64,000 nucleotides of DNA from Arenicellales bacterium (GTDB taxonomy: Bacteria > Pseudomonadota > Gammaproteobacteria > Arenicellales > JAJDZL01). Under the pieces are notes generated by a model, which was not told the DNA's origin, searched no databases, and worked only from the letters and a program-made list of their open reading frames with translations. The stretch covers positions 1,109,209-1,173,208 of the forward strand of contig OZ241916.1 in NCBI GenBank assembly GCA_965203865.1, written 5' to 3'. Position numbers and translations under genes: made by a program. This document shows positions 1 through 64,000 of the stretch, one piece after another. Within the stretch, counting starts at the first letter, position 1, and each line of letters starts with the position of its first letter.

Positions 1-96
1 ATTCAAGAATCAACAATTTTGAATTATTTTTCTGTTCGTTTATGGTAAGCAAAGAGAAAACCGAGGCCAAGGATCATTTGAATTCTTTTTAAGTTT

Positions 97-1242
97 ATGA
101 AATCTGAAACAGTTCAACTCGCATCAGAATTGGTTCGTATTCCTTCTGTCACGCCAAACGATGCAGGTTGCCAGAAGATAATTGGAGAACGCCTTTTGCC
201 CTTAGGATTTTCCATTGAAAATATGGACCATCAGGATGTACAAAATATTTGGGCAAGAAAGGGTTCTGAGCCGCCACTGCTTGTCTTTGTAGGACACACT
301 GATGTTGTGCCTGCGGGCAACGAAGCTGAGTGGACGTACCCGCCGTTTTCTGGTACTGTTGCAAACGGTTATTTGCATGGTCGAGGGGCAGCAGATATGA
401 AAGGCAGTATAGCGGCAATGGTAACTGCTTGTGAGCGCTTATTTTCAACTGCAACTGACCAAACCCTAAATGGCTCCTTGGCGTTTTTGATAACAAGCGA
501 TGAGGAAGCAGTTGCGATTGATGGAACAAAGCACGTGTTAGGTAGGTTAAACGACCGTTCGGAAGTCATTGATGCGTGCCTTGTGGGAGAACCCACTTGC
601 GAACTCAATCTGGGAGATACAATAAAAATAGGAAGACGCGGCTCCTTGGACGGCAATATTACAGTCTTTGGAAAACAGGGCCACGTTGCTTATCCTCATT
701 TAGCGGAAAACCCGATTCACAAGTGCGGCCAGTTAATTTCTGATCTGGTGGCATTGGACTGGGGCGACAGTAGCGAGCATTTCCCGGCAACAACCTTTCA
801 AATTTCAAATATTGAATCAGGTGTTGGAGTAGGCAATGTAATTCCTGGTCAATTGAACATGAAATTTAATTTAAGATTTTCTCCTGCCACATCGGTTGAA
901 GCAATAATTGAGAAAATTGAAGGTGTTTGCAGGGACTTGGGTCTAAAGTTTGATGCTAACTGGGGTGCCGCGTCAAACCCGTACTACACTGAACCTGCCG
1001 AATTCGTTGAAATTGTTTCACGGACGATTGAAGATAAACTTGGGATTACACCCGATCTTTCCACCGCAGGCGGTACTTCTGATGGTCGGTTCGTTGCGGC
1101 AACTGGAGCACCGGTCGTAGAATTCGGACCTTTGAATTCAACAATTCACAAGGTTAACGAACGAGTGCAAACTGAATCGTTGGACAAACTATCTTCAGTT
1201 TACGAAGAAATTATGAGGAACTACTTATGTATAGAGAATTGA
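97..1242 (+). CDS. dapE: Succinyl-diaminopimelate desuccinylase
   Basis: M20 motifs GHTDVVP, GRGAADMKGS, SDEE, GRRGSL, GKQGHVAYPHLAENP, GGTSDGRF, TIHKVNE. Confidence 0.95.
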   Translation: MKSETVQLASELVRIPSVTPNDAGCQKIIGERLLPLGFSIENMDHQDVQNIWARKGSEPPLLVFVGHTDVVPAGNEAEWTYPPFSGTVANGYLHGRGAADMKGSIAAMVTACERLFSTATDQTLNGSLAFLITSDEEAVAIDGTKHVLGRLNDRSEVIDACLVGEPTCELNLGDTIKIGRRGSLDGNITVFGKQGHVAYPHLAENPIHKCGQLISDLVALDWGDSSEHFPATTFQISNIESGVGVGNVIPGQLNMKFNLRFSPATSVEAIIEKIEGVCRDLGLKFDANWGAASNPYYTEPAEFVEIVSRTIEDKLGITPDLSTAGGTSDGRFVAATGAPVVEFGPLNSTIHKVNERVQTESLDKLSSVYEEIMRNYLCIEN

Positions 1243-1252
1243 GTTGACAGCC

Positions 1253-2473
1253 ATGGCTAATTTATCTAGTGTACATAGTCAATTGATTGAAATGGGGCAT
1301 CAATATTACATGCCCAACTATAACCCTCGCGACATTGTATTTGTAGAAGGATTTGGAAGTCGTTTGCACGATATAGATGGAAATGAATTTATTGACCTAA
1401 GTTCGGGTATCGGCGTAAACTGCCTGGGTCATCAGAATCCTGCAATTGTCGCAGCACTAACAAAACAAGCAAAAAAACTGTGGCATACAAGCAATATATA
1501 TTTTTCCGAGCCACCGATACAACTTGCAAGAGAGTTGGTGGAGCATACATTTGCAGAAAAAGTATTTTTTTGTAATTCAGGTGCTGAGGCGAACGAAGCG
1601 GCGATAAAACTGGCGAGAAAATTTGCCAGTGAAAACTATCCGCCAAACAAGCGAACAATCCTTACATTTGAAGGCTCATTTCACGGCAGAACAATTGCTA
1701 CTATTACTGCAACGGCTCAGCCAAAATACCAAAGTGGATTTGAACCACTTCCGGGCGGTTTCCGATATTGTCCGGTCAACAATACCGATAAACTCCTGGA
1801 GTTGTTTGACGAGGAAATTTGTGCTGTATTGATTGAACCAATACAAGGCGAAGGGGGAGTTGTTCCTGTAGAGCAAGAATTCCTGCAGGAAGCTCGAAAA
1901 CTGTGCGATGAATTCGACGCAATTTTAATCTACGATGAAATTCAATCTGGAATGGGTCGAACAGGGAAACTACTGGCATATGAATGGGTAGAGAACGCAG
2001 AGCCTGACGTTGTGACGATTGCAAAAGCTCTTGGTGCTGGTATGCCAATTGGGGCTACTCTTGCAGGCTCCAGACTGGCTGATGTTTTCAGTTTTGGAAG
2101 CCATGGCTCTACCTACGGAGGCAATCCGGTATGCTGTGCAGTGGCGCGTGTTGTACTTGAAAAGGTTACCGAAAAAAGTTTCCAAAGCGAAGTTGTAAAG
2201 AAGGGCAAGTATATGTTTGAACGGCTCAATGGCATAAATAATCAGTATCACATATTTAAGGAGATAAGAGGTCGGGGAATGATGGTTGGTGCGCAATTTT
2301 TGGGCGACCGCAACATTGCAGCCGATGTAACCGAAGCATGTCTTGAAGCTAAGGTGTTGATTTTACAGGCAGGGCCAAATGTTCTTCGATTCTTGCCAGC
2401 CATGACTATTAAAATTGATGAGTTAACCTTGGCTTTCGACAGAGTTGGAAATGTTTTGAAAAAATTTATCTGA
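1253..2473 (+). CDS. argD: Acetylornithine/succinylornithine (class III PLP) aminotransferase
   Basis: FFCNSGAEANEAAIKLAR, SFHGRT, EPIQGEGG, DEIQSGMGRTG, AKALG; ATG at 1253 preferred over TTG at 1244. Confidence 0.88.
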   Translation: MANLSSVHSQLIEMGHQYYMPNYNPRDIVFVEGFGSRLHDIDGNEFIDLSSGIGVNCLGHQNPAIVAALTKQAKKLWHTSNIYFSEPPIQLARELVEHTFAEKVFFCNSGAEANEAAIKLARKFASENYPPNKRTILTFEGSFHGRTIATITATAQPKYQSGFEPLPGGFRYCPVNNTDKLLELFDEEICAVLIEPIQGEGGVVPVEQEFLQEARKLCDEFDAILIYDEIQSGMGRTGKLLAYEWVENAEPDVVTIAKALGAGMPIGATLAGSRLADVFSFGSHGSTYGGNPVCCAVARVVLEKVTEKSFQSEVVKKGKYMFERLNGINNQYHIFKEIRGRGMMVGAQFLGDRNIAADVTEACLEAKVLILQAGPNVLRFLPAMTIKIDELTLAFDRVGNVLKKFI

Positions 2474-2589
2474 AACCCAAATTACACAAGATGTATTAGT
2501 GTTTTTTGATTGTGAGCAGCATGTGAAATTTGAAAAGGCTTGTCTGTAAATTTCCTCTAAGTCAACAGATTTAAATTTGATGCTTACTG

Positions 2590-3693
2590 CTAAGCTTGTG
2601 CGGGTGCATCTAAAGCACGGCAGTCGTCATAATGCCACCCGACAGAAATATTTTCACCGAGTTCAAGGTCTGCATGATGGTGGGAATTAGGAATTTTGAT
2701 AATGAATTCATCGCTTCCACAGAGATTGACACGCGTTCTGACATGGTCCCCCAGATAAATTACTTCTTCAACATTGCCTTTTACAACATTTGAACATTCA
2801 CCTGATTCCGGATTGATTATCACTCTTTCAGGTCGTAGCGAAAGCGTGGTCGGCTTGCCAACTCCAGAAATATTGACCGATTTGGCTGAAACAATCTCCC
2901 CATTTTCTACCTCTACTTCGCATTTATCACCGGATACTTCGTTGATAGTTCCTCGAAGAACATTGTTTTCGCCAATAAATTGGGCCACGAAAGCATTCTG
3001 GGGGCGCTCGTAAAGGTCATCGGGGGGTGCCAACTGTTGGATTACACCATCGTTGAATACCGCAATTCGATTCGACATGGTTAAAGCTTCGCTCTGGTCG
3101 TGTGTTACATAGACAACTGTAACTTCCAGATTTTCGTGAATATGTTTAATTTCATACTGCATTTGTTCGCGAAGTTGTTTGTCAAGTGCTCCCAATGGTT
3201 CGTCCATCAATACGAGTTTGGGTTGAAAGACCAAAGCTCGCGCTACCGCAACTCTTTGTTGCTGTCCCCCTGACAATTGACCGGGGCGTCTTGACCCAAA
3301 GTCTTGCAACTGGACCATTTCCAAAGCATTTTTTACCCGACTCTCTATCTCGGAATTTGGAAGTTTTCTGACTCGCAAAGGAAACTCCAAGTTTTCATTT
3401 ACTGTCATATGCGGGAACAGTGCGTAGTTTTGAAACACCATTCCAATTTCTCGCTTATGAGGAGGTACGTTGTTAATGGGAGTGCCATCAAGGATAATTT
3501 CGCCGTGAGTAGCGGTTTCAAAACCGGCGAGCATCATCAGGCAAGTCGTTTTCCCGGAACCGGAAGGACCTAGTAAAGTTAAAAATTCACCTTGCTCTAC
3601 AAACAGGTTTAAATTTTTGACAACAAGCGTTTCCCCGTCATAACTTTTTTGTACATCTACAAATTGAACATATGCATTGCTGTTTTCATTCAT
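2590..3693 (-). CDS. Polyamine-type ABC transporter ATP-binding subunit (PotA-like)
   Basis: Walker A GPSGSGKT, VFQNYALFPHMTV, LSGGQQQR, DEPLGALD, TOBE-like C-terminus. Confidence 0.88.
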   Translation of the reverse strand: MNENSNAYVQFVDVQKSYDGETLVVKNLNLFVEQGEFLTLLGPSGSGKTTCLMMLAGFETATHGEIILDGTPINNVPPHKREIGMVFQNYALFPHMTVNENLEFPLRVRKLPNSEIESRVKNALEMVQLQDFGSRRPGQLSGGQQQRVAVARALVFQPKLVLMDEPLGALDKQLREQMQYEIKHIHENLEVTVVYVTHDQSEALTMSNRIAVFNDGVIQQLAPPDDLYERPQNAFVAQFIGENNVLRGTINEVSGDKCEVEVENGEIVSAKSVNISGVGKPTTLSLRPERVIINPESGECSNVVKGNVEEVIYLGDHVRTRVNLCGSDEFIIKIPNSHHHADLELGENISVGWHYDDCRALDAPAQA

Positions 3694-3761
3694 TATGATT
3701 CACCTGCTTGAAATTAGTACAGTCTACACTTACTTGTCGGTAATAGGCAAATTTATGTTAG

Positions 3762-4367
3762 TCAAGCGAAAAATTTTGCCTTGATTTCCCAAGCGCCGTC
3801 CCATGTCATTATGACAGCAACATAGAATATAATTGCCACTCCTAAATATCCTATCCACGGACGCTTGTTGATTTGACTCGCAATTGCTGTGGCGGCAATT
3901 AGCATCAATACAACTGAAAGTACAAGTCCGAATATCAATATCAATACATGATTTCGTGCAATGCCTGCAAGCGCAAGGACATTGTCCAACGACATTGAGA
4001 AATCAGCGACAATAATTTGGAATAGTGCACTCTTAAATGACAATTGTTCACTATACTCGCGCATTGAATGAACTTTAGCTTGTGTTTTTTTCGCCCCGCG
4101 AATTTGAACAAACAATCTCCAGCCAACCCAGATTAGAAGCAAGCCGCCTATGAACAACAACCCTGGGACCTTCAATAGCTGAGTGATGGAAACAGCGAAT
4201 ACAATTCTTAGAATCACAGCAACGGCAATTCCAATAGAGATCACTCGCATTCTAATATCTGGTTTTACCGATGCAGCGACAAGGCCAACAGCAATCGCGT
4301 TGTCACCGGCTAATACCAAGTCAACCAATATGACTTGAACTAGTGCACTAAGTGATTCAAAAGACAT
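3762..4367 (-). CDS. TerC/YjbE family integral membrane protein
   Basis: DLVLAGDNA and ADFSMSLDNVLA motifs, multiple TM segments. Confidence 0.88.
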   Translation of the reverse strand: MSFESLSALVQVILVDLVLAGDNAIAVGLVAASVKPDIRMRVISIGIAVAVILRIVFAVSITQLLKVPGLLFIGGLLLIWVGWRLFVQIRGAKKTQAKVHSMREYSEQLSFKSALFQIIVADFSMSLDNVLALAGIARNHVLILIFGLVLSVVLMLIAATAIASQINKRPWIGYLGVAIIFYVAVIMTWDGAWEIKAKFFA

Positions 4368-4567
4368 TCTGGATGGAAGTCAATACTATTTCATCGATTT
4401 CGAATTAACCCAGGTGAACCTGAATTGTTGCATGTGGAGACGTAGTTTGCCTTAAATCTAACCAAGCGAAAAATCCGCTAAGAACGTACTTATATACGAA
4501 CTTGACTTTTTGAGCCTGAGTTTGATTCATCAGTTGGAAGATTTAACCCTGTTGAATTTCAAATAAA

Positions 4568-5641
4568 TTAGAAGTCGACTGTGCTGAGCAATACTGAACC
4601 ACCTTTTATACAGCAGGAGTAGTTTCGCCAGTAATTCCAGACGTAATTTCCATCCTCTGCTATTTTACCTCTCGACCAATTGTCTGCTGCACCGAATGCT
4701 TCACATTTGTTGTCGTTTCTGGGGAGCAGCATTTGCCAATTGTCGCTTTGTTCATTTGAGCCTGGATTCCATTGATGCCAAATTTGCTGCCTGCATCCGT
4801 ATTTGCTTTCCTTGCCATCAATCTGCCCCCAAGAGCCCCCGCTATCTTCACACTCAGGCTTTGACTGTGCCGCAACGTTTCCCCTCCGAATATTTTGTGT
4901 TGCTGAAGTATTTACGGGTTTGAAAATGTGCCCGTTTCCATCATTAAGGACTATGTCTATTGCCCGTTGAGCAGTGACTGCCGCAGCTTTGGCGGGATCG
5001 GATTGCAGTACAAAACCCGAGCGAGGATAAACCGGTCCCCAAGTAGAGTTGGGCCAATTTCCAATTTCCCGAACTCCGGGGGTTAACGCTTCGGGACGGT
5101 AGGAATCGGGCTCTCCGGTTCTCCAAGCTCTTGCATCTATCGCTGAGAGGTAATAAGGGACGAATGGTTTTACTTTGGATTGGCACAGAAATCGATTAAA
5201 TTTCAGGATATTTACCGCCGGACCTCCAATGACATCCGCCTCGTAAAAAAAAGTTGAATCTGTATGCTGCATTCCACTGCCGACCCCTGATAAATTGCCT
5301 CCTGACAAGAAACGATTTACCGATTTTGAAACTGAACCCGTAACTTTTCGGGCTTCACTCCAAGGATTCATAAATGTTTGAGAATACGAAGATACTATTA
5401 GGTCTGGTAGTCGGTGAGAAATTTTTGGTGTTGTAGTTACTCGGCATCCAAATAACGAGCACTTCAACCAAAAGCAAGCTCCTGCTATTTTCCAATTCAG
5501 GCAATTTTGACTCATTGACCGTTCAATGATTTCAACGGAATTGATTGTTCCGGCAAGAGATTGACAGGAAATAATTACAGTACCTATTAACAGGCAGGAT
5601 AATTTAAGCTTCTTGGGCATTGAGAATTTTACTAAGTGCAT
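4568..5641 (-). CDS. ICE TraU-like protein (TIGR03756/PFL_4710 family)
   Basis: Signal peptide, CLNWKIAGACFWLKC, HRLPDLIVSSY, PYYLSAIDARAWR, WGPVYPRSGF, AAAVTAQRA, WNYWRNYSCC. Confidence 0.85.
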   Translation of the reverse strand: MHLVKFSMPKKLKLSCLLIGTVIISCQSLAGTINSVEIIERSMSQNCLNWKIAGACFWLKCSLFGCRVTTTPKISHRLPDLIVSSYSQTFMNPWSEARKVTGSVSKSVNRFLSGGNLSGVGSGMQHTDSTFFYEADVIGGPAVNILKFNRFLCQSKVKPFVPYYLSAIDARAWRTGEPDSYRPEALTPGVREIGNWPNSTWGPVYPRSGFVLQSDPAKAAAVTAQRAIDIVLNDGNGHIFKPVNTSATQNIRRGNVAAQSKPECEDSGGSWGQIDGKESKYGCRQQIWHQWNPGSNEQSDNWQMLLPRNDNKCEAFGAADNWSRGKIAEDGNYVWNYWRNYSCCIKGGSVLLSTVDF

Positions 5642-5669
5642 CCTTGGATTTGGATAGTAAGCTTTGTGA

Positions 5670-8525
5670 TCAGGTTGCGTGGAGTCGACTCATGCGAATA
5701 TCTTCTGCGATTTGGTATGCTGCTTCAAGTTCAGACCAGCCATGTTTTTCCATCAACTTGGCTCGCTGAGCTTTTTCGTTTTTTTCAGTTTGAGACAGTG
5801 CCAAGGCAACCGCCGGCGGCACATTTCGAAACAAAGAAGTAAGATTCGTAGAAATTACTGACCCCTCTGTATAGAATCCCGGAGCCTTTCGTGCGCTGAG
5901 TAATAATTCCTCCTGTTCAGAAGTTAATGATCGGAATCGACTTATCTGGCTGATTTCGTCTTTGTCTACCGATAGGCAGAACCACCATTCGGGTTGATTC
6001 AAAAATTCCTTCGCATCCTCTGGAAGTTGCCTTAAATTTTGAGTTGCAGTCCACAACCAAGCTCCAAAGGTTCGCCAAGTTGCCGAAATACGATTAATGT
6101 AAGGAGAAACTAGCGGGTTTTGAAGCAATATATGTGCTTCATCAATGACGACAATTGTTTGCCGTTCTTGAAACTGCTCTGCCTCGACTTGATTGTTGAT
6201 GGTGGCAAAAAGCCCCGTTAAAGCGACTGCTAAGCGGTCTTCATATCCCTTGCGTGCAAATAGATCCAACTCAACCAATGTGATGTCGGCACTAGGCCAC
6301 AATTTGCCTTCTCTATTAAAAAATTTTCCGTTTAGTCCTGTACAAAACAAATTCATAGCGCTTGCCATTCGGCCAGCATGAATACTCTGGTCCTTGGTAA
6401 ATCGCTTCCCCCCAATTTCTTTCCTCTCTGCAATTTGAAGCAGTGCCGAAACTACATCGCTGGTTAATGTTTGTGAACGATTTTCCAGTTTTGAATTTTT
6501 TGCCGCTTCCAAAATCGCAAATCGAATAATATTCAAGTCGTCTCTGCGTAACTTTTTCTCTTCGTTTCGCTGGCCACCAGTAATCATGAGCCGAGCTTGA
6601 AGTTCCATCTCGCCAAGCGGGTCGCGCACTACATGTGACGATTCTGAATCCGTTTTGTATGTAAAATCGGCAAATTCTGGCATCTCTTGACTTAATAGTA
6701 CCTGGGCATACGCGAACGGCGGAATAGAGATACTGCTTTTACCATCAACAATTACTCGATGAACATTCAATCCGTAGTGTTCGCAATGATCGGCAAATAG
6801 ACCGAATGTCGGCAATGCAGTGATCAAATAAATACGAGGGCGATGTATTGAAATTGCATGAAGCAAGGAGTAAACCAAAAAAGCTGTCTTGCCCGAGCCT
6901 GTAGGTCCGAGAATGAGAGCATGAGCATTTTTGGCTCGGTCGGAAGAATTCAAAGGATCGAATGTCAGAGGCTCAGCACCGCGGTTATAAAGCAGCATTC
7001 CGGGATAGCCGCTTCCCCTGGACCGACCATACGCAGGGGCAAATCTTGAAATATGACTTGCATACCAGAGTCTGGACCGACGAGCAAACAATTGTTGATC
7101 CTGAACCGGATCAAATCCGAATGGCAAGGCTCTTATATAGCTGTCAAGTGATATTGGATCATAGCGCGGCGCTACCAATCGAATATGGTTAGCGGAAAGA
7201 AAGCTTAAAACAGATTCAGTTTTTCTATCCAGATCGGCCAGGTTGTCTCCAAACAGAAATGCTCCGCAAAATACTCTAAAAATAGGGTTTCCTCGTGCTA
7301 ATTCACCTAACGCCACACTGGCAAGTTTTCTGCGTTCAAGTGCGGATGCTTCGTCACCCACTGAGTTTTTACTTACTTTTGAAATCTTCTCCCGAATTTC
7401 ATCTTGTGCGGAATAGACAATTGTCATTGACCAGATTGAATTTTCAGGCATTTGATCCCACAGAGTTCCACTAGAATCTCCAAATCTTCTCTCTGCTGTT
7501 AAATGGCCTATTTCAGGTTCGCCCGTTAATTCATCCATTGACAAGAATCTGCTTGGTTTGCCCCGAAACCACCATATTCCTGGTTTTTTCCATGTCCATG
7601 GAGCTACTCCGTGCAACGCTGCCCGGCCAAGGTCGGCGCGTGCAGATTCAGAAACCAGAGATAGCGAATTATCCAGTTCAGTGTATCTCCAAGGATTTTG
7701 TTCAAGTAGCTCTTGAGTATTTTTGTGGTCAGATTCTGAATCGGGCTGAGGTACGAACCAGTAGGTAAGCCACTCATAAAGCTCGCTTGCTTCACTTGGG
7801 ATGAGTTTTACTTCTGCTTGAGCAAAAGTAGCTACAAGTTGCTCGCACACTTGATCTATATTGTCGTACTCGTTCCCTCGTTTTTGATTAGAAATTCGCC
7901 AAATACACAATCGGACTTGACGATTTCTGCCTCGCCAACAACTATTGATCAAATTTGGATCCTGAAACAGTCCATTTGACTGTGCTATGTCCTTAAAATG
8001 CTGTTCTAGTTGCGCAAGCCAAAATTTAGAGTAGCTAGAGTCCATTGACGATTCGGACATGTAGTCTTTGATTTGTTTGATCAATGCTGGAAAATAGGCC
8101 TTGCTGTCATCCTGAATGAACCATTGAAGAATCCAGGGATTATTCTGATGTAATGGCAACACACTAGAAATGGCATGCATGATTTTTGCGTTTAAAGTAT
8201 TCATGGACTCATCTGTTCGAGCTTCTGTGTTGCTGACTTTTACATTGAACATTCGTCCCACGCTCGAGAAGTCTTGCAAGCAAATTTTCCCGTTTTTCAA
8301 GTCGATTCTTGGGGCAAGCAAGTCAGCGAAAGAACGAGTATGGCTCACAATTTCTTTATATGCCTTGTCAGGGTGAAGCTGTGGTTCAAGGTACTCCTCT
8401 ACAGTTAGTGGATTGCTACCTTTCCCATCCCATTTAGTCAAAGGAAGACTGTCAGGCTCAACCACATTGTTCTCCATTAAGTCGGACTGAAAATTTTGTT
8501 TTGAAAAAATTTTGAGAATGCTCAT
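5670..8525 (-). CDS. Conjugative transfer ATPase, VirB4/TraC-like (TIGR03744/PFL_4706 family)
   Basis: NRGAEPLTFDPL, NAHALILGPTGSGKT (Walker A), RDPLGEMELQARLMITGG, IDEAH, WLWTATQNL; ATG 8525 follows GAGG (ORF track extends to 8612). Confidence 0.9.
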   Translation of the reverse strand: MSILKIFSKQNFQSDLMENNVVEPDSLPLTKWDGKGSNPLTVEEYLEPQLHPDKAYKEIVSHTRSFADLLAPRIDLKNGKICLQDFSSVGRMFNVKVSNTEARTDESMNTLNAKIMHAISSVLPLHQNNPWILQWFIQDDSKAYFPALIKQIKDYMSESSMDSSYSKFWLAQLEQHFKDIAQSNGLFQDPNLINSCWRGRNRQVRLCIWRISNQKRGNEYDNIDQVCEQLVATFAQAEVKLIPSEASELYEWLTYWFVPQPDSESDHKNTQELLEQNPWRYTELDNSLSLVSESARADLGRAALHGVAPWTWKKPGIWWFRGKPSRFLSMDELTGEPEIGHLTAERRFGDSSGTLWDQMPENSIWSMTIVYSAQDEIREKISKVSKNSVGDEASALERRKLASVALGELARGNPIFRVFCGAFLFGDNLADLDRKTESVLSFLSANHIRLVAPRYDPISLDSYIRALPFGFDPVQDQQLFARRSRLWYASHISRFAPAYGRSRGSGYPGMLLYNRGAEPLTFDPLNSSDRAKNAHALILGPTGSGKTAFLVYSLLHAISIHRPRIYLITALPTFGLFADHCEHYGLNVHRVIVDGKSSISIPPFAYAQVLLSQEMPEFADFTYKTDSESSHVVRDPLGEMELQARLMITGGQRNEEKKLRRDDLNIIRFAILEAAKNSKLENRSQTLTSDVVSALLQIAERKEIGGKRFTKDQSIHAGRMASAMNLFCTGLNGKFFNREGKLWPSADITLVELDLFARKGYEDRLAVALTGLFATINNQVEAEQFQERQTIVVIDEAHILLQNPLVSPYINRISATWRTFGAWLWTATQNLRQLPEDAKEFLNQPEWWFCLSVDKDEISQISRFRSLTSEQEELLLSARKAPGFYTEGSVISTNLTSLFRNVPPAVALALSQTEKNEKAQRAKLMEKHGWSELEAAYQIAEDIRMSRLHAT

Positions 8526-8535
8526 TTCATTTGCC

Positions 8536-8919
8536 TCAAATTTCACCTGGCAGAGCGTATTCAACCCGCTCGTACAATTGAAACATTGTTGAATATCCCG
8601 GAATTGGGGCACGTTCTTTGGACAAATGGGGAAATATGTACATTACAATAGTTGGATTCGGTAAACGTGGGAAAACTACTGATAGTTCGTTAAATACCTG
8701 ACGTGTGTATCCACTCAAGCTGGCATCACCATCTGGAAGAGGGCGATTTGCTTGTTGCTGAATGTTCGAAACAGTAATGTGAGAATTATAAATCTGTGAA
8801 ATAGTGGGTCCGGAATCTGGAATCGGAGATGTCCCGGCCCATTGATTTGCACAGGATATCAGGCTTAGCCCAAGGCTAATCAAAGCCGCCCAGCTGAAGA
8901 TTTGCTTGTGAACTGTCAT
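8536..8919 (-). CDS. Conjugative transfer lipoprotein (TIGR03751 family)
   Basis: Lipobox LISC; YTR...FPRLPNPTIVMYIFPHL...PIPGYST...YALPGE. Confidence 0.88.
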   Translation of the reverse strand: MTVHKQIFSWAALISLGLSLISCANQWAGTSPIPDSGPTISQIYNSHITVSNIQQQANRPLPDGDASLSGYTRQVFNELSVVFPRLPNPTIVMYIFPHLSKERAPIPGYSTMFQLYERVEYALPGEI

Positions 8920-10198
8920 CGAACTTCTTGATTTTTCGTGCTGTTGGGTCATTTTCAATTGTTATCGTGGACTCAATGTGTATTGCAACCGCCCGCCCCG
9001 CGGGCAGGTAGATTGCATCGAAAGAATTTTGCTGGCGGCTTTGTAGCCAGCGATTTGTCTCCTGTATCGCTTCTTCTGCTGCTCGCCCAAGGACGAAATT
9101 GTCTATATTTCCAGTAACCGATTGAATCATACTGTCTCCTGATGAACTTTGTTCAGAGGTGGTTTGCGCCTGTGCAAGTGCGGATGCTGTAGCACCTAAA
9201 GTATTAAGAGCGGTTGAGCGAGACAGGGACTGAAAAGCGTTTGACTTGAGTTCTCCAGATATGCAAGGATTGCCGTACTCGTCGGAAATCCAGCCTATTC
9301 CTTGGCTTGCGTTTTCTGAACCTCCTTTATTTTTGATTGTTTGGATTGTGCCATCCTCAAATATAAATGTGGCGGTGTCGATATTACCGGAAATACAGGA
9401 CAGTGCTAAATCACCTCTCGCAGTTCCCGACCATAGCATTCCAGCAAGCTCGGGAATTCTATGGCCGTTTGCCGCAAGGTTTTCAGAGCTTGTGATTATT
9501 TTGAAGCGCCATGGGTCTTCCAGACGACCGTTAACAGGTACGCGGCCAACTAATGCTGTAAGTGCAATTGCATCCAGAAGTGTAGTTGTAGGAGGAATAG
9601 TGTACTGAGGAGTATTCTGTGCAATGCTGTTAGATAAAATTTCTTCGGATGCTTCAGGGAATCCGGTATTGGAATTCGCAAGAAATTCACTATTAGTTTC
9701 AGGGTATGGGTATAGGCTAGTCGGCATTGCTTCCGAGCCTATGGAAGTAAACCAGATGAAGCGGCTGGAGCTTCCCGGTGCTTGGTCATTAGCGCCGTCG
9801 CTATTGTTTGCCAGTTCCAATTGTGAAAGTCGAACTGAATTTTGATTTACGGTGGCGGTTAAATGCTCAACTGAATTTGCTTGTGATAAATTTTCAATTG
9901 AAGATTGCACCTGGTCAATCATTGTCATAAATTCCGCTCGCAAGTTGTCCTGCTCCCTGCGGTTTGCGGCATAATATTCTTCAAGTGTTTGCTCAATATT
10001 GGAAATTTTTGTTGCCACTGCCCGCACTTCTTCTGCAGCACTGTCGCGGTCAGCTTGATTATTCTTATTATTTTGTGAGCTTCCGGGGGGTGAATTGGCA
10101 TACTCCAGTGAATTTGATATGTTATCTGTCGATACAAACCAAATTGCAACGCCCGCCATAATAATGACCAAAGCAAAAAATTGAATGCTGCGTTTCAT
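8876..10198 (-). CDS. ICE VirB10/TrbI-like protein (TIGR03752/PFL_4705 family)
   Basis: N-terminal TM plus coiled coil; YTIPPTTTL, TALVGRVP, ENLAANG, GDLALSCISG, GWISDEYGNPCISG, FDAIYLPAG. Confidence 0.88.
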   Translation of the reverse strand: MKRSIQFFALVIIMAGVAIWFVSTDNISNSLEYANSPPGSSQNNKNNQADRDSAAEEVRAVATKISNIEQTLEEYYAANRREQDNLRAEFMTMIDQVQSSIENLSQANSVEHLTATVNQNSVRLSQLELANNSDGANDQAPGSSSRFIWFTSIGSEAMPTSLYPYPETNSEFLANSNTGFPEASEEILSNSIAQNTPQYTIPPTTTLLDAIALTALVGRVPVNGRLEDPWRFKIITSSENLAANGHRIPELAGMLWSGTARGDLALSCISGNIDTATFIFEDGTIQTIKNKGGSENASQGIGWISDEYGNPCISGELKSNAFQSLSRSTALNTLGATASALAQAQTTSEQSSSGDSMIQSVTGNIDNFVLGRAAEEAIQETNRWLQSRQQNSFDAIYLPAGRAVAIHIESTITIENDPTARKIKKFDDSSQANLQLGGFD

Positions 10199-11007
10199 GA
10201 TTGGAACCCAATTGCATCGGTGAATGGTTTATCAGAAATCAATACCAGGACAGTACTGTCGTTGATTTGCCCGCTAGGTGACAACTTTGTGTGAACAAAA
10301 GAAGCTGTTCGCCATGAACCGATTAATTCTCTGGGGTCAAGCGTAACAGGTTCATCTAGATTGTTCTTCACATGCACTGCGGTAATAAAGTGATTTGGCG
10401 ATTTCCAGCTGGCCATAGGACTGGATAACAGAGCGTTGCCACACAATGTGGGGATTCTGGCACCACAGCGAAACAAGTTGATTTTTGCCCGGTTTACTGC
10501 CACTTGGGTAACACCTGGCAATTTGGTCAGCAGTCGTTTTGGTGCATATAATTGCTGCACGACCCACCGGGTCAGAGATATGAACCCATGTTGTGCATCT
10601 GAGTTCTGCCTGGAGTTGTCCGTTGACTTGTTGCTGTCTTTAGAAATTACAACCGGCCCCAGATTAACGGCGTAGTGGTTAGACTGGACTTCGAGTATTT
10701 GCTTCCCCAGTGGTTCTGCTATTAGAAGTAGGCGAGTTGAACTGAACTCTTCTTTAGCGGTTAGCCACAGGTGATTGTCAATGATTTGCGTCTCGATTTG
10801 TTGTGCAACTTCATTTGGCACACCTATTTGCAACCTTGTCGCTTGAGGAATATGAATATTTTGTTCTACACCTACTTTTAGCTCAAGATGAAGGGGAGTT
10901 TGAGACCATTGATAGGTTATTGACCCTCCATGCACCAGTTTCATGTGGAGTGCTAGCCAGACAGTTAGAAGAATCCAGCGTGGTTTCGCAAGTAGTGGAA
11001 ATGTCAA
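10195..11007 (-). CDS. ICE protein TIGR03749/PFL_4704 (DUF3438)
   Basis: W..PL.LEL.VG.E, LTRWVVQQLYAPKRLL, LDPRELIG; position in operon. Confidence 0.85.
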   Translation of the reverse strand: MTFPLLAKPRWILLTVWLALHMKLVHGGSITYQWSQTPLHLELKVGVEQNIHIPQATRLQIGVPNEVAQQIETQIIDNHLWLTAKEEFSSTRLLLIAEPLGKQILEVQSNHYAVNLGPVVISKDSNKSTDNSRQNSDAQHGFISLTRWVVQQLYAPKRLLTKLPGVTQVAVNRAKINLFRCGARIPTLCGNALLSSPMASWKSPNHFITAVHVKNNLDEPVTLDPRELIGSWRTASFVHTKLSPSGQINDSTVLVLISDKPFTDAIGFQS

Positions 11008-11009
11008 GA

Positions 11010-11621
11010 TTATTTCTCCTCATTTCGTTTTGGGGGATATGACATGATGTCTAGAAGTAGTCCCCAAGGATTGAATTCTGGGTCAATTGGTTTTTGTATT
11101 ACCTTAAGAAAGTAAGTAATTTTGACTGTCTTTACTGCTACTCCGCCTATGTGTTCCTGAAGGTCAACATCCAATGAAACAGTCCATGTGTCCGATGAAT
11201 CGTTTACCACAGAATTGATGTAGTGAGCTCCAGTTGATGGCAAAATGTATCGGGTGCGTCCTCTAAGCTCAGATGTTCGCTTGATGCTTTCTTTTTCCAA
11301 CCAAGCCTTGAATTCAGGGGTGAAAAAGGCGGCTAGTCGTTTTATGTTGTTCGGATAGTCCGTTTGGCAGTCGCTTTCACATCTGTTCAATTGTTGCCAA
11401 ATATAGCCAGCAAAGTTGTAGACTTCCCACGGGTGAATGGAATTCGCAATTACTTGGCCACCGTAGCGAAGATCTGGCGGGATACTAATTCGCTGACTTC
11501 GCGATGCATGGTACCATCCGTAGATGGTGAACATCAAACTAAGAGAAAGAAAAATCGTTACTATTCGCAAAGTTCGAATATGCTCGAAAAGATTTGCATC
11601 CGCATGGACAAACCGATTCAT
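11010..11621 (-). CDS. ICE protein TIGR03746/PFL_4703 (DUF2895)
   Basis: HIRTLR, IPPDLRYG, VYNFAGYIWQQLNR, ELRGRTR, DPEFNPWGLLLD. Confidence 0.88.
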   Translation of the reverse strand: MNRFVHADANLFEHIRTLRIVTIFLSLSLMFTIYGWYHASRSQRISIPPDLRYGGQVIANSIHPWEVYNFAGYIWQQLNRCESDCQTDYPNNIKRLAAFFTPEFKAWLEKESIKRTSELRGRTRYILPSTGAHYINSVVNDSSDTWTVSLDVDLQEHIGGVAVKTVKITYFLKVIQKPIDPEFNPWGLLLDIMSYPPKRNEEK

Positions 11622-11623
11622 AT

Positions 11624-11974
11624 TCAGGTACTCCGATCAGTTGTCCATCTACCTGACTTATAGATGAGTTCTTTGGAGAATAATGGGTGGGTTTTGCAGT
11701 AAAAATATCGCAAGTACCAACCTTCGGGCTTGCCAGTTTTCAACTTCTTTATACATGTTGCTATGCAAACTACAGAGAACAATGTTCCGCTTACGAATAC
11801 TACAAATGAGAAAAACAATGCGTGTATTCCATTGAAAACAATGACTCCCAGTACACCGGCGCCAGGAATCCAGCAGATGCCAGTGCACAACACTATTGAA
11901 TACAACTCCGTTGTGCCACACCCTTGATACAAGGGTGTTTCAAAGTCAAGTTTTGTACAAGGTTGCAGTTCCAT
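11624..11974 (-). CDS. ICE membrane protein TIGR03750 (DUF3487)
   Basis: LDFETPLYQGCGTTEL, two TM segments, KLKTGKPEGWY; synteny. Confidence 0.75.
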   Translation of the reverse strand: MELQPCTKLDFETPLYQGCGTTELYSIVLCTGICWIPGAGVLGVIVFNGIHALFFSFVVFVSGTLFSVVCIATCIKKLKTGKPEGWYLRYFYCKTHPLFSKELIYKSGRWTTDRST

Positions 11975-12372
11975 TATGAGCTTAACATTGCGTTCAGACG
12001 TTCAGAACCCCACCATGCTCCGAAAATAACAACCACTATTACCAATATGCCGGCACCAAAGAAGACAGCAAATCGTCCCCACTCGCCTTTCTTGCGCGCT
12101 TCGCTAATTTCTGAAACCAACCCTCCAGAAAATGCAAGAATTGCAAATACAACCACCAGGGTTAAACCAAGGAAAATCATATAGCGAACACTGCCGACCA
12201 AATATCCAATGGGGTCGTTTGCATTGAATGTTTGCGAGCCAATTTGTGGGGGTTGCGGCAGAACATTCTGAGCTTGGGAAAGTGTTGACTCCAATATTGC
12301 CATTGAAGCAACAGTTAATTTTGCTGCCCACAGATTGAAGTGGTACTTGACCTGGAATTTACTGATTTTCAT
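11974..12372 (-). CDS. ICE pilin-like membrane protein TIGR03745/PFL_4702 (DUF2976)
   Basis: Signal-like N-terminus, LPQPP, two TMs, KGEWGRF..GA...LV; synteny. Confidence 0.72.
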   Translation of the reverse strand: MKISKFQVKYHFNLWAAKLTVASMAILESTLSQAQNVLPQPPQIGSQTFNANDPIGYLVGSVRYMIFLGLTLVVVFAILAFSGGLVSEISEARKKGEWGRFAVFFGAGILVIVVVIFGAWWGSERLNAMLSS

Positions 12373-12373
12373 A

Positions 12374-12595
12374 TTACAAAAATGCGATTATTGTCAATAA
12401 TGCTATGGTAGTAACTAATGACCGGCCTGATTCTGTTAACAGGCCCAAGAAACTAATCTGGTTGCTTTGAAGACGTTTCAGGCAAGATACTACTATCCAA
12501 ATCCACCACAAGATTGCAGTGGCTGACAAAAGAGCGATGATTGCCGCTCTCAAGTATTCAACTCTAAATGAAGTGCCTATGCCGCCTATGTCCAT
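12374..12595 (-). CDS. Small ICE membrane protein, TIGR03758/DUF3262-like
   Basis: 73 aa, two TMs, LWWIW; lies between RAQPRD-family and TIGR03745-like genes. Confidence 0.65.
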   Translation of the reverse strand: MDIGGIGTSFRVEYLRAAIIALLSATAILWWIWIVVSCLKRLQSNQISFLGLLTESGRSLVTTIALLTIIAFL

Positions 12596-12598
12596 AAC

Positions 12599-12988
12599 TT
12601 AGTTGCTGTAGTTTCCTGCTATGGGTTCCACCGTTCGAGGTGTAAAGTCGGGCTGGTGTACATGAGCACCAATTCCTTGCGTAATCAGTTGCAAGTCATA
12701 GCGTAATTGAGCATAGTCAAATTTGATGCGTGCATCTGGATTTGCGCGAGTTTCAGCTTCGGTAATTAAATTGTTCAATTCTTGGAGTAGTTGCACAAGA
12801 CGGGCAAGTGTTTTCTTTTCCCCCGAGTTTGAACGCATTACAATTTCTGGCGCTACACTTGCGATTGCTTGCGATTGCTGTTGAATTTCCAGTGCATACG
12901 ATTCTGAAGTTTGTTCAGGCATACTGCAACCAGTGAGCCAAAGGAACGACCCAGCGATGAAATATAAAATGTAAAACGATTTGAACAT
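12599..12988 (-). CDS. RAQPRD-family ICE protein (possible lipoprotein)
   Basis: RIKFDYAQLRYDLQLITQGI...PDFTPRTVEPIAGNY fits the family C-terminus; LTGC lipobox. Confidence 0.82.
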   Translation of the reverse strand: MFKSFYILYFIAGSFLWLTGCSMPEQTSESYALEIQQQSQAIASVAPEIVMRSNSGEKKTLARLVQLLQELNNLITEAETRANPDARIKFDYAQLRYDLQLITQGIGAHVHQPDFTPRTVEPIAGNYSN

Positions 12989-13084
12989 GTAAGTCTGTAT
13001 AACCCTACATGCGATTAATTTTCAGTAAAAATTAAGAATTAATTCAACTTCATTTTTTTATCTGATTCTGAGGGGGGCGGTCAG

Positions 13085-13717
13085 TCAATTAATTTCGAAT
13101 ATTCCGTTCTGAAATTTTGTTCCTTGGCTGTTTGCCCGGGTTACAGTAATTCGACGGGTACGCAGTAAATGAGCTGGAATCTGGTGAGTGGTAGTCCAGT
13201 TCCGAAGTTGTAAATTACTCACTCGTTCTTGTATTACTATATCCAATGCCCCGCCTTTGATTACATGCTGTAAAGCAAGGTTCAAATTGTCTTTGCAGGA
13301 TTTATTGGTGCAATTGTATGGAGTAACTAGCAGAATTCGTTTCTGGAGCTGCCCGCTGTCCCTTTTTAGAACTAGTTCGTTCATCGCTGAGATGTATTCT
13401 GTTTCGAATTTGCTAATGGCTTCGGTAACCTCTAATTGGCGTTCGGCAAACAGTTTTGCGTAGTACTTTCTCTTTTCGGGTGTCTTTGCGAATATACCAA
13501 GCCATTCTAGTGGACTGATATCCGCAGAAATCAAGCCGCTGAACTGTCGCTCAAGTTCTTTGTATTGTCCCCATTCAGCTACTGATAGTCCCCACACATC
13601 AGCGGTTTGTTTTTGAATCTCTTGCAAACTTGATTGTGTCATCTGGGTGTGTTCAATTGTTGTCTGGGCAAACACTGAAACCGTCCAGACCAAAATAATA
13701 AAGAAACTGTATTTCAT
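13085..13717 (-). CDS. ICE protein TIGR03759/PFL_4693 family
   Basis: WGLSVAEWGQYKEL, ISPLEWLGIFAKTPEKRKYYAKL, LRNW...IP...RRITV. Confidence 0.82.
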   Translation of the reverse strand: MKYSFFIILVWTVSVFAQTTIEHTQMTQSSLQEIQKQTADVWGLSVAEWGQYKELERQFSGLISADISPLEWLGIFAKTPEKRKYYAKLFAERQLEVTEAISKFETEYISAMNELVLKRDSGQLQKRILLVTPYNCTNKSCKDNLNLALQHVIKGGALDIVIQERVSNLQLRNWTTTHQIPAHLLRTRRITVTRANSQGTKFQNGIFEIN

Positions 13718-14484
13718 TCACTGACTCTCATTACGTGTTCAATTTTGGATTTTTGGTTTTCGAAGGTGGCAGTGTTGCCTAGCGGATCAATATTCTTGAG
13801 TTGCCAACCCAAACGGGACTCATTGAGGGCGAGCATGGTAATTCTACTGTCTAGCGAAATTACAGCATTCCACTCTGTATTCCAGTTCTCAACAGAAATC
13901 AGCGTAAACTGAGGCATGTGTGAATGGTCTACTGCTTTGCGTTCTTGGGCTTTTTGCTTCTCAAGGTGCTGTTCTAGATACTGTTGTATGCGATCCAAGC
14001 GAAGGTATAGTTCCTCATTGTGAATTTGAGGTAGTTTTGTTCTGTCAAGGATTTGTTTTACATCGTTCTCAAGCATCTCGAGACGATTGTTGAAGTAGGA
14101 GTGTGCATCTTCATTTGATTTGAGCAGGTACTCTATATTTTTAATAATGGATTCAAAATCCGGGGTGACCAATTTTTCTGTCTCGGAGATAGTTTCTTCA
14201 TGAATTGGCGTTTGAGAATTCCTGGAGATGTCCTGTTTGGGGATTGCCTCGGTAACCGGTACCGGAGGGGCAGTTTGACTTTGAATTTGTGAATGCACCA
14301 CTGAATCAGATTTCCCCTTGGCATACTGCAACGTTTGGTCTGAGTGTATAAGAAAATAATAAGAGCCAACCAATAGAACAGGGATGACAATCAATGAGTA
14401 ACGGAGTAATTTAGATACTGAACCCGGCAACCGGGGCAGAAAGGATCTTTTTCCAGGACTAGGCTTGTTGGTGCTTGAAGACAT
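13714..14484 (-). CDS. ICE membrane-anchored coiled-coil protein (normally precedes TIGR03759)
   Basis: N-terminal TM, coiled coil, C-terminal PQFTLISVE...GWQLKNID..TATF; start 14484 or 14526. Confidence 0.6.
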   Translation of the reverse strand: MSSSTNKPSPGKRSFLPRLPGSVSKLLRYSLIVIPVLLVGSYYFLIHSDQTLQYAKGKSDSVVHSQIQSQTAPPVPVTEAIPKQDISRNSQTPIHEETISETEKLVTPDFESIIKNIEYLLKSNEDAHSYFNNRLEMLENDVKQILDRTKLPQIHNEELYLRLDRIQQYLEQHLEKQKAQERKAVDHSHMPQFTLISVENWNTEWNAVISLDSRITMLALNESRLGWQLKNIDPLGNTATFENQKSKIEHVMRVSE

Positions 14485-14619
14485 AATCCCGCAATTTTGC
14501 CATTTACAACACAGTAGTTGATTCAAAATATGAATTTGAAAAGAAAGTAATTACTTCAATTGCCCATAATTGAAATCAATTTAAAAATTGCCATTACAAC
14601 TGGTTCATATAAAAAGAAA

Positions 14620-14643
14620 GGGACTTATATATAATGATAACCA
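14620..14643. repeat. Left terminal inverted repeat, element 1
   Basis: GGGACTTATATATAATGATAACCA. Confidence 0.9.
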
Positions 14644-14649
14644 ATTGCC

Positions 14650-15855
14650 ATGATTAGAACTTTTACATATACTGCCAAGCTTTCCAAGGGCTGCCACAGG
14701 AACCTGGAAGAATTTCTGAGTCAGGAAACAATCTTGTGGAACTGCGCCTTGCAAGAGAGGATAGAAGCTTACAACAAGGCCGGCAGGACTATAAGTCTGT
14801 ACGACCAGCAAAAGTCCTTGACCCAGATAAGGGGAGACGATGATTGGTTTAGCAAGTTTGATGCTTTTGCGCAAAGAACCTGCTTAAGAAGACTGGACAA
14901 GGCGTTCAAGAGATTCTTTCGTCGAGTCAAGAAAGGAGAGAATCCGGGTTTTCCAAGGTTCAAGTCAAGGAGCAGGGGAGTAAAGTCTTTTGAAACCCAT
15001 CAGTTTCGTATTCACAAGGCTTTGTCTTGGCATTGTGTCCGAATAAAAGGAATAGGCAAGTTCAGGTTCAAGGGTGAACTGAAAGGGGAAGTTAAGTTTT
15101 TAAGAATCGTAAAGACTCCTGTAAGGATTAAGATTCAGTTGGTTTGCGAGCTTCCGGATATAGAAACTGTAGATACAAGAGCTCCTGTAGGCATAGATGT
15201 AGGAGTTTTGAATAGGGTTAGTCTTTCCAACAGAGTACAGATTCCTAAAAGGAATGTAGACAGAAACAAACTAAAAACTTTACAGAAGAAAGTTTCCAAG
15301 TCTGTAAAGGGTTCCAACAGCAGGAAGAAGAAGATTCTATCCTTGAACAAGGAGTGGCAGAGAGTCGGAGAGAAGAACAAAGGATACCTGCATGAACTAA
15401 CCAGTTCCTTAATCAAGGACCAGACTTCCAAGTTTTATGTAGAAGACTTAAGAATTGAGAATATGACGGCTTCTGGCGGTAGCAGTAAAGCCGGACTGAA
15501 CAGGTCAATACTTGACCAGACATGGGGAGACTTTAATTTTATGCTTGGCTACAAGGCTGAAAGCGCCGGTGGCTTTGTCAAGAAGGTCAACCCCAGGTTT
15601 ACATCCCAGGTCTGCTCCAACTGCGGGCATAAGCCTAATGAGAAGATCAAGCTAAGCGATAGGACTTATCTTTGCAAAGCTTGTGGCTACAAAGGAGACA
15701 GGGATGTAAATGCAGCAATCAATGTTCTTCGTGTCGGATTAAACGGCACTTTGGGCGGGAGGCCCGAAGCGCAGGAAGAAGGAAGGCTTAAAGCATTCAT
15801 TGGAATGCCCACTGCGCAGAACAGTATACAGTGGTCTGGTTATCATTGTATATAA
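14650..15855 (+). CDS. tnpB: RNA-guided endonuclease TnpB
   Basis: WNCALQER, GFPRFK, RuvC-I GIDVG, RuvC-II VEDL, Zn finger CSNC/CKAC, RuvC-III DRDVNAAIN. Confidence 0.95.
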   Translation: MIRTFTYTAKLSKGCHRNLEEFLSQETILWNCALQERIEAYNKAGRTISLYDQQKSLTQIRGDDDWFSKFDAFAQRTCLRRLDKAFKRFFRRVKKGENPGFPRFKSRSRGVKSFETHQFRIHKALSWHCVRIKGIGKFRFKGELKGEVKFLRIVKTPVRIKIQLVCELPDIETVDTRAPVGIDVGVLNRVSLSNRVQIPKRNVDRNKLKTLQKKVSKSVKGSNSRKKKILSLNKEWQRVGEKNKGYLHELTSSLIKDQTSKFYVEDLRIENMTASGGSSKAGLNRSILDQTWGDFNFMLGYKAESAGGFVKKVNPRFTSQVCSNCGHKPNEKIKLSDRTYLCKACGYKGDRDVNAAINVLRVGLNGTLGGRPEAQEEGRLKAFIGMPTAQNSIQWSGYHCI

Positions 15856-15880
15856 GTCCCAAAAGAAATGTACTGAACCG
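15652..15880 (+). ncRNA. Putative omegaRNA (reRNA) of tnpB copy 1; 5' end and guide length uncertain
   Basis: ~194 nt identical between otherwise diverged copies; several stems; TnpB omegaRNAs are known to overlap the tnpB 3' end. Confidence 0.55.
15837..15860. repeat. Right terminal inverted repeat, element 1
   Basis: TGGTTATCATTGTATATAAGTCCC; contains the tnpB stop codon. Confidence 0.9.
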
Positions 15881-15932
15881 ATTAGCGTGCAACCGGCCTT
15901 GTGAGTGTGCTAATTTTTCAATATTGGAAGAA

Positions 15933-16394
15933 CTATACTGCTGGTAGTATTGAAGAATAAATTAAAGTGTCCAAAACGACGAGTCCAGCTGCAACTGATA
16001 AGCCTACACCGAAAGGTGCTTCATTCATTTTTGTGTTTTTGGCAAGTCCGTAAACAAAAATTGTGAACACAGAAGCAATTATCAAGACAATCGGCAGGCA
16101 TTGCCAGCCAAACCATGCTCCTATTGCGGCTAGATACTTTGCGTCGCCAAGTCCAATTCCCGAAAATCCTCGAACATGAGCCTGAATGTCATGCAGTATG
16201 CGAACTGAAATGTAAGCAGAAGTGGCACCTGTTATTGCGGAACTTGGAGATACCAACAATGAACCGCTATTGACAACAAGGCCAAGCCAAAGCAGAGATA
16301 GAGTAAACTTGTCGGGCAATAGATTGAATCTATGGTCACTTACGGCCAAGAGTATCAAATAAATTACGAAAACTGTACAGGCAAGCGAATTCAA
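15933..16394 (-). CDS. pilU: Prepilin peptidase (A24, PilU-like, no N-terminal methylase domain)
   Basis: SDHRFNLLPD and GIGLGDAKYLAAIGAWFGW aspartate motifs, PFGVGL. Confidence 0.85.
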   Translation of the reverse strand: MNSLACTVFVIYLILLAVSDHRFNLLPDKFTLSLLWLGLVVNSGSLLVSPSSAITGATSAYISVRILHDIQAHVRGFSGIGLGDAKYLAAIGAWFGWQCLPIVLIIASVFTIFVYGLAKNTKMNEAPFGVGLSVAAGLVVLDTLIYSSILPAV

Positions 16395-16418
16395 AACCTT
16401 ATTTAATTTTTACAAGTT

Positions 16419-17930
16419 TTATTTTGGATTTACACATTGCGTCCATCTCGTTCTGACAATGCATTTCTTATAGGCTTTAACATAGGAATTTTGGCACTGA
16501 AGGGTTTGTGCATTTCGAGTGCCGTAAGCAAAAATTTTAGATCCTCCCGAAAGTCTGACAGATGAAACGTACTCATATCCTCCTCCGTTTGACCCCCAAG
16601 TGCAATATTCACTTGATTTGATGCATCCGGTTGTAGTTGAGCATCGTGAGTTAACTGAAAATCTAGATTGATTGCAGTTATCAGAATTCCATGGATATTG
16701 ACTGTCAGAATTGCGCTGAGCAAGCGCAGTGGCACGGCTTGGAGAGCATGTTTTTGGAATCCATTCATCAGGTGCTTCGTCAGGCATTGCACTATAAATG
16801 TCATCCACGCAATCAGTATCGCAGTACAAGCTAAATCTGTTTGTATTAGCACTTACATCGCTTTGAATTGCATTAATGCTTGTGTCATGCGCCTCAATTC
16901 GTCCAGTTAAAGTAATTAGATCGTTACGGTTTTGTGTCACCTCGCCGTCAATTCTACTCACATCTGCAGATTGGTCCAGCCGGGCAAAACCCTCGCCAAT
17001 GGCACCTTCGGCAGAGGGAAGCGTTAGTGATTCGGTAGCCGTGATTTCTTCAGTGGTAATATCGGACGTAGTAATCCCGCTATTCGCCTCCAGAGTACCG
17101 TCGGAAATTGTTAAACCACCGCCACCAGAGATAGCCAAACCATCATTCAATGGTTGAATTGACATTGTATTTTCAAATGTAATTCCTCCGGTCATTTCAT
17201 TGCTTCCATCCAACCGTAGGAATGGCGCATCTCCTGAATTCACACCAATTCGGGTTTGAATACGAGCCAAATCATCAATTGCCGAAGAGTCGTATGTAGC
17301 AGAATCCGGGTCAAATTCAATGCCGGTTGGATCTTCCTGGGCAAAAACAACCTCGAAAAAACCGAGTACGCCCGCACTTGTTTCTGTTTGAGCTTCGTTT
17401 AGAGCGATTGCCGCCAAGTCCGGGCGAGCATCCGGAAGTCCGTTCTCATCACGATCTCTGCCCGAGCGAAACACCCCGAAATCAATTGTAGCCTGCGGCC
17501 CTTGTGGTTGAATTTGAACATCAATTTCAAGGTCACCAAATGTTACTGCGTCGCCTTCGTCATTGAGTATATACGGCAAAACTGTGTCTGCCCTGTAGTT
17601 GCACGCCAAAAATCTCACCCCTGCCGGGTCAGTGCAATCCTGTAAATCTGCAATTAACAATGTAGTTGCCGCAGTTGGCGGGTTCTCTGCCAGTGCAACA
17701 GATGTTGCTCGCGAAAATGCCGCAATTGATCGGCCGGTCTGACGTGCGGTATCGCTTTGAAGTTTATGAGATTGTTGCTGCGCCCAGACTACGAGAATTG
17801 TTATACCAATCGCAATTGCGATCAAAGACTCGACAATTGTAATTGCACCTTGCTCTCGGGTTCTGTATTCACCATTATTTGCCAAGGATAATTTGGCGAA
17901 TCTGGTAAATTTTAACCATTGAATGTCCAT
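16419..17930 (-). CDS. pilV: PilV-like minor pilin/tip adhesin
   Basis: Prepilin-like QGAITIVESLIAIAIG, FLRLDGSNEMTGGITF, coiled coil, Cys-rich C-terminus; follows the major pilin. Confidence 0.7.
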   Translation of the reverse strand: MDIQWLKFTRFAKLSLANNGEYRTREQGAITIVESLIAIAIGITILVVWAQQQSHKLQSDTARQTGRSIAAFSRATSVALAENPPTAATTLLIADLQDCTDPAGVRFLACNYRADTVLPYILNDEGDAVTFGDLEIDVQIQPQGPQATIDFGVFRSGRDRDENGLPDARPDLAAIALNEAQTETSAGVLGFFEVVFAQEDPTGIEFDPDSATYDSSAIDDLARIQTRIGVNSGDAPFLRLDGSNEMTGGITFENTMSIQPLNDGLAISGGGGLTISDGTLEANSGITTSDITTEEITATESLTLPSAEGAIGEGFARLDQSADVSRIDGEVTQNRNDLITLTGRIEAHDTSINAIQSDVSANTNRFSLYCDTDCVDDIYSAMPDEAPDEWIPKTCSPSRATALAQRNSDSQYPWNSDNCNQSRFSVNSRCSTTTGCIKSSEYCTWGSNGGGYEYVSSVRLSGGSKIFAYGTRNAQTLQCQNSYVKAYKKCIVRTRWTQCVNPK

Positions 17931-18505
17931 ACCACATTCACTCCATTGGCACCACCTCCGCTACACAAGTTTGCAATGTTGGCGGCCGCTCCTTCATCAA
18001 CACCGGCAGTGTTTGCGTCATCTTGTGCGTCCAAATCGATTTCTGTTGTACCTACTCTCACCGAATTTGCCAATTCCAGCGATGATGCTACGATTGATGC
18101 ACACCCTGCGCCAGGCATATTCTCGAAGGTGATCGTAAATTGCTGTCCATCCCCCTGGATTTCAATATCACCTTCCCACGGATGCTGAAGGTCATCTCCA
18201 TCTCGAAGGTGGTTTGGAAAACCAGCTAGATTGCTGGCAAGTTGAGATGTTAATCCGTCAAAATTGTTTCGGGCACCAAAAGTGGCTCTTATAGAACTGG
18301 CAATTTGGGAAAGACCGGATACCGCATTATTGGCATTTCGGGTTTGAATAAGAGCAGGGACACCGGCAAACGCAACTGCTAGCACAGTGGCTCCCACTCC
18401 CAGTGCTATCAATGTCTCTGCTATAGTAATTGCTCCTTTCTCGCGGTTTGTACCTTTCGGGTCCAATTGAGTCAGATGGGTTAGATATTTTATTAGCTGT
18501 GTCAT
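17912..18505 (-). CDS. pilS: Type IVb major pilin, PilS-like
   Basis: KGAITIAETLIALG, HPWEGDI, FTITFENMPGAGCASI, C-terminal Cys. Confidence 0.85.
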   Translation of the reverse strand: MTQLIKYLTHLTQLDPKGTNREKGAITIAETLIALGVGATVLAVAFAGVPALIQTRNANNAVSGLSQIASSIRATFGARNNFDGLTSQLASNLAGFPNHLRDGDDLQHPWEGDIEIQGDGQQFTITFENMPGAGCASIVASSLELANSVRVGTTEIDLDAQDDANTAGVDEGAAANIANLCSGGGANGVNVVWTFNG

Positions 18506-18558
18506 GGTCAATCTCCAATCGTTGTAGTTGAAATCTCGTTTTAGTCAATTTCGCTACT

Positions 18559-19605
18559 CTAATAGCTTGTGGAAGATTGTTGAAGCGTAAATGCAATTTG
18601 CGCGATTCCTATATAAATCCAGACTGCTGATCCACCAACAATCAGCAGAATAACAGCTGACAAAACACGAATTGATGCATGGAAATTCGCTAGTGTTCGT
18701 TCAATATCAGCAGCGGATACATCGTCTGCTCGCTCGTTGAACGTGCCGAGTCGTTCATATATTCTCAGGTCGTCTAGTGTTTCAGCAGAAAACAATCCTG
18801 TATCAAGAGCTGCGTCTGTGTTCGCCCCCGCATACATTCTTGATCTCATGATTTTGACGTGGGAAGCCAGATACGGAGGCATTCCTCTCAGAAGTTGCTC
18901 CAGTGCTCTTAGCCTTTGAACACCGGCTTGCATTAATGCCAACCAGGCAGTCAGTACTTCTGGTCCTAGTAGTTTTCGATAAATTGCGAATGGCGGATAC
19001 CATTCCAAGTAGCCTCTTACAAAGCCTGTAAATCTTGGTGCGGCCCAAAATGAAAGTATGATTGTAATGGCGAAGCCAGAAAAGATGAGTAGCCCCCATT
19101 TTTGAATGAACTGTGAAAATTCGAGTACGCTTCGGGATACAGGCGGCCAATTTTCGACATCGGTAATTTCAAGCATCATTTGCATTGCATAGGGCGGAAG
19201 TAGTGCAATCACAAAAGAACCCACTATCAGTAGTGAAATCGGATAGGTAAGATTCGAAAGAAGGGTTGAGCGTAGTTGTTTACGTACGTTGGCTATACGC
19301 GCTGCTTGATTAAACCCCTCGGCGATTCTACCTTCTTGAGTTAGTTCAATCATGATTAGTTCTTCTTGCGGAACCCATCCCCGGGCCGCATCTGCGAAAC
19401 TTTGTGTACGCATTGCGGTTAGTTGGTATACACAAAATTCTTGAGGAACCCCTTTGTTGCGGCTGTCAGCAAGGAATTGAATGGCAGTTGTAATCGGCAC
19501 ATCTCTTTCACAAAGCGAAGAAAGCCTCTTCCACAGATTTGCGCGCAATTCTGGGGAAAGGCGAAACTGTGTACGCGAAATCCATGTTTGCAGGAGATTA
19601 AGCAC
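18559..19605 (-). CDS. pilR: Type IVb pilus inner-membrane platform protein (T2SS-F family)
   Basis: GWVPQEELIMI, NLTYP, WYPPFAIYR, ALDTGLF; GTG 19605 follows GGAG (ORF track extends to 19725). Confidence 0.82.
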   Translation of the reverse strand: MLNLLQTWISRTQFRLSPELRANLWKRLSSLCERDVPITTAIQFLADSRNKGVPQEFCVYQLTAMRTQSFADAARGWVPQEELIMIELTQEGRIAEGFNQAARIANVRKQLRSTLLSNLTYPISLLIVGSFVIALLPPYAMQMMLEITDVENWPPVSRSVLEFSQFIQKWGLLIFSGFAITIILSFWAAPRFTGFVRGYLEWYPPFAIYRKLLGPEVLTAWLALMQAGVQRLRALEQLLRGMPPYLASHVKIMRSRMYAGANTDAALDTGLFSAETLDDLRIYERLGTFNERADDVSAADIERTLANFHASIRVLSAVILLIVGGSAVWIYIGIAQIAFTLQQSSTSY

Positions 19606-21214
19606 TTCGTCCACTCCGTGATTTTGAACCAATAGCAACAATATTTGATTGATTCGAGTCAAAGTATGATGAAACCGGTCCTGTTTTCCACTCGACATCG
19701 GGGGGTGAAGCAAGCCCTGATGCAATTAATTTCGCTCCGTATTCAAGTAGCGGTGTACCTTGAAGATTTTCTATCCAATGTTTGCGAGCCGTAAATAAAT
19801 CGCCTTGACGGAGCATATCGACGAGTGTGTTGTCAGGTTGGACAATTTCCGCTAGCACTTTTCTGCCAATTACCCCTACGTGCTTGCATTTCATGCAACC
19901 TTCTCCTCGAAAAAATATTTCATCTGTACTCAGGTTGCGACTATCTAATGCATGTTTTATTCTAGATGAGAGATGCGGGCGACGTTGATGAGGGTCTGGT
20001 TTTTTTAGCCATTTTTCAAGGCTAATCTTGCAGTAGGGGCAAAGCAAAGGCACTAGTGTTTGAAAAATGAGAGCAGAGAGAATATCAGGAGTGCACAATA
20101 GCGTTCGCTCCACACCAATGCCGGTTAGTCTTCCAACGATCCCAAGGGCAGATGATGCATGAATTGTTGTGTACACACGATGCCCGGATTGTGCGAATTT
20201 TATAGTTAGCAAGGCAGACTGCAAGTCTCGAATTTCACCGACCATAAGAGTGTCAGGGTCACAACGAAGCGCACCTCGAATCGCGAACGAAAACTCATCA
20301 CCTGAAGATACCCCTTTCTTGCGAACAACTGGCACTTGAGATGCCCCAGGTATTACACGCTCAGGAGGGTCTTCGACTGTGATAATTCGAAGATGTCCAT
20401 GGTGTTCTTCCAACTCTTCATTCAACATTCCCACAATTGATGTGCTTTTTCCGCTTCCAACGGACCCGGCGATAATTACCATCCCCGAAGCTCTACGGGC
20501 AAGCCCGTGAATCGTATTTAATTGCTTGGCATCGTATCCGAGTTGACCAAGTTGCATCGTATCGCCGCTACCAGGAAGAATTCGAAGTACCATGTCGTAT
20601 CCATCCGGCGATGTCGGAATTGTGCCTATACGAACTCGAACTCGGTGTGAATTGGTTAGTATCGTATCAAGAACTGCATCCTGGGGTTCGTACCGGTTCC
20701 AGGTAACTTCTTGGTCATGCCCCATTACTTCGTAAATAAAGCGACAAGTTTGATCCGCCAATTCCTCTGTCCACTCAGCGTGTTCTGTCAATCGACCATC
20801 AATCCGGAAACTCACTGATGCATGCCTGCGACGTCGAACGATATGTACGTCTGATGCACCATCACTTACTGCTCGCGTTAGCAAGGCACGAACATCGTCT
20901 TGGTATCTTTCACGGTCAAGGTCGACAGTTGTGGAGGTGGTTTCACTGGAACTATGCTTTGAGTAAACTGATTCCAAGAACTCGGAAGAAACTTCAATTT
21001 GTCTGGTTACCTGAATGTTCTTGCGTTTCAGACTCTCCCGTAGATGTGCTTTTAGTCGCGATTGAAACTTTAGTGGCGTGTACAAGATGCATGCTTCGGT
21101 TGGTGGATTGTCTTCGGATACTGCTGCATAGTAGACACGTTCGTTCTCTGGAATTTCGATCAATGACCCAGGCCCACCTGTTAACAATAACTCAAACTTT
21201 GGTGATTCATTCAT
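19598..21214 (-). CDS. pilQ: Type IVb pilus assembly ATPase
   Basis: ASDVHI, GSVGSGKST, ITVEDPPE, LRCDPDTLMVGEIRD, SGHRVYTTIHA, CPYC/CMKC. Confidence 0.9.
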   Translation of the reverse strand: MNESPKFELLLTGGPGSLIEIPENERVYYAAVSEDNPPTEACILYTPLKFQSRLKAHLRESLKRKNIQVTRQIEVSSEFLESVYSKHSSSETTSTTVDLDRERYQDDVRALLTRAVSDGASDVHIVRRRRHASVSFRIDGRLTEHAEWTEELADQTCRFIYEVMGHDQEVTWNRYEPQDAVLDTILTNSHRVRVRIGTIPTSPDGYDMVLRILPGSGDTMQLGQLGYDAKQLNTIHGLARRASGMVIIAGSVGSGKSTSIVGMLNEELEEHHGHLRIITVEDPPERVIPGASQVPVVRKKGVSSGDEFSFAIRGALRCDPDTLMVGEIRDLQSALLTIKFAQSGHRVYTTIHASSALGIVGRLTGIGVERTLLCTPDILSALIFQTLVPLLCPYCKISLEKWLKKPDPHQRRPHLSSRIKHALDSRNLSTDEIFFRGEGCMKCKHVGVIGRKVLAEIVQPDNTLVDMLRQGDLFTARKHWIENLQGTPLLEYGAKLIASGLASPPDVEWKTGPVSSYFDSNQSNIVAIGSKSRSGRSA

Positions 21215-21747
21215 TCGTCAATCCTATTGGACCCTGACAAACCGATGTAGATAAGATTCCCGAAAACCGACAGTTCAACACCGCGCAGGTGAACTTTCTT
21301 GACCTCGGCAAGTCGAATTACATCGTTCTGTTGTAGTCGATATTCGTGTCCATCCAATCTCGCATATGCCGTCAGTTGGTCTGATTGGCCAACAATTGCA
21401 TAGATCTGCAAATTTTCGTCGAACCATTGAACCCGACTAATTGAGTTGTCGGGCTCTGGATCTGGCGAGTACTGAATATTGCGTTCGGCTTCGACACGTT
21501 CTGATTGGCTCTTTGCTACACGGGTGCGAAGTTCATGATAATTCAGCACAGCCTGCATAATAGTATGTTGTTCTTGCAAGCAATTGAGCAAAGGTACGGG
21601 CCGAAGGTCTGCACGACAAGGCGGTGGAAGATTAGAAAGCCGTTGTGTACTGTTTGTAGCAGGGATAGTGTCTTGCACTTGGCCAAGCACTTGGTTCGTG
21701 GCGACAAGTAGCAAACCCGCCAGCAGTGTTTTATGCATCTTTTTCAT
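21211..21747 (-). CDS. pilP: Type IVb pilus protein, PilP-like
   Basis: Signal peptide, coiled coil, IYAIVG..QLTAY beta domain; lies between pilO and pilQ. Confidence 0.65.
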   Translation of the reverse strand: MKKMHKTLLAGLLLVATNQVLGQVQDTIPATNSTQRLSNLPPPCRADLRPVPLLNCLQEQHTIMQAVLNYHELRTRVAKSQSERVEAERNIQYSPDPEPDNSISRVQWFDENLQIYAIVGQSDQLTAYARLDGHEYRLQQNDVIRLAEVKKVHLRGVELSVFGNLIYIGLSGSNRIDE

Positions 21748-22960
21748 AGTATTCTCCTGCTAAAGACCACTGAATTTTTAAATTCAGGTTAACTATAAAT
21801 TCATTGAGCAGAACAGGATTTTCTCTAAGCATTCCAACTATGTAGTACGCACTGTTCAGTCCTTCTCCAGAAGAGTTTATTTCAGAGCGTTTGATTGGAT
21901 AATTCTTGCCAAGTTTTTTCGCAGCATTAATTGTCCATGTTCCTGGCGTTTTTGCGAGAATGTCCAAGAATTGATAGCGCCGGTCCAAGTTACTGGAATC
22001 GGTTTTAAATGCGAATGGTTTTGTATGTTTTGGTGCAGGGAATGGAATTTGTTCGACAACGGTTCCGTTCAATTCATTGAAGTACCAATCAGTGCCGTCC
22101 AGATGTTCCGAAATGCCAGCAATTTTCCCCTGTTCGCGTTGCCAGGTTGCCACAATTTTCCCGCTTTTCCATTGGTATGACTCCAGTTTCCAGCCGTTGA
22201 CATACAGTGGACGATCATTAATCAAGTCAACTAGCAATGCGACTAATGCTCCTGAATCCTGAGACAATGTTTCCAGAATTTTCTGTTTTTCTGTTTCACG
22301 ATAAGCCAGTAAGGCTTCATTTTCACTTTGGGAAACAGAAACCTGATTGTTTCCAGGATTGGTTTGTAAAAAAATCCAACTACCGGCCCCCAAGCAACCA
22401 GCCAATGTCAAGGCACTAGCAAAAATGATAGATTTACGGTTTCTTCTAACGCGCACTGCTTGACACGACGATTCAATGGGCGGTTCAATTCCAGACACCA
22501 GTTGCGCAAAATCCAGTGCTTGACTATCGGGCAAGTCAAAATCTCCAAATTTATCGTAGAAAGGAATTTCAGAGCCTGCGGTATCACTTTGCAGTTCAAC
22601 AAGTCTGTTGTTAATCTTGTCTTTGTTTCCAATCAAATCTCCCGCCGGAAATACGGTGCTGTCTTCAACTGCACAAAGCCAGAATTTTTCATCATGCAGT
22701 CTTTCCACCAATATTGCAGAAGATTGTCCAGCGGCTAGCCAGGCGGCGCCACTTGTCTTTCCAATGTCTTGGAAATCGGTAGAAATTCCAAGTTGTGTGC
22801 CATATCGGGTATGAATGAGTGTAAATGCAACTGGATTTGACTGATTTTGTCGCAAAACTTTCTCTAATTTTGCGGTGCTCGCTTTGGCAGATATAGCGTT
22901 CGGATTCAACCATTTCAGGCCAATTGAAATTTCTTGATTAGCAAGCTGATGTGCTGGCAT
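21731..22960 (-). CDS. pilO: Type IVb pilus accessory protein, PilO-like
   Basis: IGLKW, SGAAWLA, FWLCAVED...PAGD, central TM, NGWKLES; synteny. Confidence 0.78.
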   Translation of the reverse strand: MPAHQLANQEISIGLKWLNPNAISAKASTAKLEKVLRQNQSNPVAFTLIHTRYGTQLGISTDFQDIGKTSGAAWLAAGQSSAILVERLHDEKFWLCAVEDSTVFPAGDLIGNKDKINNRLVELQSDTAGSEIPFYDKFGDFDLPDSQALDFAQLVSGIEPPIESSCQAVRVRRNRKSIIFASALTLAGCLGAGSWIFLQTNPGNNQVSVSQSENEALLAYRETEKQKILETLSQDSGALVALLVDLINDRPLYVNGWKLESYQWKSGKIVATWQREQGKIAGISEHLDGTDWYFNELNGTVVEQIPFPAPKHTKPFAFKTDSSNLDRRYQFLDILAKTPGTWTINAAKKLGKNYPIKRSEINSSGEGLNSAYYIVGMLRENPVLLNEFIVNLNLKIQWSLAGEYYEKDA

Positions 22961-22963
22961 GAT

Positions 22964-24490
22964 TTATACCCTGGAGCGAATGATGTCAATGTCAGGTGGA
23001 ATGATTCGGGGCGTGATTAGCAAGATAAGCCTAGCTCGCTTGTTATCTACCCGTCTGTTTTGGGCAAGTAGACTATTGTTTCGACTACCGGTAGATCTGG
23101 ATGTGTCAAGCCCTGCAACAACCAGTGTTTCACCCGATTTCAAAAGTACAGGAATAAGCATTGATCGCGACTCCAAATCCGGAAGTTGAATCACCGGCTC
23201 GTTCGGACCTGCATCTGCCGGGAATCGTTTCATTGATTTTATTCGAGTAGTTCTTACAGTCGCATGTAGTATCAACTGGTTTGTATCAGGCAGGACTTTG
23301 CTCAAAAGATTAAGAGCAATACCATCTTGGATTTTTCCTGGTATTAATCGGACTGAAGAGCCGTTTTCATCGTTGACCACATCTCTACGCTGAAGGTAGG
23401 TCGTTTCATCGCCGAAAAATACAGGAACTGGTTGGCCATTCAATCCACGAATCACTGATGAAGTTAATTTTGAAATCTGATTTTTTCCTGCAGAGGCTTT
23501 CAGGATTGTAGAAACCTCGGTATCTCTATCGGTTGGTGGTCGAGAATACTTAAAGGTTATCAAGGATTCATCATCATTATTGGTCAATATGGTTGATAGT
23601 GTTCCACCGCTCAATGCAGAATCCAATATTCCTTTGAAACTGAATCCTCTGTCACTTGAGTCGTTGTATTCAATTTCGTAAAGGTCGACTTGGACCAGTA
23701 TTTGACTGGCGAGTTGTTGATTCTTACGTTTTACCCATTCGTCAATTTTCGCCAAGGCAACGGGTGTGTCCGTTACGGTTAGAGTTCCTGAATTTGGACT
23801 AACAGTTGCTTCTCCTTGAGGTGATAGCAGATTCTGAATTTCTTCGGAAGTTTCTTTCCAAAAATTTGAATCATCCGATACAACAGAAACATAATCGCTT
23901 GCGCTAAGGTCAGACCCATTGCCTGCCAGTGACCCTGACAGTGCTATGTTCCCCGACCATTTCGAGCTTACCCCGGAAGCATAGATAGACCATATGCGAA
24001 GCTCTGTACGGTACAAGAGTATTTTTGAATCTTTCCACTTCCAATACACACCTTGCTGAGTACTGACTCGTTCCAAAAAGTCATGAATTGACCCGGACCA
24101 AGTCAGTTTTTCCATCTGCTCGTTTCCGATTTCCGGGTCAATGTCGACTGCCAACCCTGTCTGCCTTGCAATAATTTCGCCTAGCAAACCAAAAGTGAGG
24201 GGTTCGGCGAAGTTTAACTCAATACTCATGTGCAATTGCTTCGGTAGTTTGGCCGGTTGCTCTTTGAGAAATATTGGAGACCGCGATCCAAGGTACGCAT
24301 TGTCAAGACTTTGAACTATTTTTGTCTGTTTATTGAGAACTTTGCTATGCACATCTTTAATTGCATCTTCAGCTTTTTGATGTGTTTCCATGGCTGTGGA
24401 TTCAGTATTCTTCATTGAAGTACAGGCAGTAGCCAATACTGCACATCCGAGTATGATAATTGCGTTTATGATCAATAAGTTGGTGTTCAA
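22964..24490 (-). CDS. pilN: Type IVb pilus secretin lipoprotein
   Basis: Lipobox LATAC; SGTLTVTDTP..LAKI, NGQPVP, LKSGETLVVAGL, LILLITP. Confidence 0.88.
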   Translation of the reverse strand: MNTNLLIINAIIILGCAVLATACTSMKNTESTAMETHQKAEDAIKDVHSKVLNKQTKIVQSLDNAYLGSRSPIFLKEQPAKLPKQLHMSIELNFAEPLTFGLLGEIIARQTGLAVDIDPEIGNEQMEKLTWSGSIHDFLERVSTQQGVYWKWKDSKILLYRTELRIWSIYASGVSSKWSGNIALSGSLAGNGSDLSASDYVSVVSDDSNFWKETSEEIQNLLSPQGEATVSPNSGTLTVTDTPVALAKIDEWVKRKNQQLASQILVQVDLYEIEYNDSSDRGFSFKGILDSALSGGTLSTILTNNDDESLITFKYSRPPTDRDTEVSTILKASAGKNQISKLTSSVIRGLNGQPVPVFFGDETTYLQRRDVVNDENGSSVRLIPGKIQDGIALNLLSKVLPDTNQLILHATVRTTRIKSMKRFPADAGPNEPVIQLPDLESRSMLIPVLLKSGETLVVAGLDTSRSTGSRNNSLLAQNRRVDNKRARLILLITPRIIPPDIDIIRSRV

Positions 24491-25272
24491 TTTGATTCTT
24501 CCTTGCCTGCAGGTTCAATAACCAGAACAGAATTTCCAGTGTAAAAGTTTGCATTGAGCGGGATCGGCGCAGATTGATAGAATTCCAGTACTTTTTCAAT
24601 TGCCTGCTGAATTGTTCCCCGATAGACGACTTCGTGGGAAACTACATAGTCATGAGAACTGGTCCAATCAAGTCGCCAGCCAATTTTTTCGACCCATGAC
24701 CCGAAATTTTCGGAAAGAGTGAGTTCAGGATTAAGCTTCCATTCTTTTTCAATAGTAAATTTACTGGAATTTGAGTTGTTCAGAGCAACGGCAGACATTA
24801 TTTCCGGTTTGATATCAGAAACTTTAGTGTTGCTGGATATTGATGGTGCTTTGGCATCGTTTAGTTGAAAAGTCACGGTTCTATCCAAATCGTTTTGTAC
24901 AAGTTGCCATGGTTTGCCTGTCAGAGTTGCAAGAGCGTTTCGAAGTGTAATCGGCCCCAGCTTGCGGTGAACTCGCGGAAGGGGAAGATTCATTAGTTTT
25001 TGATTTCGCATATCATTTGAATAGGAAAGACGATATCCGGATTCTTCAAGCAGGTACCCCACTGCCTGCCCAATTGTTGTAATTGACGATGGAAGTTTCA
25101 TTTTTACAACAACTGAAAGGGGATCAATTTGTTGAGGCTCGGCAACTGGAGTTGTTTTTGAATAGCGATTCAGATTGATTTCTCCCTCATCGCCGGCTAA
25201 ACACATGGGCGAGATTCCGACAAGCAGGGAAAAAAGCAAGCACTGAGTAGCATTACTGGTTCTTGAATTCAT
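24487..25272 (-). CDS. pilL: PilL-like protein with C-terminal TcpQ-like domain
   Basis: RYS....P...QIDPL, TIGQAVGYLLEESGYRL, LPLPRVHRKLGPITLRNALATL. Confidence 0.85.
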   Translation of the reverse strand: MNSRTSNATQCLLFSLLVGISPMCLAGDEGEINLNRYSKTTPVAEPQQIDPLSVVVKMKLPSSITTIGQAVGYLLEESGYRLSYSNDMRNQKLMNLPLPRVHRKLGPITLRNALATLTGKPWQLVQNDLDRTVTFQLNDAKAPSISSNTKVSDIKPEIMSAVALNNSNSSKFTIEKEWKLNPELTLSENFGSWVEKIGWRLDWTSSHDYVVSHEVVYRGTIQQAIEKVLEFYQSAPIPLNANFYTGNSVLVIEPAGKEESN

Positions 25273-25313
25273 TGTAAATACAGTAATTTCATTTGTTGTA
25301 CAAAAAGAATTTC

Positions 25314-26291
25314 TTAAGAATTCGAGACTGAAATATCCGATAAACCTGATGCGGATTCTAATTTGTGGTCGATTAGGGGCCTACCCGCCAATTCCATTAG
25401 GTAACATGTTGCCTGCCACGCTTCCGCACTTGCTCGAAAAATTGAGTTTGGGTCATTTTCTAAAATTCGAATCCATGCCAGAACGTACCCCTCATGCCTC
25501 ATTTCCCCTTGAATTCCCAGTTCAGCACACAAATAGGCTGAGCCAATTTCGGCTATTAGTTCTTCGTAAGCGTACTTATAGGACCCCTCTTGCACATCTT
25601 TCGATATTCCTACGCGATTGAGCCTTGTTTTGTGGCCAGACCAGTGCACCAATTCATGCATGATAGTACTGTAGTACCCCTCTGTTGCACTGAACGCCGA
25701 ACGGGGAGGCATTAGAATGTAGTCTCCCTCTGGAATGTATAGGGCAGATGTACCTTGGTGCCGAATGGTAGCTTTTGTATTCACAACAAAATTTTCGGCA
25801 TCTTGATGAAGCAACCAGGGAAGTGATTCGTTTGAGGCATCATTTTCCTCCAAGTACTTTGGTGGGATATCGGTGCATTGCTCAACGTTGAATAAATTGA
25901 AGCCCTTCATTAGCTTAATCGTTTGGGTGACTGCCAAGCCGTTTTCGTCAAACTCAGGAAGTCCGTCTTGGTTTTTTTGGGGAATTTGCAGAGTACGAAA
26001 AAAGATTGCAGTAGTACTTTGCTGACCCTGACGAACCTTTGCACCTATTTTCTTTGCTTGCGAAAATGTTAGCCAGCGGTCGCTTAAATAACCTTTGGAA
26101 GCGGCAGCAGACCAAAGAATTGTAATATTGACCCCCGAATACTTTCGTCCCGTTACAACATTTGATGGCCGAGTATTAACAGGGCAGTCCCGATTCCAAG
26201 GTCGAATCCATGGCGGTGCTCCAGCATGCAGAGCATTGATGAACCGATTGGTAATGATCTCGGATAGCCGATTGTAGTTATAGTTTGTCAT
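25314..26291 (-). CDS. ardC: ArdC-family antirestriction/ssDNA-binding protein with zincin-like domain
   Basis: PPWIRPW, TGRKYSGVN, WLTFSQA, FNVEQ, HELVHWSGH, YAYEELIAE. Confidence 0.92.
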   Translation of the reverse strand: MTNYNYNRLSEIITNRFINALHAGAPPWIRPWNRDCPVNTRPSNVVTGRKYSGVNITILWSAAASKGYLSDRWLTFSQAKKIGAKVRQGQQSTTAIFFRTLQIPQKNQDGLPEFDENGLAVTQTIKLMKGFNLFNVEQCTDIPPKYLEENDASNESLPWLLHQDAENFVVNTKATIRHQGTSALYIPEGDYILMPPRSAFSATEGYYSTIMHELVHWSGHKTRLNRVGISKDVQEGSYKYAYEELIAEIGSAYLCAELGIQGEMRHEGYVLAWIRILENDPNSIFRASAEAWQATCYLMELAGRPLIDHKLESASGLSDISVSNS

Positions 26292-26495
26292 TTATTCTGT
26301 ATGTTGTTGATAATTGCAGCAAGTTTGCTATTGTGCAAATCAAATCTCCACAGAAAATCTAAAATCGGTCAGTATGAATTTTTTGAGGCGGCTATCTACA
26401 CAGTGTTGTCAAGCATTTTTTTTAGCTCAAATCATGCATTGAGAATTTAGCTCAATTGCAAGCAATTGATAAATAAAAGGAATTCCACTATTTGA

Positions 26496-27722
26496 TTAAG
26501 TTTGAGGGGGAGATTTTTTGTTAACCTGCTCCAAGGTTCGTTTTATGTAGTTGTTGCGCGTTTGCTCATAGGATAATTTTGCCGATTGTCTTTTTGTTCG
26601 GTCTGCATATACTGATTCTGCGAGGTCGATTTGGAATTTGTCGTCTTCTCTCAAACCCACGCCGTTGGTTATTAGTCGTTTGCAGTAAGTAGCCATCAAG
26701 AGGGCGGCATTTCTTACCGGGTTGCATTGACCTTTTTTACCGATAACAATTCGTCCTTCTAGTTCATCAAGCAACAATTGCTCCCATCTTGCCCAAGGAG
26801 AAGGCGGCGGTTTCAAGTCGCTTGGAAGTTTCTCTAGTTGTAAAGCAACAAGGTGTTTTTGATTTTCAGTAAGCGAACTTGGAAATACCAAGCCAGAGGT
26901 TAGTAGTTCACTTGCTGAAACATTTGTAGGTTTGTTGTAGTTTAATATTTTTTTATTATTACAACTAACATACTTACTGTAGTTGGCAGGTTCCCCGTAG
27001 TTCACCTCATGAACTACGGGGACATCGCGGCTTGGTGAACTGTCATTGTCGTTGTTGATTGAAGACTCTTCATTTTGCTTGTATGCTTTCGAATAGTAAC
27101 TGTAGAAGCGAGCATTTTCCTCGCCGTCCAAAGCTGACCATGCTTCTACTCGTCTTTCAAATGGATGCACTGGCGCCAGTATGTCTTCCTCAACATCAAG
27201 CCCATGACCAATTGACCGGATTATTGTTCTTGCAATTTTCCTAATGTCATTGCTTCGATGCTGGGTACTGTTATGTATAAATCCCATATACTTGGCATCA
27301 AGTTCGAACGTGTCTTTTATTGACAAGGGTTCGCCATGAATCATGTATATATTTCCATCTTTTGTAATTTGTCCCGATGAATTCCGTACTCTTTCCCTAT
27401 GCAGAAGCGTAATCCAGCGTGTAAGACGAAGTCTTGCAATGGATGTGGCAACGGTTCCTCTGGAAATATTGAGTGCAGATTGAATCTCCTCATAAGTAGG
27501 AAATACTGTTAAAGACATGTCAGGACTGCATTTTGCTCGTATCACGAGCCATACAATCTTGTCGTATGGATTTAATACTGGATCGAAAATCAGCAGGCGA
27601 GGATGAGAATCGTACCAATTGTCTGTAAATACCATTCCCGGTTTTTCCCGACCTTGATTTCGGAAATTTTCAATTGCCGCAAGAACTCTGCGGAAATTTT
27701 CACTGGTTTTCGATTCAGTCAT
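26496..27722 (-). CDS. STY4528-family ICE HTH (putative replication) protein
   Basis: FTDNWYDSHPRLLIFDPVL, FPTYEEI, SRGTVATSIARLRLTRWITL, GNIYMIHGEPL, QLLLDE. Confidence 0.85.
   Translation of the reverse strand: MTESKTSENFRRVLAAIENFRNQGREKPGMVFTDNWYDSHPRLLIFDPVLNPYDKIVWLVIRAKCSPDMSLTVFPTYEEIQSALNISRGTVATSIARLRLTRWITLLHRERVRNSSGQITKDGNIYMIHGEPLSIKDTFELDAKYMGFIHNSTQHRSNDIRKIARTIIRSIGHGLDVEEDILAPVHPFERRVEAWSALDGEENARFYSYYSKAYKQNEESSINNDNDSSPSRDVPVVHEVNYGEPANYSKYVSCNNKKILNYNKPTNVSASELLTSGLVFPSSLTENQKHLVALQLEKLPSDLKPPPSPWARWEQLLLDELEGRIVIGKKGQCNPVRNAALLMATYCKRLITNGVGLREDDKFQIDLAESVYADRTKRQSAKLSYEQTRNNYIKRTLEQVNKKSPPQT
26992..27022. repeat. Perfect 13-bp inverted repeat inside the STY4528-like gene
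   Basis: TCCCCGTAGTTCA-cctca-TGAACTACGGGGA, next to an AT-rich tract. Confidence 0.8.
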
Positions 27723-27858
27723 GACTCTAAATAGCGTTAAAGTTGAATTTCTGCCAGAAATTGAAGGATTTCAATTCAGTATGTAGCATTTTTAATTGCT
27801 GTCCGTTCACTGAAGAGTTGAATACACTTGCTAAAGCGGCTAAAGGCTCAAAGCTTAG

Positions 27859-28437
27859 CTATGAGCCCAGCAGCTCCAGAGTTCCGTCAAGGTCCCACTT
27901 TCGAACAAGATGCCAAATTACTCGATGGGGAATTTTCTTGTCTAGCAATTCAAAAACTTCAAGGAAGTCTTTCGCGTCGAAATTCTTGTCTTTGCCTTTG
28001 ACTTTTTCGAATGCTTCCCAAACCTGTTTTGAAAGGTCTTCGTCCGGAATATTCGGCCGGCCGGCAGGTGCATGGCCAAGCCCAAGCTTACGGCGCTTCA
28101 GAGTAAATTCTTTGCTTCCCATGCCAGTTAAAAAGTGAATCATAGGTAAGGGAGCATCGTTAAGTATTAAGTCCTCAATAATTTTTTCCTTGTTTTTTTC
28201 TCTGTTCACGTAGTCAATCATTCTCCAGTAAACCTCCGGGTTCAGTGAAATGCTTAAAAAATGAGATCGAGTAGATGCCAAGCGAATGTCATCTGTTGAA
28301 GACAAGTTTGCAAGTGCCTGAACTTCCTTTGGGCCAAATCCCATTTCCTTCAAGGCCAGCATGTCTCCTTCGTCCTGGCATCGCCGGCAGTAAATTACGA
28401 TTGCTTGCATAAGTTCAGTTTCTTTTTTAATAGACAT
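27859..28437 (-). CDS. DUF2857 (STY4526/BisC-like) ICE protein
   Basis: GDMLALKEMGF, LILNDAPLPMIHFLTGM, RRKLGL...GRP; ATG 28437 follows GAGG. Confidence 0.82.
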   Translation of the reverse strand: MSIKKETELMQAIVIYCRRCQDEGDMLALKEMGFGPKEVQALANLSSTDDIRLASTRSHFLSISLNPEVYWRMIDYVNREKNKEKIIEDLILNDAPLPMIHFLTGMGSKEFTLKRRKLGLGHAPAGRPNIPDEDLSKQVWEAFEKVKGKDKNFDAKDFLEVFELLDKKIPHRVIWHLVRKWDLDGTLELLGS

Positions 28438-28453
28438 GATTAAAATTACCTCT

Positions 28454-30115
28454 CTATTTTGAAATTTTGAAAAGATGAATATTTTTTTCAATTGCGATTT
28501 GATGAATTGACCTGTAGATATCCAGCAATTTCGACAACTGATTCCATGAATTTTCGTCAAGGTTGCGAGTGCAAATATTGAACAATCCCAAAAACGGATA
28601 ACTGCATTTCATATGTTGTCTGGCTGAACTGTAAAGAGTCTTTGGATTCCCAGTCCTAACATAAGGCAGCATGTCACCACCTGAAACCAATTTAGCCGTT
28701 AGGGGGCGGGCTGATTCAATGGCCCAGTGAATGTCACATAGTTCCAATAAAACCCACCAAGTTGCATCCCGAATGACAATTTGGTTATGACCAGTGTTTT
28801 TCAAGGAAGGTGGAAAGTCTGTTACCAAGTAGCCAATTCCCCAGTATCCGGTATCTACAACTATTTTTCTTTTTGAATCTGGGTGCACATTGAATTTGTA
28901 GTGTTTGGAAACATTCCAGGCAATCGAAAAAGCTTGTTGCTTTAATTCCTTCAATTTTGTCTCATGTTGATAAAAAGCACTACTGGAAAAATCATATTCT
29001 GGAAAATTTGTCGGCTTGATTACTCGAGGAGAATTTTTGTCTGCTTTTGCAGCATTTTTATCTTTTGGAGCTTTTTTGCATGCACTCAAAAAGTGCATAT
29101 TTGATGGTTTTTTTTGGGTGTATACACTGTATACACCCGAATTTTGCACTTTTGGAGTGCATCGGTCGGGCCATTGGTACAGTTTTTCTTCGCTATTAAT
29201 TTCGTCTCTTTTTTGCGGTGGAGGCTTAAGTGGTTCATCGTTTAAATTTATGTAACCATCAATTCTTAACGCAATATCATGAATTGTTGTCATTGCAGTT
29301 TGAGCAATGGAAAGCTCTAGGTTGCGACGATATTCATCATGTATCCAGGATGAGCCGCTGTAGGAGTTTAGAGTGTTAAAGAAAAGGTCCCGGTGTATGT
29401 TTTTTTCGATGCCAAATTCAGAACTGACTTTCCGCGATGTCTCTTCCAGGTTCCTAAGTTTTTGAAGTTGCGGTCTCCCCATTTTTTTGGACAGCGAGTA
29501 GGGTAGATGAGGTTCGATAACTTCATGGGCATAAATCATAATTGAAAGAGTGTTAAGATTAATTGAATATCCTTTTTCAGTAAGCAATCGCTGGCAATTG
29601 CGCAAGGAAAGATCGTCTACACCGGATTCCATTTTTAGGAACTCAATCGCCTTTGCCAGCCCGCAAGCTCGATCAATAAAGCAAAGTGATTTTCGCATTT
29701 GATTTTCTTGCAGGTGTCCGATGATGGCATCCGATTCTTCTCCTGTCCAAGGAATATATGCACAGTCGACAAATTGAAATTTTCGGCTTCCTGTCTCTTT
29801 GAATAGTTCCTGAAGGGCTGTAAGACGAGTATTGCCCCCTTTGAAGATGATAAATTTTTGGTCTAAGGAGCGGCGTGTGATTACTAGGGGCTGATTCAGG
29901 CCGTCATTTGCGATTGACTCCTTAATTTGTAAATAGTTGGGGTTTGTATCGCGGCGTGGATTCTTGTCGTAAATTTCAATTAGTTTAAGTGGGAGAGTGA
30001 GCAACATCCTTGTTTTAATTTCAGGAATAAAGCGCACATCATTAGACAGCGATTTGAAATCAATCGCAGGTGCAAGCATCTCTTCAATGTGTTCGGATGT
30101 TGGTCGTTTCGGCAT
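28454..30115 (-). CDS. ICE ParB-family protein (PFGI-1 class, BisD-like)
   Basis: YDKNPRR..NPNY..IKESI..DGLNQPLVITRR, GGNTRL, GHLQENQMRKSLCFIDRA. Confidence 0.88.
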   Translation of the reverse strand: MPKRPTSEHIEEMLAPAIDFKSLSNDVRFIPEIKTRMLLTLPLKLIEIYDKNPRRDTNPNYLQIKESIANDGLNQPLVITRRSLDQKFIIFKGGNTRLTALQELFKETGSRKFQFVDCAYIPWTGEESDAIIGHLQENQMRKSLCFIDRACGLAKAIEFLKMESGVDDLSLRNCQRLLTEKGYSINLNTLSIMIYAHEVIEPHLPYSLSKKMGRPQLQKLRNLEETSRKVSSEFGIEKNIHRDLFFNTLNSYSGSSWIHDEYRRNLELSIAQTAMTTIHDIALRIDGYINLNDEPLKPPPQKRDEINSEEKLYQWPDRCTPKVQNSGVYSVYTQKKPSNMHFLSACKKAPKDKNAAKADKNSPRVIKPTNFPEYDFSSSAFYQHETKLKELKQQAFSIAWNVSKHYKFNVHPDSKRKIVVDTGYWGIGYLVTDFPPSLKNTGHNQIVIRDATWWVLLELCDIHWAIESARPLTAKLVSGGDMLPYVRTGNPKTLYSSARQHMKCSYPFLGLFNICTRNLDENSWNQLSKLLDIYRSIHQIAIEKNIHLFKISK

Positions 30116-30950
30116 GTTGTAATCCTCGAGTAGGTTTTAAATTTGTTTTCAACTTGGGCCACAATTCCATTACCAATGCAGTCATGGTGTCATTAGCGCT
30201 GAAACCGTTTTTTCTCTTTCTTTCAAATTGATGTACTGGAACTTGAGCAGTTGCAGCATCTCGGTAAACAGTTCGGTCAGGTACTTTTGTACTCAAAAAA
30301 TTAAGGCTGGGAATTCTGAGACTGAGGTTGTGCAACTGATGAGTTATAGACTTTGAGTCAATAGTTGCTCGTGTACGATAAATCACTCCGTTGATTGATG
30401 GTTTGAGGACGGCTCGTTGTGATTGAATTACTTGATTCCAGGTTTGCAGAGTTCCGTTAATGAATTCTCGTGCGGAAAGTATGTCTGGCACAACAGGACA
30501 GAGCAGAATATCGCTGGAGAGAATGACAGGCTCTAGAATTTTGCTTGAGGCTCCTTGAGTATCAACAATCACGAGGTCGTAGCCGTCGAGATTATCAAGA
30601 GCGTATCGCAGTCTGTTGTGGCCATCTGTCAAGCTTGGCAATATGGTTTCGTTATTGTTATCCGGGTCATCTGCCACGACAATATCAAGTCTTGGAATAG
30701 CTGTACTGCTGATTGATCTCCTAATTTCAGCATGAGAAAATACTTTGGTAACTCCATGCTTGGATAGGCGGGAAATTGGGTAGTAGCGGCTCAGAGATGC
30801 CTGCGGGTCAGTATCAATCATTAATACCCGCCATCCATAATCTGCAGCAAGTCCGCCAATGTTAGCGCACAGGCAGGTTTTTCCGACTCCGCCTTTGGTT
30901 CCGTAGATTGATAATACAGTCTGTTCGTACATTTCGAATTTACTAGCCAT
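30084..30950 (-). CDS. parA: ParA/Soj family ATPase
   Basis: TKGGVGKT, IDTDPQASLS, VDTQGA, PDILSAREFINGT. Confidence 0.9.
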   Translation of the reverse strand: MASKFEMYEQTVLSIYGTKGGVGKTCLCANIGGLAADYGWRVLMIDTDPQASLSRYYPISRLSKHGVTKVFSHAEIRRSISSTAIPRLDIVVADDPDNNNETILPSLTDGHNRLRYALDNLDGYDLVIVDTQGASSKILEPVILSSDILLCPVVPDILSAREFINGTLQTWNQVIQSQRAVLKPSINGVIYRTRATIDSKSITHQLHNLSLRIPSLNFLSTKVPDRTVYRDAATAQVPVHQFERKRKNGFSANDTMTALVMELWPKLKTNLKPTRGLQHAETTNIRTH

Positions 30951-31268
30951 AATTTACGATTACCTCGACTCACACCAATTGACTCTTAATCAGTTGGCTT
31001 GGATAATCTTTTCATGGCATTACAAAATTCTTTTTTGCAGAGTATCTGACTGAAAATTACCTCTCGCTTTTTGAGAAATGATCGAATTGCAAATGGTGAC
31101 CCCGCTACATCCCATTGAAAAATTCGAGCAGCAGGTCGAACCAAAAATTATTTGTAAAAAACGTGAGAAACTCGTCTCTGTGAATTGAGATTTTCGTGAT
31201 TCAATGCTGATTTCATGATTGAAGTGAATCCGCAAAATTGGGGAAGTTGAAAGATAAACAAAAAATTC

Positions 31269-31319
31269 AATTGATATGTTGAACTTGGCAGGTTGAAAAA
31301 GCCTGCGTTCATATCAGTT
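31269..31319 (-). terminator. Long hairpin downstream of the liu operon (possible terminator)
   Basis: AATTGATAT..GAAC..GCAGGTT-GAAA-AAGCCTGC-GTTC-ATATCAGTT; T-run follows on the minus strand. Confidence 0.45.
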
Positions 31320-31376
31320 CCCCGGGGTGGGGTCAGTAAGGATGGCCCGAGTGATTCAGGACCCGTGAAAGTGCCG

Positions 31377-32288
31377 CTATGTGGTTTGCTTGCTAATTAA
31401 AGCGGTAGATACTTTTGAATTTAACGGTTTGTTCAGTTTACTGCTTACAAACTTGGAAACGCTGACTAGCTCTTCTAATATAAGCCCGGTTCGTACGCCA
31501 AGCCCGTCCAGCATGTAAACAACATCTTCGGTTGCAACATTTCCGCTTGCCCCCTTTGCATAAGGACATCCCCCCAGTCCACCAATTGAACTATCAATAA
31601 TTGCAACCTCTTCATCTAGTGCAACAAGAATATTGGCTAGTGCCTGCCCATAGGTGTCGTGAAAGTGCACAGCGATAGCGTTTTCAGGTGCATACTGCTT
31701 GATTGATTTCAGAAGGTTGCGTACATTTGACGGTGTGCCGACTCCGATTGTGTCACCAAGCGAAACTTCTCGACACCCCATTGAAAAAAGTTTTTCTACG
31801 ACATTTATGGTGGTTTTCAAATCAACTTCACCTTCATAGGGACAGCCCATTACACAGGATACATAGCCTCTGATAGAAATCCCTCGGGATTTGGCCAATT
31901 CTACTATCGGCACATACTGGTCCAACCCCTGAGCGATGGTGGTGTTGGTATTCCGCATGGAAAAGGTATTTGAAACTGCAGAAAATATTGCGATTTCCGA
32001 TATGCCTGAAGAAATTGCCATTTCCATACCTTTCATATTGGGCACTAAAGCGACATAAGTGGTATTGGGTGAACGAGATATTTTCTGGAGCACCGTGTCT
32101 GTGTTTGCCATTTGAGGAACCCACTTCGGAGACACGAAACTACCGACTTCAATGAATTTGAATCCGCAGTTTGAAAGCTGATCTATGAGTTTTACCCGAA
32201 ATTGGACAGAAGTATCGCCGGGTTCGTTTTGAAGTCCATCGCGCGGACCAACTTCGGTCAGTACAACATCTTGAGGAGATTTGAACAA
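31377..32288 (-). CDS. liuE: Hydroxymethylglutaryl-CoA lyase
   Basis: EVGPRDGLQNE, SLGDTIG, HFHDTYGQAL, GLGGCPYAKGASGNVATED. Confidence 0.95.
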   Translation of the reverse strand: MFKSPQDVVLTEVGPRDGLQNEPGDTSVQFRVKLIDQLSNCGFKFIEVGSFVSPKWVPQMANTDTVLQKISRSPNTTYVALVPNMKGMEMAISSGISEIAIFSAVSNTFSMRNTNTTIAQGLDQYVPIVELAKSRGISIRGYVSCVMGCPYEGEVDLKTTINVVEKLFSMGCREVSLGDTIGVGTPSNVRNLLKSIKQYAPENAIAVHFHDTYGQALANILVALDEEVAIIDSSIGGLGGCPYAKGASGNVATEDVVYMLDGLGVRTGLILEELVSVSKFVSSKLNKPLNSKVSTALISKQTT

Positions 32289-32301
32289 GAACTAACCTGG
32301 C

Positions 32302-34311
32302 TTACTCTTCATTTGTGAATGGTTCGACGACTGCGCATACTGCACCTTCATCAACCTGATCATTTTCTTTATAGAAAAGTTTTGAAACAACACCATTTAC
32401 CGGGCTTCGCAACTGATGCTCCATTTTCATTGCTTCAACTACAACCAAGCATTCGCCTGTACAAACTTCACTACCGACACTGGTCATGATTCGACAAATT
32501 CTACCCGGTAGAGGCGCCACTAAGGAGCCTTCACTTTGAGTTTCCAAATTTTCGGAGGAAAATATTTCAGCATACTGAAGTTCATAACATGAACATCTGT
32601 GAAATACCGCAATTTGTGTACCTAAATCAACTACAGGTGTTCGCCAAGGGGTATCGTCAATCAACATGCTTACTGAGCAATCGGAAATCTGGGAAATCTG
32701 ACATGCCATATGTCGGTTATTGCACTCAATTGTAAGATTGTCTTTTTGCCCGCGAATGGTTACATGCACTGATTCGCCGTCAATTTTCCAAACCTTGATA
32801 ATTTCTGATTGCGAGCATTGTCGCCAGCCATTCTTTGCATCCCAAGGAGAGTGCACTGTTGAATCGTTGTATGCTTTTGGTTTGTCAACTACTTGCGACG
32901 AAAAAATCGAAGCGATTGCAAATATTTCTTCAGGCACGCCATCTTCCTTGGGAATGAGTTCGTTCAAATTTGATTCAACAAAATTAACGTCAATCCCGCC
33001 TTTTTGAAATTCGGGGTGCTGGAGTAAATTTGATAGAAACTTGACGTTGGTTTTCACTCCGACCACCAGCACTTCTTCCAGTATGTCAAGCAAGTTTTGA
33101 ATAGCCTGCATCCTGGATTCACCATAAATTACTACCTTGGCGATCATTGGATCGTAGTACTCGTGAACAATATCTTTAGTACCGCAATCGGTAGATATAC
33201 TAAGGTTTTCTTGATTTATAGGATAAGAAAAAAAGTCTACATTTCCTGGGCTAGGCATGAAATTCATTGCCGGATTTTCTGCATAGATTCGCGCCTGAAT
33301 CGAGTGTCCGACAGGTTCGGTGACTGTATTCAAGAATTCAAGCGACTGTCCACCTGCTATCTTTATTTGCCATCCAATCATGTTCATATTCATTACTCTT
33401 TCAGTAACTGTGTACTCTACCTGAAGGCGGGTATTCATTTCCATAAAGTAGAACTGCTTGCCGTCAAACAGGTACTCAACAGTTCCAACACCCCAGTACT
33501 CGAGTTCTTTGGCGATCCTGACCGCCGCATCCAGCATTTGTTCACGGGTATCAGACGGAATTCCCTGAGCAGGTGCTTCTTCAACAATTTTCTGGTGGCG
33601 TCTTTGTGAAGAGCAGTCTCGATCAAATAAATGCCTGTAGTTACCGTGCTTGTCGCCAATAATTTGCACTTCAATATGGCGGGCGTGAGGCAGGTATTTT
33701 TCAATCAAAATTTCTTCATCATGAAAAGCTTCGCGAGATTCGGAACGGGCGGACAAGAGTTTTTCCTGAAAGTCGTTTTCATTTTCTACTACACGCATGC
33801 CTCGTCCGCCACCGCCGAGAGCGGATTTGAGCAAAACGGGGAATCCAATTTTCTTTGCCGCTTCCAGCATTTTCTGAGAATCTTGGTCTGAACCTCGATA
33901 GCCTAGCAGAATTGGCACATTAACTTTTTGAGCAACTTTTGCGGCTGAAGACTTGGATGCCATGGTCCGAATAGTATCGGAACGCGGGCCAATAAACTCA
34001 ATTCCCAAGTCTTCGCAACGTTTCGCAAGTTCACTGTTCTCTGCCAGAAATCCATAGCCCGGGTGAAGTGCGTCCGATTTTGTTTGAACTGCCGCTTCAA
34101 TTACACGATCGATATTGAGATAGCTTTCAATGGCGCGGGGAGGACCAATTTCAACGGATTTATTAGACATTTTGACGTAAAGTGAATTTCTGTCAGCTTC
34201 CGAATGCAGTGCAACCGTATAAATCCCGAGCGCTCTGGCTGCATCAAGGATTCGGTTGGCGATCTCGCCGCGGTTTGCAATTGCGAGTCTTCGGAAAGGT
34301 GTACTAAACAT
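32302..34311 (-). CDS. liuD: 3-methylcrotonyl-CoA carboxylase alpha (biotin) subunit
   Basis: IANRGEIA, HPGYGFLAEN, GGGGRGMR, EMNTRLQVE, EAMKME biotin site; operon context. Confidence 0.9.
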   Translation of the reverse strand: MFSTPFRRLAIANRGEIANRILDAARALGIYTVALHSEADRNSLYVKMSNKSVEIGPPRAIESYLNIDRVIEAAVQTKSDALHPGYGFLAENSELAKRCEDLGIEFIGPRSDTIRTMASKSSAAKVAQKVNVPILLGYRGSDQDSQKMLEAAKKIGFPVLLKSALGGGGRGMRVVENENDFQEKLLSARSESREAFHDEEILIEKYLPHARHIEVQIIGDKHGNYRHLFDRDCSSQRRHQKIVEEAPAQGIPSDTREQMLDAAVRIAKELEYWGVGTVEYLFDGKQFYFMEMNTRLQVEYTVTERVMNMNMIGWQIKIAGGQSLEFLNTVTEPVGHSIQARIYAENPAMNFMPSPGNVDFFSYPINQENLSISTDCGTKDIVHEYYDPMIAKVVIYGESRMQAIQNLLDILEEVLVVGVKTNVKFLSNLLQHPEFQKGGIDVNFVESNLNELIPKEDGVPEEIFAIASIFSSQVVDKPKAYNDSTVHSPWDAKNGWRQCSQSEIIKVWKIDGESVHVTIRGQKDNLTIECNNRHMACQISQISDCSVSMLIDDTPWRTPVVDLGTQIAVFHRCSCYELQYAEIFSSENLETQSEGSLVAPLPGRICRIMTSVGSEVCTGECLVVVEAMKMEHQLRSPVNGVVSKLFYKENDQVDEGAVCAVVEPFTNEE

Positions 34312-35110
34312 CGTTTCTAATTAGCCAGGCAGGTGGCCTCTTTTCTAAAAATGCTTCAATGCCTTCGCGGGCTTCTGTTGTAGCCCTGATGTCGGCAATT
34401 CGTTGTGCAGTTATTTGCAACAAATCTGATTCGAGTGGTGTGTTTTGGATTAATTGAACTAATTCCTTGGCTTTGGATTGCGCCTGAGGCCCTCCTGCCA
34501 ACAGCAGTTCTTCAACAAACTGTCTTGCAGCCGAAAGACTACCGTCCTTGCAAGTGTCATGCACAAGGCCGATAGATTTTGCTGTTTTCGCACTAAATCG
34601 CTCTCCTGTCAAAAAATACCGCTGTGCCATTCTGGGGCCAATAGCCCGGATGACATAAGGACTGATAACAGAAGGAATTAGTCCCAGTTTCACTTCAGAT
34701 AAACTGAAAACCGTACTTTTAGCTGCAATAGCAATATCGCAGCTTGCCGTTAATCCCACGCCTCCACCAAATACCGAACCATGAACCAAAGCAACAGTGG
34801 GATGGGGGAAGTTGTGTAGTAGATTTAGCATTTTGCTCAAGCAATACGCATCCTTGTAATTATCTTCCTTTGTGAAACGGGATGACCGGCGCATCCAGTT
34901 CAAATCTGCTCCAGCGCAAAAACTCTTTCCAGCCCCGCTCAGGATTAAAACCCGCACTTTTCCAGATTCTGCAAGTGACTCAAGTGCGTTAGTAAGGCTC
35001 TGGATCATGGTTTCGTCAAACGCATTGTGAACTTCCGGGCGATTCAACGAGATGGTGCAAACCCCCGAATCATTCTGCTCTAACGTAATTGATGGATATA
35101 AATCGACCAT
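34304..35110 (-). CDS. liuC: Methylglutaconyl-CoA hydratase (crotonase family)
   Basis: LNRPEVHNAFD, FCAGADLNWM, SEVKLGLIPSVISPYV. Confidence 0.9.
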   Translation of the reverse strand: MVDLYPSITLEQNDSGVCTISLNRPEVHNAFDETMIQSLTNALESLAESGKVRVLILSGAGKSFCAGADLNWMRRSSRFTKEDNYKDAYCLSKMLNLLHNFPHPTVALVHGSVFGGGVGLTASCDIAIAAKSTVFSLSEVKLGLIPSVISPYVIRAIGPRMAQRYFLTGERFSAKTAKSIGLVHDTCKDGSLSAARQFVEELLLAGGPQAQSKAKELVQLIQNTPLESDLLQITAQRIADIRATTEAREGIEAFLEKRPPAWLIRNDV

Positions 35111-35131
35111 TGTTTTATTCCGGCGGCGATT

Positions 35132-36739
35132 TTACATTCGAAATACGCCGAATTTTGATTCATTGACAGGTGCATTGAGCGAAGCGGATATTGCCAGTCC
35201 AAGTATCATTCTCGTGTCAACCGGATCAATGATGCCATCATCCCAAAGACGTGCACTGGAATAGTAGGGTTGACCTTGTGTTTCATACTGTTCAAGTATT
35301 GAATTTCTGAATTTCATCTGTTCTTTTTCGTCCCAGGACCCGGGTTCAAGACCGTCCTGCTTGACTTGTGTCAGTACATTGCCCGCCTGCTCACCGCCCA
35401 TTACAGATATTCTGGAGTTTGGCCAAATCCACAAGAACCTTGGACCATAGGCGCGGCCACACATGGCATAGTTTCCAGCTCCGAAACTGCCGCCGATTAT
35501 TACGGTAAATTTTGGTACTTGTGCACAGGCGACAGCAGTTACCATTTTTGCACCATCTTTGGCGATTCCTCCTGCTTCGTATTTTTTTCCAACCATGAAA
35601 CCGGCTATGTTTTGCAAGAATATCAGCGGAATTCTGCGCTGGCAGCAAAGTTCAATAAAATGTGTAGCCTTCAGTGCTGACTCGGAATAAAGAATTCCAT
35701 TGTTCGCGACAATGCCTACGGGGAATCCAAGCAATCGGGCAAATCCGCAAACCAGAGTAGTGCCGTACAATTTCTTGAACTCGTCGAATTCGCTGTTGTC
35801 AACTATACGCGCGATAACTTCGCGAACATCGTAAATTTGGCGCAAGTCCGTTGGAACAATTCCGTACAACTCACTTGCATCGTACTTCGGGTCGACAGGT
35901 GCTTGAGTTTCAATCTGAATCTGCTTGGGCTTGTTCAGATTCTTGACGATGTCTCGTACGATTTGCAATGCATGAAAATCATCGTTTGCATAATGGTCCG
36001 TAATACCAGATTGCCTGGAGTGCACATCGGCTCCCCCAAGTTCTTCTGCACTGACATTTTCACCGGTTGCGGCCCGAACCAGCGGCGGCCCTCCAAGAAA
36101 AATAGTTCCCTGATTTTTAACGATGATAGATTCATCACACATCGCGGGCACATAAGCGCCGCCAGCTGTGCATGAGCCCATTACTGCAGCAATTTGCGGT
36201 ATCTTCATTGCAGACAAATTTGCCTGATTGTAGAAAATTCGACCGAAGTGCTCCCGGTCCGGAAATACTTCATCCTGCAGTGGAAGAAAAGCTCCGCCTG
36301 AATCGACCAAATATATGCAGGGCAATTGATTTTCTCTGGCGATTTCTTGGGCTCGCAAGTGCTTTTTTACCGTAATCGGATAATAGGTGCCGCCTTTCAC
36401 CGTCGCATCATTGGCGAAAATCATGCACTCGCGACCAGATATGGGACCAATTCCTGTAACCAGCCCGGCGGAAGGCACTTCACCCTTGTACATATTCCAT
36501 GCAGCGTACGGTGCAATTTCCAAGAAGGGCGCACCGCTGTCCAAGACCAACCCAATACGCTCACGAGAAAGTAGTTTTCCTCTGGACTTGTGCTTTTTGC
36601 GCGCTGATTCGCTCCCGCCGAGTTTAATCGTTTCAAGCGTGCTGTGAAGGTTTTCGACAAGCGAAAGCATGGCATCCTTTCGCAACTGAAACTCATCGCT
36701 TTGAATGTCGAGTGTGGATGCAATGACAGGCATTTTCAA
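35132..36739 (-). CDS. liuB: 3-methylcrotonyl-CoA carboxylase beta subunit
   Basis: [51 protein letters not shown]. Confidence 0.95.
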
Positions 36740-36767
36740 GAATTAGCAGGACCGAGTTGTAAACGAC

Positions 36768-37367
36768 CTACCAGCCCCCTGTTTCAAGCCATTTTTGAAT
36801 GTGGGACATGCGGTCATGTCCCCAAAACCGTTCGCCGTCCACAAAAAAGAAGGGCGAACCAAACACTTTTCGTTCCACTGCAGAGTCTGTGACCTCTCGC
36901 AATTTACTCTTGATCTCTGGATCTTCCAGTGCTTTTCCTAGCAAAATTCGATCAATTCCAACCGACTCGGCAACGTCCATAACAACATAGGGTTCCGAAA
37001 TCGCCCGATCTTCTGCGAAATATGCCTGAAACAATTTCCGGGCCAATTGTTTTGCCAGTTGTTTATCCTGGCTCAACTGCCAGTAGAAAGCGCGGCATGC
37101 AGCTACTGTAGCGATTGGAAAAGTAGATGGTGTTTTGTACTCTAGTCCGTATAGCCTTGCACATCGATGCAAGTCAATGCCACTGTATTCGTCGACCATA
37201 GGAATGTGGACAAGCGGTTTACGGCCCGTAATTTTCATTACTGCGCCCATCAGGAAAGGACGCCATTCTACAGTTCGATTGTGATTTTCAGCTATTTTGT
37301 CAATCTGCTCGCTAGCAAAGTAGCCGTAAGGCGAAGAAAAATCAAAATAAAATTCAATAGAGTTCAT
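36768..37367 (-). CDS. 2-hydroxychromene-2-carboxylate isomerase / GST-kappa family protein
   Basis: FYFDFSSPYGY, VFGSPFFFVDGERFWGHDRM. Confidence 0.88.
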   Translation of the reverse strand: MNSIEFYFDFSSPYGYFASEQIDKIAENHNRTVEWRPFLMGAVMKITGRKPLVHIPMVDEYSGIDLHRCARLYGLEYKTPSTFPIATVAACRAFYWQLSQDKQLAKQLARKLFQAYFAEDRAISEPYVVMDVAESVGIDRILLGKALEDPEIKSKLREVTDSAVERKVFGSPFFFVDGERFWGHDRMSHIQKWLETGGW

Positions 37368-37409
37368 ATTCCAGAATCCGTAAAATGCAGGTAGAATTCA
37401 CATGGATGC

Positions 37410-38606
37410 TTAATTGCCATTTGTATTTCGTACAACTCCAATGGCAGTTGCTTCGCCGCCGCCGATGCACAATGCTGCAACCCCGCGCTCCAAATTGTAT
37501 TTTTCCATTGCCGAAATCAGTGTGATCAGGATTCTTGTACCCGATGCTCCGACGGGGTGTCCAAGAGCACATGCGCCGCCGTGAATATTCACACAATCGT
37601 AACTCAGGTTCAAACTACGAATAGCTGCCATGGTTACAACTGCGAATGCTTCATTGATTTCAAACAGGTCTACTTCGTCGACTGTCCAGTTCAACTTTTC
37701 CAGCAGTCGATTGATGGCACCTATGGGGGCAGTAGGGAACAAGTTTGGCTCTGCTGCATAGGTTGCATGGCCGACAAGAGTAGCGCACGGGACAGTGCCG
37801 CGTTTGTCTGCTTCGATTTCAGACATGAGCACTACGCTTGCACCACCATCTGAAATTGAACTGGAATTGGCTGGAGTTACCGTGCCGTTCTTGCGAAAGG
37901 CTGGCCGCAATTTTGGAATTTTTTCCGAATTTGTTGTCTGAGGTTGCTCGTCATGTTCAACCAAGTACTCTTCTTTACGTGTCTTGACGGGGACAGCAGC
38001 AATTTCGCGTTGAAAAGTTCCGTTGCCTGTTGCTTTTTGGGCACGCGTCAGCGATTCAATGGCAAATTCGTCCTGTTCATTTCTAGTGAAACTGTATTGT
38101 TCTGCGCAGTCCTCGGCAAATTCACCCATAAGAGCACCTTGTTGATACGCGTCTTCCAGCCCGTCAATGAACATGTGATCGTAAATTTGTCCGTGTCCCA
38201 TTCGCAATCCCCCCCGCGCTTTTGTCATTATATAGGGCGCATTGCTCATGCTTTCCATACCGCCGGCAACCATCACATGATTGGTTCCGGCGATGATTGA
38301 ATCATAGCCAAGCATTACAGTTTTCATTCCCGAACCACACATTTTGTTGATGGTTGTGCAACCGACAGATTTCGGGATCCCCGCAGAAAGTGAAGCCTGA
38401 CGCGCAGGTGCCTGTCCTTGTCCAGCAGGTAAAACGCAGCCCATTAGCACTTCATCCACGTCTGCCCCAGCGATATGGGAATCTTCCAGTGCAGCAGCAA
38501 TGGACGCTGCGCCGAGTTCGGAAGCGGTAAGTGGAGACAGTTTGCCCTGAAACCCTCCAATGGGTGTCCGTGCCATGCCAGTCACGACAACATTTGAATT
38601 GTTCAT
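37410..38606 (-). CDS. Acetyl-CoA C-acyltransferase (thiolase)
   Basis: NKMCGSGMK, EINEAFA, GHPVGASG, CIGGGE. Confidence 0.93.
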   Translation of the reverse strand: MNNSNVVVTGMARTPIGGFQGKLSPLTASELGAASIAAALEDSHIAGADVDEVLMGCVLPAGQGQAPARQASLSAGIPKSVGCTTINKMCGSGMKTVMLGYDSIIAGTNHVMVAGGMESMSNAPYIMTKARGGLRMGHGQIYDHMFIDGLEDAYQQGALMGEFAEDCAEQYSFTRNEQDEFAIESLTRAQKATGNGTFQREIAAVPVKTRKEEYLVEHDEQPQTTNSEKIPKLRPAFRKNGTVTPANSSSISDGGASVVLMSEIEADKRGTVPCATLVGHATYAAEPNLFPTAPIGAINRLLEKLNWTVDEVDLFEINEAFAVVTMAAIRSLNLSYDCVNIHGGACALGHPVGASGTRILITLISAMEKYNLERGVAALCIGGGEATAIGVVRNTNGN

Positions 38607-38642
38607 TTGAATTCCCGTTAAGTTAAATTAAAAAGATTACGG

Positions 38643-39809
38643 CTACTTTGATTCTTCAAACAGTTCACGCCCAATTAATAGCCGGCGTATTTCACTGGTT
38701 CCGGCACCGATTTCGTAAAGCTTGGCATCTCGTAGCAATCGCCCCGTGGGAGATTCATTCATATAGCCCATGGCGCCAAGAATTTGTATAGCCTCCAAGG
38801 CACACTGCGTTGCTTTCTCAGCAGTAAACAGAATGACTCCAGCGGAATCTTTGCGAGTTGTTTCACCCCGGTCGCAGGCCTGTGCCACTGCGTATGCGTA
38901 TGCTCGCGATGCATTCAGTATAGTATACATGTCGGCAATTTTTCCCTGAATGAACTGAAATTCGCCAATTGATTGATTGAATTGCTTGCGATCGTGAATA
39001 TAGGGAACAACTACATCAAGACAGGACTGCATAATACCGATTGGTCCAGCGGAAAGCACTACTCTTTCATAATCCAGCCCGCTCATCAAAACATTCACCC
39101 CTTTGCCGATTTCGCCCAGTATATTTTCATGCGGCACAAGACAGTTTTCGAAAATGAGTTCACCGGTGTTGGAACCTCTCATGCCGAGCTTGTCAAGTTT
39201 TTGCGCAGTGGAAAAGCCTTCGAATTTACGCTCGATCAAAAATGTGCTAATCCCCCTTGGGCCGGCATCATGATCAGTTCGCGCATAAACAACCAGAACA
39301 TCAGCATCCGGTCCGTTTGTAATCCACATTTTATTCCCATTAAGAACATAGCCTTCATCTGTATGCTTGGCATCCATTTTCATGCTAACCACATCGGAGC
39401 CGGAGTTGGGTTCGGACATCGCCAGAGCACCAATATGTTCACCGCTAACCAGTTTGGGCAAATACCGTTGCTTTTGTTCTCGAGTTCCATTTCTTCGAAT
39501 TTGATTCACCGCCAGGTTTGAATGTGCACCGTACGACAATCCGACAGACGCAGAAGTGCGGCTGATCTCCTCCATAGCGACAACGTGTTCCAGGTATCCC
39601 ATGCCCGCTCCGCCGAATTCTTCTTCCACGGTTATACCGAGCAATCCAAGGTCCCCCAGTTTTGACCATAAATCCTGTGGAAATTCATTTTGCCGGTCAA
39701 TTTCGTCAGCGTATGGAGCGATTTCGCTTTCAGCAAATTCTCGGACGCTTTGTCGTAGCAGATCGGCAGTTTCACCGAGTGCAAAATTCAATGTGGGGTA
39801 GGATGTCAT
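38643..39809 (-). CDS. liuA: Isovaleryl-CoA dehydrogenase
   Basis: [41 protein letters not shown]. Confidence 0.95.
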
Positions 39810-39816
39810 TTCTATT

Positions 39817-41058
39817 GGGATTTATATATATTGATAACCAGACCACTGTATACTGTTCTGCGCAGTGGGCATTCCAATGAATGCTTTAAGCCTTCCTTCT
39901 TCCTGCGCTTCGGGCCTCCCGCCCAAAGTGCCGTTTAATCCGACACGAAGAACATTGATTGCTGCATTTACATCCCTGTCTCCTTTGTAGCCACAAGCTT
40001 TGCAAAGATAAGTCCTATCGCTTAGTTTTATCTTTGTATCCGGCTTGTTTCCACAGTTGGAGCAGACTTGGGATGTAAACCTGGGATTGACTTTAGATAC
40101 AAAGCCACCGGCACTCTCAGCCTTGTAGCTTAGTATAGAATTAAAGTCGCCCCACGTTTGGTCAAGTATTGACCTGTTTAATCCGGCTTTACTGCTACCG
40201 CCAGTAGCTGTCATATTCTCAATTCTTAAGTCTTCTACGTAAAACTTGGAAGTGTAGTTCTTGATTAAGGAACGGGTTAGTTCATGCAGGTATCCTTTGT
40301 TCTTCTCGCCGACTCTCTGCCATTCCTTGCTTAAAGCAAGAACCTTCTTCTTTCTGCCGTTAGAACCTTTTACAGCTCTTGAAACTCTTTTGTGCAAGGA
40401 CCTTAGTTTAGTCCGGTCAACTTTTCTTTTAGAAACCTGCACACCATTGGAAAGACTAACTCTATTCAAGACTCCGGCATCTATGCCTATAGGACTTCTT
40501 TCATCCTCTACTTCCACATCCGGCAGCTCGCAAACCAGCTGAATCTTAATCCTTACAGGAGTCTTTACAATTCTAAGGAGCTTGGCTTCTCCCTTCAGTT
40601 CACCCTTGAACCTGAACTTGCCAATTCCTTTTATTCGGATGCACTGCCAAGGTCCTGCCTTGTGAATACGAAAAGAGTCTGTTTCAAAAGACTTGATTCC
40701 CCTGTTCCTTGGCTTGAACCTTGGAAACCCCGGCTTCTCTCCTTTCTTTACCCTGTCAAAAAATCTTTTGAATGCCTTGTCAAGTCTTCTTAAGCAGGTT
40801 CTTTGGGACGAGCAATGAAACTTCTCAAACCAATCATCTTCTTTCCTTATAGTTGTCAAAGACTTCTGCTGGTCAAGATAAGAAATACCTATATTCTGCT
40901 TTTCGTAAGCTTCTATTCTTTCCTGCAAGGCACAGTTCCACAAGAGTGTCTCCTGATTCAGAAACTCTTCCAGGTTCCTGTGGCAGTCCCTGGAAAGCTT
41001 GGCAGTATATGTATAAGTTCTAATCATGGCAATTGGTTATCATTGTATATAATATCCC
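39817..41058 (-). mobile_element. tnpB-only element, copy 2 (1242 bp), with 24-25 bp TIRs and 8-bp TSD AATAGAAA
   Basis: TIRs GGGATTTATATATATTGATAACCA (39817-39840) and TGGTTATCATTGTATATAATATCCC (41034-41058); TTTCTATT at 39809-39816 and 41059-41066. Confidence 0.92.
39822..41027 (-). CDS. tnpB: RNA-guided endonuclease TnpB (paralogue of 14650..15855)
   Basis: GIDAG, VEDL, CSNC/CKAC, DRDVNAAIN; about 68 of 401 residues differ from copy 1 (manual count). Confidence 0.95.
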   Translation of the reverse strand: MIRTYTYTAKLSRDCHRNLEEFLNQETLLWNCALQERIEAYEKQNIGISYLDQQKSLTTIRKEDDWFEKFHCSSQRTCLRRLDKAFKRFFDRVKKGEKPGFPRFKPRNRGIKSFETDSFRIHKAGPWQCIRIKGIGKFRFKGELKGEAKLLRIVKTPVRIKIQLVCELPDVEVEDERSPIGIDAGVLNRVSLSNGVQVSKRKVDRTKLRSLHKRVSRAVKGSNGRKKKVLALSKEWQRVGEKNKGYLHELTRSLIKNYTSKFYVEDLRIENMTATGGSSKAGLNRSILDQTWGDFNSILSYKAESAGGFVSKVNPRFTSQVCSNCGNKPDTKIKLSDRTYLCKACGYKGDRDVNAAINVLRVGLNGTLGGRPEAQEEGRLKAFIGMPTAQNSIQWSGYQYI

Positions 41059-41065
41059 TTTCTAT

Positions 41066-41527
41066 TCACTTGGGCTTGAGACTAATTAGCGTTTGAAGCA
41101 CTGTTGCACAAAGTGTTGGCTGGTTGCCGGAAAATACATTCACTTCAATATTGGTAAAAAATAATGTCCTGCCCGGTTTGACGACTTTGCCTTCTGCGAT
41201 CAGGAAATCGCCCTTGGCAGGCGCAAGCAAATTAATCTTGAACTCAACGGTAAGCACGCGATAATTCTCGGGCATTAATGTCAGCCCCGCGTATCCTCCG
41301 GCAGAATCAGCAATCGTGCTTGTTGCGCCTGCATGAAAGAAGCCATCTTGTTGAGAAAGTGCTTCATTGAAGGGCAAATGGATTGTACATCGTCCGGCTT
41401 CTACCGTTTCAAGAGTCGCTCCAAGCAGTCGCATGATTCCCTGACTGTTAAAGCTCTCCCTCACAACTTCCTCAAAGTTGGAGTTGGGGGGAGAGTATCT
41501 TGAAACTGGAGTGCTGGGCATTTGCAA
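41066..41527 (-). CDS. PaaI-family hotdog thioesterase
   Basis: QQDGFFHAGATSTIADSAGGYA, VLTVEFKINLLAPA. Confidence 0.92.
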   Translation of the reverse strand: MQMPSTPVSRYSPPNSNFEEVVRESFNSQGIMRLLGATLETVEAGRCTIHLPFNEALSQQDGFFHAGATSTIADSAGGYAGLTLMPENYRVLTVEFKINLLAPAKGDFLIAEGKVVKPGRTLFFTNIEVNVFSGNQPTLCATVLQTLISLKPK

Positions 41528-41914
41528 AGTGTGTATTTGTGTCCAAAGGCTACTGTCAATTTTTCTGTTTAAGGAATATATTATAGCGAATATATCTAGC
41601 TCAACAATTCAGTGTTTCGTACTCTCTGAATTAAAAGGCAATAGCGGCAAGAAAATTTATTCTGGCATACATACATGACATGCCGCTCGCACCGTTGTTG
41701 CATTGAATGCTTAGTTGCAAGTTATTCCGCTTGACCTTCAAGTTTCGTATATCAATATGGAATAAACGGGCATTTTGGCTGTAATCAGTCGCTCCGAATT
41801 CTTATAGTTTCCCTTGAAAGATTTTGCTATCCGCATATTCTTCAACCAAGCATAATGATACTCAATGATTAAAACGGTTGACCGAATTTTTGGTTATGTA
41901 CTTGTTGACAGGCA

Positions 41915-42526
41915 TCAAAATTCATCCGATGATATAGCAATTTTTTGCACCATCCGCACCATCCAGACTGGCATGTGGCTGACATTACGGAGCAAATTGT
42001 GCTTTACATTGTGGGGGAGAATTCTTTTTAGGTGCACAATAATATTGTCATTGTTATTTAATTGATTTTCTCTCAGCCAGCGTAGAGCCTGAACAACTGG
42101 GCCGGCCGGCTGGTTCGCCCAAAACATGGTGTTGGAACTCGCATGCTGGAGAACCAATTTTTCCCCGTCAATGTGAATTACACGAGAAACACCATCTGTG
42201 AGATAGACTACTTCCTCTGGTTCTTGGTCGGACAACTGCAGACGGTAAGCCGCCTCCATACCAGATATCATTACACGGATATTATCTCGCCGAATAATGG
42301 CTCGAATTACGTGAATGCGTAGAAATGTACTGCTTGATGGCAGCGTATACATACCGCGTGCTATGCGAACGAGTTTGCGTTTTTTTACCAGTCGGGATAA
42401 TGCCTTGTCTATTGCATGTCGGCTTCCCAAATCCAGAAAATCCCGCGAGATAGAAACCCATCCGTCTCGCCCGTATGACCTCATTCGACGCATTATTTCA
42501 TTTTCAATTTTGAGACTTGTATACAT
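41915..42526 (-). CDS. DUF6088/AbiEi-like (type IV TA antitoxin-type) wHTH protein
   Basis: DFLDLGSRHAIDKALSRLVK...RIARGMY, AAYRLQLS.Q.P..VVYLTDG, VVQALRWL. Confidence 0.78.
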   Translation of the reverse strand: MYTSLKIENEIMRRMRSYGRDGWVSISRDFLDLGSRHAIDKALSRLVKKRKLVRIARGMYTLPSSSTFLRIHVIRAIIRRDNIRVMISGMEAAYRLQLSDQEPEEVVYLTDGVSRVIHIDGEKLVLQHASSNTMFWANQPAGPVVQALRWLRENQLNNNDNIIVHLKRILPHNVKHNLLRNVSHMPVWMVRMVQKIAISSDEF

Positions 42527-42932
42527 GTTTATCCAGAATAATAAGTAGGCATACTTTTCTGCGCAGTCAGCACCCCAACTGGTACTTTACTTCTTCCTTT
42601 TCCCTGCTCTTTGGGCATTTCGCGTAAAGTACCGTTCAAACCGATACGAAGAACATTGTTTGGTGCATTCAGATACCGGGCTTCCATATAACCCAAGAAC
42701 CCATATCTGTATTTGCGCTGACTTGGGTACAGCGTTTTATCCGGCTTGTGTTCGTATTTTGAACAGACTTGGGATGTAAATTCTGGAGAGACTTTCCTCG
42801 CAAAGCCACCGGTATTCCCAGCCTTGTAACTCGGCAGAGCCCAAAACTCTTCGAGATTCTTGTGTGTATCGGAAGACAAACTTCCAGTGTATGTAAAAGT
42901 TCTAATCATGGTTAAACAGATATGTAAGTCCT
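42512..42932 (-). mobile_element. Degenerate internally deleted copy 3 (421 bp) of the tnpB-TIR element
   Basis: Decayed TIRs GAGACTTGTATA (from 42512) and TATGTAAGTCCT (to 42932); near-TSD TCAATTTT (42504-42511) / TTAATTTT (42933-42940). Confidence 0.75.
42529..42909 (-). pseudogene. tnpB: tnpB remnant (in-frame deletion of ~273 codons)
   Basis: MIRTFTYT..NLEEF fused to ..YKAGNTGGF..FTSQVCS..VLRIGLNGTL; three Zn-finger Cys and the RuvC-III Asp lost. Confidence 0.85.
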
Positions 42933-43163
42933 TTAATTTTTCATAGGGTGAATCGGTCCTGTTAGCAATTTGACCCAACTGCAATATCACCTGTACGGAG
43001 ATACGCTGCGGTTTTTTGGTAAAATCTGCGTAACAAGTTGTCGAGTTCTAATTAATCAAAGGGAATTACACAAGCATGCTTGCTTCAAATTCAGAATAAA
43101 TGCCAAACGAAAAAAAACAGATTTTTTCAATCACCTGTACTAAACTTGAGAGTTGAATTTGAT

Positions 43164-44126
43164 ATGCGGGTTCATTTGGCACAACCCAGAGGATTTTGCG
43201 CCGGGGTTCAACGCGCAATAGATATTGTCGAAATGGCCCTGGAGAAATTTGGTCCGCCGGTCTTTGTTCGGCATGAAATCGTTCATAACAAGCATATTGT
43301 TGAAAATTTGAAGGCAAAGGGCGTGGTTTTTGTAGACCGGGTTGAGGATATTCCGGAGGGTGCTGTAACAATATTCAGTGCTCACGGTGTTTCCGATGAA
43401 GTTGAGCGGGAAGCGAAAAATCGTGACTTGCCGGTTGTGGATGCGACTTGTCCTTTAGTGTCAAAGGTGCATGTCCAAGTCAAGAAGTTTGAAAAGGCAG
43501 GGCGCGAGATAGTGCTCATCGGACATCAGGGGCATCCTGAAGTGGAAGGTACGGCAGGTCGAACCAGCCAGCCTGTATACATTGTAGATACGGTTGAAGC
43601 GGCAAACAATTTATGCGTTTGCAATCCGGACAATTTGGCTTATGTTACGCAAACTACGTTGTCAGTAGACGATACACGAGAAATAATTGCAGCACTGAAG
43701 AAGCGCTTTCCTTCAATCAAGGGACCAAGCACAACTGATATTTGCTATGCCACCCAGAATCGACAGGAAGCCGTGTTGAAATTGTCCAAAGTCGTTGACC
43801 TGATACTTGTCGTTGGTGCGGAAAACAGTTCCAATTCAAATCGATTGGTTGAAATCGGCCTGAAAACAGGAGTTCCGACCTTTCTCATAGAAGGACCGGC
43901 TCAAATTCAATCCCATTGGCTTTCCGGCAAAGATAAAGTGGGCATTACTGCCGGCGCATCAGCACCAGAGGAACTGGTTGCGGCAGTTGTAGACAAGCTC
44001 CGAGAGTTTTCCGGTGTTGAAGTTGTGAACCAGCCTGGAATTTCCGAAACTGTTCAATTCAAGCTTCCGCACGCGATTATGAATCCGCCGGCGAATTTTC
44101 CGACTCAACTGGTTTCATCCAACTAA
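43164..44126 (+). CDS. ispH: 4-hydroxy-3-methylbut-2-enyl diphosphate reductase
   Basis: PRGFCAGV, HEIVHN, DATCPLVSKVH, QTTLS, DICYATQNRQ, SSNSNRL; ATG 43164 preferred. Confidence 0.95.
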   Translation: MRVHLAQPRGFCAGVQRAIDIVEMALEKFGPPVFVRHEIVHNKHIVENLKAKGVVFVDRVEDIPEGAVTIFSAHGVSDEVEREAKNRDLPVVDATCPLVSKVHVQVKKFEKAGREIVLIGHQGHPEVEGTAGRTSQPVYIVDTVEAANNLCVCNPDNLAYVTQTTLSVDDTREIIAALKKRFPSIKGPSTTDICYATQNRQEAVLKLSKVVDLILVVGAENSSNSNRLVEIGLKTGVPTFLIEGPAQIQSHWLSGKDKVGITAGASAPEELVAAVVDKLREFSGVEVVNQPGISETVQFKLPHAIMNPPANFPTQLVSSN

Positions 44127-44175
44127 GTAGAGAATGTAGAATTTTGGCAAATATTTGACTATGGAATTTTGAGCA

Positions 44176-47100
44176 ATGGCTTTAGCAGTAGAATCCAGAT
44201 ATACCCCCGAGTGTCAAGCGGCAAGCGAGCGGCGTTTGCGCTTTGTAACAGCTACTAGCCTGTTTGACGGGCATGATGCTTCAATTAATGTAATTCGCCG
44301 CTTGTTGCAATCATCAGGAGCTGAGGTTATTCATTTGGGCCATAATCGGTCCGTTCGTGAAATCGTCTCGGCCGCAGTACAGGAGGATGCCCATGCAATC
44401 GCAGTCAGCTCATATCAGGGCGGGCATGTCGAGTTTTTCAAATACATCATTGATATGCTGCGTGAATTTGACCGTAGCGAGATAAAGGTCTTTGGCGGCG
44501 GTGGTGGTGTAATCATTCCTGAGGAGATAGAGGAGCTGGAAACTTATGGTGTTACCAAAATTTATTCTCCTTCGGATGGCCAATCCTTTGGTCTCCAGGG
44601 AATGATTGACGACATTGTTGAGAGGTGTAACAGCGTTGTTAAAACTGAGTACTATCAGGAAAAAGCGAACCAATCGGAATTTGGTGCCCTTGCACGGCTA
44701 ATTTCGGCTATTGAAGATAATCATCCGCAGGTGAAGTCAATTCGCTCCAAGAGTCGGGCAACATCATCGATTCCGGTTATCGGTATTACGGGAACTGGCG
44801 GGTCGGGAAAGTCTTCACTGACAGACGAATTGATACAAAGGTTCAGATGCTATACAAAAAATGAAACAAAGGTTGCGGTAATCGCTGTAGATCCAACGCG
44901 TAAAAAAACGGGCGGCGCATTGCTGGGCGATCGAATTCGAATGAACGCGAATGACAGCGACCATGTATTTATGCGATCGCTTGCAACACGCGGTGCTTCG
45001 GGAATTCCGGAATACTTGACAGAGGTAATCAACGCCTGCAAAGACTGGAGTTTTGATGTAGTCATAGTCGAAACACCGGGTATCGGACAGGGGGATACGG
45101 CGATTGTTCCTTACGTGGACCACACCATTTACGTGATGACTCCGGAATTCGGTGCAGCCAGCCAACTGGAAAAGATCGACATGCTTGATTTTGCAGACTT
45201 TGTGGTGGTTAACAAGTACGATTCAAAGGGTGCAGAGGATGCCCATCGATTTGTTTGCAAGCAAGTACAGCGCAATCGCGGCGATTTTGATCGACCATTA
45301 GAGGATTTTCCTGTCTATGGCACGATTTCATCCCGATTCAATGATGAAGGAGTAACCGCCTTGTTCAAAGCAATTCTTGATCGTTGCAATACAATTGAAT
45401 CAAACGATAGCCTGCCAGAAAATTTAGAAAAAACATCAAAGCACTGTGCAAGTTCGATTCCAGTAGCGCGTGCAAACTATCTGGCCGAAATTGTCGAATC
45501 GATCGTTGCCTACAGAGAGCAAGTGGAACAGCAGTCGCAAGTGGTTCGGGAAATGCAGCAAATTGTTGCATGTCGCGGAATGCTGAATGATTCCACTGGC
45601 GAAACAGATGCCGCCTTGGATATGCTGTTGAGTTCCCGAAGCACCGCAGTTGATCCCGAATCTGAAAAATTACTAGAAGACTGGCAGGACAAAATACAGC
45701 AATATCGGAGCGATGATGCAGAGAGTCCGGAAAATTTAGGAACTTATGTTTACCGAAAAACGCTTTCTGGAACGCAATTGCCCCGGTTTGGCTTGCCGAA
45801 ATTTTCAGACCAGGGAGACATGCTCAGGTGGTTGATGCTTGAAAACTTACCAGGGTACTTTCCTTTTACCGGAGGTGTTTTTCCGTTCAAGCGAGAAGAT
45901 GAAGATCCAACCCGAATGTTTGCGGGCGAGGGCGGGCCGAAGCGAACTAACAAGAGATTCAAGATGCTGTCCATGCATTCAGAAGCCAAGCGACTGTCGA
46001 CAGCATTCGATTCTGTATCCCTGTATGGATTCGATCCGGATGAACGTCCCGACATTTACGGAAAGATTGGAAATTCCGGTGTGTCAATCGCAACCCTGGA
46101 TGACATGAAAGACTTGTACAAAGATTTTGATCTGTGCAACAAGTACACATCGATTTCCATGACCATTAACGGACCGGCACCAACTTACTTGGCAATGCTG
46201 CTCAATGTTGCAGTTGACCAGCAGACAGCTCTTTTTGAAAAAGAAAACAATCGTGCTGCAAGTGGTAGTGAGTATGAAGAAATTCGAGCAAGTGCACTTC
46301 GGAGAGTCAGGGGGACCGTGCAGGCGGATATTTTGAAAGAAGACCAAGGGCAGAATACATGCATATTTTCCACTGAGTTCAGTCTCAAGGTCATGGGAGA
46401 TATACAAGAGTACTTTATTGCAAACGAGATTCGTCGATTTTACTCGGTTTCAATTTCAGGCTATCACATTGCCGAAGCTGGTGCGAATCCGATTTCGCAA
46501 CTTGCATTTACGTTGGCCAACGCATTTACTTACATTGAGATGTACTTGGCGCGCGGCATGCATATCGACGATATCGCGCCGAACTTGTCATTCTTTTTCT
46601 CGAACGGACTGGATGCAGAATACACAGTAATGGGGCGCGTGGCGCGAAGGATCTGGGCAGTAGCACTTAAATGCCGCTACGGTGCGAATACTCGTAGCCA
46701 ACGGTTGAAATACCATATCCAGACATCTGGTCGGTCATTGCATGCTCAGGAAATAGATTTCAATGATATTCGTACAACTTTGCAGGCGCTCATAGCGATA
46801 TATGACAATTGCAACAGTCTTCACACGAATGCGTACGACGAAGCAATCACAACACCGACAGAAGAGTCGGTTCGCCGGGCAATGGCAATTCAGTTGATTA
46901 TTAACAAGGAGTGGGGGCTTGCAAAGTGTGAGAATCCCAATCAGGGCAGTTATATTCTGGAAGAGCTTACGGATTTGGTTGAAGAAGCCGTTCTTGCGAA
47001 ATTCAGTGAGATTTCCATCCGAGGGGGTGTGCTGGGTGCAATGGAAACTGGGTACCAGAGAGGTCAGATTCAGGATCAATCCTTATATTATGAAAGGAGG

Positions 47101-47406
47101 AAGCATGACGGAAGCTTGCCCATTGTGGGGGTCAATACTTTTTTGAATCCCAATTCTCAGGAACAACCAACAATTGACTTGGCCAGGTCGACCGACAGTG
47201 AAAAAGGGGAGCAAATTAAACGACTCAGGGCGTTTCAAAAGCGGAACAGTGAACACTCGGAAAAAGCACTGGACAACCTCAAATCTGCCGTACTTGAGAA
47301 CAGCAATATTTTTGCCGAATTAATGAATACTGTGCGCCATTGCTCAGTGGGCCAAATTACATCGGCATTGTTTGAGGTCGGTGGAAAATATAGACGAAAT
47401 ATGTAA
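44176..47406 (+). CDS. icmF: Fused isobutyryl-CoA mutase/MeaI GTPase
   Basis: B12 domain FDGHDASIN, GTGGSGKSS, ETPGIGQ, VNKYD, mutase domain RMFAGEG, GTVQADILKEDQGQN. Confidence 0.93.
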   Translation: MALAVESRYTPECQAASERRLRFVTATSLFDGHDASINVIRRLLQSSGAEVIHLGHNRSVREIVSAAVQEDAHAIAVSSYQGGHVEFFKYIIDMLREFDRSEIKVFGGGGGVIIPEEIEELETYGVTKIYSPSDGQSFGLQGMIDDIVERCNSVVKTEYYQEKANQSEFGALARLISAIEDNHPQVKSIRSKSRATSSIPVIGITGTGGSGKSSLTDELIQRFRCYTKNETKVAVIAVDPTRKKTGGALLGDRIRMNANDSDHVFMRSLATRGASGIPEYLTEVINACKDWSFDVVIVETPGIGQGDTAIVPYVDHTIYVMTPEFGAASQLEKIDMLDFADFVVVNKYDSKGAEDAHRFVCKQVQRNRGDFDRPLEDFPVYGTISSRFNDEGVTALFKAILDRCNTIESNDSLPENLEKTSKHCASSIPVARANYLAEIVESIVAYREQVEQQSQVVREMQQIVACRGMLNDSTGETDAALDMLLSSRSTAVDPESEKLLEDWQDKIQQYRSDDAESPENLGTYVYRKTLSGTQLPRFGLPKFSDQGDMLRWLMLENLPGYFPFTGGVFPFKREDEDPTRMFAGEGGPKRTNKRFKMLSMHSEAKRLSTAFDSVSLYGFDPDERPDIYGKIGNSGVSIATLDDMKDLYKDFDLCNKYTSISMTINGPAPTYLAMLLNVAVDQQTALFEKENNRAASGSEYEEIRASALRRVRGTVQADILKEDQGQNTCIFSTEFSLKVMGDIQEYFIANEIRRFYSVSISGYHIAEAGANPISQLAFTLANAFTYIEMYLARGMHIDDIAPNLSFFFSNGLDAEYTVMGRVARRIWAVALKCRYGANTRSQRLKYHIQTSGRSLHAQEIDFNDIRTTLQALIAIYDNCNSLHTNAYDEAITTPTEESVRRAMAIQLIINKEWGLAKCENPNQGSYILEELTDLVEEAVLAKFSEISIRGGVLGAMETGYQRGQIQDQSLYYERRKHDGSLPIVGVNTFLNPNSQEQPTIDLARSTDSEKGEQIKRLRAFQKRNSEHSEKALDNLKSAVLENSNIFAELMNTVRHCSVGQITSALFEVGGKYRRNM

Positions 47407-47581
47407 GTTGACCGCTGTTGTTACAATAACTCGTTCTATTCATGGTAATTTCTTTTTACAAGCAGTAATTGGTTGCTAGTTGAATTACATTTGTTCGCGA
47501 CCGGAAATTTGTACAGTTTTCGATTGCCCCCTTTCATAGCTCCGTAGTAACGCGGAGCATTACAGCCCCCCAGGAGGCTTC

Positions 47582-48784
47582 ATGAATTCTCCCGCTGAAC
47601 CATTCGCAAGAATGGGTTCAAATGTGTGCTTGCTATCAGTGAGCAACGCCATAATGTACACTGTGAATGCTGTGTTAATTGCATCAGCTGCTCTGGTTGG
47701 TGCAAGACTTGCTGCAAGCCCCATATATTCAACTGTCCCGGTATTTATGCTATTCGTATCCAGCATGGGATTTGCATTTCCGGCATCAATGCTGATGAAA
47801 TTTATTGGCAGGCGAATGGGCTTTCAGATTGCCGCCTGCCTTGGAAGTATAGGGGCGTTCATCTGCTGCTATGCAATTACAGTTCAGAGTTTCTTCCTGT
47901 TTTGCGTAGGGATTGGCATGATTGGAATACACAATGCGTTTGGCGCGTTCTATCGATTTGCAGCCGCCGATGTTTCCACAGAGGATTTCAAAAGTCGCGC
48001 AATATCCTATGTGCTGGCGGGTAGTGTTGTCGCAGCATTTATTGGCCCCAACTTGGCAAATTTGACTAAAAACTCAATCTCGGAGAGTTTGTTTGCCGGT
48101 AGTTATTTGTCTGCCGGGGTGTGCTTTCTGCTTGCCTTGGTGGTCGTTTCATTTCTTCAAGTTCCAAATGTAAACGCCGAGGAAGAGAAGAAAGCAGGAA
48201 GACCATTGATACAAATTGCTTCGCAACCGATGTTCTGGCTAGCCTTATGTAGTGCTACAGTCGGCTACGGAGTTATGAATTTGCTCATGACTTCTACTCC
48301 ACTTGCCATGCACGCTCAGGAAATGCATTTCGGAAAGACCGCACAGGTGATTCAATGGCATATAGTATCAATGTTTGCCCCATCCTTTTTTACGGGTCAC
48401 CTGATTCGTAAATTTGGTGAACTCAATATAATTTTTTCTGGCGTTTGTGTTCTGATTGCTTGCATTGCGGTCAGTTTTTTGCTGGGCGATTCGTTCATAT
48501 CATTCTTGCTGACCTTGATATTGCTGGGAATTGGTTGGAACTTTACATTTATTGGCGGCACAACATTACTGACAACAACCTATGCTCCAAGCGAAAAGGC
48601 AAAAGTTCAGGGGCTTAACGATACTGTCATCTTTTCAGTGGTTTCAGTGACTGCGCTGATGTCAGGCGTGCTGCATCACTTGTGGGGATGGCATATGATT
48701 TGCTTGAGCACTTTGCTTCCAATACTTGCAATTGGAGTATTTGTACTTTGGCTCAAGCGACAGAGAGTTGTCCCCGCGGTATGA
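47582..48784 (+). CDS. MFS transporter
   Basis: ~12 TM segments, YRFAAAD, VIQWHIVSMFAPSFFTG, GIGWNFTFIGGT. Confidence 0.85.
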   Translation: MNSPAEPFARMGSNVCLLSVSNAIMYTVNAVLIASAALVGARLAASPIYSTVPVFMLFVSSMGFAFPASMLMKFIGRRMGFQIAACLGSIGAFICCYAITVQSFFLFCVGIGMIGIHNAFGAFYRFAAADVSTEDFKSRAISYVLAGSVVAAFIGPNLANLTKNSISESLFAGSYLSAGVCFLLALVVVSFLQVPNVNAEEEKKAGRPLIQIASQPMFWLALCSATVGYGVMNLLMTSTPLAMHAQEMHFGKTAQVIQWHIVSMFAPSFFTGHLIRKFGELNIIFSGVCVLIACIAVSFLLGDSFISFLLTLILLGIGWNFTFIGGTTLLTTTYAPSEKAKVQGLNDTVIFSVVSVTALMSGVLHHLWGWHMICLSTLLPILAIGVFVLWLKRQRVVPAV

Positions 48785-48798
48785 ACCTCATTGCATAA

Positions 48799-49671
48799 CT
48801 AATACAGGCGAAACAGAGCACTATGGTCCAGCTCGCCATCGCCTTTACGTATTAATTCTTCATACAAGTTCCGGCAAAGCTCGGTGCAGGGGACTTTAGT
48901 TCCACAGGATTGAGCAAAGGCAATCGCCTGGTCTAGATCTTTGTGCTGTGTTATTGCCTTGCCGCCCGGAGTGAAGTTGGCTTCTATCATTCGCCTGCCA
49001 TGTACGCTCAAGACTTTGGAAGAAGCAAATCCACCAGATAATGCACTCCAAACTTTTTCCAGGTCAGCACCGCCGTCGCGAGCTAGAGCAAACGCTTCGG
49101 AAATTGCTCCAATTGTTAATCCAACAACGATTTGATTGGCCGCCTTCGCAATCTGACCCGCACCAACTTTTCCAATATGATTGATATTTTCCCCCAGAAC
49201 ACGAAAAATCGGAACAGCTTTGTCAATCGCATCATTAGCGCCGCCAAACATAATTGACAGTGTCCCATTTTCCGCTCCCTGTTGACCGCCTGATACAGGT
49301 GCATCAATGTAGTCAACGCCCGATAGTTCCAATTTTCTTGCAAAGATACGAGTCTCTTGTACTGCTGTGGTCCCCATATCAATCAGTAATGTGTCTGGTT
49401 TGGCACCAGACAAGAAACCGTTGCTGCCAAAAAGGACTTCTTCTAAAGCAATCGTATCAGACACCATGCAAATGGTAATGCTGCAAGACTGAGCTACGTT
49501 TGCAGGAGAATTGGCTATTTTTGCACCAAGTTTTGAAAGTTCCGTTGATGGCTGTAGACTCCGGTTGAAGACTGTTAGATTGGCACCGGCATTGAGCAGG
49601 TTTAAAGCCATTGGCTTCCCCATCAATCCCAAACCAATAAAGCCGATTTTGCAATTATTCAAAGTTTCCAT
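48799..49671 (-). CDS. NAD(P)-dependent beta-hydroxyacid dehydrogenase (2-hydroxy-3-oxopropionate reductase-like)
   Basis: GFIGLGLMG, DAPVSGG, GQIAKAANQ, KDL. Confidence 0.88.
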   Translation of the reverse strand: METLNNCKIGFIGLGLMGKPMALNLLNAGANLTVFNRSLQPSTELSKLGAKIANSPANVAQSCSITICMVSDTIALEEVLFGSNGFLSGAKPDTLLIDMGTTAVQETRIFARKLELSGVDYIDAPVSGGQQGAENGTLSIMFGGANDAIDKAVPIFRVLGENINHIGKVGAGQIAKAANQIVVGLTIGAISEAFALARDGGADLEKVWSALSGGFASSKVLSVHGRRMIEANFTPGGKAITQHKDLDQAIAFAQSCGTKVPCTELCRNLYEELIRKGDGELDHSALFRLY

Positions 49672-50016
49672 TGCTACTAGTGTTGAAGTTTATGCAAATT
49701 TCACCAAAATTAGGCTAGGTCAATTACGTATGATACTGTCTTCACGGCAGAATTCGTTTCCATAATTAAAAATTTTCAATTTGCTTGCTAAAATTGGCAT
49801 TCTGAAACTATCTACAAGTCGTTTGAGGGTCAAACGAAACCATAATGAGAATTGTGATGTCGATTTTGCAAGACAATTCGTTTACTTTGTTACAGTGAAA
49901 GTTTTTGCTATTGCTTCTGTCTTCAAGTATTGATACGAGTAGAACGAAGCAGAAACCCGGGCCGGCATAATAAATTTTGTTTTAATTTAATTGATTTTGT
50001 GTAAAGCAGAACTTCA

Positions 50017-51135
50017 ATGATCAAGTTTTCAGTAGACTCCACGCACGGTGCAGCTCGTCGCGGTCGTATTCAACTGCCAAGAGGTACAATTGAAACTCCT
50101 GTTTTCATGCCTGTGGGCACTTTGGGTGCAGTAAAAGCGATTGACCCCGAAGACTTGGCTCAAATGGATACAAGAATCATACTTGGCAACACTTTTCATC
50201 TTTCACTGCGACCCGGTGTGGACGTAATAGAGAATCATGGCGGTTTGCATCAGTTCATGGGGTGGGACAAGCCGATTTTAACTGACTCTGGCGGGTTTCA
50301 GGTTTGGAGTTTTTCAGAAAATCGTAAATTGAATGAAAGCGGTGTTACTTTCCGTTCGCCTGTTGATGGTAGTAAAGTCTTTATGGGACCAGAGGAATCA
50401 ATGCATGTGCAGCACATTCTCCAGTCGGACATTGCAATGATTTTTGATGACTGTACAAAATATCCTGTTGAGAAGTCAGAAGCGCGAAAATCAATGGAAT
50501 TAACCGCACGGTGGGCATTGCGGTCGAAGAAAGCTTATGAGGGGCCGGGGGCTCTGTTCGGGATTGTTCAAGGCGGCATGTATGAGGACCTTCGTCAAGA
50601 GTCGCTGGATAGATTGATTCAGATCGGGTTCGAAGGGTATGCAGTAGGTGGATTGTCAGTGGGTGAGCCCAAGGGTGAGATGCAAAGAATCTTGGCCAGC
50701 ATTGTTTGTAAAATGCCCCGAGATAAACCTCGCTATTTGATGGGAGTTGGTACACCCGAAGACATAGTCTATGGAGTTTCACAGGGAATCGACATGTTCG
50801 ATTGCGTATTGCCAACAAGAAACGCACGTAACGGATGGTTGTACACTTCAAACGGGGTTGTCAAAATACGCAATTCCAGATACAAGGATGATTTGCGTCC
50901 GGTTGACATCAATTGCAGTTGCACTTGCTGCAGTCGCTTTAGCCGGTCGTATCTTCGCCATTTGTATCAAATAAATGAACCGCAAGTAAACCGCCTATGC
51001 ACGATTCATAATTTGTACTATTATGCAAACCTGATGAATGACATTCGGAAATCAATAGAAACAAATACATATAATGAATTCTGTCTTGCCTTCAATAAGC
51101 AGATGACCAATGATGCCGATGATACTAGTGATTGA
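50017..51135 (+). CDS. tgt: tRNA-guanine transglycosylase
   Basis: [35 protein letters not shown], CxCxxC/H Zn site. Confidence 0.97.
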
Positions 51136-51222
51136 TATTGCAAATATGAAATCAAAGCGAAATTGCTTATATGGTATTATTTAGCATTCATATTTAACAC
51201 TGTTTACAGGGAAATTTAATCT

Positions 51223-51603
51223 ATGAGTTATTTTGTATCTGATGCTATGGCACAAGCAGGCGATGCAGGCGGCAGCGGCTTGCTCAGTTTGTTACCGCTG
51301 ATTCTGATTTTCGTGTTGTTTTACTTCTTGCTGATTCGCCCGCAACAGAAAAAAGCCAAGCAGCATAAGGAAATGGTAGCTAATCTTCGGAAAGGCGATG
51401 AAGTGGTAACCAACGGGGGCACTCTCGGTGTAATCAAGGCACTGGACAATAACTTTGTAAATCTTGAGGTTGCTCAAGATGTGGTCGTCAAGGTTCAACG
51501 ACCTGCTATTGCGCAACTGGTTGTCATGCCTGAAGGTACTCAGGTCACGGGCGACGACTCAGGTCCAAAGAAGAAGAAAAAAAGCAAGGGCATGACCACT
51601 TGA
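51223..51603 (+). CDS. yajC: Preprotein translocase subunit YajC
   Basis: FYFLLIRPQQKK, KGDEVVTNGG. Confidence 0.95.
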   Translation: MSYFVSDAMAQAGDAGGSGLLSLLPLILIFVLFYFLLIRPQQKKAKQHKEMVANLRKGDEVVTNGGTLGVIKALDNNFVNLEVAQDVVVKVQRPAIAQLVVMPEGTQVTGDDSGPKKKKKSKGMTT

Positions 51604-51680
51604 TTGCCAAAGGGTGCCAATCAACACTCCTGCAATATCAATATCACGCATAAAGCCATTAGAACTTTATTTTTCTATCG

Positions 51681-53567
51681 ATGTTAAACCAAAATTCCTG
51701 GTGGAGATATTTGGTTCTTGGCGCGGTTCTGGTGCCCGGGCTGTTTTATGCATTGCCGAATATCTTTGGAGACAATCCTGGCGTGCAAATCAGGGCAGCC
51801 CGTACAACTGCTGCGGATACGCAGTTGTTTGATCGGGTGCAGGGGGTTCTCAATAATGAAAGCGTCGAACCACTCGGCATCACGCTAGGAGAAAATGGAG
51901 TACGCGTAAGACTGGCAACCACAGAAGACCAGCTTAAAGCACGTGATGTGCTTCAGCAAGAACTGGGTCGAGGTTACACAACAGCGTTGACGCTTCTCCC
52001 TTCCACTCCCGAGTGGTTCGAGAGGTTAGGGGCAGCGCCAATGTATTTAGGGCTTGACTTGAGGGGCGGGGTGCATTTTTTGATGGAAGTGGATTTGGAA
52101 AGTGCACTTGTGAGAGCCGAAGACCGTTATGTCGACACACTGCGCAGCACTTTGCGCGAGCAGCAGGTCCGGTATATATATGTTCGTCGTTCTGATAGCG
52201 GCGGTATTGAAGTCAAGTTCAGAGACGATGAGAATCGCCAAAAGGCCGAAGACATAATCTCCGAAGAGTTGCGAGAGTTGAACATTGTAAATATCGAGAG
52301 AGATGGCGAGCTATACATTCGCATTGATATTGGCGAAGACGTTTTAGAGGAGTTGGAACAATTCGCAGTGGAACAGAACATGGTTGCACTGAGAAATAGA
52401 ATTGATGAATTGGGTGTCGCAGAACCGGTAGTCCAGAAACAGGGGGACAATCGAATTGTTATTCAACTTCCCGGCGTGCAGGATACGGCAAGAGCGAAGC
52501 GCATTCTGGGCAGAACTGCCACGCTGGAGATACACCTGGTTAACGAGGACCACGACCTTGACACCGCATTAAGCGGAGCGGTTCCGCCGGGTTCGAGGAT
52601 TTACTATATGCGCGACGGGAGCCCAATACTGCTGCAAAAGCGTATTGTTTATTCGGGGGACAACATAGTTGATGCAGCCGCAAGCCTTGACACACAAACC
52701 GGCGGGCCCATAGTGACACTGTCTCTTGATGCACGTGGTGCATCGATTAACCAGAGAGTGACGGGTGAAAATGTTGGTCGCCGCATGGGAGTTGTCTATA
52801 TTGAATCGCGTTCGGAAGTCAAGCGCAACGAAGATGGCAATGCTGTATTGGACGAGTCCGGCAATCCTGTAAGGACTAAGCAGCTGATTGAGGAAGTGAT
52901 TACAGCCCCGGTAATTCGGGAGCAACTGGGAAGGAGATTTCAGATAGAAGGACTGGATAGCGTGACAGAAGCCCGCGATTTGGCATTGCTGCTGCGCGCG
53001 GGTGCATTGGCCGCTCCAATAGATATAGTGGAAGAGAGAACTGTTGGTCCAAGCCTTGGTCAGCAGAATATCCTGCAAGGATTGCGGTCGGTAATTGTTG
53101 GCTTTGTATTGGTTTTGGGGTTTATGATTTTTTACTACCGGCTATTCGGAATTGTAGCCAACATTGCTCTTGCCTTGAATCTTGTACTCATTGTAGCTGC
53201 GCTGTCTTTGCTTCAGGCGACTTTAACATTACCGGGTGTTGCGGGAATTGTGCTGACTGTAGGTATCGCTGTAGATTCCAACGTATTGATATTTGAGCGT
53301 ATAAGAGAGGAGTTGCGAAATCGGAATACCCCTCAGACTAGTATTCATGTCGGCTACGACCGTGCGTTTTCTACAATTGTAGATGCAAACATAACCACTT
53401 TGATCGCAGCAATAGTTCTGTTCAACTTTGGCACCGGCCCTATCAAGGGGTTTGCAGTAACACTCAGTATTGGAATCTTGATGTCAATGTTTACAGCAAT
53501 CCTGGGAACGCGAGTCGTGGTGAATTTGATTTACGGTGGAAGGCGAGTTTCGAAGCTTGCAATTTAA
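51681..53567 (+). CDS. secD: Protein translocase subunit SecD
   Basis: LGLDLRGGVHF, RIDELGVAEP, VGPSLG, DANITTLI, GPIKGFA. Confidence 0.97.
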   Translation: MLNQNSWWRYLVLGAVLVPGLFYALPNIFGDNPGVQIRAARTTAADTQLFDRVQGVLNNESVEPLGITLGENGVRVRLATTEDQLKARDVLQQELGRGYTTALTLLPSTPEWFERLGAAPMYLGLDLRGGVHFLMEVDLESALVRAEDRYVDTLRSTLREQQVRYIYVRRSDSGGIEVKFRDDENRQKAEDIISEELRELNIVNIERDGELYIRIDIGEDVLEELEQFAVEQNMVALRNRIDELGVAEPVVQKQGDNRIVIQLPGVQDTARAKRILGRTATLEIHLVNEDHDLDTALSGAVPPGSRIYYMRDGSPILLQKRIVYSGDNIVDAAASLDTQTGGPIVTLSLDARGASINQRVTGENVGRRMGVVYIESRSEVKRNEDGNAVLDESGNPVRTKQLIEEVITAPVIREQLGRRFQIEGLDSVTEARDLALLLRAGALAAPIDIVEERTVGPSLGQQNILQGLRSVIVGFVLVLGFMIFYYRLFGIVANIALALNLVLIVAALSLLQATLTLPGVAGIVLTVGIAVDSNVLIFERIREELRNRNTPQTSIHVGYDRAFSTIVDANITTLIAAIVLFNFGTGPIKGFAVTLSIGILMSMFTAILGTRVVVNLIYGGRRVSKLAI

Positions 53568-53579
53568 GGTTGGCAAATA

Positions 53580-54566
53580 ATGGAAATATTTCGTAAAGAA
53601 ACAAATTTCGACTTTCTGGCAAAGCGGAAAATAGCCGCTATTTGTTCGTGCTTGGTTATCGCGGCGGGGCTTGCTTCAATTGTTATGCAAGGCATAAACT
53701 GGGGACTTGATTTTACTGGTGGCACGCTGGTTGAAGTGCGTTATGAAGAACCTGTAAGTGTGGAGGTGGTGCGAGAGCAACTTGAAGATTCCGGTGTGGG
53801 CGGTGTAACGGTTCAATATTTCGGGACCAGCCGCGATGTAATGATTCGCGTGCCGACAGACTTGGAATCGGGCAATGCTGCAAGCATTAGCACAAGAATT
53901 GTTGAGGAGTTGCGAATCCCGTTCGGAGAAATACTCACCGAATCACGCGAAGGTGGCTTGCAGTTGTGCGAAGGACAGGATTCAACCATTTCAAACTGTC
54001 AGATACAAATGCGCAGGGTTGAGTTTGTGGGGCCGAAGGTTGGACAGGAACTCACCGAAAAAGGCGGTTTGGCAATGATATACGCACTGATCGGAATATT
54101 GATCTATGTCGCATGGCGATTCGAATGGAGATTTGCTATTGGAGCCGTTGTAGCCTTGGTGCACGATGTTGTATTGACAATCGGCCTGTTTTCAATTCTT
54201 CAATTGGAGTTTTCCCTGGCTGTACTGGCAGCAATACTTGCCGTCATTGGATACTCGTTAAACGACACCATTGTGGTATTTGACAGAATTCGGGAAAACT
54301 TCCGCAAAAGGCGAAAGGGAGAATCTGTTGACATTATGAACCGCTCAATCAACCAGACTCTACGCCGTACAGTGTTGACATCGCTAACAACATTGCTTGT
54401 AGTTCTGACTCTGCTGTTATTTGGCGGAGAGGTGATTCGCGGTTTTTCATTTGCATTGTTGATTGGTGTTATCGTAGGTACTTATTCGTCAATATTTATT
54501 GCAAGCCCCGCGGTGCTGGTACTTGGACTGTCCCATCAGGACTTGGCGGTCTCTCAGGAAGCTTGA
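53580..54566 (+). CDS. secF: Protein translocase subunit SecF
   Basis: GLDFTGG, GYSLNDTIVVFDRIRE, GTYSSIFIA. Confidence 0.97.
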   Translation: MEIFRKETNFDFLAKRKIAAICSCLVIAAGLASIVMQGINWGLDFTGGTLVEVRYEEPVSVEVVREQLEDSGVGGVTVQYFGTSRDVMIRVPTDLESGNAASISTRIVEELRIPFGEILTESREGGLQLCEGQDSTISNCQIQMRRVEFVGPKVGQELTEKGGLAMIYALIGILIYVAWRFEWRFAIGAVVALVHDVVLTIGLFSILQLEFSLAVLAAILAVIGYSLNDTIVVFDRIRENFRKRRKGESVDIMNRSINQTLRRTVLTSLTTLLVVLTLLLFGGEVIRGFSFALLIGVIVGTYSSIFIASPAVLVLGLSHQDLAVSQEA

Positions 54567-54628
54567 CTTGACCTGAGTTCTTGTGGCGCTTGTGGCGGGC
54601 TCGGTATTTTTAATTATGGATATTCCCC

Positions 54629-55159
54629 GTGTACTGCCCTTTTTGTGAAAACCCAAATACCAATGTCGTTGACTCCAGGGTGTCGAAACGGGGATACAGA
54701 CGGCGAAGACGGGAGTGTGCGGAATGCGGCGGCAAGTTTGTTACGGAAGAATTTATTCGAACCGTTTTACCAAGGGTGATAAAAGCTGATAAGTCACTTG
54801 AACCGTTCGACGGGAGAAAACTTAGAAGCGGTATTGAGCGGGCACTCCACAAGAGACCAGTAGAAATCAGTGAAATTGACGATATGCTTGAGAGGATACA
54901 ACAAGATTTACGCAGTCGAGCCCAAGACAAAGTTCGTTCTTCAGAAATTTGTGAAATGGTGATGCATTGTCTTGGTGCCATTGACCCCGTGGCGTATATT
55001 CGCTTTGCTTCTGCCCATAGGAAGTTCGCCGAATTCAAACACGGTACTGGTGGACCGGAAATTCCGCTTGGGTCGTTGAATTCAGAGTCAAAGCAAAGCC
55101 AACCGGAACTTTTGCTATCTTTTCACCATGACGAATCAGAGGATGCAGAAGAAGAATAG
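54629..55159 (+). CDS. nrdR: Transcriptional repressor NrdR
   Basis: CPFC, VVDSR, RRRRECAEC, ATP cone, VAYIRFAS. Confidence 0.92.
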   Translation: MYCPFCENPNTNVVDSRVSKRGYRRRRRECAECGGKFVTEEFIRTVLPRVIKADKSLEPFDGRKLRSGIERALHKRPVEISEIDDMLERIQQDLRSRAQDKVRSSEICEMVMHCLGAIDPVAYIRFASAHRKFAEFKHGTGGPEIPLGSLNSESKQSQPELLLSFHHDESEDAEEE

Positions 55160-56289
55160 TGGTTGCATTGGCAATGAATCAGGAAGTCTATTCAGAGGCA
55201 GATTGCTCGCATATGAAGCGGGCAATTGATTTGTCTCGAATTCCTGTACCTGCTCCCCATCCTAACCCGCGAGTGGGATGCGTAGTAACACAGGATGGCA
55301 AAGTGGTTGGTGAAGGGTATCATCAAAGAGCCGGTGAACCACACGCTGAAGTGAATGCATTGCGGTCTATTGCAAGCAACATTAAACCCAGCGAAATGTA
55401 TGTAACCTTGGAACCCTGCACTATATCCGGGAGAACTCCCCCCTGCGTCGATACTGTAGTAGCCTCCGGAGTGAAAAGAGTGGTCGTAAGTTGTGCTGAC
55501 CCGAATCCGTATGTAAATGGATATGGTATAGCAAAGTTAAGGGATTCGGGAGTAAAAGTAGATGTTGGATTATTTTCTGATTTGGCACGCGATACAAATC
55601 GGGGGTATTTTTCTCGTCATGAGGCAGGTCGGCCCTGGATTACAGTGAAAGTTGCAGCAAGTCTGGATGGACGCGTGGCAATGCCGTCGGGTGAAAGCCA
55701 ATGGGTTACCGGCGCTGCTTCCCGAAATGATGTACAGAGGTTGCGCGCAGGTTGCGACGCTATTTTGACCGGTTCAGGAACTGTGACCGCAGATAATCCG
55801 CGTCTGACCTGTCGATTGGATGGTGTTGAGCATTATCCAGCCCGAATTGTAGTTGATAGTCGACTTTCCATTTCAGAAGATGCATTACTGTTTCGGACGG
55901 AAGGAGAGCTTATTATTGCAACAACTCAAAAAGCAAGCATTGAAAACAAACGCATGCTTGAAAAAAAAGCAACGATACTGGATTTCCCAATAGTGTCGGG
56001 CGGGGTTGATTGCGTTGCCTTGATGAATTTGCTGGCAGAGCGTGAAATCAATCATGTTCTGGTCGAAGCAGGGCCGAAGCTGTTAGGTAGCCTGATAAAG
56101 GATAAATTGGTAGATGAATTTGTACTTTATGTGTCTCCCTCTCTATTGGGCGACTGTGCAATGGGAATGGTTTCAATTCAAGGAATTGAAAAACTTGAAC
56201 AAAGAGTTCATTTGAAAATTACTCAGGTGGAAATGATTGATTCTGACCTTCGAATCATGGCCAGAATGATTCAAGAACAATTTGGATGA
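55159..56289 (+). CDS. ribD: Riboflavin biosynthesis deaminase/reductase
   Basis: PNPRVGCV, HAEVNA, TLEPC..GRTPPC, ASLDGR, VEAG. Confidence 0.95.
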   Translation: MVALAMNQEVYSEADCSHMKRAIDLSRIPVPAPHPNPRVGCVVTQDGKVVGEGYHQRAGEPHAEVNALRSIASNIKPSEMYVTLEPCTISGRTPPCVDTVVASGVKRVVVSCADPNPYVNGYGIAKLRDSGVKVDVGLFSDLARDTNRGYFSRHEAGRPWITVKVAASLDGRVAMPSGESQWVTGAASRNDVQRLRAGCDAILTGSGTVTADNPRLTCRLDGVEHYPARIVVDSRLSISEDALLFRTEGELIIATTQKASIENKRMLEKKATILDFPIVSGGVDCVALMNLLAEREINHVLVEAGPKLLGSLIKDKLVDEFVLYVSPSLLGDCAMGMVSIQGIEKLEQRVHLKITQVEMIDSDLRIMARMIQEQFG

Positions 56290-56298
56290 TTATGTAAC

Positions 56299-56913
56299 AT
56301 GTTTTCTGGAATCATAGAAGCGAGTGGTGTAATTAAGGGCATAAGCAGCACCTCTGACGGGCTTCGGGTAAATATTGTATCGGAATATATTAATCCAGAG
56401 TTGCTCCGAGCCGGTGATAGTATTGCTGTAAGCGGCGTTTGCCTGACAATTGTGGAGTGTATGGCCGGGGAATTTGATGCTGATGTATCCAACGAAACAG
56501 CTTTTTGTACCAACTTTGCCAGCTACAGAGTTGGTACGTTGGTGAATTTGGAAAAGCCCATTACCATGGAAACTGCATTAAACGGACATATTGTTTCCGG
56601 TCATGTAGATGCTGCCGCTCGCTGTATTTCATGTGAACGCGATGGAACCTCAATTCGACTTGTACTGGAAGTCGGTAGAGAAATAGGGCGATTTCTGGCA
56701 GTGAAAGGTTCGGTGGCAGTGGATGGTGTAAGTATGACGGTAAACGAAGTATCGGAGGCGGGTGATTCCACGCGTTTTTCCGTTAATGTGATTCCCTATA
56801 CACAGCAAGTAACAACACTAGGAAAAATAAATGCAGGTGATAATGTACACGTTGAAGTTGATATGCTGGCAAGATACGTTGACCGACTTCTTTCATCAAT
56901 GCAACAAGTGTAA
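56299..56913 (+). CDS. ribE: Riboflavin synthase alpha chain
   Basis: MFSGII, GDSIAVSGVCLT, GHIVSGHVD, KGSVAVDGVSMT. Confidence 0.93.
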   Translation: MFSGIIEASGVIKGISSTSDGLRVNIVSEYINPELLRAGDSIAVSGVCLTIVECMAGEFDADVSNETAFCTNFASYRVGTLVNLEKPITMETALNGHIVSGHVDAAARCISCERDGTSIRLVLEVGREIGRFLAVKGSVAVDGVSMTVNEVSEAGDSTRFSVNVIPYTQQVTTLGKINAGDNVHVEVDMLARYVDRLLSSMQQV

Positions 56914-56928
56914 TACGGGGAGAATTGC

Positions 56929-58080
56929 ATGACTCAAGTACCAAACACAATTGCGCTTTCTGATGTAAGCGATTCCATCATTGATCCCATAGAGTCAATT
57001 TTGGCAGAATTCAAGGCGGGTAAAATGGTTGTGCTTGTTGATGATGAAGGGCGCGAGAATGAAGGGGATTTGCTAATAGCTGCCGAGCGTGCAACCGCGG
57101 AAAGCATTAACTTTATGGCTACGTATGGACGTGGTTTAATCTGTCTCAGCTTGTCGGAGGAGCGATGCAAAAAATTGCAACTGCCGTTGATGACGAAAGA
57201 CAATAGATCCCCGTTTTCCACAGCGTTTACTGTATCCATAGAAGCGGCAAAAAATGTAACAACCGGAATATCAGCCGCAGACCGTGCAGAAACCATTCGA
57301 GTGGCTGTAGCTTCAGAGGCCACTGCGGATGACATAGTATCTCCTGGCCATATCTTTCCGATAATGGCTCAACCAGGTGGAGTGCTCACTCGAGCAGGGC
57401 ACACAGAAGCGGGAAACGACCTTGCAAGGTTGTGCGGGTTTGAGCCGGCCAGCGTACTTTGCGAAGTTTTGAATGCTGACGGTACTATGGCTCGCCTGAG
57501 CAATTTGGTGGAATTTTGCAAATTTCATGATATCAAGATTGGAACAATTGCTGATTTGGTTCGATATCGACTTGCAAATGAACCGACGGTGCATCGTGCG
57601 AGTGAAACAAGAGTTTTAACTGACTATGGTGAAATGAAAGCAATTGCGTATGTAGACGAAGTGCGCGGCGATACGCATTTGGCATTGGTTGCCGGGGAAG
57701 TTGACCCATCAATTCCGACAATGCTGCGAGTGCATGTTTTTACAGGTCTGTATGAAATAATCGACGCAGTGAGTCGTGCACATCCATGGTCGATTCGAAA
57801 TGCGCTTCAGACTATATCTTCCGAAGGTTGCGGCGCGGTCATCATACTTAACTATCGTCAAGGAAGCCGTGAACTGGTAGATTTAATTGATGGTTCGGGG
57901 CCCCAGTCGGAAATTGAAGGGGCAAACAATAGTTCCGATATGAGAATGTATGGCATTGGAAGCCAAATTGCTGCTGATATCGGTTTTGGGATGCTTCGAG
58001 TGCTCGGAACACCTGTGAAAATGTATGGTCTGTCAGGATTCGGCTTAGAGGTGGTAGAATACATTACTCAGCCAATTTAG
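56929..58080 (+). CDS. ribB: DHBP synthase RibB fused to a non-catalytic GTP cyclohydrolase II-like domain (RibBX type)
   Basis: DDEGRENEGDL, AFTVSIEA, PGHIFP, RAGHTEA; C-domain lacks the RibA Zn-binding cysteines. Confidence 0.9.
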   Translation: MTQVPNTIALSDVSDSIIDPIESILAEFKAGKMVVLVDDEGRENEGDLLIAAERATAESINFMATYGRGLICLSLSEERCKKLQLPLMTKDNRSPFSTAFTVSIEAAKNVTTGISAADRAETIRVAVASEATADDIVSPGHIFPIMAQPGGVLTRAGHTEAGNDLARLCGFEPASVLCEVLNADGTMARLSNLVEFCKFHDIKIGTIADLVRYRLANEPTVHRASETRVLTDYGEMKAIAYVDEVRGDTHLALVAGEVDPSIPTMLRVHVFTGLYEIIDAVSRAHPWSIRNALQTISSEGCGAVIILNYRQGSRELVDLIDGSGPQSEIEGANNSSDMRMYGIGSQIAADIGFGMLRVLGTPVKMYGLSGFGLEVVEYITQPI

Positions 58081-58096
58081 AAGGAAATTCCAAATT

Positions 58097-58564
58097 ATGC
58101 AAATAACAGAAGACAGGGCGGGCAATCCTGTTGTTTCCGTCGGAATCATCGCTAGTAGCTACAACAAGTCTATAACAGATGGGCTGTTGAAAGGTGCAAC
58201 CAAAGAACTAAAGCAGCATGAAGTTGATCAGCTTGATATCGTATGGGTGCCAGGAGCATTTGAAATTCCTGCAGTCGCTGCAACTATGGCAAACACAGAC
58301 CGTTATACTGCCTTGATTGCCTTGGGAAGCGTGATTCGCGGGGAAACTTCTCATTTCAACTACATCTCCGACCAATGCGCGGCAGGATTGATGCGTGTAA
58401 GCATTGAATTTGCACTGCCTGTCGGGTTTGGTGTGCTGACTGTTGATACCATGAAGCAAGCACAGGACCGGTCGAACCCTGACAATCGAAACAAGGGAGC
58501 GGAAGCTGCTGCTGCGATCATAGCTTCAATACATACAATATCTTATATTCGCTCAGTTGCCTGA
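58097..58564 (+). CDS. ribH: Lumazine synthase
   Basis: VPGAFEIP, LGSVIRGETSHF, NKGAEAA. Confidence 0.95.
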   Translation: MQITEDRAGNPVVSVGIIASSYNKSITDGLLKGATKELKQHEVDQLDIVWVPGAFEIPAVAATMANTDRYTALIALGSVIRGETSHFNYISDQCAAGLMRVSIEFALPVGFGVLTVDTMKQAQDRSNPDNRNKGAEAAAAIIASIHTISYIRSVA

Positions 58565-58572
58565 CAGGGGCA

Positions 58573-59997
58573 ATGATAAATTCAGCAAGATACCATGCGC
58601 GACTTGGTGCTGTGCAGTATCTTTATGCACTGGCGGCAAGCCAAAACTCCGATCAATCCAATAGCGAGCATATTCTGGTTGACTCCAAGGTGCTTTTAGA
58701 AGGAGACTTGGTGCATTTTCGGAAACTACTGGTAGAAATTCCTGAAAATTTTACCCGCATAGACAGAATTCTTGAATCAGCCCTCGACCGTCGAATTGAA
58801 AGAGTCGACCAAGTTGAACTGGCGATTTTGCGATTGGGGGTTTTCGAGATGGTTTTGCTTGCGCAAGTACCGAAAAAAGTTGTTTTGAACGAATGCATTG
58901 AGCTTGCCAAAGAACTCGGAGATAAAAATAGCTACAAGTTCGTCAATGGCGTATTGGATAAAATTTCGAAAAATATCTCAACATTCTGGAATTCGGCGGT
59001 TGACGATTCAAAAAATGATTCGACAAAGTCAAGCGGTCAGCGAGATGAGTTCGCGTTAATTGATCGCTACTTTAAAAAACACATTCCAGATGTTTCAAAT
59101 GTGGTGGCGGGCATCGGCGACGATGCAGCTGTAGTACAGGTTGCTTCCAACAAATATCTGGTAGTTTCAACTGACAGCCTTGTTGCTGATGTTCATTTTT
59201 CGAGTGATGCAAATCCAGATGACATAGGATACAAGGCACTCTCGGTTACTATTAGCGATTTAGCAGCAATGGGGGCAGTTGCTTCTTACGCAACCTTGAA
59301 TCTCTCCGTTCCAAAAAAGAACGACCGTTGGCTAAAGAAGTTCAGCGAGGGATTTTTTGAAATTGCGTCTGAATACAACATATCGTTGATAGGAGGTGAT
59401 ACTGTACGCGGTCCTTTAAGTATTTCAGTGACTGCATTTGGTGTTGTTGAGGAAGAAGGATGGACTAGTCGAGCAGGAGCTGCTCCCGGAGACGATATTT
59501 TTGTTACGGGAACACTTGGCGATGCAGCTTTGGCCCTAAATGGGCGACGGGTCGATCTGTCATTGAGCAAAGAACAGGATATTTATTTGCAGCAAAGACT
59601 TAACCGTCCGGTGCCTAGAATTGAGGCAGGCAGGATATTGGGAACAGTCGCATCATCCATGATTGATCTGTCCGATGGGCTTTTAGCGGATTTGAATCAT
59701 ATTATTCAGTCAAGTAATGTTGGGGCCGATATCGAAATAGAGCGAATTCCAATTTCAAGTGCCTATCGACAAGTTGTATCAAGTGTTGGCTACGAGTTTG
59801 CAATTTCATGCGGCGATGACTACGAATTATGTTTCACGGTACCAGAAAACTGCAATGTAGATTGGAAGAATTTGCCTGAAATTGGAAGTTTACCAATTAC
59901 CTGCATAGGAAAAATCAGGGAGGGAAAGGGTTTGACATTGATTGATGGAACTGGAAATCGTATTGAGCCCGATCGACTTGGATACTCGCATTTTTAG
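58573..59997 (+). CDS. nusB-thiL: Fused NusB / thiamine-monophosphate kinase ThiL
   Basis: N-part ELAILRLG, VVLNECIELAK, FVNGVLDK; C-part EFALIDRYF, GIGDDAA, SDLAAMGA, GGDT, IDLSDGL, GDDYELCFT. Confidence 0.9.
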   Translation: MINSARYHARLGAVQYLYALAASQNSDQSNSEHILVDSKVLLEGDLVHFRKLLVEIPENFTRIDRILESALDRRIERVDQVELAILRLGVFEMVLLAQVPKKVVLNECIELAKELGDKNSYKFVNGVLDKISKNISTFWNSAVDDSKNDSTKSSGQRDEFALIDRYFKKHIPDVSNVVAGIGDDAAVVQVASNKYLVVSTDSLVADVHFSSDANPDDIGYKALSVTISDLAAMGAVASYATLNLSVPKKNDRWLKKFSEGFFEIASEYNISLIGGDTVRGPLSISVTAFGVVEEEGWTSRAGAAPGDDIFVTGTLGDAALALNGRRVDLSLSKEQDIYLQQRLNRPVPRIEAGRILGTVASSMIDLSDGLLADLNHIIQSSNVGADIEIERIPISSAYRQVVSSVGYEFAISCGDDYELCFTVPENCNVDWKNLPEIGSLPITCIGKIREGKGLTLIDGTGNRIEPDRLGYSHF

Positions 59998-60022
59998 TCG
60001 GTAAAGTTGAGTTTTGTGATTT

Positions 60023-60508
60023 TTGATTGAGAAAAAACTTCAGCAAATAGTCAAGAGTCCGTCTGGGTTTATAGCAAGCGGGTTCGGTGCTGGCTTGGTT
60101 CCTTACATACCGGGCACTGTTGGCACTGTATTAGGAGTTCCCATAGTTCTGCTTGCCCAGCCTTTTCCAATTCTGGTGCAGGGGGCACTTTACTTGCTTA
60201 TGTTTATGGTCGGTTGCAAGGTTTGCAGCGACTATGCGAAAGAACTTGGGGAAGATGACCCAAATGTCATTGTTTGGGATGAAATTGTTGGATATTGCTT
60301 TTCATTGCTGTTTCTGCCTGTGACTCCTGTCATTTTGCTGGCAGCGTTTGTTTTGTTTCGATTGTTTGATATCCTTAAACCATGGCCAATTTCTGTTGTG
60401 CAAAGAAAAGTCAAAGGCGGGTTTGGCATAATGCTGGACGACGTGATTGCGGGTATCGCTACAAATTTTTCATTGCATGTTCTGCTTTATTTGAATTTGT
60501 TGATGTAA
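60023..60508 (+). CDS. pgpA: Phosphatidylglycerophosphatase A
   Basis: GFGAG..PGTVGT, DPNVIVWDEIVG, FRLFDILKPWP, MLDD. Confidence 0.95.
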   Translation: MIEKKLQQIVKSPSGFIASGFGAGLVPYIPGTVGTVLGVPIVLLAQPFPILVQGALYLLMFMVGCKVCSDYAKELGEDDPNVIVWDEIVGYCFSLLFLPVTPVILLAAFVLFRLFDILKPWPISVVQRKVKGGFGIMLDDVIAGIATNFSLHVLLYLNLLM

Positions 60509-60560
60509 GCACTTGCAAAGATTTGTATAAATTTAATGTAAATGATTGCGGTGTTGAATA

Positions 60561-61001
60561 ATGGCTATAATCAAATTTAATTGGATTTTTTTAAAAAGGT
60601 ATTTTTCGAGGACTAAAAAATTGAAAATTGGATATAAGCAACTTTTAAATGAGGCAAATGCTCGAATCGAGACAATTTCTGTTGAAGATGCCAAGGTTCT
60701 GCATGGACAAAAAGATATACAGTTTATAGATTTGCGGGATATCCGGGAGCTAAAGGCAGAAGGTAAAATTCCCAGCGCATTTCATATGCCTCGCGGAATG
60801 CTGGAGTTTTGGATTGACCCGGACAGCCCCTATTTCAAGTCGGTTTTTTCAGGGAAGGTGAAATATGTTTTTTATTGCAAGTCTGGATGGAGGTCAGCTT
60901 TGGCAACCAATACAGCACAGGAGATGGGTCTTGAGAATGTTTGTCACATTGATGGCGGGTTTGACGCGTGGACAAAATCTGGTGCTTCCGTCGAAAAGTA
61001 A
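60561..61001 (+). CDS. Rhodanese-like domain protein
   Basis: DLRDIREL, PRGMLEFWIDP, YCKSGWRSA, GGFDAW; start may be TTG 60621. Confidence 0.88.
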   Translation: MAIIKFNWIFLKRYFSRTKKLKIGYKQLLNEANARIETISVEDAKVLHGQKDIQFIDLRDIRELKAEGKIPSAFHMPRGMLEFWIDPDSPYFKSVFSGKVKYVFYCKSGWRSALATNTAQEMGLENVCHIDGGFDAWTKSGASVEK

Positions 61002-61076
61002 TCGCGGCATCCTGTTAGCAATGCCAATGTCCTAGAAAACCTTGAAAATGTTGTTTTACACCCCCAAACTTAAGTT

Positions 61077-61802
61077 ATGTACTTCAAAAAATCTCAATTT
61101 ATAATTTTCTGTTCCGCAGTTCTTATGCTTGCATCTGGATATTCGGTAGCCGATGATGAAGTTGAAAAAATTCGAGCCGGTCTTGAATCGATGACAAGCG
61201 GTGGGATAGGTGAAATTGTGGAATCTCCGATGGAGGGCGTTTACGAAGTCCTGATTAATAATCGGCTGTACTATGTATACGCAAAAGGGAAGCATGTTCT
61301 TATAGGCTCTGTCTTCAATGTTGAGAGTGGCACCGAACTCAAGCAAGAGAAGGCAAAGCGGTTGATTCATCAGGCAGTAGAGGACACCCCGGTTGAACAA
61401 ATGGTTGTAATGAAACCTGCAGAATCTAAAAGGTACCTAACGGTATTTACGGATGTAGATTGCTTTTATTGCCGACGATTTCACAATGAAGTTCCCGAAT
61501 TGCTTGAAGCCGGGCTAGAAGTAAGGTACCTTGCATTTCCCAGGGCAGGAATTGGGTCGGAGAGCTACAAGGTGATGGTTTCGGTCTGGTGTGCTGAAGA
61601 TGCACCTCAGGCAATGACGGATGCAAAAAACGGACAAAAAATCAATGAAATGACCTGTCCAAATCCTGTGGCTGAACAGTATGAAGTTGGTGTAAATGCT
61701 GGTGTTCAAGGTACACCAACTTTAATCACCGACGATGGCGAAGTAATTTTCGGGTATGTTCCCTTTCAAGAGCTGCTCACAATGCTTGGACTCACTAGTT
61801 GA
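61077..61802 (+). CDS. dsbC: Thiol:disulfide isomerase DsbC
   Basis: Signal peptide, VFTDVDCFYC, YLAFPRAG, VWCA, GTP. Confidence 0.92.
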   Translation: MYFKKSQFIIFCSAVLMLASGYSVADDEVEKIRAGLESMTSGGIGEIVESPMEGVYEVLINNRLYYVYAKGKHVLIGSVFNVESGTELKQEKAKRLIHQAVEDTPVEQMVVMKPAESKRYLTVFTDVDCFYCRRFHNEVPELLEAGLEVRYLAFPRAGIGSESYKVMVSVWCAEDAPQAMTDAKNGQKINEMTCPNPVAEQYEVGVNAGVQGTPTLITDDGEVIFGYVPFQELLTMLGLTS

Positions 61803-61926
61803 AGTCCAGAGGTGAATTGGTCGGCGTTAGGTTCAGCATCGGACATTTTTCAACGAATTTGGTTTGTATATGTTTTTTCCAATACTTTGTAAACATTAAC
61901 CATCTATATAGCTGGTAGAGAAAATA

Positions 61927-62958
61927 ATGAGTGAAATTAAAGATAAAATGCTTCAGGCCACACTGAACCAAATTCGAAAGCAATTTGGCCAAGGTGCGAT
62001 TATGCGCTTGGGGGATGATGAAATCGATCGTAGCATTCAAGTTATTCCAACGGGTTCGCTTGGACTAGACTTGATTTTAGGCGTAGGCGGGCTCCCCCGT
62101 GGGCGTATTGTTGAAATATACGGACCTGAGGCATCAGGAAAAACTACCTTGACCTTGTCTGTAATCGCACAAGCGCAGAAATTGGGTGGGGTAGCTGCAT
62201 TCATAGATGCCGAGCATGCTCTGAATACCACTCATGCTGAAACTTTGGGTGTAAACCTTGACGACCTGCTTGTATCTCAGCCAGGAACTGGTGAAGAAGC
62301 GCTTGAAATTGCAGACCAGCTGGTGCGATCAGCTGCTATTGATGTGATTGTCGTGGATTCTGTTGCAGCATTAACGCCCAGAGCTGAAATTGACGGCGAA
62401 ATGGGAGACTCATTCATGGGCCTGCATGCGAGATTGATGTCGCAGGCGTTGCGCAAGTTAACAGGCAGTATCAACAGGTCCAAGACCTTGGTGATTTTTA
62501 TCAATCAAATTCGTATGAAAATTGGTCAAATTTACGGAAATCCCGAGGTGACGACGGGTGGCAATGCACTCAAGTTCTATTCTTCGGTTCGACTTGATAT
62601 TCGACGAATCGGGGCAATCAAAAAAGGGGATGAAGTTATTGGCAGCCATACCCGCGTCAAACTTGTCAAGAACAAGGTTGCACCTCCGTTCAAGCAGTGC
62701 GAGTTTGACATAATTTTTGATGAAGGAATCTCAAAAACGGGCGAGTTGGTGGATTTGGGAGTAGAGCATGGAATTGTCAAACGGGCAGGTGCCTGGTACA
62801 GTTTCGGCGAAGAAAGAATTGGTCAGGGACGCGACAATGTACGAGTATTCTTAAGTGAAAATCCGAATATTGCGGATAGTATTGAGACTCAGATCAAGGA
62901 AAAACTTAAAGTAGCCGAGCCAGTCGCAGAACCCAAAGAGGAAGCGGCCGCCGAGTAG
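61927..62958 (+). CDS. recA: Recombinase RecA
   Basis: [38 protein letters not shown]. Confidence 0.98.
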
Positions 62959-62971
62959 CAGTAGATCTAAG

Positions 62972-64000
<1,029 letters not shown>

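Follow-up and report, generated by a model that had tools for sequence, protein, structure and literature searches.

TnpB, the ancestor of Cas12, is believed to earn its place in IS200/IS605 and IS607 elements because their excision leaves no scar. The association of prokaryotic TnpB with DDE transposases is considered rare and puzzling in a 2026 review, which lists ISL2, IS630 and IS1031 as the partners (PMC13565253). The DDE-transposase-associated TnpB branches DDE-1 to DDE-6 (Altae-Tran et al. 2023, PMC10691335) consist of prokaryotic TnpBs flanked by inverted terminal repeats, with the 3' end of tnpB at most 250 bp from the transposon end; some are solo TnpBs whose ends are almost the same as those of relatives that carry a transposase, a likeness that was read as mobilization in trans. 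A tnpB gene inside a DDE-type element with inverted repeats, also as a solo gene between such shared ends, has been known since 2023 (PMC10691335). The main text of that study names IS630 and contains the term "IS1595" zero times, while its supplements may name more families. Our own literature search, judged by titles and the beginnings of abstracts, retrieved no TnpB element with IS1595-type ends.

Two other kinds of element are close to the one described here. In the TnpB-only members of IS200/IS605 (the IS1341 group), the 3' end of the gene doubles as guide-RNA sequence and the RNA continues into the flank, and the proposed role of the nuclease is to cut the unoccupied site beside a 5' motif; these elements have neither inverted ends nor duplications and depend on Y1, whose target is the TAM (PMC13565253). 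The cut-and-paste transposons of eukaryotes and viruses that carry Fanzor1 or Fanzor2* (PMC10711439, PMC3627910) are non-autonomous, have inverted ends and duplications and carry nothing but a TnpB-type nuclease. Here the duplications are short and always of one sequence, and the guide-RNA scaffold includes the inverted end; the 5' copy of the duplication has been interpreted as belonging to the TAM, and the 3' copy folds with the scaffold (PMC10711439).

The window, that is the whole 64,000-nucleotide stretch of an Arenicellales genome analysed here, contains a cassette (copy 1; 14620-15860, plus strand) that resembles the DDE-1 to DDE-6 branches both in its inverted ends and in the short distance from tnpB to the element end. 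It is 1241 bp long and its sole long ORF is one intact tnpB gene coding for 401 aa (14650-15855, plus strand), the stop codon of which lies within the right inverted repeat. The left terminal repeat (14620-14643, plus strand) is 24 bp long, shares its first 12 bases with the IS1595-family elements of the genome and is matched by the right repeat (15837-15860, minus strand) at 23 of 24 positions; the same 24-mer occurs at 39817-39840 with two mismatches, and was found in none of 100 shuffles. Just outside the ends, AAAAGAAA is present as an exact 8-bp duplication (14612-14619 and 15861-15868, plus strand).

Copy 2 (39817-41058, minus strand) is 85% identical to copy 1 at the DNA level and has an intact 401-aa tnpB (39822-41027, minus strand). 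Its duplication, TTTCTATT on the plus strand and AATAGAAA in the orientation of the element, occupies 39809-39816 at the tnpB-distal (right) end and 41059-41066 at the tnpB-proximal end, where it is followed on the plus strand by CA (41059-41068 in all), equivalent to TG at positions -2 and -1 of the element. Copy 3 (42512-42932, minus strand) is an internally deleted and decayed member of a more distant subfamily, with decayed ends and similarity to TnpB residues 288-401 only (46%); its flanking 8-mers, TCAATTTT and TTAATTTT (42504-42511 and 42933-42940), match at seven of eight positions. The initial annotation had reported tnpB alone between the repeats of copy 1 with a perfect direct repeat outside them, a second copy with a different 8-bp repeat, a decayed third copy, and intact RuvC acidic residues and zinc finger in the two full copies; each of these observations was reproduced, the last one extending to all 17 copies of the genome.

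The 17 cassettes are found genome-wide and fall into three subfamilies, the members of which cease to be alike precisely at the inverted ends. Tabulation of the duplications gave a length of 8 bp for 15 of the 17 (12 perfect, three with one mismatch), with variable, AT-rich sequences. Full-length tnpB ORFs remain in 13 cassettes, including nine of the ten in F1, the subfamily of the window's copy 1. A near-full-length copy at 1355831-1357071 (77-78% identical), whose ends are unrecognizable, was excluded from all tables of ends.

By sequence the protein is a TnpB, an RNA-guided endonuclease of the OMEGA class with a split RuvC-like domain and a zinc ribbon. The product of copy 1 matches the Pfam domains OrfB_IS605 and Cas12f1-like_TNB, scores 201.1 bits on the NCBIfam model guided_TnpB (cut-off 100) and can be aligned to the solved TnpB structures 8bf8, 8exa and 8h1j (E 3.5e-39). 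Residues D183, E265 and D352, which correspond by motif alignment to the predicted RuvC catalytic triad (D-E-D), and the four cysteines C322, C325, C342 and C345 (CxxC..CxxC) are present in 17 of 17 aligned genomic copies and invariant among 18 relatives. Over most of the ORF, identity at third codon positions (0.53-0.84) is lower than at first and second positions (0.77-0.99), which indicates purifying selection on tnpB at the protein level.

The same tnpB clade with the same termini was found in MAGs labelled Binatia, Hyphomonadaceae, Bryobacterales, Dehalococcoidia and Pseudomonadales. The link to IS1595-type ends concerns the entire TnpB clade, which occurs in several phyla. In a tree of 98 rows, from which L073 was left out as too short a match, all 21 TnpBs bearing the end motif fall in a single clade of 26 rows with strong support (SH-aLRT 99), and the remaining 72 rows are without the motif. 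Of the five unlabelled rows inside this clade, four proved to carry these ends, as such or in degenerate form.

The ends themselves point to the IS1595 family, and may resemble those of its ISNwi1 group. Elements with passenger genes are among those that ISfinder groups in the IS1595 family. Among the transposase-bearing elements of the genome, A and B each code for a transposase and a methylase; the transposases score 187 and 194 bits on the NCBIfam IS1595 model NF033547 (cut-off 75). The first 11-12 bases of their inverted ends are the same as those of the cassette, and their duplications are of 8 bp, as are those of the IS1595 transposase elements in the cassette-bearing genomes. A methylase-only element with the same ends is also present, so non-autonomous cargo carriers of IS1595 type exist in this genome. 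The 24-bp repeats (23 of 24 positions) recur in all subfamilies, and 8-mers differing at no more than one position flank 39 of 60 cassettes. Like A and B, the tnpB cassette combines the terminal 12 bases, AT-rich 8-bp duplications and a passenger gene between the ends; unlike them it has no transposase gene, tnpB being its sole ORF, and must be classed as non-autonomous, and its cargo is an RNA-guided nuclease whose candidate RNA uses one of the ends. From these sequence features, it is highly likely that the cassette belongs to a non-autonomous lineage of the IS1595 (DDE) family, with a functional-looking RNA-guided nuclease gene as its only cargo.

An IS200/IS605 (IS1341-type) or IS607 element, moved from other boundaries by a Y1 or serine TnpA and bearing its inverted ends and repeats incidentally, is an extremely improbable alternative. 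The protein does score 199.5 bits on the NCBIfam model IS200_TnpB, albeit below the cut-off of 425 bits, and is 27-35% identical to many TnpBs without such ends; its score on the IS607_TnpB model is 87.9 bits (cut-off 350). Against these similarities stand the variable 8-bp duplications flanking 39 cassettes in six genomes, the end of subfamily likeness exactly at the inverted repeats, and the domains encoded in the genomes. No Y1_Tnp domain was found in this genome (a single contig, 98% complete) or in the five other cassette-bearing genomes, with a control search positive in 6 of 14 genomes, and there was no Resolvase match in this genome. DDE_Tnp_IS1595, on the other hand, has 13 matches in this genome and is present in four of the five others (control search positive in 1 of 14); the exception is the Dehalococcoidia MAG, which carries a cassette and gave no IS1595 match. 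An IS200/IS605 or IS607 identity is thus contradicted by the duplications, the boundaries of the copies and the lack of matches to Y1_Tnp in the six genomes and to Resolvase in this one, in agreement with the initial annotation, which had argued against both families and likened the cassette to IS1595.

As the cassette has IS1595-type ends and 8-base duplications, it most likely borrows the transposase of that family, and it is probably moved in trans. This part of the earlier proposal fares best in the Hyphomonadaceae MAG, where the cassette ends match those of a co-resident IS1595 element at 11/12 and 10/12 subterminal positions; subfamily F3 of the present genome likewise matches an IS of a congener at 10/12. 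It is weakest for F1, whose subterminal ends are matched by none of the transposase elements found in the same genome (best 7-8/12): F1 shares just the terminal 12 bases with transposase elements, so that its current mobility in this genome is putative. The cassettes of this genome could instead be relics that lost their cognate transposase and became immobile, tnpB having been kept for a host or selfish function unrelated to transposition, such as homing or maintenance alone, or a domesticated role. The missing F1-type partner would fit this, as would the fact that F1 copies are 14-22% apart in their DNA, yet nine of ten ORFs are intact. The F1 duplications, however, differ by only one mismatch in 80 paired positions and are thus far less diverged than the copies, implying insertions much younger than the split of the copies, and the terminal 12 bases are identical to those of the intact transposase elements A and B. 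On this evidence we consider the relic explanation rather unlikely, and prefer mobilization in trans.

Unlike the DDE branches with transposase-bearing relatives (PMC10691335), the loci examined here include no element with both a transposase and tnpB. None with an IS1595 transposase and tnpB between the same ends was found in the genomes and MAGs or in a metagenome scan, and adjoining transposase and tnpB matches in three MAGs belong to separate elements. The metagenome scan for the end pattern, which was too unspecific, covered 80 loci, with tnpB adjoining in none, a distant tnpB in one and an IS1595 transposase in 11.

Insertion sites were also sought in the unoccupied state. When the 250-nt flanks of each of the 17 cassettes were compared by BLAST with the genome, no unoccupied paralogue was recovered, and no precise orthologous empty site was obtained either; the only congener is about 70% identical. 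For two family members, the genes flanking the element are about 1.3 kb apart, as expected in its absence, with a spacer that cannot be aligned. Contigs from four DNA runs of one study include one of 235 nt that joins 14555 to 15942 through 13 other letters; since this divergent strain exchanges 1386 bases for 13 others, the contig is not a precise empty site.

Examination of the flanks revealed a feature that is new here, a G or TG just 5' of the tnpB-side duplication that is absent from the pattern of the other side. Of 63 cassettes examined, three were set aside because no ends could be detected and 21 because their 8-mers differed at two or more positions (at least six of these being wrong internal left-end picks, about 1340-1406 bp), leaving 39 from six genomes with at most one mismatch. 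G is found at -1 in 37 of these 39 and TG in 25, against G in 11 of 39 on the mirrored side (Fisher p 7e-10) and on 8 of 36 sides of non-TnpB elements with the same ends (p 3e-11), the latter a small sample of 18 control elements, seven of which are extra elements from the metagenome pattern scan. The 39 cassettes test the motif with less than full independence, since those of one genome have their nuclease in common. Position -3 shows no such conservation (T in 11/39). Within the Hyphomonadaceae family, whose copies are 93-99.8% alike and represent a fairly recent burst, TG is kept in 11 of 12 copies, and two cognate-looking IS copies from the same source have G on 0 of 4 sides. Copy 1 of the window, with TA at -2 and -1 (14610-14611, plus strand), is one of the two exceptions, and this, like the shortness of the motif, counts against its being a TAM.

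The motif may be the TAM of the nuclease, with the duplication as the start of the guide, a reading that we favour by a modest degree on the basis of the aligned flanks. G/TG could otherwise be the -35 part of a hybrid promoter for tnpB, made up of flank and left end, or reflect a concealed asymmetry in the target sites that the transposase prefers. Positions -2 (T), -1 (G) and +1 (A) do look like letters two to four of the -35 consensus used by the promoter scan, -10-like hexamers occur at left-end positions 11-16, and the non-TnpB control sample of 18 elements is small. A scan of two copies, however, detected no sigma-70-like site with a 16-18 nt spacer across the left junction (direct reading gives a spacer of about 15 nt), the scarcity of T at -3 does not suit a promoter, and TG persists in the Hyphomonadaceae cassettes although their gene starts about 470 nt from the left end. 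The strict position of the G, exactly at -1 in 37 of 39, fits a motif abutting a guide match, and its low frequency beside non-TnpB elements, together with its absence at the Hyphomonadaceae IS, also counts against these alternatives. We therefore regard both the promoter and the target preference as unlikely, and retain the TAM as the preferred reading. The promoter scan did not recover an internal promoter that visual reading had suggested in the Hyphomonadaceae cassette.

A guide RNA for this nuclease would be expected at the right end of the cassette. Third-codon identity climbs to 0.87-0.90 in the last 120 nt, and the candidate guide-RNA (omega/reRNA) scaffold (15700-15860, plus strand) shows conserved stems and as much conservation at third as at first and second codon positions. 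The terminal module (15815-15860, plus strand) consists of a GAA..UUC closing stem around a hairpin, with the inner right inverted repeat as its 3' arm. When 100 sources were searched with a covariance model built on the last 46 nt, 21 matches resulted. Of these, 18 coincide with the right end of a cassette; the remainder comprises a solo sequence resembling a right end (L057), a left end matched in reverse, and a partial match in L122 (E 0.46), the sole match among 74 loci without the end motif. In the terminal module, the paired fraction of cells is 95.5% and drops to 25-55% when the partner is shifted, four pairs have changes on both sides and none of 500 shuffles reaches the observed score, although the alignment used for these pair counts was fitted to the model and favours structure. 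RNAalifold, applied to 23 right ends aligned with MAFFT, missed the terminal hairpin owing to misaligned loops, and the hairpin was defined by single-sequence folds and the covariance model instead; an Rfam scan of the whole window at gathering thresholds gave no match. This conserved hairpin overlapping the right end, probably the 3' module of a guide RNA, is likewise new here; neither it nor the motif 5' of the duplication is mentioned in the text of PMC10691335 dealing with the DDE branches. One transposon end would thus double as part of a conserved candidate RNA.

These features can be combined in a model of the life cycle of the cassette. An IS1595-family transposase made elsewhere would bind the ends and insert the cassette by an 8-bp staggered cut. 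The 3' 120-160 nt of tnpB and the right inverted repeat would encode a guide-RNA scaffold reading into the flank, so that the guide would start with the right copy of the duplication, its first eight bases (15861-15868 for copy 1). The unoccupied allele, composed of the motif, a single 8-mer and the right flank, would be a complete target, and its cutting by the nuclease would lead to repair that copies the cassette in. The occupied allele would offer just eight matched guide bases at the left junction, and at the right junction the element's own CCC would stand in place of the motif.

Such a cassette has its counterparts in both kinds of element introduced above. With the IS1341 group it shares the protein family and size, while the Y1 dependence and the coincidence of Y1 target and TAM described for that group do not apply here (PMC13565253). 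As in Fanzor elements (PMC10711439), the nuclease is the sole cargo of a non-autonomous element, and an inverted end is proposed to contribute to the guide-RNA scaffold; here, however, the duplication consists of eight variable bases and the conserved motif lies outside it, so that the guide would have to include the duplication. The cassettes offer a concrete and inexpensive system in which to study the adaptation of an RNA-guided nuclease to a cut-and-paste-type partner with long and variable duplications, and to test whether homing or target choice explains the association of TnpB with IS1595.

Target choice would apply if TnpB, through its motif and with or without RNA, biased the site and orientation of insertion by the borrowed DDE transposase, placing the cassette next to a TAM. 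The G/TG in the recent Hyphomonadaceae burst, along with its absence beside non-TnpB elements, fits such a bias as well as it fits selection after insertion, and we hold the bias to be quite improbable overall. If true, a nuclease would here assist target choice in a minimal, CRISPR-free manner, a concept that lies upstream of CRISPR-associated transposons.

The nucleases of this clade are compact (about 400 aa) and possibly have a very short TAM, the candidate motif being of 1-2 bases compared with the 4-5 bases of the TnpB motifs covered in the 2026 review (PMC13565253).

The inverted ends of the cassette in the window consist of a 24-mer at 14620-14643 (+ strand) and its reverse complement, with one mismatch, at 15837-15860 (- strand); in a sequence search this 24-mer was found in none of 100 shuffles of the window. 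An 8-bp duplication, AAAAGAAA, lies outside both ends (14612-14619 and 15861-15868), and the sole long ORF between the ends (14650..15855, + strand, 401 aa) is, on sequence criteria, a TnpB: it hits Pfam OrfB_IS605 and Cas12f1-like_TNB, scores 201 bits on NCBIfam guided_TnpB (cut-off 100) and matches solved TnpB structures with an E-value of 3.5e-39. The ends, 8-mer and ORF are as the initial annotation gave them, as are copy 2 (39817-41058, - strand) and copy 3, a decayed one (42512-42932). The D, E, D and four C residues aligning with the RuvC and zinc-ribbon motifs, which it described as intact in the two full copies, are kept in 17/17 genomic copies. Copy 2 adjoins the ATG of a neighbouring - strand ORF, with its duplication abutting that ATG (window 41059-41070), so the insertion cuts this gene off from its upstream region. 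Immediately to the right of the first cassette (15933-17930, - strand) lie two ORFs, one for a 153-aa membrane protein and one of 503 aa whose N-terminal segment is hydrophobic.

The source genome, a single contig of 3.15 Mb, holds 14 near-full-length cassette relatives (DNA identity 78-86%) and a second cassette subfamily at about 66%. Our table comprises the 17 cassettes with recognisable ends, in three subfamilies (ten F1, including the window cassette, three F3 and four F2); one more copy, its ends unrecognisable, was excluded. Duplication length had been proposed as a check, and 15 of the 17 have 8-bp duplications at no more than one mismatch: 12 are perfect, each different and AT-rich, and three carry one mismatch, the flanks of the remaining two (both F2) being unrelated. 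Full-length tnpB ORFs are present in 13/17. Over most of tnpB, identity among F1 and F3 copies is markedly lower at third codon positions than at first and second ones, indicating protein-level selection, whereas over the final 120 nt third positions are as conserved as the other two (about 0.9), indicating constraint on the nucleotides themselves. F1 copies differ from one another by 14-22% at the DNA level while their duplications show 1 mismatch in 80 paired positions, from which it appears that these copies split before inserting at their present sites.

What could mobilise such cassettes? Domain searches of the source genome returned no Y1_Tnp and no Resolvase match, and 13 matches to DDE_Tnp_IS1595, two of them inside complete IS1595-family elements: A (2948 bp, G000:C1:2154512-2157459, on the genome's contig), with a transposase and a 496-aa DNA-methyltransferase passenger, and B (2678 bp, G000:C1:1699134-1701811), with a transposase and a 472-aa DNA-methyltransferase passenger. 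Their transposases score 187 and 194 bits on the NCBIfam IS1595 model (cut-off 75), and they are flanked by 8-bp duplications, TAATTTTT for A (in the transposase's orientation) and TTTTATAA for B. An IS1595 transposase gene with the cassette's ends had been predicted; A and B bear this out for the first 11-12 bases of their inverted ends, which are identical to the cassette's, but not for the subterminal part of F1, which has no match in the genome (at best 7-8 of 12 positions), so that a tie to any particular transposase is not shown for the window copy. A 1466-bp methylase-only element with the same termini (G000:C1:2134261-2135726), encoding a 427-aa methyltransferase related to B's passenger, shows that transposase-less cargo carriers of this lineage are present in the genome independently of tnpB. 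A 981-bp IS1595-family IS in three copies with perfect 8-bp duplications (G000:C1 near 2592642, 913121 and 2085136) has quite different ends and is no candidate mobiliser. Another end variant shares its first 16 bases with the cassette (G000:C1:2814811-2814980, 2088638, 2123544, 2269492, 2528227, 2748618), and includes a MITE-like pair of ends only ~170 bp apart and a decayed IS that retains a DDE fragment (2273068-2273989).

The strongest support for mobilisation in trans comes from the co-variation of cassette and IS ends. In a Hyphomonadaceae MAG, 11 and 10 of the 12 subterminal positions agree between the cassette ends and those of the co-resident IS; F3 matches an IS of the only congener (~70% identical) at 10 of 12, and one Binatia subfamily its co-resident IS at 9 of 12. 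An IS1595 transposase and tnpB within one pair of ends were not seen in the loci examined. These results support the reading of the window feature as a non-autonomous cassette of IS1595 type that carries tnpB alone, and the finding initially annotated is real.

To survey other genomes, we scored the 12-base end motif (at most one mismatch) in 80 TnpB loci returned by a search of contigs from one genome per species. It is present in six, which are among the query's closest relatives; their MAGs carry the labels Binatia, Hyphomonadaceae, Bryobacterales, Pseudomonadales and Dehalococcoidia. Five cassette copies occur in the congener. With ends scored on a 98-row TnpB tree, as had been suggested, all 21 motif-bearing rows fall in a single 26-row clade (SH-aLRT 99) and the motif is absent from the other 72 rows; the clade's five unlabelled rows comprise one with ends, three with degenerate ends (one having its own 8-bp duplication) and one truncated gene. 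TnpB matches number 32 in the Hyphomonadaceae, 21 in the Binatia and 9 in the Bryobacterales MAG. IS1595-family transposases occur in 4/5 other cassette-bearing genomes against 1/14 genomes in a control search, their elements having the same kind of termini and 8-bp duplications, and Y1 transposases in 0/5. A 2895-bp passenger-bearing IS1595 element of the Bryobacterales MAG (positions 3005-5899 of locus L213, G033:C1:4316000-4323000; duplication TTTCGGAA) is inserted 45 nt upstream of a same-clade tnpB, apparently into that cassette's left end.

Cassettes oriented by tnpB, and kept where the two 8-mers have at most one mismatch (39/63 examined), reveal a motif beside the duplication. The base directly 5' of the tnpB-side duplication (-1) is G in 37/39, the -2 base is T in 27/39, and TG is found at -2/-1 in 25/39; the mirrored position at the opposite end is G in 11/39 (Fisher p 7e-10), and 18 elements that have ends of this kind but no TnpB show G on 8/36 sides (p 3e-11). 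The rule holds lineage by lineage: F1 (9/10), Hyphomonadaceae (12/12), Binatia (4/4) and Bryobacterales (3/3). Window cassette 1 breaks it, with TA at -2/-1, while copy 2 has TG. A transposase that is symmetric and works on nearly symmetric ends would not be expected to leave a one-sided motif, and tnpB-less elements are without it.

The simplest reading of these flanks is that the motif is the putative target-adjacent motif (TAM) of the nuclease. The guide would begin directly after the element's last base, so that an empty allele, in which the motif runs directly into the single 8-mer and the right flank, would offer a TAM and a full guide match, and neither junction of the occupied allele would have both together. 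That the motif is nearly universal might come from the spread of TAM-adjacent insertions by drive in a recombining population, or from a bias acting as the cassette inserts. A role as part of a hybrid promoter, composed of flank and left end, is a weaker explanation: a promoter scan of two copies found no 16-18-nt-spaced site across the junction, and the Hyphomonadaceae family retains the motif with its gene start ~470 nt from the end. The proposed TAM and guide layout differs from the solution described for the eukaryotic Fanzors, in which the duplications, short and of fixed sequence, contribute to the TAM and are also taken up into the scaffold fold (PMC10711439; PMC13565253).

The right end may also act as RNA. 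Folding the terminal 62 nt of single sequences predicts one shared module in most lineages: a hairpin, its 3' arm formed by the inner portion of the inverted end, enclosed by a GAA..UUC stem, with CC remaining between module and flank; the left end does not form it. The upstream partner motif is kept across phyla where the protein tail is not. A covariance model built on 12 seeds has 21 matches among 100 sources, 18 at cassette right ends, the others being a solo end, a left end in reverse and a partial match (E 0.46), the sole one among 74 loci without the end motif. On an alignment fitted to the model, hence biased in its favour, 95.5% of cells are paired (25-55% with partners slid), four pairs have changes on both sides, and none of 500 shuffles reaches the observed score. 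A transcript running over the cassette right end is predicted.

IS200/IS605 and IS607 elements, the usual TnpB hosts, are described as lacking inverted ends and duplications (PMC4810608, 2016, on ISC transposons; PMC13565253, a 2026 review), in agreement with the initial annotation. The category it proposed is already in print: Altae-Tran et al. (2023) describe six DDE-transposase-associated TnpB branches, all with inverted terminal repeats, in which tnpB terminates less than 250 bp from the transposon end, together with solo TnpBs with the same bounding ends (PMC10691335). Partner families named are IS630 (PMC10691335) and ISL2, IS630 and IS1031 (PMC13565253); 'IS1595' is absent from the main text of the former, the supplements of which may list it. 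Our literature searches found no published TnpB-IS1595 element, and the portions of the DDE-TnpB literature covered mention neither a motif lying outside a variable duplication nor an end-overlapping hairpin. The interest of the cassettes lies in the breadth and coherence of their clade, the flank motif and a testable guide/TAM model around an 8-bp duplication.

Contigs from four DNA sequencing runs of one study (X1-X4) were compared with window 13600-16900. Their summed depth on the cassette is several-fold to more than ten-fold that of the flanks, and loose contig ends with differing continuations begin at 15860-15867, both of which fit many copies at other sites of the sampled community.

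Follow-up and report, generated by a model that had tools for sequence, protein, structure and literature searches.

An IS1595-type inverted-repeat element of an Arenicellales bacterium and the omegaRNA scaffold very probably built into its right end

Homing driven by TnpB is understood for elements of the IS200/IS605 and IS607 types, which leave no scar. In ISDra2 and its IS200/IS605 relatives, which possess asymmetric hairpin ends and do not generate a target-site duplication (TSD), the omegaRNA (reRNA) overlaps the 3' end of tnpB up to the transposon boundary, folds into several stems, forms a pseudoknot between its guide-adjacent nucleotides and an apical loop and takes its guide from the flanking DNA. 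Why bacterial TnpBs appear tied to the IS200/IS605 and IS607 families was asked in the text of PMC10711439, and a 2026 review describes associations of TnpB with DDE transposases as rare (PMC13565253). DDE-transposase-associated and solo TnpBs inside inverted terminal repeats are treated by Altae-Tran et al. (2023; PMC10691335), whose main text places the 3' end of tnpB no more than 250 bp from the transposon end, presumes that solo copies are mobilised in trans and links one branch, DDE-6, to IS630. The term IS1595 does not occur in this main text, whereas the supplements may list such loci, and the account of the DDE branches given there describes neither a TAM outside the TSD nor the re-use of the terminus of a terminal inverted repeat (TIR) in a pseudoknot. 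The papers retrieved on TnpB in combination with IS1595, judged by titles and abstracts, include no report of a TnpB carried by IS1595 ends. Further related systems are Fanzor1 and Fanzor2*, eukaryotic or viral TnpB-family nucleases that likewise reside in non-autonomous cut-and-paste transposons with part of the TIR in the scaffold; as presented in PMC10711439, their TSD is proposed to lie in the scaffold and to serve as TAM, and Fanzor1 RNAs are without a pseudoknot.

The locus described here lies in a window of 64,000 nucleotides, the whole stretch of DNA analysed, from an Arenicellales bacterium. It encodes a protein homologous to that of ISDra2; its carrier, in contrast to IS200/IS605, has TIRs and 8-bp TSDs and comes without a Y1 TnpA. 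Since the carrier makes an 8-bp TSD, the TAM position and the right flank of a vacant site are separated by one TSD copy. The element, its ends and its neighbours in the window are the following:

14620-15860, + strand: mobile element carrying tnpB (copy 1), 1241 bp
14612-14619, + strand: left copy of the 8-bp TSD, AAAAGAAA, identical to 15861-15868
14620-14643, + strand: left TIR, GGGACTTATATATAATGATAACCA, with 23 of 24 positions identical to the reverse complement of 15837-15860
15837-15860, + strand: right TIR, 24 bp
14650-15855, + strand: tnpB open reading frame, 401 aa, intact
39817-41058, - strand: copy 2 of the element, 1242 bp
41059-41066 and 39809-39816: TSD of copy 2, AATAGAAA, preceded by GTG
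42512-42657, - strand: copy 3, a decayed 3' fragment of a related element, 109 bits with the RNA-motif model R1

Assignment of the protein to TnpB is based on Pfam matches to Cas12f1-like_TNB (4.1e-24) and OrfB_IS605 (1.2e-9) and on the alignment of ISDra2 TnpB chains 8bf8/8exa to residues 21-364 (E 3.5e-39). This homology stops at residue 364, and the last 37 codons overlap the structured stretch discussed below. The first-pass annotation of this DNA had counted two full copies of the element. This number is too low, as the genome holds 14, all of which conserve the positions of the D/E/D motif in reading frames of 394-401 aa. The divergence of about 17% of residues it gave for the two copies agrees with the 83% protein identity that we obtained (333/401). 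Sequence conservation among the copies ends at 15860, and the left and right ends of copy 1 part ways beyond position 24.

By its sequence, the carrier is a non-autonomous derivative of the IS1595 family and unlike IS200/IS605. In the ISNwi1 group (ISfinder) the ends read GGnnatTAT and repeats of 8 bp are formed. The same genome contains an element of 2948 bp (L090:213-3160) that encodes an IS1595 transposase, shares the terminal 12 nt with the tnpB element and is bordered by the 8-bp TSD AAAAATTA; domains detected in the reading frame of this 307-aa transposase are Zn_ribbon_IS1595 (1.1e-11) and DDE_Tnp_IS1595 (135 bits). Past these first 12 nt the TIRs of the two elements differ and, unlike the IS1595 family, the tnpB element encloses no transposase, tnpB being its sole cargo. 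In another genome, G118, TATGTA replaces TATATA at the left end of the IS1595 element (L152) as well as at both ends of the tnpB elements. The DDE domain of the IS1595 family (PF12762) is matched in all five other genomes with the RNA motif, to which this comparison was confined. No match to Y1_Tnp, the domain of Y1 TnpA, was found in the genome, a single contig of 98% completeness. An identity as an IS200/IS605 element, i.e. a solo tnpB of the IS1341 type, is excluded by the match of the TIRs at 23 of 24 positions, the 8-bp TSDs and the missing Y1_Tnp.

The last 140 nt of the element very probably constitute the omegaRNA scaffold of TnpB, here in an IS1595-type inverted-repeat end. Like known omegaRNAs, the structured stretch begins inside the 3' part of the tnpB reading frame and continues to the right boundary of the element. 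That a scaffold is built into the right TIR had been put forward in the first-pass annotation and is supported by stems with compensatory changes, by lost codon periodicity and by the end of homology at residue 364. Its parts are:

15721-15860, + strand: proposed omegaRNA scaffold, 140 nt with a presumptive 5' limit, 159 bits with model R1
15723-15728 / 15818-15823, + strand: tentative closing helix P1, UGUUCU / AGAACA, in the RNAfold minimum free energy (MFE) structure of 10 of the 14 full copies
15731-15749, + strand: stem A, GUGUCG / CGGCAC, both-side changes at 6 of 6 pairs, 84.1% of cells pair
15750-15768, + strand: stem B, UUUGGGC / GCCCGAA, with apical loop GGGAG at 15757-15761, both-side changes at 5 of 7 pairs, 87.5% of cells pair
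15769-15774 / 15812-15817, + strand: stem C, GCGCAG / CUGCGC, both-side changes at 6 of 6 pairs, 89.1% of cells pair
15793-15808, + strand: inner hairpin enclosed by stem C, GCAUUC-AUUG-GAAUGC, both-side changes at 5 of 5 pairs, 81.1% of cells pair
15824-15853, + strand: stem D, GUAUACAGUGGU / AUCAUUGUAUAU, with its 3' arm inside the right TIR

All stems reported earlier were recovered at their positions, the hairpin GGGC-GGGAG-GCCC falling within stem B. Reading copy 3 by eye likewise returned GTACC..GGTGC for the inner hairpin, with the two T-A to C-G changes already noticed, and compensatory changes keep both stem A and the inner hairpin in this fragment. The interior of stem C is longer and of different sequence in a second tnpB family. 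Helix P1 may close the scaffold stems, a weak and tentative assignment: 82.7% of cells pair, but in 30 of 49 rows the second pair does not form, and for most pairs no variation is seen. A small hairpin of the RNAfold MFE structure, AGG..CUU at about 15779-15789, was left out of the model.

Stem D, which reads GTATACAGTGGT-CTGGTT-ATCATTGTATAT over 15824-15853, shows how scaffold and transposon end are interlocked. Its outer helix pairs in 92.1% and its inner helix in 85.9% of cells, with both-side changes at 10 of 12 pairs. G-U forms the first pair in 44 of 49 rows, an indication of an RNA of the + strand. The left end has no equivalent arm. In the subfamily formed by c11-13, the left TIR, the right TIR and the internal arm are all altered together; in the second tnpB family the right TIR departs from the left one, yielding a perfect 12-bp hairpin. 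In copy 2 the TIR-using hairpin had been described as weaker, and RNAfold indeed loses it there. For 15690-15860 as a whole, the + strand folds with -56.1 kcal/mol (z -3.31, 1 of 200 shuffles as good) and the - strand with -42.0 kcal/mol (z -2.09). Rfam returned no match in the window at gathering thresholds, and for 15400-15960 the best sub-threshold match at E up to 10 was unrelated (E 0.18). No sigma-70-like promoter was matched on the + strand upstream of 15721 in copy 1. The sequencing runs listed for 15300-16000 include no RNA run.

Covariation was assessed in two alignments of homologous ends, a sequence-only MAFFT alignment of 27 ends and a model-based alignment of 50 ends from seven searched genomes and four public MAG records, the latter leaning to the structure used in building the model. 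With MAFFT, 84.6% of cells pair as compared to 35.1-49.1% when the partners are slid by 1-3 columns, both-side changes occur at 24 of 43 pairs (7-15 in the slid controls) and the covariation score amounts to 0.196 (0.050-0.088 in the controls), a value reached by none of 500 shuffles; as sequences within one genome are related copies, such shuffle controls overstate significance. The corresponding values for the model-based alignment are 86.9% of cells (36.8-49.3% slid), 38 of 48 pairs (14-24 in the controls) and a score of 0.326 (0.054-0.088). The stems keep compensatory changes in both alignments, and the check by a larger alignment that the first-pass annotation had called for thus came out in favour of the structure. 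When samples of 150 other genomes each were searched with the model, 6 matched at the level of the order and 0 in a class-wide sample with one genome per genus. In the genome itself R1 matches are tnpB ends, fragments thereof or one omega-only element, with the exception of two weak ones (G000:C1:2157476-2157576, 33 bits, and 1539617-1539746, 26 bits).

The loop of stem B, GGGA(G), plausibly pairs with the last 4-5 bases of the right TIR, (U)UCCC, as far as can be judged from their complementarity. According to a published rule, pairing takes place between an apical loop and the 5 nt next to the guide (PMC10711439). The motifs from which such a pseudoknot had originally been drawn, GGGA at 15757-15760 and TCCC at 15857-15860, are both in place. 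Of 32 distinct combinations of loop and tail, 21 allow the pairing with at least 4 contiguous pairs; its covariation is thin. Loop B begins with GGG in 27 of these 32 combinations; contiguous complementarity extends to 7 pairs in L036 and L122 and to 6 in L120, L129 and L142, and L134 has GGGU:ACCC in place of GGGA:UCCC. Overall, 93.5% of cells pair versus 89.1% after shuffling (reached by 0 of 500) and 27-77% after sliding. Three of the five pairs, the core GGG:CCC, hardly vary (44-46 of 47 rows). The fourth is broken in 8 of 47 rows, e.g. in c10 and c13, and the fifth occurs as G-U (20), A-U (13), U-G (3), C-G (1) and U-A (1). The invariant bases are also needed as transposon terminus, which is another way to explain why they are conserved. 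Copy 3, with GAAAU as loop and UCUC as terminus, could form no more than 2 contiguous pairs of the pseudoknot.

The DNA on either side of the element supplies the candidates for TAM and guide:

14609-14611, + strand: candidate TAM position directly 5' of the left TSD, ATA in copy 1, consensus RTG
15861-15880, + strand: candidate guide, AAAAGAAATGTACTGAACCG, the first 8 nt of which are the right TSD copy, placed by the scaffold end and the left-flank motif

A direct repeat of 8 nt with at most one mismatch borders 29 of the 50 homologous ends, and an exact 8-bp TSD is present in 12 of the 15 elements scored in the genome itself. G is found at -1, immediately 5' of the left TSD, in 23 of the 29 elements, as opposed to 4 of 29 with the mirror C at +9 (Fisher 9e-7); TG occupies -2/-1 in 17 of 29, and the mirror CA on the right in none. 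Copy 1 belongs to the six exceptions without G at -1; a copy with the consensus TAM is found at G000:C1:2848376-2849616. Within the TSDs the first base is A in 20 of the 29 elements, positions 2-8 are variable and merely A/T-rich, and there is no conserved 3' motif. The strand-specific G/TG next to the left TSD would suit a guide whose first base is either the first or the second base of the duplication. It makes RTG a candidate TAM outside the TSD, or TGA if this TAM takes in the first TSD base. As a control, the genome offers four elements that lack tnpB but share the ends and have a TSD with no more than one mismatch, two of them with G at -1 on one side, and 2 of 11 IS1595 loci were usable, one from this and one from another genome, a set too small to define the target preference of the transposase itself; looser searches returned mainly solo ends. 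The two 20-nt flanks that had been quoted as guides of copies 1 and 2 are correct in sequence.

Two rival explanations concern the tract of identity between copies 1 and 2 and the conservation of this end. The alignment of the copies over 1241 bases contains 190 differences (15.3%) and bears out the identity within 15652-15845, where there is none; the flanking differences are at 15651 and 15846, and for independent sites the naive chance of a run of 194 identical bases at this divergence is about 1e-14. Such a tract, and the conservation altogether, could be the product of gene conversion that took place recently between the 14 copies, with stems that are incidental. For 15652-15720 this is in fact the case: compared to copy 1, this mosaic segment has 0 of 69 differences in copy 2, 8-9 in c8-c10 and 16-25 in the other nine copies, with 183 differences in 1002 sites between copies 1 and 2 upstream of it. 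This part of the tract is a recombination block between copies, an explanation that the first-pass annotation had named as a possible refutation, and the remainder may also be recombined. Across the 14 copies, moreover, unpaired linkers such as GGAAGAAGGAAG vary no more than the stems do, so that concerted evolution may add to the conservation. As a complete explanation gene conversion is nevertheless highly improbable, since the same stems recur with different sequences in six other searched genomes and four MAG records, the TnpBs of which are 43-55% identical, and since it leaves unexplained both the compensatory changes between subfamilies within the genome and the loss of codon periodicity. 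The structural case rests on this comparative evidence, not on the identical tract, and therefore survives a partial explanation by recombination. Nucleotide diversity at the three codon positions is 0.129/0.086/0.325 for 14650-15720 and 0.100/0.081/0.132 for 15721-15852, where periodicity collapses. It could be argued that selection acts on the C-terminal 44 residues of TnpB, given that the reading frame continues through the stretch to a stop codon at 15853-15855, just 5 nt short of the element end. Third-position diversity that is close to that of first and second positions and far below the value for the rest of the reading frame, homology to the solved TnpB that ends at residue 364, and a gene-less element (see below) that retains the module without any reading frame render this idea scarcely credible.

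Two further explanations concern the use to which the end is put. The palindromes could be DNA signals for transposition, i.e. transposase binding sites or end hairpins, with no RNA involved. The 3' arm of stem D and the 3' strand of the pseudoknot do lie inside the TIR, which a transposase must recognise, but stems A-C are located 43-130 nt inside the element, well past the 24-bp repeat, and lack a counterpart at the left end. Pairing draws on many G-U pairs (at the base of stem D in 44 of 49 rows, within stem B in 25 of 49), which the opposite strand would present as A-C mismatches, the + strand folds better by 14 kcal/mol, and the genome is devoid of a Y1, that is hairpin-using, transposase. 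As tnpB-free elements with the same termini are without the module, and as R1 matches in the genome are otherwise linked to tnpB or omega-only, the two weak ones excepted, we judge a role purely as DNA to be very unlikely. Somewhat less so, though still unlikely, is an arrangement resembling that of Fanzor, in which the right TSD would be part of the scaffold, the guide would begin at 15869 and the left TSD would act as TAM. Precisely this has been proposed for Fanzor1 and Fanzor2* with TIRs and TSDs, with RNAs reaching about 15 nt past the TSD (PMC10711439), and the preference for A as first TSD base would allow at least one TSD base to be read as TAM or scaffold. It is at odds with a TSD that is variable and without a conserved 3' motif and with a strand-specific signal that lies outside, at -2 and -1. 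A guide RNA of the Fanzor type with TIR and fixed TSD was rejected for the element, whose TSDs differ between copies; unlike Fanzor, it combines a variable TSD with a conserved motif outside the TSD and has kept pseudoknot potential.

We thus consider it likely that the locus is a non-autonomous IS1595-type tnpB element with a 3' omegaRNA including a TIR pseudoknot, a guide made up of TSD plus flank, an external TAM and mobilisation in trans. On this reading, the last ~140 nt (15721-15860) would be transcribed together with tnpB and processed to the omegaRNA scaffold, in the order of stems A, B and C with its inner hairpin, possibly a short closing helix, and stem D. The 3' arm of the latter would be provided by the inner part of the right TIR and followed by a 7-nt tail ending in UCCC. 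Tail and stem-B loop, GGGA(G), would form a pseudoknot of the TnpB guide-RNA type. DNA just past the TIR, i.e. the right TSD copy and the flank, would act as guide, and at a vacant site, where the TSD sequence is present once, TnpB would read its TAM (RTG or TGA) directly 5' of it. The element itself would be mobilised in trans by the resident IS1595-family transposase.

A more far-reaching interpretation is possible, although we incline slightly against it. It sees a bacterial OMEGA system fitted to a DDE transposon in a manner not described for TnpB or Fanzor: the TIR terminus would double as pseudoknot strand, the guide would begin with the TSD and the TAM would lie outside it, the one-sided G/TG would be the footprint of TnpB-driven retention or homing, and gene-less elements would contribute guides in trans. 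If this is true, copies should persist mainly at sites that offer the TAM in the right orientation. The candidate TAM position outside the TSD is a testable prediction in its own right, and the element family indicates how a guide-RNA scaffold can fit into a symmetric TIR end. With 14 diverged, intact copies in one genome and relatives in several marine lineages, a natural data set is at hand that could reveal whether an RNA-guided nuclease biases the persistence of cut-and-paste insertions. A compact nuclease of 401 aa and a predicted scaffold of roughly 140 nt might also be of use as an editing tool.

Smaller derivatives and possible vacant sites were also considered. In a contig of 235 nt in X1 (four DNA runs, one study), 14555 is connected to 15942 through 13 letters of other sequence. 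With 11 differences in 181 flank bases it represents a diverged strain, offering neither a clean vacant site nor a test of the TSD. A second gene-less element suspected at G000:C1:2159790-2159943 turned out to be the truncated 3' end of a tnpB. The gene-less element mentioned above, L113:1442-1646, was found once and is without a clean TSD. A TTGATG-17-TACAAT site just before its module is not above chance (1 match, 1.0 expected from shuffles). It measures 205 bp, possesses both TIRs but no open reading frame, has kept the scaffold module (75 bits with R1) and is equipped with another TIR subtype and a new internal arm that matches it. In these traits it resembles the stand-alone trans omegaRNAs mentioned in PMC10691335.

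Copy 1 of the tnpB element starts at its left end with GGGACTTATATATAATGATAACCA, its right end is the reverse complement of this sequence at 23 of 24 positions, and it is bounded on both sides by the direct repeat AAAAGAAA. Its TnpB aligns over residues 21-364 to the solved ISDra2 TnpB (8bf8/8exa/8h1j; E 3.5e-39) and, at the places where the three RuvC motifs align (GIDVG, VEDL, DRDVNAA), keeps the residues that correspond to the catalytic D/E/D of ISDra2 TnpB. The genome to which the window belongs (G000 below, a single 3.15-Mb contig, 98% complete) contains 14 full copies, whose nucleotide sequences are 78-100% identical to that of copy 1; each has an ORF of 394-401 aa in which the three RuvC motif positions are intact. 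A second tnpB family, about 66% identical to the first at the DNA level and close in sequence to elements of the same-genus genome G108, has ends of the same kind; fragments are present as well.

Features in the window and elsewhere in the same genome
14620-15860, + strand: tnpB element, copy 1, 1241 bp
14650-15855, + strand: tnpB, sole ORF of copy 1, 401 aa, Pfam Cas12f1-like_TNB and OrfB_IS605
39817-41058, - strand: copy 2, full
42512-42657, - strand: copy 3, decayed 3' fragment
L092; G000:C1:951983-953310, 1098821-1100148, 2205086-2206413: second tnpB family, four 1328-bp copies
L090:213-3160 (G000:C1:2154512-2157459): 2948-bp element with the same terminal 12 nt, TSD AAAAATTA
L091 (G000:C1:2134261-2135726): 1466-bp cassette with the same termini, 7/8 TSD
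L113:1442-1646 (G000:C1:573155-573359): 205-bp gene-less element with both inverted repeats and the scaffold module only (75 bits)

The tnpB start codon lies just 30 nt inside the element (14620-14650), no Shine-Dalgarno-like sequence was seen upstream of it by eye, and a TATAAT occurs within the left TIR of copy 1; a hybrid or outside promoter may be the source of tnpB transcription.

The first-pass annotation had described copies 1 and 2 as diverged yet identical over 15652-15845, and recounting bears this out: the two differ in 68 of 401 residues and in 190 of 1241 bases, none of which falls among the 194 positions of the tract. Re-reading the sequence also confirmed the positions given for the stems, for the loop GGGA, for the TCCC at the terminus and for both flanking 20-mers. 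Alignment of the 14 copies splits the tract in two. Over 15652-15720 copies 1 and 2 differ at 0 of 69 sites, three of the other full copies (c8-c10 of c2-c14) share the block less closely, and the remaining nine differ from copy 1 at 16-25 of the 69 sites; we read this mosaic block as recombination between copies. The zinc-finger region of tnpB (15580-15720) falls into two sharply distinct haplotypes when the 14 copies are compared; the breakpoints lie near 15652, and copy 1 is a mosaic of both lineages. From 15721 onward the sequence is kept in every copy, with 3-12 differences in 140 sites (15721-15860) between copy 1 and c2-c10 and 19-24 to c11-c14, while upstream copy 1 differs from the other copies at 16-27% of sites. 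Nucleotide diversity by codon position in the 14 copies is 0.129/0.086/0.325 in 14650-15720 and 0.100/0.081/0.132 in 15721-15852. The third-position excess, a hallmark of selection on the protein, vanishes exactly where homology to the solved TnpB stops, and its loss points to a constraint in 15721-15852 other than that on the protein.

On the + strand, 15690-15860 folds better than its shuffles (z -3.31, 1 of 200 as good) and 14 kcal/mol better than on the - strand. RNAfold predictions for single copies share one architecture in 10 of 14 cases, consisting, from 5' to 3', of a short closing helix P1, stem A, stem B with the loop GGGAG, stem C around an inner hairpin (its interior longer in the second tnpB family), the 12-bp stem D with its 3' arm inside the TIR, and a 7-nt tail. 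Homologous ends were taken from relatives with TnpB 43-55% identical, found in MAG records labelled Arenicellales, Gammaproteobacteria, Candidatus Foliamicus and Boseongicola. In a plain MAFFT alignment of 27 ends, standard pairs occupy 84.6% of cells and changes on both sides affect 24 of 43 pairs; sliding the 3' partners gives 35-49% and 7-15 pairs, and the covariation score was reached by none of 500 shuffles. A covariance model built from this alignment matched the own genome at 26 places and also hit 6 of 150 other genomes drawn from the same order and none of 150 drawn from across the class. When 50 ends are aligned with the model, 86.9% of cells are paired (37-49% slid) and 38 of 48 pairs have double changes (14-24 slid), figures that are biased towards the model and include copies that are kin within a genome, the sequence-only values for 27 ends being safer. 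Double changes affect every pair of stems A and C, the inner hairpin and the inner half of stem D, 5 of 7 pairs in stem B and 4 of 6 in the outer half of stem D; P1 is weak, most of its pairs being invariant and one failing to pair in 30 of 49 rows.

Stem D connects this fold with the transposon end. LE and RE share 24 bases and then diverge, and an arm complementary to the TIR is present only at the right end. This arm tracks the TIR wherever the latter changes: in subfamily c11-13 both TIRs and the arm are altered together, the RE TIR of the second tnpB family differs from its LE TIR in such a way that stem D becomes a perfect 12-bp hairpin, and the gene-less L113 element combines another inner TIR with an arm changed to match. 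This bears out the earlier proposal of a scaffold built into the right TIR. G-U pairs are frequent, as at the base of stem D in 44 of 49 rows, and speak for a transcript of the tnpB strand rather than a DNA cruciform. Covariation, lost codon periodicity and the right-end arm make an omegaRNA scaffold the best-supported interpretation of 15721-15860; its expression, RNA ends and processing we infer from sequence. The L113 element, around which no clean TSD was found, is possibly a stand-alone guide-RNA gene. A TTGATG-17-TACAAT site ends 5 nt before its module, a promoter match not above chance.

In ISDra2, five guide-flanking nucleotides pair with an apical loop, and the equivalent pairing in an IS607 TnpB was confirmed by a compensatory pair of mutations (PMC10711439). 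The stem B loop GGGA(G) is complementary to the terminal (U)UCCC, and a putative pseudoknot between this loop and the TIR terminus, as suggested earlier, is well compatible with the relatives, although its covariation is thin. Its five pairs are standard in 93.5% of cells, compared with 89.1% in shuffles (0 of 500 reach the observed value) and 27-77% when slid (50 ends). Three of the pairs hardly vary (44-46 of 47 rows are alike); the CCC is also the transposon terminus, a role that by itself would hold it constant. The fifth pair varies (G-U 20, A-U 13, U-G 3, C-G 1, U-A 1), one lineage has GGGU with ACCC instead of GGGA with UCCC, relatives with longer loops form 6-7 contiguous pairs (e.g. 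GGGACUU with AAGUCCC, GGGAAUU with AGUUCCC), and the pairing is lost in decayed fragments.

The carrier is unlike IS200/IS605 elements in its TIRs, its 8-bp TSDs and the lack of any match to Y1 TnpA in the own genome. A left end 900-2200 nt upstream together with an 8-nt direct repeat (at most one mismatch) was found for 29 of 50 ends, the other 21 being fragments, ends without detectable left end or cases with diverged repeats; the own genome contributes 15 elements with the repeat, 12 of them exact. Other elements there have the same terminal 12 nt and 8-bp duplications. That at L090 encodes an IS1595-family transposase (307 aa from the first Met; Zn_ribbon_IS1595 and DDE_Tnp_IS1595), and the cargo of IS1595-type ends in this genome seems to be of several kinds. 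By eye, the N-terminus of a further 496-aa ORF at L090 and the sole long ORF of the L091 cassette (427 aa) are DNA-methyltransferase-like. IS1595-type DDE matches occur in all five other motif-holding genomes checked, only such genomes having been scored, and in one of the genomes searched, G118, TATGTA replaces TATATA at the left end of an IS1595 element as well as at either end of the tnpB elements. Shared termini, 8-bp TSDs, missing Y1 TnpA, co-occurrence with IS1595 and the TATGTA variant argue for non-autonomous IS1595-type cassettes that would be mobilised in trans. An article whose main text does not mention IS1595 (PMC10691335) describes six TnpB branches associated with DDE transposases and inverted terminal repeats, as well as solo TnpBs inside ends of this type.

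Conservation between copies ends at 15860. If this is also where the scaffold ends, the first bases of the guide would be the right TSD copy, and a vacant site would have its TAM immediately 5' of the one TSD copy. G occupies position -1 of the left TSD in 23 of 29 elements (genome G frequency 0.229), T position -2 in 20 and TG both in 17, compared with C in 4 and CA in none of 29 at the mirror positions after the right TSD (Fisher 9e-7 and 5e-7); tnpB-free control elements are too few to define the transposase's own flank preference. A transposase working on symmetric ends should give a symmetric preference, whereas retention that depends on a TAM would leave a signal on one side only and in the orientation of tnpB, as seen here. 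In 20 of 29 elements the TSD begins with A, and TGA stands at -2 to +1 in 15 and at -3 to -1 in two of three elements of a lineage from another genus; TGA may therefore be the TAM, in which case the guide would start one base into the TSD. Copy 1 reads ATA just 5' of its left TSD. A Fanzor-like arrangement, in which the TSD serves as scaffold and TAM, does not fit, the TSD being variable. An omegaRNA at the 3' end of tnpB is ordinary TnpB biology; the interest lies in the IS1595-type TIR/TSD setting of the scaffold, the reuse of the TIR terminus in a putative pseudoknot and a candidate TAM outside the duplication, none of which is described for bacterial TnpB in the literature as far as searched.

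A search of RNA runs for 15300-16000 gave no match, and no clean vacant site was found among contigs of DNA runs. A contig from one run, of a strain about 6% diverged, joins 14555 to 15942 with 13 unrelated bases between, this strain having neither the element nor most of the intergenic region 14556-15941. Three independent insertions hit nearly one target (14612-14619 and 39809-39816 in the window, and L130 in another genome), which reads AAAAGAAA in copy 1 and at L130 and AATAGAAA in copy 2. TG follows this word in both window copies, and its recurrence hints at a preferred target word of the transposase.
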